A stretch of 63,193 nt of DNA, the filler included, from Octopus bimaculoides (Eukaryota): assembly GCF_001194135.2 (NCBI RefSeq). It is 4 parts of 4 records of this genome, joined end to end, with 100 filler letters (N's around TTAATTAATTAA, not from the genome) between each part and the next. Parts side by side here need not be neighbours in the genome. Positions count along the whole stretch, not along the records: positions 27,918 to 37,179 come from NC_068990.1; 3 more parts are not named here. One strand, written 5' to 3'. The position numbers were made by a program, and so were the translations under genes. Under the pieces are notes generated by a model. It had not been told where the DNA came from. It saw nothing but the letters and a program-made list of their open reading frames with translations, and searched no databases. This document shows positions 1 to 63,193 of this stretch, piece after piece; position 1 is the stretch's first letter, and each line of letters opens with the position of its first letter.

Positions 1-181
1 TATATATATATATATATGTATATATATGGTATATATATCTGTAATTATGTACTTTTTTTGAAAAAGAGAAAGAGGTGTATATTTTTATATGTAAAATGAG
101 TCGATTACTTAAATCGGTTTCTGAAAATTTCTTTTGCTCACGAGACATGATAGCTGTCTTTAGAATGTGATAGGTTATTAC

Positions 182-344
182 CAGGGCCGGTGCAGTGAAG
201 TTCGGGGTCTGTGGCTTCACCATTAATAATTCATATATATTAATAATTCATCATACCTTTCTCCGCTGTATCGTGCGCAGGGCCCTCTCTTGGTGCGGAG
301 CCCAATTCGACTATTTGTGTCTAATTCGCTTAAAACCGGCTCTG
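182..344. mobile_element. hAT-type MITE (163 bp)
   Basis: TIRs CAGGGCCGGT (182-191) and ACCGGCTCTG (335-344), 1 mismatch; perfect 8-bp TSD GTTATTAC at 174-181 and 345-352. CAG termini with an 8-bp TSD are typical of hAT elements. Confidence 0.85.
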
Positions 345-837
345 GTTATTACAGACAGAATCTACATTAATTACGTTCGTCATGCTTAGTCATTCGTGAC
401 ACCAAAAAGATATAAAAAATTAAGGTGTACTTTGTGTTGGATTTGATTTTAGAACTGTTAATAAACAATTAAAAAGAATTAACAAACAGCGTCGAAGTGT
501 TATACTGTTTCGTCATACTATTGTCTCCAATCGTCTTCAAGGACTCGTCCCTGGGAAAATAAGATATTAAAGTTATGTCATAAACAAATATCGTGACTCC
601 TTTCATCTTGTAACCGTAAATAAAAGTTTTTTTCTCATTGCGTTTTTCTTTCTGATCTGAATACATTTTTTCTTATTGTTTGTCTGCTATTGTTATGGTT
701 GTTATGGTTGTTATTGCTTAGCATCAGGTCAGCTCTGATCAAGCAGAGCTGTGTATATAACCAATTCCAACCGTGACTGTCTTGTTTATTCTTTTTCTCA
801 GAGACGACTAACTTGTTCAATATATAAATATACATAC

Positions 838-1304
838 GTATACATGTATGTATGTATGTATGTATGTATGTATGTATGTATGTATGTATGTGCGTCTGTG
901 TCTGTATATATGTGTAAGAGTTAAAAGTAATAGGATTTAAGTTTAGGGAAACAAGGCTACTGTTTCTAGCGGATTGGTCAACAACTTTGCGAGTTCTTCG
1001 TTGGTTCTTTCTTTTTTTTTAATATTTGTTGTTGCTTTTGCAAGTAGGAATTCGTGAATAAAATATGTATGTGCTGTGTATGTGTGAGTGCGCGTGTTTA
1101 TATTTATGAGTGTGTGTGTGCGTATGTGTTTATGTAAATATTTCATTTGTATCCTTATGCAGTGAATATTTCACGCACATACGTACACTCATACTCACAC
1201 ACACATGCATACACAAACGCGCGTGGATGCATATATATGTACACATGCAAACGAATATATATAAGCATATATATATATGTATATATATATAAATTTATAT
1301 ATAT

Positions 1305-1372
<68 letters not shown>
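838..1372. repeat. (TATG)n, (TA)n and (TG)n microsatellites
   Basis: Direct reading; these explain the CV/HT/YI ORFs here. Confidence 0.95.
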
Positions 1373-1374
<2 letters not shown>

Positions 1375-3204
1375 ATATACGCACACAAACAGACGTGGTG
1401 AATAAATTATTTTTTCTTGTAATAGTTGCAATATTAGTCATAGCATAAATATTTATACTGCAATTTCTATGAGAACTAATCTATGAACAATGTAACAACT
1501 TTAAATCTATTGATAGATGAAGATTATGTAATTTTTGCGGGGATTATGAGAAATTAAAATAATGTGAGATATTCATCTTGAGTAAAGACCCTGTTTCAAG
1601 TAAGTGCGAAAGGTGATGATTTTAAAAATTATAGAATTGCAAGTATGTGCTCTTTAAATGCCTGTGAATAAGTGAAGAAATAAATGAAACGAAAATAAAA
1701 ATTGAAAAATGTAAAATAATCTTCGAAACATACTTGGTGTTTGAGATAAACTTACGAAGGGAGGCAACTGAAGTAAAATTTTAAGCAGTTGTTATTTATC
1801 ATTTATTTATTTATTCATTTTTTTAGGAAAAGATTAACGGTTTAAGGAATTGCTTCTAGAGATTATTCAAATAACTACACAAATAATATTAGTCTTTTAG
1901 AAAATATAATAAAAAAAAAATACATGGTGTAGTTTTATATCTCCAACTTAAAAGATTTTAATTGCTTCTTATAGTTCTAAGAGATTAATCAATTAATGAT
2001 ATGCAATGAAACAAAAATATTCAACGAATCCTGTCTGGGGATCAACTAGTTCCTTATGATTATATTAGCATTACTAGATATGTTTCAAAGAGTGGCGAGA
2101 GAATATTTATCAGCGTGTTGTGGTCCTTGTTCTTGTTTCTGAACGATTCAATGCATGGTTACATGAAATGCATGGTTACAAGAGCGATATGATACATGAT
2201 TCTAATACAGAATTCGTGTTATTAAGGAATGAAAATATTGGTTTTTAGATTTCAAAGGATGGGATATAGGAAATACTTTGACGAATTTTCAAATTAGCAA
2301 AGGCTTGCTTCTTATCTTAGTCTTTATAGTGTTAAAGTGAAAGGCTTATTGCTTTTCCAGGAACATTAAGAACCTAAGTTAAATTATAGTTGTTTTATCA
2401 GAAAATGGAAGCCTCATCGCAAGCTTCATTCCAACTGAGGTTCAACTGATACCTTTGTAAGTATATCTTATCTATGTTCAATGTCTTTCTGTCTATGGAA
2501 ATAAGAAATAGGATTATGCTTCATTTGCTTAGTGACATGGTGGTCAAAATCACAATAGCCCATTTTCATGGTAGCAAAAATCTCTGTGCCTTATTTCCAT
2601 AAAACCAGTGCCACGTGGTAGATAAGACATACTTACAGTTATGTAATGCTTATCTCCATGGTTCTTGTGAGGCAATTCCATTGAAAATCATTGCCAAGAA
2701 GACCGAAAACCATAGGGTCGTGTTGGTGTACGGGCAATTTAACTTTTGTTCTTGTTATGTCTCAAGCTACTGCTATCTAGCACCTTCGAATGATCTATAC
2801 TTGACTGCTGCTCGTCAGCTACTCAACAGCTACTCTACAGCTCCTCCAACACGGCTAGACTACCTCTATTTATATGTCTTGAGCGATCCTACTTCTTCGC
2901 TTGGGGGCGTCGACACAACAGTTCTTTAATATCGCTTCTCGAAAATTCAACCTAAATACGGATTTCCTTTGGTGGTAGCTGATCCAAAATCGCCCAATAT
3001 CCATGTCATATACTGCACTCGTATAGCGTCACGGAAACGAAAACCAGGGGAAACTGCTTACGGTTACTGTACCTGCTAAATATTGCAGCCAAATTACCCT
3101 CCAATTACACCTGCAACTATGCCAGCCACCATTTTCTTTGATTTGGTCGGTCATGTTACTCTCTTCCGGTACTTTTTTTTAAAAGTTACGTGCTTATTAT
3201 ATTG

Positions 3205-3276
3205 TCCTTAATCTGTCAAGCCGCTAAGTTACGGGATATAATTGCAAATAAGTGCACGCGCGAACGCATCCCGGCA

Positions 3277-3312
<36 letters not shown>

Positions 3313-3415
3313 CATTTTTCGTCTACCAAATTCACTCACAAGGCCACGATCCGATGCTATACTAAAAAGCACTTGTCTCAGGTGTCACGCAATGGGGCCG
3401 AGCTCGAATCCAGGT
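3205..3415 (-). mobile_element. Degenerate tRNA-headed SINE (family 1)
   Basis: Matches parts of the better copy at 21200-21606 (gccgctaagttacggg; gtctaccaaattcactcacaaggc), with internal (CA)n. Confidence 0.65.
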
Positions 3416-3944
3416 GATTGCGATCCATACTTAGTATGTAAACATACATTCTTGTATGTATTTTATTGACTTTAGGGGTGGGATGAAATGAAACTCGGGT
3501 TTTTGAACTCGCAAGGGAAATTAACTGGAGAAAACTAAGACGGTCAGTGTCTCTGCTAAACCACAGCTCCTATAAATTCAAAGGCCCGTACTTTCTTATT
3601 CATTTGCGATGAAAGGTGACGTAATTTGTCCGTTGTACACCTCCGTGATTTCTATGAACTAAAATCATACAAACATGATAGTTTCCATCTATGAGAGATT
3701 AAAGATTATGCTACTCTCATGGAGTGGAATTTAAAAGAAAAATTAGTGTTTCATTACATGATATTATTTATGTCTTTTATATACTTATTTTATCCCTCGT
3801 CCCCTCCTTTTCCTACATTTTGTTTGTTTATTTTCTATTTTCAATAAATGCCTCATTTTATGTTGATGTGTAGAATTGTTTGGTGAAGCGGATTAACAAA
3901 ATAAATATCTGCCATTCATATATTTCTATTAACCTCTTCCACTC

Positions 3945-3980
3945 TTTCTTCCTTTCTCTCTCTCTCTTTCTTTCTTTATT

Positions 3981-4017
<37 letters not shown>

Positions 4018-4129
4018 TATTCCAACCCCGTCCTCTTGTACTATTTTATTTTTCCTTTTCTTCTTTCTTCCTTCCTTTTCATTCTATTCATTCTATTTTT
4101 TCCTTTCTTTCTTTCTTTCCTTCTTTCCT

Positions 4130-4160
<31 letters not shown>

Positions 4161-4740
4161 CGATAAGTAAGTTGAAGGCTGTTAAGACGAGGCAAAACAA
4201 AATCCCACGATGAAGAAAGATGTTCTGTTTATAAATAGCATGGCGCACAACTGAATGCAAGGAGACAATGAGAAATGACTGACAATGGCCAGTGACAACA
4301 ACTCTACTATACCTGCAAGCAAGACCACCACCACCACCACCACCACCAGCAACAACAACAACAACAACAACAACAACAGGGGCTACTACAAGGTAAAACA
4401 TTAAAAACACATTAAAACCTATTATTGTACTGACATTATTATAAAATTAATACGGCGTCATAAACAACTGTACAACAACATCATTTCCTCCTCCTGTTCC
4501 TCCTCCTGTTCCTCCTCCTGTTCCTCCTCCTCCTCCTCCTCCTACTACTTCTACTACTACTACTACTGCTACTGCTGCTGCTGCTGCAGTCCTTACCAAC
4601 TCTATCACCTCGCAATAGCAGCTAGGACAACAACGGATGAGTAATTACAAAACCAATTTTAATAAGATTAAAACTAACAAATGACGACTACTACTATTAC
4701 TACTATTACTACTACTACTACTGCTGCTGTTACTACTACT
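3945..4740. repeat. (TTTC)n and mixed trinucleotide (ACC/AAC/TCC/ACT) microsatellites
   Basis: Direct reading. Confidence 0.9.
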
Positions 4741-4764
4741 TCTATCAATAATGATTATTCTGAT

Positions 4765-5140
4765 AAAATTTGGGCACAAAGTCAATAATTTTAGGAGAAA
4801 GGTAGTTAGTTGATTGAATACACGACTCCAATACTTTAATGGTACTTCATTTTGCCGACCCCTGCGAGATGGAAAGTAAGGTTGATCTCAGCGAGATTTG
4901 AACTCAGAACGTAATGAACCAGGATAAATATCACATGCTAGTTTGTCCGATACTCTAACGATTCAGCAATGCACGAAAGCAGTTTCTAATTTACACTCAA
5001 GGCTAGCAATTTAAAGAGGAGAGGCTGAGTTGATTCTATCGACTTCAGTGCTTAACTGGCATTTTATCTTATCGATCTTGGAAAGGATAAGAGGTAAGGT
5101 TGATCTCCCATGATTTGAACGCGGAATGTAAGAAGCCGGA
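4765..5140 (-). mobile_element. Two tandem degenerate SINEs (family 2)
   Basis: Each unit resembles the reverse complement of 38265-38495 (gatttgaactcagaacgta; atcgatcttggaaaggat). Confidence 0.65.
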
Positions 5141-5299
5141 AAATAACAATAAATTCGAGAGCAGCTGCAACGAAATTGATAATAAAAGAATAAACAATAA
5201 GAGAAAAAAGTAAAACAAAAACTTCAAAAAGCAACATCTAAAGAATAAGTTAAAAAAAAAAACCCTTAGTATCGTTCGTTATCTTACGATAGCTCCCTA

Positions 5300-5498
5300 T
5301 GACGTCATCAGATTGTGAATTGACGTAGGGTGATCACTATTTCTTTTGTTGTCCAACCCATTAAGACCCCTTTTCACTGAATGCTATAAAGGAGCTGAGA
5401 AAATAATAGCTCCGGGGAGGAAGGGGTCAGGTATAAATAGAGTTAGGGTGTGGCGGGAGGAGAGGGTTTTTTTTTAATAAAAGGGGTTTGGCGGGAAG
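5300..5498 (+). promoter_or_regulatory. Candidate promoter-like motif cluster
   Basis: TGACGTCA 5300-5307, TGACGT 5321-5326, TATAAA 5385-5390, TATAAATAG 5432-5440, TGGCGGGA 5451-5458, TTTGGCGGGAAG 5487-5498. Motifs only, no transcript evidence. Confidence 0.3.
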
Positions 5499-6616
5499 AG
5501 ATGAAATAGTGATAAACGCTTAAGTAGGTTGTTGACATGACGTATATGGACTTTACAGGTGAGATGATAGTGGAGGGATTTGTAATTGAGGACAGTGAAT
5601 GTGTGTGTGTGTATGTGTTCATGTTTGTGTGTGTATGCATGCGAATTGTGTGTGTGTGTGTACGTTGGGTGGGTGAGTACCTGTTTGTGCGTGTGTGTTC
5701 GTGTGTGTACGTGCATGTGTACGTATGCCTGTGTGGGTGTTTAGGGCATAAGTGGTTATTCTTCTTGTATGTTATTTAGTTTATCATTCTTGATATTGTA
5801 GATGTATAGTCAAAGACGTTCCAAACATGATCATTCCATCTTTCTGTATGTAATGGTCATAGTTTCCTTTAAGTCTATTCAGCGTAGTTTGAAGGATTTG
5901 GTTAGCTTTAGCAGGTGGCGGGGCCACATGGACGCCCCCACGGTGCCTCACTTGCTTTTATCGAGGTCGTTTTTTAGACCCAGATCTTTTCTGACAGAAC
6001 GCACGTTGTGACCATTTCATATGGGGTATTCTAAGAGAAATTTAGCTGTTGCGTCTAGCAGATCGAGTGACACTACAGTGGCCCCTTCGTTGTCATCCTG
6101 TAAATAGTAGGTGAAGGTGAGGACGTTGGTGTTGGTGGTGGTGGTTGTAGTAATGGCGTTGGTGGCAGTGGCTGTGTTACTGGTGACAGTGTTGCTGATG
6201 ATGATAGTGCTGGTCTTGTTACTGGTGGGGGTGTTGGCAATGGTGATAGTGCCGATAGTGGTGGTGGTTGTATGGTGATTTTGATGATAATATTATTGTG
6301 GTAGTAGTAATTGTGTCGTGTTGGTGTTAGAGATGGTGTTGTTGTTATTGGTGGAAATGATGGTGACGGTAAGAGTGTGGGGATGGTGTTGGTCGTGATG
6401 ATATTGAGTATGTGAAGGTTACAGATTGTTGACCTTGATATATTTTACGAGACATGGAGGTGTAAATGACAAAGATTCATGAGTTGTTGGAGCATCTACT
6501 AAAAAACCATGTCTTTTCTGCTGTTCTGGGTGGAAAATAATTTGTTTCTTTTCGCAGGATCAATTCCTCTGTCGAGGAACCAAGTATTACAGACGTGGTG
6601 CCACGAAACTTTTACG

Positions 6617-7238
6617 TACTTATGTACGTTATTATTCAGTTTTATTTCAAGATTTCTTGCCAATAGAGAAAGATCCGTTTTCTAACCTAGATCCAAGGTT
6701 CTTTCAGCAACAAGGTATGTATGTACGTATGTATGTATGTATGTATGTATGTATGTATGTATGTATGTATGTATGTATGTATGTATACGTGCAGATTTGT
6801 ATGTTTTGTTTTACGCATATATGCATATGCATATACTTGCATATCTAGACGTGCTCATATATACTTAAGTTATAAACTTCTGGAAAGTTTCACAGATTTT
6901 TACAGTTCCAGTAATGGCTTGGATCTGTTGTCTTCGAATCTGCTTTCTCCTTTTTGGTTTGAGAAGCCTAATTTCTCGAAATTGGTATTTAGGCAGTGTG
7001 TTACATATCCCAGGGCCCCAATAATTACAGATATAAACCTGAACTTGTTATCTGGATAGAGTGACAGTTGATTTCTCAAAAGTTCAGCGTAGGTATTCTC
7101 TTTTTCACTGATCTTCAGATTTATGCTAACATCCGTTGGACAGCTGATTTCCACAACTGTGCACAGTTACTCTTCTCTATCCTAAATCATTATATCAGGT
7201 CTATTGTGTTTACATTTTATTGAGGTTTTCACTGAGAC
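6617..7238 (-). mobile_element. 5'-truncated REL-endonuclease non-LTR retrotransposon fragment embedded in (CATA)n
   Basis: Minus-strand translation SVKTSIKCKHNRPDIMI*DREE*LCTVVEISCPTDVSINLKISEKENTY...ISVIIGALG (RPD, E-x-S, K-x-x-x-Y and IIGALG of R2/R4-type REL domains), with stops. The coding part abuts (CATA)n at 7239 and the 3' UTR runs into (CATA)n at 6716-6786. Including 6617-6715 in the element is tentative. Confidence 0.85.
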
Positions 7239-7813
7239 GTATGTATGTATGCATGTATGTATGAATGCATGTATGTATGTATGTATGTATGTATGTATGT
7301 ATGTATGCATGTATGTGTGTATATGTATGTATGTACGTATGTGTGTGTATGTGTATATGTATGTATGTATGCATGTATGTATGCATGCATATGTGTGTAT
7401 ATGTATGTATGTACGTATGTGTATGTATGCATGTATGTATGTATGTATGTATGTATGTATGTGTGTTTGCATGTGTGTGTANNNNNNNNNNTATGTATGT
7501 ATGTATGTATGTATGTATGCATGTATGTGTGTATATGTATGTATGTACGTATGTGTGTGTATGTGTATATGTATGTATGTATGCATGTATGTATGCATGC
7601 ATATGTGTGTATATGTATGTATGTACGTATGTGTATGTATGCATGTATGTATGTATGTATGTATGTATGTATGTGTGTTTGCATGTGTGTGTATGTATCC
7701 ATGTATGTATTGAGCGTTTATGTACGTATTGCGTATGTAAATGAAAATAGTATTAGTATAAATACGCATAATTCAAATGGTGATAATGAAGTTACGAGAG
7801 AGCTAGGTAGAAC

Positions 7814-7862
<49 letters not shown>

Positions 7863-8597
7863 AAAATAACAGGGAGAATGAGCGTGGGTGAGAAAAAAGA
7901 AGCGTAACATGATATGTCAATTGTTACATAGAGAAAAGGTCTCTAATTTGCTTGACAGATCACGAAAGTAAAATGGTTGTAGCATTGGTTTCTGATTGGC
8001 CTATAGCAATGAAATTGAGTAATTCTCTTATTATTAATGAAAATAACTGGTAAAATCTGGTTAGGAACTGACCTTCAGTTCTCGCGATATTTGCACATAT
8101 GCTTTAAAAAAAAGTAATTGTTTCAAATTTTGGCACAAGGCCAGCAATTTGTGATGGTGGTGATGGTAGTGGTGGTAGTGGTGGTGGTGGTGGGGGCCAG
8201 TCAATTGCATCGATCTTAATGCTTGACTGGTAATTATTTTAAGGATCCCGAAATGATGAAAGGCATTGCCAAACCGTTTTGGTTTTCATATAGTTTGCCT
8301 CAGGAGTAGAAACATCGTTGTGTTTTTCTCTTTCTGTAAAACTCTGATTAGGCTTCGCATCAATTCCGCATGTATTAAAGCTATTATTGACAGTCCATTA
8401 TAGTTATAATAATCAATATTTGATGGAATTATATAGAAGTATAGAAGTATTCTATTGTCTATGTGTGTATGTATGAGCGCGTGTGATGATGTTTTAGAAA
8501 GGCAGTGTGTTAAGCACACACGTTCAGTAATTCATTCATTAATTAATTCATACATACATGCATACATACATACATACATACATATAGATACATAAAT

Positions 8598-8633
<36 letters not shown>

Positions 8634-8736
8634 ATATACATATATATGATAATAAATGCAACCACCACATAGCTACAAAACAAGGTGGACAAATATCGCA
8701 CTCGAATACCAAAGGTAGAATAAAATATGACGTTCT

Positions 8737-8900
8737 CTGAAGCTGAAAAAGTTCGTGAACTGGTACCCAGAGTTTCACTTAAGATATTATTAAACAGAAG
8801 TGAACGTACGAGACAACATAGTGTTCCGTACGTTCACTTCGATCTCGTGATCGGTTACATGAAACTTTGAATAGCTGTTTATAAGGATTTTCAGCTTCAG
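8737..8900. repeat. Fold-back (nested inverted repeat) element
   Basis: CTGAAGCTGAAAA 8737-8749 / TTTTCAGCTTCAG 8888-8900; inner 14-bp arms GAAGTGAACGTACG 8797-8810 / CGTACGTTCACTTC 8827-8840. Confidence 0.75.
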
Positions 8901-10969
8901 TAAAACTATACACACACACTCGCACACAAACACGCGCGCGCACGCACGCACAGAGTCACATGATCATAATAATAGACATATATATATGTATATACGTAGG
9001 AAAAGGCCTTGAGACGAACTTGTATATCAGTATTGTCACATGCAGATTTGTTGATAGCTTATCCATGCATTGCCACAGTGAATTATTGGTGGTGATTTCA
9101 CATTCCGATTACCATAAGCAGCAGGGCATTTGAGTAATCTGGAGCCACAAACATAAATATAGAAAAAAAAACCCCAAAGAAAACATGACTATTTCTTTGG
9201 AAACTAATTATAAATAACAGCACTAATATATATGTATATCTTTATGTATACATAAACATATATACACACACAAACACACACACACATATACTCCTCTTCT
9301 TGATAAAATATAAACAAAATCTCAGAGTGATATTACCAGAGTTAAGTCCCTTATCCAACCTTTCTATTTAGATATCTGGTTAATTCATCATTGTTGCCAT
9401 GACAGCTGTTCCTCATAGCTTTCCGATTCCATTAATGTTCTGCTTAAGATATTACTGTGAGAATCATTACGATCTATCTGCCCGTTGTTTCTTTGTTATT
9501 ATTACCATTAAGGACGTATTTTAAACAACATTTCCACAACTTTCACTAAACCAATATTGTGTATATGTCCCCAAAGTGTTGACTGTGTCCTCGAAAATCT
9601 CAAACAAAGGTTCAAATATACGGAAAAATACACATAGGNNNNNNNNNNNNNNNNNNNNNNNNNNNNNNNNNNNNNNNNNNNNNNNNNNNNNNNNNNNNNN
9701 NNNNNNNNNNNNNNNNNNNNNNNNNNNNNNNNNNNNNNNNNNNNNNNNNNNNNNNNNNNNNNNNNNNNNNNNNNNNNNNNNNNNNNNNNNNNNNNNNNNN
9801 NNNNNNNNNNNNNNNNNNNNNNNNNNNNNNNNNNNNNNNNNNNNNNNNNNNNNNNNNNNNNNNNNNNNNNNNNNNNNNNNNNNNNNNNNNNNNNNNNNNN
9901 NNNNNNNNNNNNNNNNNNNNNNNNNNNNNNNNNNNNNNNNNNNNNNNNNNNNNNNNNNNNNNNNNNNNNNNNNNNNNNNNNNNNNNNNNNNNNNNNNNNN
10001 NNNNNNNNNNNNNNNNNNNNNNNNNNNNNNNNNNNNNNNNNNNNNNNNNNNNNNNNNNNNNNNNNNNNNNNNNNNNNNNNNNNNNNNNNNNNNNNNNNNN
10101 NNNNNNNNNNNNNNNNNNNNNNNNNNNNNNNNNNNNNNNNNNNNNNNNNNNNNNNNNNNNNNNNNNNNNNNNNNNNNNNNNNNNNNNNNNNNNNNNNNNN
10201 NNNNNNNNNNNNNNNNNNNNNNNNNNNNNNNNNNNNNNNNNNNNNNNNNNNNNNNNNNNNNNNNNNNNNNNNNNNNNNNNNNNNNNNNNNNNNATATATA
10301 AATACACGCACGCACATATATTTGCATATACACATATATACATATATACTCATATACAAACAATACCCACACACTGATATATATACACAAATGTATACTT
10401 CTACATATATATATATACACATATACACACACATATAAACACACATTGCATACAAACATAAGTTAAAGTTTACTCGTGATACACCATTCATTAACTCTAG
10501 ATCCCAATCACTTGCACCATTGATTGCAATGGTTTAGAGAATCTAGGATAGCTGGTTTACTGCTCAGCTATTCATAGAGCCCAGCCATCCAGAGTATCTT
10601 GGAGAATTGAACTAAATATAAGCGGACAACTAAACAGGTATTCACTTGTGTGACAATGAATATTTTGGGAGACTCACAGATTTCTAAGATATGTGAAACA
10701 GCTTCAAGTGAGGAGCAGATATAGAAAAAGACAATCGATGAAAAAGAAAATAAAGTAAAAATGTTATATGTCAATGGCGATACTTGAGTATATCCGCAGA
10801 TACTAGTTAAAACCAGTAAAAGTCTGATGATATTGTGTGTGTGTGTGTGTGTGTGTGTGATTGTGTGTGTGCGTGAGTGTGTGTGTGTGTGTGAGTGTGT
10901 GCCTATCTATCTTCTCTCAATCTGTATGTATGTATGTATGTATGTATGTGTGTATGTATGTACATATAT

Positions 10970-11009
10970 GCTCCTGATGATCGTACTGGCGTGAAACTCG
11001 AGTTACGAG
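10970..11009 (+). ncRNA. Degenerate minimal type I hammerhead-like motif
   Basis: GCTC-CTGATGA-T-CGT-ACTG-GCG-T-GAAAC-TCGA-GTT-AC-GAG: intact CUGAUGA and GAAAC cores and a palindromic helix III loop; helix I is out of register by 2 nt. Confidence 0.35.
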
Positions 11010-11049
11010 TCAAACTTGCAGCTTCAATTTTCATAAAAAACTCTCTCTC

Positions 11050-11096
<47 letters not shown>

Positions 11097-11624
11097 AACA
11101 CATGCACGCTCATATCTATAAATAGATATTTCACAACAGATACATTTACAGACACACACACATCTGTCTACTTATGCACATGCTTATCAACATACATACA
11201 TACATACATACGTACGTATGTACGTTCGTACCTACATACATACATCAACATATTAAAACCTGCACGCACACACACAAGCACGAAAAAGAAATATACTCAT
11301 CATCCCCCTTTCATAAGCACAAAAGCAGGTCTAATATGAAAATACAAACAAAAATTTAGAATCCATTTTCTTTCTCTCTCTGTGTTGATTTATGTCTCAT
11401 CAAGAGCCAAGTCTTAATAAAGATTCGGAAACTCATTATTTCATTGAGGATTACTTTTGGTCATAGAGAAAACACCAGCCACCCTGCGGCGAGGTTAAAA
11501 GTCTTAAGAGTGCGCTTCGTTGTAATTCCCACGGCCAAGCATGAGAAACAATCTATTTTTAGAACTTGCAGCCTTCCTTTTGTTGATCTAGTTCAAAGAC
11601 AAATCGCAATTTCTCTGGTTGTTG

Positions 11625-11663
<39 letters not shown>

Positions 11664-11794
11664 ACGCGTGCGCACACAGACATACAAACTCACAGATGCA
11701 TGTATATGTGTGTGTGTATGCATGTATGTATGTGTGTATGTGTATCTGTGTTTGCATGTATATTTTATGTGTGTGTATGTGTGTGTGTGTGTAT

Positions 11795-11840
<46 letters not shown>

Positions 11841-11895
11841 CCGCTTGTTTCTTGTCAAGGACGTTACTTGTGGGAGATAGAGACAGAAAGAGTGA

Positions 11896-11898
<3 letters not shown>

Positions 11899-11990
<92 letters not shown>

Positions 11991-12026
11991 AGAGAGAGAG
12001 AAAGGGAGAGAGTGAGAAAGAGTGAG

Positions 12027-12070
<44 letters not shown>
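11899..12070. repeat. (AG)n microsatellite
   Basis: Direct reading; explains the ER/SL ORFs. Confidence 0.95.
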
Positions 12071-12071
<1 letters not shown>

Positions 12072-12334
12072 CTGGCAGATAGACAGAAAAACACAGACAG
12101 AAAGTGAGTCGTTGTAGTGTACGGAATGGAGAGAGCGAGATAAGAGGGTAAAAGATAGGGAAATTACGATAGTGAAAGTAAAGAAACAAAGAGTAAGTGT
12201 AGATGTTGAGTGAATTTCTAAATTTCTATGAAAAAAGACAAATTTGAATTCATTAATTTTAGAGAAAGATAAACAAATTAACGAAAGAGAAACAATTGAA
12301 CACAATCCAGAAATAAAACAGTTGTATTTGTTTT

Positions 12335-24355: not shown

Positions 24356-25545
24356 CATTAATCTGAAGATGGAGATCAAAATACTTTTCGATTTGCAAAA
24401 GAGTTTGGATGACGGTGATATTTAGAAAACGCATTAGTTCGACAAAGATGAAAAATGCATACCCTTATTAAAGCAAATTGCTAATATATCAAACACCAGA
24501 TTCAGTACAATGCGTTTCTGGTGACCTGAATTGGCATAAATTCTTCCCTTCATTAGCGTGGAAATGGCGGAAAGCCAAATGCAAATAAAAGAGAAAAAAA
24601 ATGAAAACAAAAAATTCTGCTGTCCCCCTTAAATTAGACTAGGCTTACGTACAGAAATGTAGAAAGCTCCTTTTACTAAGTTATTGAGTAGAACTAAAAC
24701 AGTGCATCGGCGTCTGGTCCGCATAATGTCGGTCATCCGTGCACGCGAATAACAGAAATTAAGGTTGTTTGTCATAAGATATTACTAAAGACTTTATCAA
24801 TAAAATTATGTGATGTGTGATATTGGCATAATGCATAAACAAAATGTGCAATCAGATATTGTGTTCCCATAGTTAAAAGGACATCTTCAAACTGTGAATC
24901 AACAAAAGGACATACATCTGAATGCACATATAAGATTATGAACCTGGGAAACGGTACAATTTGGGACAATTTTGGGATTATATAATGACATATATATACA
25001 TATGATGTAGTGTTCTGTGATGGTAAGATCAACAAAAGCAGTACACCATATGGTGAAAGACAAATGTTATTTAATAGACACAATACATATCTTTTTATGT
25101 ACTACTTGTGACACATAAAAATATGTATTGTGCTTATTAAATAGTATACATGTGTGGGCATGTATGTATGTATATATATATATATGTATATACATGTATA
25201 TTTATATATATATATATATATNNNNNNNNNNNNNNNNNNNNNNNNNNNNNNNNNNNNNNNNNNNNNNNNNNNNNNNNNNNNNNNNNNNNNNNNNNNNNNN
25301 NNNNNNNNNNNNNNNNNNNNNNNNNNNNNNNNNNNNNNNNNNNNNNNNNNNNNNNNNNNNNNNNNNNNNNNNNNNNNNNNNNNNNNNNNNNNNNNNNNNN
25401 NNNNNNNNNNNNNNNNNNNNNNNNNNNNNNNNNNNNNNNNNNNNNNNNNNNNNNNNNNNNNNNNNNNNNNNNNNNNNNNNNNNNNNNNNNNNNNNNNNNN
25501 NNNNNNNNNNNNNNNNATATATATATATATATATATATAATATCA

Positions 25546-25855
25546 ATGGGACAAGAACGCAAAACATCCAGACACGGTGTTAGGTGGTACAAAAATGGAC
25601 AACAAAACATCCAGATAGACGATACAAAGAGAACAAGGACGGGTCATTCTGATTTTTCTTTCCTTGGTTGAGTTCCAGATTATCTTTGCAATTCCGGCTG
25701 GTTATACTCGAGATTGCTCCAATCTGGCCAGCCCCAAGGAAAAACTAAACTAAGAGCATTAGATTTCTTGGAAGAAAGGAGCGAATGTATAGGAAAACAA
25801 GGACGGAAAAAGACGGAGAATGTTACACAAATACAAATAACAGTACATAACAACA
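25546..25855 (+). repeat. Unclassified interspersed repeat, also at 44818-45095
   Basis: Shared ctttgcaatt...gattgctccaatctggccagccccaag...gttacacaaatacaaataacag block and gggacaagaacgcaaaacatccagaca block. Confidence 0.85.
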
Positions 25856-26784
25856 TATATATACATGTGTATATACATGTGTATGCATGAATGTGTGTAT
25901 ACATACATACATACATACATACATACATACATACATTCACTGACCACCCTGAGTTATCAAGTTTAGCTCATTTTCGTTCCATTTATGCAAATAACCAAAT
26001 AACCTTAGGCATAAATGTGTTCTACTCTTTTAGTAACAGTCTTATCTACTGAAGAAAAGGTAGGACAAGTGTTGTGCTGATGATTCTCATTGCGGCTAAA
26101 ACATAGCCACATTTGTCTGATTGTCTTTAGATGGCACGCCAATTTTGGAAAATTCTTCATTCAACTCTTCTCGTTTAGATTTGCCACCCTTTACCACGAG
26201 GCGATAAATATACCCGTTATAGTATCGGAGTAAATTTCAATACACCAAGAATTTATTTATGTTAATTAATTATACTCTTATTCCACTATGTAGTTCAAAT
26301 ATATGTTCTCTTTGGTCAGTTTTATCACAGGGTAGGGTGTTAGACGCATGACCATAAGATTGTGGCTTCGATTCCTGGTTAGGGTGATGTGTTGCGTTTA
26401 TTTAGCGTTGCTCCAGTCAATTCAGTTGGTACGGCGTCCCAACCAGGAGTAAAATGGGAGAATATATACGCCTGAGAAACCAGGAAACCAGTTCTATGTT
26501 CCTTACGGAATAATGTGAACCAACCACACCCATCAACTACAAGAAAGACGATGACAACAATAACATCAATGTACAAATATGTGTTGATTTGTAGCCGTGG
26601 ATTTGTAAATTCATATTTATTCAAATATTATTTAAACCTTCTTAATATCATCACTATTATCAATATTCTTCTAAACGTTGAGGTCAGAATGAGGGTGTTG
26701 ATAGCATTCGGTTGTAATCTTAATATAGGGTGCGAGGATCATAACGATGTCAATGATGCAGAAGTGGGTGAGCGACTATGGTCA

Positions 26785-27690
26785 TAGTGTAGGCGGCGGC
26801 GGTGGTGGTGGTGACGGTGGTGGCGACGGCGGCGGTGGTGGTGGTGGTGGTGGTAGTGGTGGTGGTAGTAGTGGTGGTGGTAGCAGTGGTGCTGGTGCTG
26901 GTGGTGGTGATGGTGTGGTATGACAGTGGTGTGTGATGATAGTGATGGCGGTGATGATAGTGATAATGATGATGGAAACAGATGATGCTTGGAGTAATAA
27001 TTGCCATGACGACGTCGATGACAACAGCAACGACGACGAGGACGATGATGATGATGATGCTGATGATGATGATGGACGTATTACAGTGGTGATAGCCGTG
27101 TTGATGATTATGATTATCATGATCGTGTGATGGCAGTAGCGGCGACGCGTGTGGCGGTGTTGGTAGTAGTGATTCTAATCGCGATCGCAATGATGATGAA
27201 AATGATGAGGATAATGATGATGTGCAGGGGGAGAAGGAAGAAGAGGAGGTGAAGGTTGACGACGACGGTGATGACGTTGATGATGAGGAGGAGAATAAGA
27301 AAGATGGTGATGGTACTGATGATAATGATGACAACGACGACGACTATGACGACGACGACGACGATGATGATGGTGATGATGATGACGATGACGACGACGA
27401 TGATGTTGATGATGAGGAGGAGAATAAGAAAGATGGTGATGGTACTGATGAGGATGATGACGACAACGACGACTATGACGACGACGACGACGACGACGAC
27501 GATGATGATGATGTTGATGATGATGATGATGTTAATGACAATGCTGATAATGTTGGCAATGAACGCTTTACTTTAATTCTGATCGTTTATGATGATGATG
27601 ATGGTCATAATAATGATGATGAATACGACAAGGAAGATAACGATGATGACGATGACGACAACAGCAGCAGCAGCAACAACTATTGTGAGG
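26785..27690. repeat. Complex (GGT/GAT/GAC)n trinucleotide field with an internal 129-bp duplication
   Basis: gttgatgatgaggaggagaataagaaagatggtgatggtactgat occurs at 27276 and 27405. Confidence 0.9.
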
Positions 27691-27917
27691 ATCGGTGACC
27701 CTAATGACTGCGACGCTTCTAGTATTGGTATTACTGTAATTAGTTTGACATCGTCATCTTGGCAACTTGCCGCCTTACCCTTTCGTTTTTTCACCTTTGT
27801 ATCCCCTTTCTCTCTCTNNNNNNNNNNNNNNNNNNNNNNNNNNNNNNNNNNNNNNNNNNNNTTAATTAATTAANNNNNNNNNNNNNNNNNNNNNNNNNNN
27901 NNNNNNNNNNNNNNNNN

Positions 27918-27951
<34 letters not shown>

Positions 27952-28210
27952 ATTTTTTTCTATCAGTAATTAAAAATTACTGATAGAACAAGTTGAACTG
28001 GTTCATTTCGAGACCACGGTCAGCGCACTCATTGATCGCTAGTAGTAGTAAAAACATTTGATCTATGCTGACCCCAAAAGTGTGAGGCTTCTTTTGTCTC
28101 GTTATCGCACAGGAACGCCCACTGCTGATCTCCTGACCATCTGCCGAATGTATTTACAGACCTGTAGAATTTCGACTATTCACCAAGCTGCTTCTCTTCC
28201 TCCTACTCTC

Positions 28211-28454
28211 AAGACGATTACAATACCCGTGATTGTGGGAGCGCTTGAAATGACCAGTAAAAGAACTAAAAATTAGTCAAGAATGATCCCTGGATTACCA
28301 TTCATGCAGGGAGCGCAAAAGATAATATTAAGTGTTAACTGCAAACGTAAACAGACTGTATATGAAAAGAAAGAATGGTGGCAGAGGACTGATTAGTATA
28401 GGAGAACGCTTACCGAGTATTTGATAAATAGTGACGAAGATCTGCTGCAATATA
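28211..28454 (+). mobile_element. Two small R4-like LINE fragments
   Basis: 28211-28330 reads TIPVIVGALEMTSKRTKN*SRMIPGLP (REL C-terminus). 28343-28454 reads RLYMKRKNGGRGLISI/RRTLTEYLINSDEDLLQY and matches 31188-31309 at the nucleotide level, with an internal deletion. Confidence 0.75.
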
Positions 28455-28619
28455 CCGGGTCCCATATTATTATTGATATTTTTTAATGCTATATGTAGAA
28501 CGATGATGATAATGATAATCATTGTGGTTATGGAGGCGACACAATGCAAGCACGTTATTTATATATATGCGTATGTACATAGATGTGCACGTGTATATAC
28601 AAATAAAGAGAGGAAGGGA

Positions 28620-31600
28620 GAGATGGAATCTCAATAACAACTCTCGTGGGAACCCCCACGATCGACTCATGAAACCACGATGCAACACAACAAAGAAAGA
28701 ATTAACGCGAGAATGAAGCTATAGCCGATCATGGTGAAGGTTTCCCGCTAGGCACGTCCGAAACCGCACGTATCAGGGGCAGTGATCTGGCCTCGGACGG
28801 TCGTTATGTCACAACAGATCACATACACGGTGTGCGCAAAAGCAGACATAAGTGGACGAAGGAAGAGTACAATACATTTATTGAATGTCATGAAAGAAGA
28901 AAGCTGGAAAGGAGTCGCGGAGCAGGCCGACGTACGTTGAAATTTTGGATGGAAGAGGACATGCGTCCAATGTCAGAAAATAAACTAATGAACCACGTGG
29001 GAGTGATTAGGAGGAAGGGATACTTAACTGGAGTAGAAATATCTCGGATTAGTGAGAGTCTGAGAGACCCTGTGGATGGGCTACCAAGGATGGTCGGAGT
29101 TGAAAACAGAGAGGTAGAAGTTGAAAGCCTAGAGAAAAGTAGACAGGAGGAATAGGGAAATGGTATTGGGGCTGTTAAGGATGAGGAATAGAAACGTGAT
29201 ACAGTGAACCCTGATACTGTGGTGGGTGGACATGCAGGGGAAATGAACCAACTAGATAATGAATTGCTTGAAATTCAAAGACGACTCACCGACTTGATGA
29301 ATTCTCCAGAAGAAAAAATCTTCATGGATATGAGAAGGGTAGATAGGAGTATGATAAATAAAGTAACACAAAAGATAAATACTTTCATACCATACATCTA
29401 GACGGAGGACATAAAACAAACAAGGGATCTTCTCCTGGCTATTGTACTACTTGTTGAGTAGACATTGAAACTTAAGAGAACAAAAAATGGTAGAACAAAA
29501 GAACCATGGTGGAAACGACGCATTGAAAGGGACATTATGCGGGCAAGGCAAGATCTAGGAAAAATTGAGCAATGGTTAAGAGATCCTTTTAACCATTACT
29601 CAATTTTTATTAGATCTGGAAAAATGGGAAAAAGACCGGCCGAGAAAAATTAAAGAAATATAAATTACAGAAGAACGGGTTTTATGCAGTAATAGAGCAG
29701 TTAAAGCAGAGGATCATGGCAAAAAGCCAGAAGATGAGAAGATTTGTGAACAGAAATAAGCAGTTCGAGAACAGCTTGTTCAAAAATAACCCAAAGCAAT
29801 TCTTCCGAATGTTAGAAGGAGACAATAAGGAAAATGTTGCTCCTGATGCAAATCAAGTCAAGGAGTTCTGAAGCAGATTATGGAGAAACAAAGTGGTGCG
29901 TAAAAGGGATGCAATGTGGATAAGAACTATCAAGACAGAATTACAAGGAGGAAAGAAACAAAGGAATATTGTTGAAGATGTTAACGAACGAGTGGGTAAA
30001 GTGCCTAACTGGAAAGCCCCCGGACCAGATGAGATTCATGGCTTCTGGCTGAAGAGATACCTCTCGGTGCATGAAAGACTAACAGCTGAATTGAATGAAT
30101 GTGTCCTGAAAGGTACAGTCCCCGCGTGGATGGTGACTGGGAGGAAACACTTACAATGAAAGATAGAAGAAAGGGGAATATCGTGGGAACTACCGTCCCA
30201 TAGCATGCCTAAACATAATCTAGATGATTACTCACTGGAATATGTGCAACAAAGACATACACTATCCTGGCACAGGAAGAAATACTACCAAGGGAACAAA
30301 AAGGATGTAGGAAGAGTTCTCAGGGTACCAAAGATCACCTGGTCATCGATACAATAGTTTTGAGGCATTGTAAAAAACATCATACAAACATATCTCTGAC
30401 TTGGATTGACTTTAAGAAGGCATGTTATATGATGAGGCATATGATGTGATGCCTCATTCTTGGATAGTTCAATGCCTGCAGATATTTGGTGTTGCTGACA
30501 ACATCATAAATTTTCTGATGTACAGCATGAAAGAGTGGAAAACCAAATTATACTCAAGTAATGTATTCCTTGGAGAAGTTAATATTAAAAGGGGAATCTT
30601 CCAAGGTGACTCGTTTCTTCCGTTACATTTTGTAATTGCACTAATACCCATAACAATGACACTTAGGAAAGTTAAAATGGATTACCGATGTGGGAAGAAA
30701 GGCCTATCATTGAACCATCTTCTGTTTATGGACGGCCTGAAATTGTGTGGGAAGTTTGAAAAACAGATAGATTTCTTAACCAAAACAGTCCAGAAGTGTG
30801 GTAGGGACATCGGTATGGAATTTGGAATTATCAAATGCCCAGTACTTAATATGAAAAGAGGGAAGAAAGCATCCTGCAGAGGACTGCGGTTACCATGAGG
30901 AGGGGTGAACCCGATGATAGTGGGTACAAATATTTAGGGATTTTGGAGCTGGATGACATTCTACACAGAGAAATGAAAGTCAAGGTCAGCGAGACGTATC
31001 AAAAAAGGGTGAAGATGGTGTTGAAATCCAATATGAATGCCAAAAATTTGATTACTGCGATGAATATCTGGGCAGTTGCGGTGGTGAGATATAGTGCACC
31101 CATTCTCAAATGGACTAAGGAGGAAATATCAGCACTGGATAGAACAGGAAAGTTGATGACGCTGCATGGGGCACTACACCCTAAAGTAAACATAAACAGA
31201 CTGTATATGAAGAGAAAGAGAGCTAATTAGTATAGACCATTGTATAAAGAGTGAAAGGAGAACGCTTGCCGAGTATTTGATAAATAGTGATGAAGACCTG
31301 CTACAATATGTCGCGAAAGATATGGGTGTAAATGCAGATGAAATGATGAGCAAGGAAGAGTTTAACCAAAGAGCTGAGGAGAACAGAAAAGAAGACCTTC
31401 TTGAAATGAGAATGCATGGACAGTTTGAAAGGAATACACCAAACGTTAAGGATAATACAAAATCGTGGGCATAGCTTGAGCGAGGTGATTTGAAGTGTAC
31501 CACCGAAAGCCTGATCATTGCTGCACAAGACCAGGCTCTCGCTACCAAGCCAGTGAAGTATAACATCTATAAAACTTCTGACACACAGAAATGAAGACTC

Positions 31601-32235
31601 TGTGGAAAGAGTGTGGAAAATGTGACCCACTTGGTAAGTGGATGTGAGAGCCTTGCACAAAAAGAATGCAAGCGCTGTCACGATAAAGTGTATGTGTATC
31701 TTCACTGGCTCTTATGCTGTAAATACCAATATGAAGTAACAGAGAACTGGTATGAGCATGTAACAAGTAAAGTTATGCAGGAGGATGGAAAAGTAACGAT
31801 ACTCTGGGACTATGATTTTCAGACAAATCGTGTAATCGAACCCTGTCGGCCGGATATTGTCATATTGTATAAGAGAGACAAATACTGTCAGATCATTGAT
31901 GTAGCCATACCAAATGACATGAATGTTGTGAGTAAAGAGGTTAAAAAATCACCAAGTACTCCGAATTGAAAGTGGAATGCGAAAGGGTAATGTAAAATTG
32001 ATAATAGTGGTGATCAGAGCGTTGGTCTGAATCCCATTGAAACTTTAAACTTCTTAAGACAACTAGAAATCTCATGCAAGATTGATGTCTTGCAAAAAGC
32101 AGTCTTATTGGGCATAGAGCACATCTAAAGGAAAGTATTATCTGGCTGAGGGCCTTGTTGTGACTTGACAGATGACTAAAGACTTACCTACACTGTGTTA
32201 CAAAGGAATAATAATAATAATAATAATACTAATAA
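28620..32235 (+). pseudogene. Near-full-length decayed R4/Dong-like non-LTR retrotransposon (RT, CCHC, REL endonuclease)
   Basis: Motifs in order: HKWTKEE (~28847), PWWKRRIE, WKAPGPDEIHGFWLK (~30010), YRPIACLN (30191), EQKGCR, WIDFKKA (~30400), RGIFQGDS (~30590), HLLFMDG, GMEFG, YKYLG, (C>*)RLCGKSVENVTHLVSGC (~31590), RPDIV..IIDVAIP (~31845-31910); (AAT)n tail 32207-32235. Many stops and frameshifts; 5' boundary uncertain. Confidence 0.92.
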
Positions 32236-32291
32236 GCACAATATATGCAAAAACCTGGACTTGCCCCATGATAAAAACTGGTGGGAACACA
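32236..32291 (+). mobile_element. Start of another 5'-truncated R4-like copy directly after the (AAT)n tail
   Basis: Encodes HNICKNLDLPHDKNWWEH, equivalent to the HWxLCxxxxxxxxxxWYEH motif seen in the neighbours; runs into a gap. Confidence 0.65.
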
Positions 32292-32391
32292 NNNNNNNNN
32301 NNNNNNNNNNNNNNNNNNNNNNNNNNNNNNNNNNNNNNNNNNNNNNNNNNNNNNNNNNNNNNNNNNNNNNNNNNNNNNNNNNNNNNNNNNN

Positions 32392-32428
<37 letters not shown>

Positions 32429-33434
32429 TTCATATACACAACAGATTAGAATGTTGGAAAAGAAAAAATATTAACATCGGGCTACAAGTAACTTTAGATG
32501 CCAAGAAACCTCCTAAGTACCCTAGCTGTCCCTGATAACACTGTTTTCTGGAGTTGTATTAAACTGGATTCTATGCCTATTTCCTCTCTCCATTTTCTTA
32601 GATCTTTAGGGATAGTTCCCAATGCACCTATAACTACTGGGATACATTTTGCCCGCACTTTCCATAGTCTCTGTAATTCAATAGCTAGGTCCTGATACTT
32701 TGCTATTTTTTCTATACTTCACATTGATTTTTTCATCATTTGGGTCTGTAAAGTCAGTTATTTGGTACTTCTTACTCTCTTTATCTACTGCAACTAAATC
32801 AGGCGTTCTAGTTTCTATTACTCTGTCAGTCTGATTGTTAAAGTCCCACAACATCTTGTATTTCTTACTTTCTAGTACTCTACTAGGTTCATGTTCATAC
32901 CATTTATCAGTATGTTCAAATCGTAGCTTTCTACATAACCGCCAGTGGATTACTCTCCTTAAGTTGTCATATCTATTCTTGTTTTCTTTCTGTGCCAGCA
33001 TGCTACATTCACTTACTATATGAGTAGCACTTTCCTCTTTTGATTTGCATAACCTGCATTGGGAATCTACTTGGTTTTTATGTATCATGGCTTTTATCCA
33101 ATTAGTCCTTAGTGCTTTATCTTGTGCAGCTACTAACAAACTTTCTGTCTCCCTCTTTAGCCTTCCTTTCCGCAATCATAGCCATGTCCCACTACTACTA
33201 TTTTCTGCAACTATCTGTGGCAATTTACCATGCAGCGCTTTCTCTTGCCAGTCAGATAACTTCTGTTCCTTTTTCTAGTTTTTAACTTTGTTTGAGGTTT
33301 TTGGTTTCCCTATGTCTAGCAGCTTTTAGTAACCTTTCTTCACCATTACCTACATAGAAGTCTATATCTACTCTAGCTAACTCCACGCAGTCTTCTACTG
33401 ATATTAACTCTCTTTCGCCTTCCTTCCTAGGTAT
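32392..33434 (-). mobile_element. 5'-truncated R4/Dong-like LINE
   Basis: LKRETESLLVAAQDKALRTN..CRLCKSKEESATHIVSEC..WYEH..LWDF..RTPDL, ending LQKTVLSGTARVLRRFLGI*, short 3' UTR, (AAT)n tail 32392-32428; 5' end abuts (AAT)n at 33434. Confidence 0.92.
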
Positions 33435-34919
33435 ATTATTATTATTATTGTTCAGTAGTTTTAGTTTTATAACGTGCTTTCACTTCACTACCGAGCGCAA
33501 CTCTGTGCGCCTTGGGTATGTGCTGTGGTTTGCTATGGTGCTCTTATGGTTACTGTATTGAAGGTGTTTTGCGTAGGATGTGTGCAGTGCCCAGTAGTGC
33601 AATTTTCTGTATGTTATATATATTTGTAAGTCCTGGTGTTTTTGTTATGTATTTGTCTGAATATTTTTTTATTATACCTAAGGCACCTACTATGATAGGA
33701 ATTGTTTCTGCTTTTAAATTCCACATTCGAGTTACCTCTATTTCCAGGTCTTTGTATTTTGAAAGTTTTTCCATTTCTTTTAGGGNNNNNNNNNNNNNNN
33801 NNNNNNNNNNNNNNNNNNNNNNNNNNNNNNNNNNNNNNNNNNNNNNNNNNNNNNNNNNNNNNNNNNNNNNNNNNNNNNNNNNNNNNNNNNNNNNNNNNNN
33901 NNNNNNNNNNNNNNNNNNNNNNNNNNNNNNNNNNNNNNNNNNNNNNNNNNNNNNNNNNNNNNNNNNNNNNNNNNNNNNNNNNNNNNNNNNNNNNNNNNNN
34001 NNNNNNNNNNNNNNNNNNNNNNNNNNNNNNNNNNNNNNNNNNNNNNNNNNNNNNNNNNNNNNNNNNNNNNNNNNNNNNNNNNNNNNNNNNNNNNNNNNNN
34101 NNNNNNNNNNNNNNNNNNNNNNNNNNNNNNNNNNNNNNNNNNNNNNNNNNNNNNNNNNNNNNNNNNNNNNNNNNNNNNNNNNNNNNNNNNNNNNNNNNNN
34201 NNNNNNNNNNNNNNNNNNNNNNNNNNNNNNNNNNNNNNNNNNNNNNNNNNNNNNNNNNNNNNNNNNNNNNNNNNNNNNNNNNNNNNNNNNNNNNNNNNNN
34301 NNNNNNNNNNNNNNNNNNNNNNNNNNNNNNNNNNNNNNNNNNNNNNNNNNNNNNNNNNNNNNNNNNNNNNNNNNNNNNNNNNNNNNNNNNNNNNNNNNNN
34401 NNNNNNNNNNNNNNNNNNNNNNNNNNNNNNNNNNNNNNNNNNNNNNNNNNNNNNNNNNNNNNNNNNNNNNNNNNNNNNNNNNNNNNNNNNNNNNNNNNNN
34501 NNNNNNNNNNNNNNNNNNNNNNNNNNNNNNNNNNNNNNNNNNNNNNNNNNNNNNNNNNNNNNNNNNNNNNNNNNNNNNNNNNNNNNNNNNNNNNNNNNNN
34601 NNNNNNNNNNNNNNNNNNNNNNNNNNNNNNNNNNNNNNNNNNNNNNNNNNNNNNNNNNNNNNNNNNNNNNNNNNGTATATATAGCCTTTCTATGTCAGAT
34701 TTTGGGTGGTGCATCCTATATCCTATCATTATTTTTCTTGTTTTCCTGTCTATTTTACATAGTTCGTTTAGTGTCCAGTTAAGGATGTTGTAGCTGTAGC
34801 TTATAACTGGGACAGCTAAAGTGTTGATACCCATTATCTTGTTTTTAGCATTGAGCTGTTTTTAGTATTGATCTAACTCGTCTATAGTACTCTTTCTTTT
34901 TTTTTTCTTTCATTTTCTT

Positions 34920-34921
<2 letters not shown>
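33434..34921 (-). mobile_element. 5'-truncated R4/Dong-like LINE spanning a gap
   Basis: MKEKKRKEYYRRVRS..NAKNKIMGINTLAVPVISYS..HPKSDIERLY [gap] EKLSKYKDLEIE..IPIIVGALG..QKIALLGTAHILRK*; tail (AAT)n 33434-33449; 5' end abuts (AAT)n at 34922. That both sides of the gap are one copy is an inference. Confidence 0.85.
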
Positions 34922-34978
<57 letters not shown>

Positions 34979-35310
34979 TGGCTTTTGCTTTGTATTTGTA
35001 CAAGTTGACTGGAAGTCTCACCCAGAGACATCAAGACGCAAGTTAGAAGTTCAAGTTGGTGCTATGACTCGGCTGTCATATTTTGGGTTTTGCACAGAGT
35101 ATTATTCTAGAGAATGTTTTTGAAAACATAAGAAAATTAGAAGTTTGTTATAAAAGTAATTTGATTTTAAGATGATTGTGTGATCTTAAGGTCACAGTAA
35201 AAGACGTTTGCTATTACCTACATTTAAAGGTACTTTGACAATGTTTACAGATTAAAATGTTTTGGGGATTACACAGAAAATACTTTTTGTATGTTGTTTT
35301 CGGGATTACT
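34922..35310 (-). mobile_element. Probable 3' end/UTR of a further LINE copy ending in (AAT)n
   Basis: Unique sequence ending in a long (AAT)n (34922-34978) in the same orientation as the neighbours; no clear protein motif, so the assignment rests on position and tail. Confidence 0.45.
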
Positions 35311-35864
35311 TAACAGAGGTTTACTTTAGAGCCAAGAGTATTTCTTCTTGCGTTTGAGGGTATTGGCTTGACGTTACTCTGTTTATTGGTTTACAAGAAT
35401 TTGCAAGAACCAACAGACTCTAACTCTAACAATAGCACCGTAAAATAATAAGATCAACTTTATAATGTCCTCATAGACATCAGTGTAGATATATTTATTA
35501 GGACATAACTGAACACACTCAATGCTCTGTACAACGCATTTATAATGTCCTAAAACACCATTATATTAGTGTTCCATATAATTAACAGCAATATGGAGGA
35601 ATAACGTCTACAGGTTGTTCGTTGATAGACGCGTTTAATAGATGTGGATGCGATGAGGAAGGAAGAACTGAGTGAACTCTTTGACACAAGACATATGCAT
35701 AACAAGTGTACACAATTTTTATATATTAAAAAAAGCTTATAATAAAATCAATGAACTTTGAAGGAAAAGCGTAATCACATCTGTTCTATGTCGATTGTCT
35801 TTAGGGACTTAGTTTTGCCAGATTGGAGAAGTGTGAAGTGATACATAAACAACTAAATGTGTTA

Positions 35865-36146
35865 GTGAAGGTGCGTGGCTTATCGATTAGGATATTCGGC
35901 TCACGATCGTAAGGTAGTGAGTTCGAGTCCCGGCGGCGCGTTATGTTATTGAGCAAGACACTTTATTTCAGCTGGCAAAAATGCGTTGTACCTGTAATTC
36001 AAAGGGTCACGCTGAATTTCTGTAAGAACTACGTTAATGGTATGCGTGTCTATAGAAAGCCCACCCACTTGCAAGTTAATTTCACGAGCAGGCTGTTCCG
36101 TTGATCGGATCAAACTGGAACACTCACCGTCGTAAATGACGGAGTG
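35865..36146 (+). mobile_element. tRNA-headed SINE (family 3), internally deleted
   Basis: gtggcttatcgattagg (A-box-like), gagttcgagtccc (B-box); 3' part matches the reverse complement of 51310-51480. Confidence 0.8.
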
Positions 36147-36348
36147 TTAAAATTGCGTCAGTACAGAAGGAATCTAAGCACACTACACATAGAAGTGAAG
36201 ATATGTGTGTAGGTGAAAGGTTCATGCAGCAGCGTGGTCCAGCATTTGATTCCATTACATAATACACTGAGCAATTAGCTTTTACCATAGACTTGTAAGT
36301 GGAAATTGGCTAATGGAAACTGCGTAGAAGCCATTGCGTACACACATA

Positions 36349-36838
36349 TAGAGGCGTTATCAAACATTTCTCGGACTAGTTTTGTAGCGCGCCAACAGAT
36401 GGTAGCACACGATTGCGTGCACAATGAGAACTAGCAGTGACCTTCATGAGGCAGTGTGCCGAGTGACATCCCTGTGTTTATTTCGCAAGTTGTGAAATTT
36501 GTGTTTTTGTGATCACGTGTATGCTGTAGTCTGCGATTTTGTGAGTTTCTCGCCAAAAACAAAATGGTATCACTTCCGCACCCACCCTCTTCGTCAGATT
36601 TGGCACCTGCAGACTTCCATCTCTTCCCCCAAGACGACAAGGCGGCTTAAAGGTTACCATTTTAACAGCGTTGTCGAGGTCCAGAGCGAATCGCAGAGGG
36701 TCCTTAACTCGCTTACGGAAAACAACATCCAAACAGGATTCCAAAAGTGGCAGGAAAACTGGGACCGGTGTATTGCTATGTAAGGTAACTATTTCGAAGA
36801 TGATATTAAAACTTTGATAAATATGATACTACCTCGTA
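36349..36838 (+). mobile_element. Internally deleted mariner element
   Basis: EFLAKNKMVSLPHPPSSSDLAPADFHLFPK..LKG..FQKWQENWDRCIAM*GNYFE matches the HPPYSPDLAP...GDYFE C-terminus of mariner transposases; degenerate TIRs TAGAGGCGTTATCAAA / ...GATACTACCTCGTA. Confidence 0.9.
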
Positions 36839-36920
36839 CCTACACGCAATACACGCAATACACGCAATACACGCACGCACAAACACACACACGCACACAA
36901 ACAAACAAACAAACACACAC

Positions 36921-37130
36921 TATTATTCTTTTATTCTTTTGTTTCATTTGACTGCAGCCATGCTGGAACACCGTCTTTTAGTCGAACAAATCGACCCCAG
37001 AACTTATTCTTAGTAAGCCTAGTACTAATTCTATCGGTCTCTTTTGCCGAACTGCTAAGTTACTTGGACGTAAATACACCAACATCTGTTGTCAAGTGAC
37101 CGGGGGAGGGGCAAACATGGATACACAAAC
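36921..37130 (-). mobile_element. Family 1 SINE 3' domain
   Basis: Close match to 21215-21400. Confidence 0.85.
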
Positions 37131-37134
37131 ATAT

Positions 37135-37165
<31 letters not shown>

Positions 37166-37279
37166 CATATATATATATANNNNNNNNNNNNNNNNNNNNN
37201 NNNNNNNNNNNNNNNNNNNNNNNTTAATTAATTAANNNNNNNNNNNNNNNNNNNNNNNNNNNNNNNNNNNNNNNNNNNN

Positions 37280-37328
<49 letters not shown>

Positions 37329-37495
37329 TATATATACACACCGCACCACACAATTACGCGGACAAACATTCTGAAACAAATTCATACACAGTTGTACACA
37401 GTTTCAATTAGTACATCTGTATGCACGTGTGTAAATGTATGCATATTTATATGTTGTGTGTAATATATGTGTGTATGCTTTTTTTGTGTGTTTGA

Positions 37496-37533
<38 letters not shown>

Positions 37534-38070
37534 TTAACATTTAATGATTAAAGAGAAGATTCAAAGTCGTATTATAGAGTAAAAGTGGATTTTCTTTCGC
37601 TTTATGAAAAAAAAAAACGAACTAAAAAACAAAACAAAACAAAACAAGAACAAACCCATAATGACAAAATAATAATCTTGCCTAACTCGGCCTTTCTTCT
37701 TCATAAGTGGTTATTTTCTCAGAGCTGAAACCACAATGACGACAATGATGATGGTGCTGATGATGATAGTGATGATGATGATGATGATGACATACAGTGG
37801 TGATGATGATGAGGATGACAACGATGATAATGATGTTAATGATGAGAAGTATCTGTTTTGCATGTAAAGAGACCAGTTATATTTTCAATTTATACTCTAT
37901 ATTCATGAGAAAACAGTCTCAAGTGATGGAATATAAGCGTTACTTTGCATTTTTTGTAAATTTTTTTTTTTTCATTTTCTTTTTGTGGCTGTTAGTTTTA
38001 CATTTTTTGCTTGGAGGGTGAGGGTCAGATAAAGTGGGATGAGAGAATAAAAAGGATGATATATATATCA

Positions 38071-38107
<37 letters not shown>

Positions 38108-38108
<1 letters not shown>

Positions 38109-38575
38109 AAGCATGGCTGAATGGCTAAGAAGGTCACTTTACAATCGTGCAGTTTTGGGTTCAGTCCCATGGCAGGACACCTCAGGTGAGTGATTTTTAC
38201 CCTATAGCCCCAGGCCGACCAAAAACCTTGTGAGTGAATTTGATAGACAGAAAACAAATGGAAGGCGACGAGCTGGCAGAAACGTTAGCACACCGGGCGA
38301 AATGCTTAGCGGTATTTCGTCTGCCGCTACGTTCCGAGTTCAAATTCCGCCAAGGTCGACTTTGCCTTTCATCCTTTCGGGGTCGATAAATTAAGTACCA
38401 GTTATGCACTGGGGTCGATGTAATCGACTTAATCCGTTTGTCTGTCCTTGTTTGTCCTTTCTATGTTTAGCCCCTTGTGGGCAATAAAGAAATACGAAAA
38501 CATATGGAAGTCCATTGTATAAATATTTGTGTGTGTGAGGGTTTGTTTATGTCTAGCTCTCCCCCCCTCTCTATC
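38108..38575 (+). mobile_element. Family 1 SINE split by a family 2 SINE
   Basis: Head 38108-38264; remainder resumes after 38510. Confidence 0.75.
38265..38495 (+). mobile_element. Well-preserved family 2 SINE with 15-bp TSD
   Basis: ggcgacgagctggcagaaacgttagc...gagttcaaattcc (B-box-like); flanked by GAAAACAAATGGAAG (38250-38264) and GAAAACATATGGAAG (38496-38510). Confidence 0.9.
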
Positions 38576-38689
38576 TCTTACCACCTGACAACTGCCTGCA
38601 TGATAATGAGCATCATTATTATGCAGGTAGTGTCCTTCATTTCTAATATTCAGTGAAAAGCATGTCTTGCCATGGGGAAAAAATTACCT

Positions 38690-38815
38690 TATTGGGAAAC
38701 AGGTGAGAGTTGGCAGCAGGAATGGAATTTGGCTGTAGAAAATCTGTTTCAACAAATTCCATCCAACCCATGCAAGCATGGAAAAGCGGACATGAAAAGG
38801 ACGTTGAATAATAAA
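38690..38815 (+). mobile_element. 3' fragment of family 4 (RTE-like tail) repeat
   Basis: ccatccaacccatgcaagcatggaaaagcggac is shared with 55180-55215. Confidence 0.65.
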
Positions 38816-39870
38816 AAAGATGCAACCAGGTTTGGAACCAGTGACTTTTTGGTTGCTAATTCATCGCCCTATGGAATTGTTCAACTGTGGCTTGATTTAA
38901 ATATTAGCTAACAAAGCAGGATAAAACAAGATTTGACAGGCTCACTTGTACATACATAAGTATGTATGTTTGTAAATATATCTATGTCTATGTATGTATG
39001 TATTTATGTCTGTCTATATAAGATTGCATTAATGTCGAAATAACAAGAAATCAATAACAGGGCCAGCGGCATCGAAAACACACAAGGTTTGATAGTTAGC
39101 CAAGCATCGGAATGTATATATCAAACGTTGTTTGAACAGTTTCTTTCCCCTCCGGGGCCCTAAACAGAAGAGAGATTAGAGAAATATCTGTCTCAAAGGA
39201 TAGAAAGACAATGTTTGTTTACGACACATTAATTTGGCAACTGTAAACAGATGAAGCAAATATTCCTTGGTCAATGACAGCGATGCAGTGATTTTGATTT
39301 TGGTTCTGTTCTCCTTTTTTTTTTTTTTTCCTGTGTTTTGATTTATAAGCTCCATCGCTCAACACATTATCAACCCTGAGTAATTGCTCCGCTGTACTTC
39401 TCTCCTTTGTCTGTCTCCTTGTGTTGTTGTTATTATTGTTGTTGTTGTTGTGCTTGTTTAATTCCAGATCAGTCATGATCAAGCAAAATCTGTGTTCAAA
39501 GATCTACAGGCTCTGACTTCCTGTCTTCCTCTATTTAACCCCCCCCCCAAAAAAAAACAACAAAACAACAAAAGAATAGAGTGTATCTTGGATTATATCA
39601 TGAAGTGTTTTCTTTCTTTTCTTTTATTCTGTTAACACAGTACAGCCTGAATTAAAAGAGTACACATTTGGCTGCTGTTTCTAGATGGACAGGTGGCCAT
39701 GTAGATAAACTTGTTGACCAGTGTATGTGTGTGTAAATATATATATATGTATATAAGTAGATAGATACACATTCACATCACACATGTATTCATATACACA
39801 CACACATATAAATATATATGTATGTACACATATATACTTATATCAGAAGCCCATCACATGCGTATGTTTG

Positions 39871-39944
<74 letters not shown>

Positions 39945-40203
39945 TATATGTATATACACACATATATGTATACACATATACATGTATGAATGTATGTATG
40001 TGTATAAGATATATGTATGTATGTATGTATGTATGTATATCTTATGCACCATTAATCCAGATAAGATTTTTTCTCTTTCTGTTTTCATTCCTCATTCCTT
40101 TTCGTTGTCAAAGACTTTTCCATTTCTCCTGAGCGTCAGACTAATACACATTTGTTTGTTGTTTCCTTGCCTGTCTTCGTCTTTTGTATTTTGTACATTT
40201 GAA

Positions 40204-40241
<38 letters not shown>

Positions 40242-40300
40242 CAGAATGAGATAAAAAATTCAAGGCTGTGAATAGTTTTCAGAACATTCATAAAGAGAAG

Positions 40301-40348
40301 GTCTTACAGCTGTTTCCGGAATATTTTATATATCCCTTAATCAGAGAC
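40301..40348 (-). ncRNA. Mirror copy of the hammerhead-like motif
   Basis: Exact reverse complement of 40393-40440. Confidence 0.7.
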
Positions 40349-40392
40349 AGTGTGAGAAAATGTTTAAGTAATAGTTAACATTTTCTCACACT

Positions 40393-40440
40393 GTCTCTGA
40401 TTAAGGGATATATAAAATATTCCGGAAACAGCTGTAAGAC
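40393..40440 (+). ncRNA. Minimal type I hammerhead-ribozyme-like motif (G8-to-U variant)
   Basis: GTCT | CTGATTA | A | GGGATAT-ATAAA-ATATTCC | G | GAAAC-AGCT-GTA | AGAC: helix I GTCT/AGAC, 7-bp helix II, minimal helix III with palindromic CAGCTG, GUA cleavage triplet. Confidence 0.7.
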
Positions 40441-40989
40441 CTTCTCTTTATGAATGTTCTGAAAACTATTCACAGCCTTGGATTTTTTTATCTGATTCTG
40501 TTAATTCTTATATAGATGCATGCTAATACACTACCTATGTTAGACTCCTCATTTGTGTCATTATCGAACCTGGAGCTTAACTATAATCTGTTCATAGCAC
40601 TTACTGAGCATTACCTGGCACCTTTGGGTCTTCTTGACACCAATACCTCTCATAACCTCAAGTGGATGTACACAAAGTACGATCATTACTAGAAATAACA
40701 GCAGGTAGGCTATTGGTGCTACGTAGAGGTTCACTGAATGTTTACAGGTAAAGATGTTTGCAAGCGGTGAAAATAGGAAAATTCTGTCATACCTCTATGG
40801 AGACCGTTAGAGGAATGAAGGATAATTCTGTATATATGTATATATACATATATACACATGTAAATCACCTGTTGCCCTGCCATTTTCTCTGTTTTTGTTT
40901 CTAGAAGCAGCTGGAACAGTGGCAGCCGTTCTTTCATACATTCTGGCAACTTTAATTGAGCGGTTCTTTAATTAGGTGTTAATGTTGCT

Positions 40990-41390
40990 CTTCTGAGAGG
41001 TAGGGTTGAGCGGAGCAGGGTTACAGTGCTGCTGGCTGTTGTTGGGCAGGTAGTTGGGTGGATGATCGGGTGGACAAATGATGGATGAATGTGTTGATGG
41101 TTTGGTGGCTGGCTGGCTGATTGGACAGTGTTCAGTGGATGTAATGCTTATTGTGAGGATGAATGGATAGGTCATTTGGTCAATGGATGGATGGATGTTT
41201 GGTGAATGAATGGATGAATACATTGTATGCTGGCTGGCTGGCTGGCTGGATGAATGGTTGGTTGGCTTGGTGGATGGATCAATGGATCTTTGGTATTGTG
41301 GATGGATAGATGGATGGATGAATATAGCCATGGATGGATGGATAGTTGGCTGGATGGATGGATGGTTATTTAGAAGGATGGCTGGATAGA
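40990..41390. repeat. Degenerate (GGAT/GGCT)n microsatellite field
   Basis: Direct reading. Confidence 0.85.
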
Positions 41391-41529
41391 TATGTGGTTA
41401 ACAACCGTAGGGATATTGAGTTATTTGTGCATTTACAAAACGTAAGAATATGACAAAAGCCTGTGTGTGTATCTGTATATTTGTATGTACCTGTGTGTAG
41501 GCAACACTACAATGTGATCATTGATCACA

Positions 41530-41792
41530 TGATCATGGGCCTAACCAAGCTATCAACTGTTGTTATACATCGCTGGTCACAATGCGCTTTTGCGCTGTTT
41601 TAGACTTCAAATGATGCCACCGTGCTGGCTAGGCGAGCAGGCCAACATTCTCCCCTGATCGAAGGGGTACTTGAGTAATTTGAAATGAAGTGTTTTGCTC
41701 AAGAACACAACCTGCCACCTAGTCAAGGAATCGAACCCACAATCTAGTGAGCATGAGTGCAACTGCATAACCATTAAGCTACACACCTTCAC
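41530..41792 (-). mobile_element. tRNA-headed SINE (family 3-like)
   Basis: Minus strand gtgaaggtgtgtagcttaatggttatgcag...gggttcgattcc...ttgagcaaaacacttcatttca; head resembles 35865 and 50718. Confidence 0.75.
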
Positions 41793-42620
41793 AAAATGTG
41801 ATCAGTTGAAATGCTAAACGTTGCATCATCCAAAAGAGCTCTTGAGGTTGCACCCCTTCTACCCAAACTTACCTGACATTTCTAGTCCAAATCTGTACCG
41901 TAGTGACAGGCGGTAGATCACATCTTCTGATACACATGCAACTAATTTTGTCTGCATGGAAAAGACATTATAAAATTATACATGTATTGCGGATATTTGA
42001 TAACTCAGCCTTGTGTTGTTTAATTTTTCTGATCCCTGAGGAAACTTTATTTTCTGCATCCAGTTTGCATTGGCTGAAAGACAGTGCAACTGCACACCAA
42101 ATGTCTTGCACTATTTTGTTTTATCTGTGTGTTTTTTTTTTTTCTCCATCAGATTAGTTAATACATGGATTGGAAGACTGTCAGCTCTGTATTACCAGGT
42201 TGTCTATCAAAGAATAGTAACTTTTTATCATCAGCACACTCACACACACATACACACGCATGTACATGTACTGGACCTGCTCATAAGCATTTACATGCAT
42301 TCATACATGAGCACATATGAACACATTTATACATAAAGAGGTGATGAACAGGAAAATTTTAGCTTGGTGACTTATGTTCGTAGGCATCAATATATAAATG
42401 TAGATTTACACACGCAAGGAGACCGTCCAGAAGAGTTGCAGGAGATTTCAAAGTCGTCTGCGGGGCGTGTTTGAAGGGAATGGCGATTTTGTTGAATAAA
42501 TTTATTCTTTAGTATTCCAAGATATTTTTATGTAATTTTGGTAAATATATCTGTTAAAATGAGATACCAGTGTTATTTTCATTTTTTGTGTAACTTAGAC
42601 GACAATTTATTCACCGCACC

Positions 42621-42698
<78 letters not shown>

Positions 42699-42717
42699 CC
42701 ACATTCTGTATAAATAT

Positions 42718-43187
42718 CATCATCATCATCGGCGTTTAATGTCCACTTTCCATGCTGGCATGGGTTGGATGGTTTGACTGAGGGCTAGCAAGCCAGAAGG
42801 CTGCACCAAGCTCCAATCTGATCTGGCAAAGTTTCTACAGCTGGATGCTCTTCCTAATGCCAACCAGTCCGAGAATGTAGTGGGTGCTTTTTATGTGCCA
42901 CCAGCACGAGAGCCAGTCAGGATGCACTGGCATCGACCATGCTCGAATGGTACTTCTTACATGCCACTGGCACAGGAGCCAATCAAGCAGCACTAGCAAT
43001 GATCATGCTTGAATGGTACTTTTTACATGCCACCGACACGGGACCAGTCAAGCAGCACTGGCCTCGACCACGCTCAAATGGTGCTTTTTACATGCCACCA
43101 GTATGGGTGCCAATCAGGCAGTACTGTCATTGGCCCTGACAAGGACTTCACTTGATACAACAGGTCTTTGCAAGCGCAGTTTATTTT
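42718..43187 (-). mobile_element. Family 4 composite retroposon with internal 65-66-bp VNTR and (GAT)n tail
   Basis: Four repeat units starting at 42883, 42949, 43015 and 43080; both ends homologous to 54759-55237 in the opposite orientation. Confidence 0.85.
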
Positions 43188-43289
43188 TGTAGCAGTTGAC
43201 TATGGAGCTGCTACACCATCCCTGTACATGACTTGTACAGATCACACAAACCACTCATCTGTCCATAGTTCCTACATTTGCCTAGGGCT

Positions 43290-43440
43290 TCTCTTTGTTT
43301 TTGTGTACCAAATCCACTCACAAGGCTTTGGTCAGCCTGAGGCTATAGTAGAACACATTTACCCAAGGTGCCATGCAGTGAGACTGAACTCAGAAGTATG
43401 TGGTTGGGAAGCAAACTTCCTACCACATGTCCATGCCTGC
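43290..43440 (-). mobile_element. Family 1 SINE head
   Basis: accaaatccactcacaaggctttggtcagcctgaggctatagtagaa...gtggttgggaagcaa. Confidence 0.85.
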
Positions 43441-43928
43441 ACNNNNNNNNNNNNNNNNNNNNNNNNNNNNNNNNNNNNNNNNNNNNNNNNNNNNNNNNNN
43501 NNNNNNNNNNNNNNNNNNNNNNNNNNNNNNNNNNNNNNNNNNNNNNNNNNNNNNNNNNNNNNNNNNNNNNNNNNNNNNNNNNNNNNNNNNNNNNNNNNNN
43601 NNNNNNNNNNNNNNNNNNNNNNNNNNNNNNNNNNNNNNNNNNNNNNNNNNNNNNNNNNNNNNNNNNNNNNNNNNNNNNNNNNNNNNNNNNNNNNNNNNNN
43701 NNNNNNNNNNNNNNNNNNNNNNNNNNNNNNNNNNNNNNNNNNNNNNNNNNNNNNNNNNNNNNNNNNNNNNNNNNNNNNNNNNNNNNNNNNNNNNNNNNNN
43801 NNNNNNNNNNNNNNNNNNNNNNNNNNNNNNNNNNNNNNNNNNNNNNNNNNNNNNNNNNNNNNNNNNNNNNNNNNNNNNNNNNNNNNNNNNNNNNNNNNNN
43901 NNNNNNNNTATATATGTATATATATATG

Positions 43929-43993
<65 letters not shown>

Positions 43994-44099
43994 ATATATA
44001 TATATATGTATATAGAATGTGTGTGTGTGTGTGTAGTGGAACCATGATGTTGGGATCATGTATATAATAACCTAGCCACAAGGCCATACATCTTCACAT

Positions 44100-44270
44100 C
44101 TCAGTACTTGGCTGGTTTTTTTAAAAAATTTAATTGACCCCACAAGGATGACAGGCAGAGAGCTGACATTGCCATTGTCAAGATTTGAATCCTGAACATA
44201 AAGACACCAAAACAAATATCAGAAGACATTTTGTCCAATATTTTAAATGATTCTGTCAATCCAGCAGCAG
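44100..44270 (-). mobile_element. Degenerate family 2 SINE
   Basis: attgaccccacaaggatgacaggca...gatttgaatcctgaacataaag resembles the 20.3-21.0 kb units. Confidence 0.55.
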
Positions 44271-44498
44271 CAGAAGAAGATAACAGTAAAGATGAAAAGA
44301 AGGAAAGAATGAAAGATGAAAGGAAGGAAGGAAGGAAAGAAAGAAAGGCAGGAATGAAGGAAGGCAGGAAGGAAGTGTCATGCACCCATTTTTCATAGGA
44401 TTAGTTGATACACGGATTGAAATACTGTCAACACTGGACTACCTAGTTGTACATCAATGAATAACTACATTGTATTATTTAATCAAACATCATTCTTC

Positions 44499-44531
<33 letters not shown>

Positions 44532-44719
44532 TTCATACATACATACATACAAGTACCCATGCACAAAGAAAACTTCTGTGTATGCACACATGTACACTCA
44601 TGTATGTATGCAGAAACACACACACATACGCGCGCACACATATATAGATGTACCCATATGCACACCCAAGAACACACATGCACTCTCTGTCAGTCTGTCT
44701 CTCTCCCTCTCGCTCTTTC

Positions 44720-44751
<32 letters not shown>

Positions 44752-44817
44752 TACATATATTATGGTGATGAGCAAGAGAGCTTTAGCTTCTTGATATACA
44801 TGTGTGTGTGCACTTGC

Positions 44818-45095
44818 AATCTTTGCAATTTCAACTGGTTATACTCAAGATTGCTCCAATCTGGCCAGCCCCAAGTAAAAACTAAGCTAAGAGCATTAGA
44901 TTCCTTGAAAGAAAGCAGCGAATGTATATGAAAACAATGACGGAAAAAAAGCGGAGAATGTTACACAAATACAAATAACAGGACATGACAACAGGTGTCT
45001 TTCGACTAAGGACAAATTAAATGGACGTTTTGATGTCCCTTTTTTTGTATCACCTAACTGTCTGGATGTTTTGCGTTCTTGTCCCACTTTGTATT
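44818..45095 (+). repeat. Second copy of the 25.5-kb repeat, rearranged
   Basis: Block B forward (44818-~45022) followed by block A inverted (~45025-45090). Confidence 0.85.
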
Positions 45096-45334
45096 TTATA
45101 TATATATANNNNNNNNNNNNNNNNNNNNNNNNNNNNNNNNNNNNNNNNNNNNNNNNNNNNNNNNNNNNNNNNNNNNNNNNNNNNNNNNNNNNNNNNNNNN
45201 NNNNNNNNNNNNNNNNNNNNNNNNNNNNNNNNNNNNNNNNNNNNNNNNNNNNNNNNNNNNNNNNNNNNNNNNNNNNNNNNNNNNNNNNNNNNNNNNNNNN
45301 NNNNNNNNNNNNNNNNNNNNNNNNNNNNCACACA

Positions 45335-45524
45335 CATGGGGGTACTGAAAAGTTCCTGGCTTTGGCTAAAAGAAAAGACAGGAGAATCAGTTAATTATGA
45401 TTTTATTCAGCATATTCCCGTCTCAGATTCACACACTTATTGCAGAGGTCCTTGGAATGTTGGGCCTCTAACCAGGCCTTTTGTGATATCCTTAAAGCCA
45501 GGAACTTTTCAGCACCCCCTCGTT
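45335..45524 (-). mobile_element. Mariner-derived MITE
   Basis: TIRs GGGGGTACTGAAAAGTTCCTGGCTTT / AAAGCCAGGAACTTTTCAGCACCCCCTCGT; related copy at 52686-52899. Confidence 0.9.
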
Positions 45525-45779
45525 TAAGCATGTCATGATCTGAAGCAAAAATGGTAAGGAAGCAAATAGCTACTTGATAGCTTTGAGAGCTTCAGAATAC
45601 AACAGTAGATAATCTGAGTTGACGTGGCCTAATATTTTAGAGAACATGTTTACACTGTCCTGTTGTGTCATGTTCTGGCCCTTAATTAAATTGCAGGCAT
45701 TGTTGTGTTTCTGTGCAGCTTGTAGCTGTAATTATATGCCACAACTGAATGATGGAGTAGGGAAAGAAAGAAAGATAGA

Positions 45780-46265
45780 CTGATAGATATGTAAATAAAT
45801 AGATAGATAGATAGATAGATAGATAAATATGATAATAGATAGGTAAGTAGACAGATATATATTTTGATAGAAAGATAGATAGACAGATGAATATTCTGAT
45901 AGATGGATAGATATTTTGGTAGATAAATAGATAACTAGAAAGATATTTGGATAGATGGATGGATGTGGATGGATAGCACAGATTAATGAAAAGCTTAAAT
46001 GGTAGAGATGTAGAGATGTATTAACGTGTATATAGAGATGGATAGGTAGATTGATTGGTTAGTAGATCGATTGATACATGAAGGATGACAAAGGAAAAGA
46101 TAGATGAATAAGCTGAGATAAACATGTGTAGTATAACAAATAATAGATAGATAGATAGACAGACACATAGAAAGGTAGATAGATTTTTAAACTTGACAGG
46201 CAGATTGGAAGATAGACAGATAGATAGATAGATAGCTAGATAGATAGCTAGATAAATAGATAGGA
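45780..46265. repeat. Degenerate (GATA)n field
   Basis: Direct reading. Confidence 0.85.
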
Positions 46266-48257
46266 AGATGTTTTTGTATCTTTAAATTTGCTTTTCTGAT
46301 GAGATTTAATTTGAAAACATTTCGGTGTTTTCTACTTTCATCATGTCTTAATTTTGTTGGTTCTTTCTTGCCTTTCTCTGTATTTTGTACTATTTATTTA
46401 TTTGTGTATCATTAAAGAAGAGAAGAAAACAACTGTGATAATAAAATGAGATCAATTATAAGAGGTATTTACAGAAATGGTGGTAAGACAAGTCAGTTAT
46501 AATCCGACTATGCTACTTTGCTATGGCTGTACGATGATGATAATAATAATAACATTCTATAGAATCAACACATCCTACTTGTAGTGAGAAAGCTGTTGTT
46601 GTTTTTGTTGTTGTTGTTGCTGTTGTTGTTTTGTGGGTTTTTTAAAAAAAATTTTATTATTTAGAAGTAATAAATTAGTCATGAAGATGAAGGAGCCGAA
46701 TGAGAGTTGACCGTGAGAAGAAGGTTAGATGGAAATAGTTAATCATTTTGAATGTTTGAAGATGAGAAAGTTGAAGGTGGAAGAGAGAAAAAAAAAAACN
46801 NNNNNNNNNNNNNNNNNNNNNNNNNNNNNNNNNNNNNNNNNNNNNNNNNNNNNNNNNNNNNNNNNNNNNNNNNNNNNNNNNNNNNNNNNNNNNNNNNNNN
46901 NNNNNNNNNNNNNNNNNNNNNNNNNNNNNNNNNNNNNNNNNNNNNNNNNNNNNNNNNNNNNNNNNNNNNNNNNNNNNNNNNNNNNNNNNNNNNNNNNNNN
47001 NNNNNNNNNNNNNNNNNNNNNNNNNNNNNNNNNNNNNNNNNNNNNNNNNNNNNNNNNNNNNNNNNNNNNNNNNNNNNNNNNNNNNNNNNNNNNNNNNNNN
47101 NNNNNNNNNNNNNNNNNNNNNNNNNNNNNNNNNNNNNNNNNNNNNNNNNNNNNNNNNNNNNNNNNNNNNNNNNNNNNNNNNNNNNNNNNNNNNNNNNNNN
47201 NNNNNNNNNNNNNNNNNNNNNNNNNNNNNNNNNNNNNNNNNNNNNNNNNNNNNNNNNNNNNNNNNNNNNNNNNNNNNNNNNNNNNNNNNNNNNNNNNNNN
47301 NNNNNNNNNNNNNNNNNNNNNNNNNNNNNNNNNNNNNNNNNNNNNNNNNNNNNNNNNNNNNNNNNNNNNNNNNNNNNNNNNNNNNNNNNNNNNNNNNNNN
47401 NNNNNNNNNNNNNNNNNNNNNNNNNNNNNNNNNNNNNNNNNNNNNNNNNNNNNNNNNNNNNNNNNNNNNNNNNNNNNNNNNNNNNNNNNNNNNNNNNNNN
47501 NNNNNNNNNNNNNNNNNNNNNNNNNNNNNNNNNNNNNNNNNNNNNNNNNNNNNNNNNNNNNNNNNNNNNNNNNNNNNNNNNNNNNNNNNNNNNNNNNNNN
47601 NNNNNNNNNNNNNNNNNNNNNNNNNNNNNNNNNNNNNNNNNNNNNNNNNNNNNNNNNNNNNNNNNNNNNNNNNNNNNNNNNNNNNNNNNNNNNNNNNNNN
47701 NNNNNNNNNNNNNNNNNNNNNNNNNNNNNNNNNNNNNNNNNNNNNNNNNNNNNNNNNNNNNNNNNNNNNTCGTCATCATTGTCATTGTACCTCCTGTAGT
47801 CATTGTTGCCATCATCACCCTCATTATTGTTTTCACAATCATCATTTATCACCATCATCATCATTTTCCCCATCATCATCATCATCATCATCATCATCTC
47901 CTCATCCTCGTTACCCCTCCTCCATCTCCTCCTCCATCTCCTCCTCCTCCTCCTCCTCCTCATCATCATTGTTATTTTACATTGATCGGACAAGTTGCTC
48001 AGTGTGTTCTTCTCTTCAACATTTGGCACCCTTAGTGAGAAGCAATGGACGAAACTCGTCACCTTTTTGGTGTTCTCTTAGTTTTGGCATAGTAGTTAAA
48101 CCGTTTGACTTGGTGCATTTTATCTTCCCCTTGAACCAGAACAGAAATTATGTGTCTGTGTATCTCTGTTTTTCCGTATACAGATGCGGAAATAAATACG
48201 AGCGTGTGAGATCAGTTTCCATGAATAAATACACTCAGGCATTGCAGTAAATATCTA

Positions 48258-48303
<46 letters not shown>

Positions 48304-48857
48304 GCACGTACACTTACANNNNNNNNNNNNNNNNNNNNNNNNNNNNNNNNNNNNNNNNNNNNNNNNNNNNNNNNNNNNNNNNNNNNNNNNNNNNNNNNNN
48401 NNNNNNNNNNNNNNNNNNNNNNNNNNNNNNNNNNNNNNNNNNNNNNNNNNNNNNNNNNNNNNNNNNNNNNNNNNNNNNNNNNNNNNNNNNNNNNNNNNNN
48501 NNNNNNNNNNNNNNNNNNNNNNNNNNNNNNNNNNNNNNNNNNNNNNNNNNNNNNNNNNNNNNNNNNNNNNNNNNNNNNNNNNNNNNNNNNNNNNNNNNNN
48601 NNNNNNNNNNNNNNNNNNNNNNNNNNNNNNNNNNNNNNNNNNNNNNNNNNNNNNNNNNNNNNNNNNNNNNNNNNNNNNNNNNNNNNNNNNNNNNNNNNNN
48701 NNNNNNNNNNNNNNNNNNNNNNNNNNNNNNNNNNNNNNNNNNNNNNNNNNNNNNNNNNNNNNNNNNNNNNNNNNNNNNNNNNNNNNNNNNNNNNNNNNNN
48801 NNNNNNNNNNNNNNNNNNNNNNNNNNNNNNNNNNNNNNNNNNNNNNNNNNNNNNNNN

Positions 48858-48912
<55 letters not shown>

Positions 48913-49378
48913 TATCCACACATACACACTCACATATGTAATACACACATACATGCTCGTACTTATAATACATGTACACACACGCATACACACTCAGATC
49001 TATACATATATGTACACACTCACTTACATGCACATGCATATATATTTGTGTGTATGATGATATCTATCTATCTATCTATCTATATATACATATATAAAAA
49101 AATATATATGTCCACATATACACATATACGTAATAAACACACATACACATGCACACACACACACACCCACACAGAAGCACATTCACACACTTACACTCAT
49201 ATACATTCATACATACATATATACATATATACATTGAAAATAAACAAACCTAGAAAACATTTTAGGATCAAAGCTGTTCAAATGATAATAAAACAAGAAA
49301 ACATTTTTATGTTTTTCGTTTTCTGTTGAAATTTCTCTACCATCTTAAGTTCATTAATTTTTATTTTCTTAAAAAAAA

Positions 49379-49411
<33 letters not shown>

Positions 49412-49431
49412 TATATGTGTGTGTGTGTGTG

Positions 49432-49473
<42 letters not shown>

Positions 49474-50105
49474 CTCGCTTCATCTGTCCAACCATTTAAC
49501 ACTCTGCTACCAAGACAAACGGTTTATTTTTTCAAGCAATATTTCAAAACAGTATTTCTTGCTCGTTTATGTATATCACTTTAATAATAATACTAATAAT
49601 GATGGTATTAATGATGATCATCAGTGATTTTATTTGCCACAAGGGCATTGAATGGATGACATTCTGAAGATGGTTTGTGAAAAGAGTAAATATGCGTGTG
49701 TGGTAAAGGGAAATTAAATCAAGTGAAAAAAAAAAAAAAGAAAGAAAATGAAGACCTTTAAGTGCATTCAAATAAAAATATAATATACATATGTTTATTT
49801 ATACACACACACATACACACATGCACGTGCACACACACACAAATATATTCACTGTTAATACATCACTCTCTCCCTCACTGTGTGTGTGTGTGTGTATATG
49901 TGTATTTTTAATATATCTATGTATTTTATAGCTATATATCAATTTCTCTCCACCCCCATGATATATGATATAAATTATAAAAAAATATAATATATTATAT
50001 ATTATAAATATGTATATTATATATATATATATCATGTATATATATATGTATCTATGTATGGGTATGTATGTACGTATGTGTGTATCTATGTATGTATATA
50101 TGTAA

Positions 50106-50139
<34 letters not shown>

Positions 50140-50717
50140 TTTTATGCATGTATATCTCTCTATATATATAACTACATACACACATGCGCATAAATAATTA
50201 TAGTTTTAAAATAATCATTTTATTTTATTTTACTTTACTCAAGTTATAATGGTATGGTTTAGTTTTCTAAGTTTAAATATTTATTAAAAAAAATTCTCTG
50301 AACCCAAGGGAGCAGAAGACTCGCTCACCCTTCTTTCCTAGTTCCATCTCGGGAAGAAATAAAAGAAAAAAAAAAAAGAAAAAAAGACAAAAACCTGATC
50401 TGGGGAAAAAAAATAATTACATATTGGAACTATATATTCCATTTCATATGTTCCGATGACCTTTCTTTCCAGTGTATTCCATTTGATTTATATATATATT
50501 TATATATATATATATATATTTTTTTACATATAATTCCTTAAAGCTTATATTTTCATGTTAGGAAAAACATTTCCCTTAAGAAAAATACAAAAATTTAAAA
50601 GTATTTTAATGATGGGAACATTTCACTTTTAACATGCTTTTATAAAGATTCGTTTCATCATACGGGAGAATGGGAAAACATAGAGACAGTAATGGAATCG
50701 TGGAGTGGAGACTGCTC

Positions 50718-62970: not shown

Positions 62971-63193
62971 AATGTGTGTGTGTGTGTATGTGTGTGTGTG
63001 TGTATGTGTGTGTGTGTGTGTAGGTAGGTAGGGAGAGAGAGAGAAAGGCGGGGGTGAGCTTTGTAGATGTACAACAGAGAGACACTTAGATAGACCGACA
63101 TACAGACAGATATTTTCAGAAACAATGTCCAATCAGACTTTTGAAATTCATATAGAATATTCTTTAAAAAAAAAAAATATTTATTGACGTAAA

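What the first reader, a model, noticed from the sequence alone, without database searches (positions are those of the whole stretch)
28211..35310. Chain of R4/Dong-like retrotransposons joined through (AAT)n tracts
Seen: at least seven pieces in 7 kb. At three junctions a 5'-truncated copy begins immediately after the (AAT)n tail of another (32235/32236, 33434, 34921/34922), and the plus and minus chains meet tail to tail across the 32292-32391 gap. The proteins are clearly diverged from each other. Known: R4-clade elements encode RT, CCHC and a REL endonuclease, and Dong inserts in TAA repeats. Inference: each insertion supplies a new target in its tail, giving self-seeding arrays shared by several subfamilies; this may also help generate the genome's (AAT)n load.
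Basis: partly seen in the sequence, partly recalled or inferred. Interest (0 to 1): 0.72.

Follow-up and report, generated by a model that had tools for sequence, protein, structure and literature searches.

The report
Chained dead Dong retrotransposons at (AAT)n
This stretch is a pile-up of six dead copies of a known kind of jumping gene (Dong/R4-type) that inserts only into AAT/TAA repeats and ends in one itself, so copies line up head to tail; it is real but ordinary for this family.

Summary
The observation mostly holds. Between 28211 and 34978 lie six copies or fragments, in seven blocks, of one family of non-LTR retrotransposons. The family has a reverse transcriptase, a CCHC motif and a C-terminal restriction-like (PD..D..K) endonuclease.

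- **Junctions.** One copy (A, 28534-32235, + strand) is full length but dead; the rest are 5'-truncated. A's (AAT)n tail runs straight into fragment D at 32235/6, and C's tail runs straight into B at 33433/4. C starts at the edge of an (AAT)19 tract (34921/2). No element could be found behind that tract.
- **Gaps.** Gap 2 (33786-34674) most likely lies inside a single copy, C. Gap 1 separates opposite strands, so "tail to tail" cannot be verified.
- **Lineages.** A, B and C are three deep lineages, 31-44% identical in protein.
- **Other genomes.** 27 of 44 relatives carry (AAT)n 68-188 bp after the ORF. Full-length copies have (AAT)n on both sides. Head-to-tail links also occur.
- **Identity.** This matches Dong, the (TAA)n-specific branch of the R4 clade, which is known in molluscs and abundant in octopus genomes.

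The "self-seeding" reading is the natural consequence of that target specificity. It is plausible but not proven against single-event template jumping. Novelty and interest are low.

The parts
28211..28335 (+). P1: a fragment of the ORF's C-terminus ('IPVIVGALE...QKIILS'). It lacks the last ~10 codons, the 3' UTR and the tail. It is closest to the C-type lineage.
   Evidence: HMM 1075-1100 scores 5.0 bits, and 0 of 500 shuffles reach that. It is 44% identical to C's 3' part over 41 aa.
28341..28460 (+). P2: an internal fragment of the A-type lineage ('ANVNRLYMKRKNGGRGLIS...'). It is joined to P1 without any (AAT)n.
   Evidence: It is 76% nt identical to A 31188-31309. HMM 801-822 matches at E 5.6e-7. 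It is 71% aa identical to A.
28504..28533 (+). A decayed (AAT)~10 tract (GAT GAT GAT AAT GAT AAT CAT TGT GGT TAT). It is the 5' flank of copy A.
   Evidence: It aligns column for column with the (TAA)7 that precedes GGGGGCGA in the closest intact relative, L082.
28534..32206 (+). Copy A: full length and dead. The 5' UTR runs from about 28534 to 28680 and starts GGAGGCGA. The ORF runs from about 28681 to 32149, and the 3' UTR is 32150-32206. It holds an N-terminal 'KWTKEEY..ECH' region, RT, CCHC and the endonuclease.
   Evidence: HMM 37-1126 is spread over at least 5 frame segments with more than 10 in-frame stops. The RT motif FMDD reads FMDG, and the first Cys of CCHC is a TGA stop. It is 56% identical to intact P0001. 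Pfam finds RVT_1.
32207..32235 (+). The (AAT)9.7 tail of A.
   Evidence: TRF. It starts 57 nt after A's stop codon, which is typical for the family.
32236..32291 (+). D: the 5' end of a 5'-truncated copy ('HNICKNLDLPHDKNWWEH'). It runs into gap 1.
   Evidence: HMM 977-994 scores 3.6 bits, and 0 of 1000 shuffles reach that; the other five frames give nothing. A short BLAST alone is not significant.
32292..32391 (.). Assembly gap 1 (100 N). It separates the + chain (A, D) from the - chain (C, B).
   Evidence: The flanks are on opposite strands.
32392..32428 (-). The (AAT)12 tail of B, written (TAT)12 on the + strand. The contig begins inside it.
   Evidence: TRF.
32429..33433 (-). Copy B: 5'-truncated at HMM 808. 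It keeps CCHC, the PD..D..K endonuclease, the C-terminus and a 65-nt 3' UTR. It has 2 frameshifts and 3 stops.
   Evidence: Its best relatives are P0161, P0072 and P0057 at 54%. Pfam finds zf-RVT.
33434..33449 (-). The (AAT)5 tail of C. It abuts the first codon of B, with 2-5 nt of ambiguity in 'AATATACC'.
   Evidence: TRF. The sequence was read.
33450..33785 (-). Copy C, 3' part: the last 73 codons and a 100-nt 3' UTR.
   Evidence: HMM 1052-1124 matches at E 1.2e-20.
33786..34674 (.). Assembly gap 2 (889 N). It most likely lies inside copy C, where about 726 bp are expected.
34675..34921 (-). Copy C, 5' part: 5'-truncated at HMM 726, in the RT thumb region.
   Evidence: HMM 726-809 matches at E 5.4e-23. 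The top relatives are P0279, P0267 and P0261, the same as for the 3' part.
34922..34978 (-). (AAT)19 directly 5' of C. It is either the remaining target microsatellite or the tail of a copy that can no longer be recognised.
   Evidence: TRF. No homology was found beyond it.

Best explanation
**What it is.** The locus is an old cluster of Dong-type (R4-clade) non-LTR retrotransposons. These elements integrate only into (TAA)n/(AAT)n repeats.

**How it works (inferred from the R2/Dong literature, not shown here).**
1. The element's restriction-like endonuclease nicks the TTA strand of the repeat.
2. The nicked strand pairs with the (UAA)n at the 3' end of the element's RNA.
3. That strand primes reverse transcription.
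4. Synthesis often stops early, which gives 5'-truncated copies. The cDNA end is then joined to the upstream part of the repeat.

**Consequence.** Every insertion ends up with (AAT)n on both sides, in the sense orientation. Both tracts, including the new copy's own tail, remain valid targets. Later insertions of any subfamily therefore land next to earlier ones in the same orientation and build head-to-tail chains.

**Shown here.**
- The family identity.
- The exact junctions.
- The orientation rule.
- The presence of three deep lineages.
- The same layout in other genomes.

All copies in the window are dead relics. The locus has no present function.
For: **Architecture.**
- Relatives have a single ORF of about 1130-1220 aa.
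- FMDD, the CCHC residues and the PD, D and K residues are invariant.
- R2 proteins are the best solved relatives (E 2.7e-45). The alignment runs through RT, CCHC and the endonuclease.

**Window.**
- The copy map and junctions are given.
- Each of the three tails sits 57-100 nt after a stop codon.
- All four (AAT)n tracts of four or more units touch a copy end.
- A is full length. Its 5' end GGAGGCGA follows a decayed (AAT)10, just as GGGGGCGA follows (TAA)7 in the closest intact relative.

**Other genomes.**
- 27 of 44 copies have (AAT)n of four or more units 68-188 bp after the last codon. The controls are 2 of 799 interior windows and 6 of 237 far-flank windows.
- 13 full-length copies have (AAT)n upstream. 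3 of 17 truncated copies abut (AAT)n within 6 bp, where about 0.01 is expected.
- Long-read contigs L001, L084 and L085 show intact copies flanked on both sides.
- Head-to-tail links exist: the 3' UTR of L013, then (AAT)11, then the 5' start in L005. L005's tail is followed by an L016-type 5' start, and L001's tail by 19 nt of its own 5' start.
- A 534-bp non-coding unit sits between (AAT)n tracts in L007 and L013. In L016 it is 5'-truncated right after a Dong tail.

**Literature.**
- Dong targets (TAA)n in insects, molluscs and cnidarians (PMC3812793, PMC7998251).
- Dong-R4 elements are abundant in octopus genomes (PMC13282606, PMC8967140).
Against: - No reference Dong or R4 sequence was available. 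Placement in the R4 clade rests on architecture, target and literature, not on an RT tree. HERO and NeSL relatives also include microsatellite-specific families (PMC4640811).
- Rfam finds no HDV-like ribozyme at any 5' end.
- Pfam finds no Myb/SANT domain in the N-terminus.
- The P1/P2 and P2/A joins are not through a clean (AAT)n tract, so other rearrangements also shaped the locus.
- The two chains converge. Strand-specific insertion alone does not produce that.
- The order of insertions, and whether tails rather than one ancestral tract were hit, cannot be read from the sequence.
Confidence: 0.8

Rival explanations
1. Single-event concatemers. During one integration the reverse transcriptase reached the 5' end of one (broken) RNA. 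It then jumped end to end onto the (UAA)n 3' end of a second RNA of another subfamily. C-B (and A-D) would then have entered the genome together, and no tail was ever used as a target.
For: - The layout is exactly what a jump predicts: the upstream copy's complete 3' UTR and a short tail (only 5 units for C) run directly into the downstream copy's truncated 5' end.
- End-to-end template jumping is a documented property of the related R2 enzyme (Bibillo and Eickbush 2004, cited in PMC2881922).
- The density of disabling mutations is similar in A, B and C, at about 1.5-2.6 per 100 codons.
Against: - The rival is not needed. In other genomes single copies sit between two (AAT)n tracts, which shows that ordinary insertion into the repeat is the rule.
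- Template jumping has not been shown in vivo or for Dong.
- The mutation counts are too small to date the copies.
Confidence: 0.12
2. One large ancestral (AAT)n microsatellite was hit repeatedly. The tracts between copies are the split remains of that tract. Element tails add no target, so there is no "self-seeding".
For: - (AAT)19 at 34922-34978 has no recognisable element behind it.
- Intact relatives sit in genomic (AAT)n of 18-27 units.
Against: - In target-primed synthesis on a repeat, tail and target cannot be told apart, so the distinction is partly semantic.
- The tracts after A, B and C lie at the family's usual tail position.
- One tract has one orientation, which cannot account for both chains.
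Confidence: 0.25
3. Assembly artefact. Contigs or reads from different Dong copies were joined wrongly through the shared microsatellite.
For: - Two gaps lie in the region. One contig starts inside a tail (32392), and both breaks are at repeat-rich places.
- Short metagenome contigs of relatives end in (AAT)n.
Against: - The three junction tracts are 16, 29 and 57 bp long. I judge that an ordinary read would span each of them together with unique sequence on both sides; the read length of this assembly is not known.
- The joined copies are only 31-44% identical, so no repeat collapse is involved.
- The same layout occurs in long-read contigs of other genomes.
Confidence: 0.04

Closest known systems
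Dong (Bombyx mori; also DongAg and DongBg), the (TAA)n-specific branch of the R4 clade of non-LTR retrotransposons
   Same: - It has a single ORF with RT, CCHC and a C-terminal restriction-like endonuclease, and no AP endonuclease.
- It inserts into (TAA)n and carries a (TAA)n 3' tail.
- It occurs in molluscs and cnidarians (PMC3812793, PMC7998251).
- The N-terminal 'KW.KEE...EC' region lies where a SANT/Myb-like domain was reported.
   Different: - No reference sequence could be compared, so the relation rests on features, not on a tree.
- The copies here are dead relics of three lineages that are only 31-44% identical.
- The 5' HDV-like ribozyme shown for Dong (PMC3774820) was not detected.
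R4 (Ascaris and other nematodes)
   Same: Same clade and same domain order.
   Different: R4 is specific for 28S rDNA, not for a microsatellite.
R2 (Bombyx, birds and others), the nearest solved structures (9nl2, 9dou, 8gh6)
   Same: RT, CCHC and the PD..D..K endonuclease align (E 2.7e-45). R2 is the model for target-primed reverse transcription and for end-to-end template jumping.
   Different: R2 targets 28S rDNA and has N-terminal zinc fingers plus a Myb domain. It has no microsatellite tail.
Telomere-repeat-specific elements (TRAS/SART of Bombyx) and HeT-A/TART arrays of Drosophila (from my own knowledge)
   Same: The logic is the same: a repeat-specific element whose insertion recreates the target, which gives head-to-tail arrays of mixed families.
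   Different: They use an AP-type endonuclease or end attachment. They act at telomeric repeats and chromosome ends, and some are co-opted for a host function.
Other microsatellite-specific RLE elements: Togen ((TG)n, NeSL-related) and some HERO families (PMC4640811)
   Same: They carry a restriction-like endonuclease and are specific for microsatellites.
   Different: They target other repeat units and belong to other clades. They were not excluded here by phylogeny.

Membership tests
R4/Dong clade | A reverse transcriptase of the non-LTR type in a single long ORF | tested here: met
   Pfam finds RVT_1 in A's fragment and in intact relatives. Relatives have a single ORF of 1130-1220 aa. FMDD is invariant.
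R4/Dong clade | A CCHC motif and a PD..(D/E)..K restriction-like endonuclease C-terminal to RT, with no AP endonuclease | tested here: met
   C1028, C1031, H1040, C1045, P1114, D1115, D1130 and K1146 are invariant. These residues are present in B, and in A except for one Cys that has become a stop. They align to the R2 CCHC and RLE. No Exo_endo_phos hit was found.
R4/Dong clade | No N-terminal zinc fingers; a diverged SANT/Myb-like region instead (PMC7998251) | tested here: inconclusive
   The conserved 'KWSKEEN..V.EC...W...G....Q.L.DQ.R.I.K.GWL' block is seen in the consensus, and no Cys/His finger pattern is. Pfam gives no Myb/SANT hit. The paper itself needed HHpred.
Dong (within R4) | Insertion into (TAA)n, with the repeat on both sides in the sense orientation | tested here: met
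   Window. Relatives.
Dong (within R4) | A 3' end formed by (TAA)n a short distance after the stop codon | tested here: met
   27 of 44 relatives have it, against 2 of 799 and 6 of 237 control windows. In the window it follows A, B and C at 57, 65 and 100 nt.
R4/Dong clade | The RT phylogeny groups the element with reference R4 and Dong, apart from R2, NeSL, CRE and HERO | not tested
   No reference sequences were reachable with these tools. Only R2 and L1 (from the PDB) could be compared.
Dong (within R4) | An HDV-like self-cleaving ribozyme at the 5' end (PMC3774820) | tested here: inconclusive
   Rfam models give no hit in the window, in L001 or in 11 other loci. Such ribozymes are often missed by covariance models. 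A conserved 5' start (GGRGGCGA, or AGCGCCAG in another group) exists.
R2 clade | Insertion at the 28S rDNA site | tested here: not met
   The flanks are (AAT)n, and Rfam finds no rRNA.

The most novel reading that the evidence does not exclude
Chains of Dong copies may not be a passive by-product. One possibility is that mixed-lineage chains, including non-coding passengers such as the 534-bp unit in L007, L013 and L016, arise in single events when the RT jumps between RNAs. Another is that arrays are a propagation strategy. In that case read-through from an upstream copy, followed by 5' processing, expresses promoter-less downstream copies, and the family becomes a main source of a genome's (AAT)n tracts.
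Probability: 0.15. Interest if true: 0.45.

Novelty: already known. Interest (0 to 1): 0.18.

Why it matters
The practical value is for annotation. The whole 6.5 kb is dead Dong-R4 sequence plus its microsatellites. The two assembly gaps fall at its repeats, and no host gene or regulatory feature needs to be sought here.

As biology, it is a clean worked example of how a repeat-specific retrotransposon that ends in its own target builds mixed-lineage head-to-tail clusters and keeps (AAT)n tracts in the genome. Dong's (TAA)n specificity and its abundance in molluscs are published. I found no paper in the held library that describes Dong chains explicitly. The key papers (Xiong and Eickbush 1993; Kojima and Fujiwara 2004) are not held, so I do not claim novelty.

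Tried and rejected
- **A seventh element in 34979-35310.** The protein HMM finds nothing. blastn against 3' ends of A, B, C and about 30 relatives gives only chance-level hits. By eye there is a faint resemblance to the '..VLS.*G' ORF end, which I dropped.
- **HDV-like ribozyme.** Rfam finds none. A hand search was not pursued.
- **tRNA genes.** ARAGORN finds none in the window or in the tRNA-like 5' ends of L011, L012 and L044.
- **Names or species from the databases.** The cluster look-up gave no useful names. The window's own proteins are not in the protein collection: the best hits are 54-56% identical. The source genome therefore could not be traced. "Octopus" rests only on my memory of the SINE at about 35850-36140.
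- **A truncation hot spot near HMM 801-809.** ORF starts of database fragments cluster there. That is an artefact of start-codon calling and of my query range. Truncated copies that abut (AAT)n elsewhere start at HMM 225, 495 and 538.
- **Dong 1993 paper.** It is not held.
- **Supplements of PMC7998251.** They hold no sequences.
- **Mariner-like remnant.** Pfam gives no hit.
Full report
**What is in the sequence.** The piece 27918-37179 was read in full. Tandem Repeats Finder gives four AAT-type tracts:
- (AAT)9.7 at 32207-32235
- (TAT)12 at 32392-32428
- (TAT)5 at 33434-33449
- (ATT)19 at 34922-34978

Six-frame translation shows broken pieces of a retrotransposon ORF on both strands. Pfam recognises RVT_1 in one fragment and zf-RVT in another. 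At the DNA level the pieces do not match each other. The one exception is 28343-28453 against 31188-31309, at 76% identity. They are therefore not recent duplicates.

**Relatives.** A stitched translation of the + strand copy finds 940 proteins. Many are intact single ORFs of 1130-1220 aa on contigs of about 3.7-4.3 kb. The best are 56% identical.

An alignment of 28 of them has these invariant residues:
- the RT motif FMDD
- a C..C...H....C motif
- P-D, D and K of a restriction-like endonuclease

A profile of this alignment finds R2 retrotransposon proteins as the best solved relatives (E 2.7e-45). LINE-1 ORF2p is far behind (about 1e-21). The alignment runs through RT, the CCHC motif and the endonuclease. 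The family is therefore a non-LTR element of the R2 group, which carries a restriction-like endonuclease.

**Map of the window.** I built a profile HMM from 78 full-length relatives (1127 states) and searched all six frames. Short pieces were checked against shuffles.

| Piece | Coordinates, strand | HMM positions |
|---|---|---|
| P1 | 28211-28335 + | 1075-1100 |
| P2 | 28341-28460 + | 801-822 |
| A | ORF 28829-32143 + | 37-1126 |
| D | 32236-32291 + | 977-994 |
| B | 33434-32503 - | 808-1125 |
| C | 34921-34673 - and 33780-33565 - | 726-809 and 1052-1124 |

Nothing is detected in 34979-35310, either with the HMM or by blastn against 3' ends of about 30 copies.

A is full length:
- Aligned with the closest intact relative (L082), its 5' end GGAGGCGA at 28534 matches GGGGGCGA. 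In L082 that motif follows (TAA)7 directly.
- The triplets before it in the window (GAT GAT GAT AAT GAT AAT CAT TGT GGT TAT) align with that repeat. They read as a decayed (AAT)10.

A is dead:
- It has at least four frame changes and more than ten stops.
- FMDD reads FMDG.
- The first CCHC cysteine is a stop codon.

B, C, D, P1 and P2 all lack the RT.

**The junctions.** All three lie inside contigs.
- D's homology starts 2 nt after A's tail (32235/6).
- B's first aligned codon overlaps the last base of C's tail (33433/4).
- C's first aligned codon is the base next to (AAT)19 (34921/2).

The tails of A, B and C start 57, 65 and 100 nt after their stop codons. With four tracts in about 7 kb, three 5' ends within 2 nt of a tract end would happen by chance at roughly 1e-7 (my estimate).

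The P1/P2 join and the P2/A interval are not clean (AAT)n junctions. The locus has therefore also suffered deletions or other rearrangements.

**The gaps.**
- Gap 2 (33786-34674): both flanks are on the minus strand and collinear. The missing 242 codons would need 726 bp, against 889 N. Both halves have the same three best relatives in the same order (P0279, P0267, P0261). These differ from the best relatives of A (P0002, P0001, P0003) and of B (P0161, P0072, P0057). One copy across the gap is the simplest reading. The frame cannot be decided because the gap length is an estimate.
- Gap 1 (32292-32391): the left flank is D's body on the + strand, and D needs about 480 bp more to reach its own tail. 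The right flank is B's tail on the - strand. The claim that the chains meet tail to tail is therefore an inference about unread sequence.

**Divergence.** Protein identities are A-B 37% (323 aa), A-C 44% and 31%, B-C 41%, A-P2 71% and C-P1 44%. Each of A, B and C is closer to proteins from other genomes (54-64%) than to the others. Three deep lineages share this locus.

**Is the (AAT)n link a property of the family?** I fetched 85 loci from other genomes.

3' side:
- Of 44 copies with a complete C-terminus and enough downstream sequence, 27 have (AAT)n of four or more units on the sense strand, 68-188 bp after the last codon.
- The controls are 2 of 799 interior windows and 6 of 237 far-flank windows.

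5' side:
- Thirteen full-length copies have (AAT)n upstream of the 5' UTR.
- Three of 17 truncated copies abut (AAT)n within 6 bp, where about 0.01 is expected.

Long-read contigs show intact copies with the repeat on both sides:
- L001: (TAA)19, element, (AAT)8
- L085 and L084

Head-to-tail links also occur elsewhere:
- In L005 the 42 nt before the 5' (AAT)11 are identical to the 3' UTR end of L013.
- The sequence after L005's tail is an L016-type 5' start.
- In L001 the tail is followed by 19 nt of the element's own 5' start.
- A 534-bp non-coding unit lies between two (AAT)n tracts in L007 and L013 (99.8% identical). In L016 it appears 5'-truncated right after a Dong tail.

The layout seen in the window is therefore normal for this family.

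**What it is called.** Dong is the (TAA)n-specific member of the R4 clade (PMC3812793, PMC3774820). [quoted passage not shown] Dong-R4 elements are abundant in cephalopods. *Octopus vulgaris* has five recently active families with 1129 insertions (PMC13282606, PMC8967140).

The features tested here fit:
- domain order
- target
- tail
- no zinc fingers seen
- a conserved 'KW.KEE..EC' block

Three things were not settled:
- I could not run an RT tree with reference sequences.
- Pfam does not see the Myb-like domain.
- Rfam does not see the HDV-like ribozyme known from Dong.

**Mechanism.** By analogy with R2, the endonuclease nicks the TTA strand. The RNA's (UAA)n end pairs with that strand, and reverse transcription starts there. 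This step is inferred from the literature, not shown here. Early termination gives 5'-truncated copies. At the C-B junction 2-5 nt ('ATAT') could belong to either partner, which fits joining by microhomology.

Each insertion leaves (AAT)n on both sides in the sense orientation, and later insertions can use either tract. The sequence shows the resulting chains. It does not show the order of events, or whether tails or the remains of one ancestral tract were hit.

A real alternative is that the RT jumped from the end of one RNA to the 3' end of another within one event. That property is documented for R2 (Bibillo and Eickbush 2004, cited in PMC2881922). Misassembly is unlikely: the junction tracts are 16-57 bp long and the joined copies are very different.

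The convergent orientation of the two chains is not explained by insertion into tails. It needs an inversion, two neighbouring tracts of opposite polarity, or a scaffolding error.

**Verdict.** The family assignment and the target specificity are supported. The "self-seeding" idea is reasonable but follows from known Dong biology. This is a known kind of element in a known kind of arrangement, all copies are dead, and interest is low.

Noticed in passing
window 35850-36140 (+): A tRNA-derived SINE-like sequence ('ggctcacgatcgtaaggtagtgagttcgagtcccggc...'). From memory it resembles the abundant octopus SINE. ARAGORN and Rfam call no tRNA there.
   Followed up: partly
window 36500-36800 (+): A broken reading frame ('HPPSSSDLAPADFHLFP ... 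QKWQENWDRCIA..GNYFE') that looks like the C-terminus of a mariner/Tc1 transposase. Pfam gives no hit.
   Followed up: partly
window 29551-29617: A 67-bp near-perfect palindrome (84%) inside copy A, at a frame change between HMM 275 and 278. It looks like a small fold-back duplication.
   Followed up: no
window 27955-27991: A 37-bp inverted repeat ('ctatcagtaatt...aattactgatag') just after the (AC)15 at the start of the piece.
   Followed up: no
window 28341, 33434 and 34675: Three breakpoints fall within 9 codons of the 1127-state profile: P2's 5' end (HMM 801), B's 5' end (808) and the contig break inside C (809). The DNA there is TATATA-like ('RLYI/M'), which might favour joining to (TAA)n or break assemblies. 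Other genomes do not support a hot spot.
   Followed up: partly
L019 4022-4114; L021 3095-3135; L006 4022-4048 and 4280-4387: In three relatives the 3' UTR is followed by (TTA)n/(ATT)n instead of (TAA)n. These lineages seem to use the opposite strand of the same repeat.
   Followed up: partly
L012 about 320-390; L044 about 107-180; L011 10-60: [quoted passage not shown] ARAGORN and Rfam do not call a tRNA. It could be a 5'-processing or promoter module that stands in for the HDV-like ribozyme.
   Followed up: partly
L007 3807-4340; L013 87-625; L016 3699-3769: A 534-bp non-coding unit bounded by (AAT)n tracts, 99.8% identical between two contigs. It is 5'-truncated after a Dong tail in a third contig. 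It is a candidate non-autonomous passenger of the Dong machinery.
   Followed up: partly
L001 9681-9708 and 13533-13560: After the tail of an intact copy comes a second copy of the first ~19-28 nt of the element's 5' end ('aagtttttatgtggagggc'), followed by unrelated sequence. It is either a stub of a neighbouring copy or an unusually long target duplication.
   Followed up: no
window 36841-36920 and 37121-37171: (TACACGCAA)4 and AC-rich simple repeats at the right end of the piece. They are unrelated to the Dong cluster.
   Followed up: no
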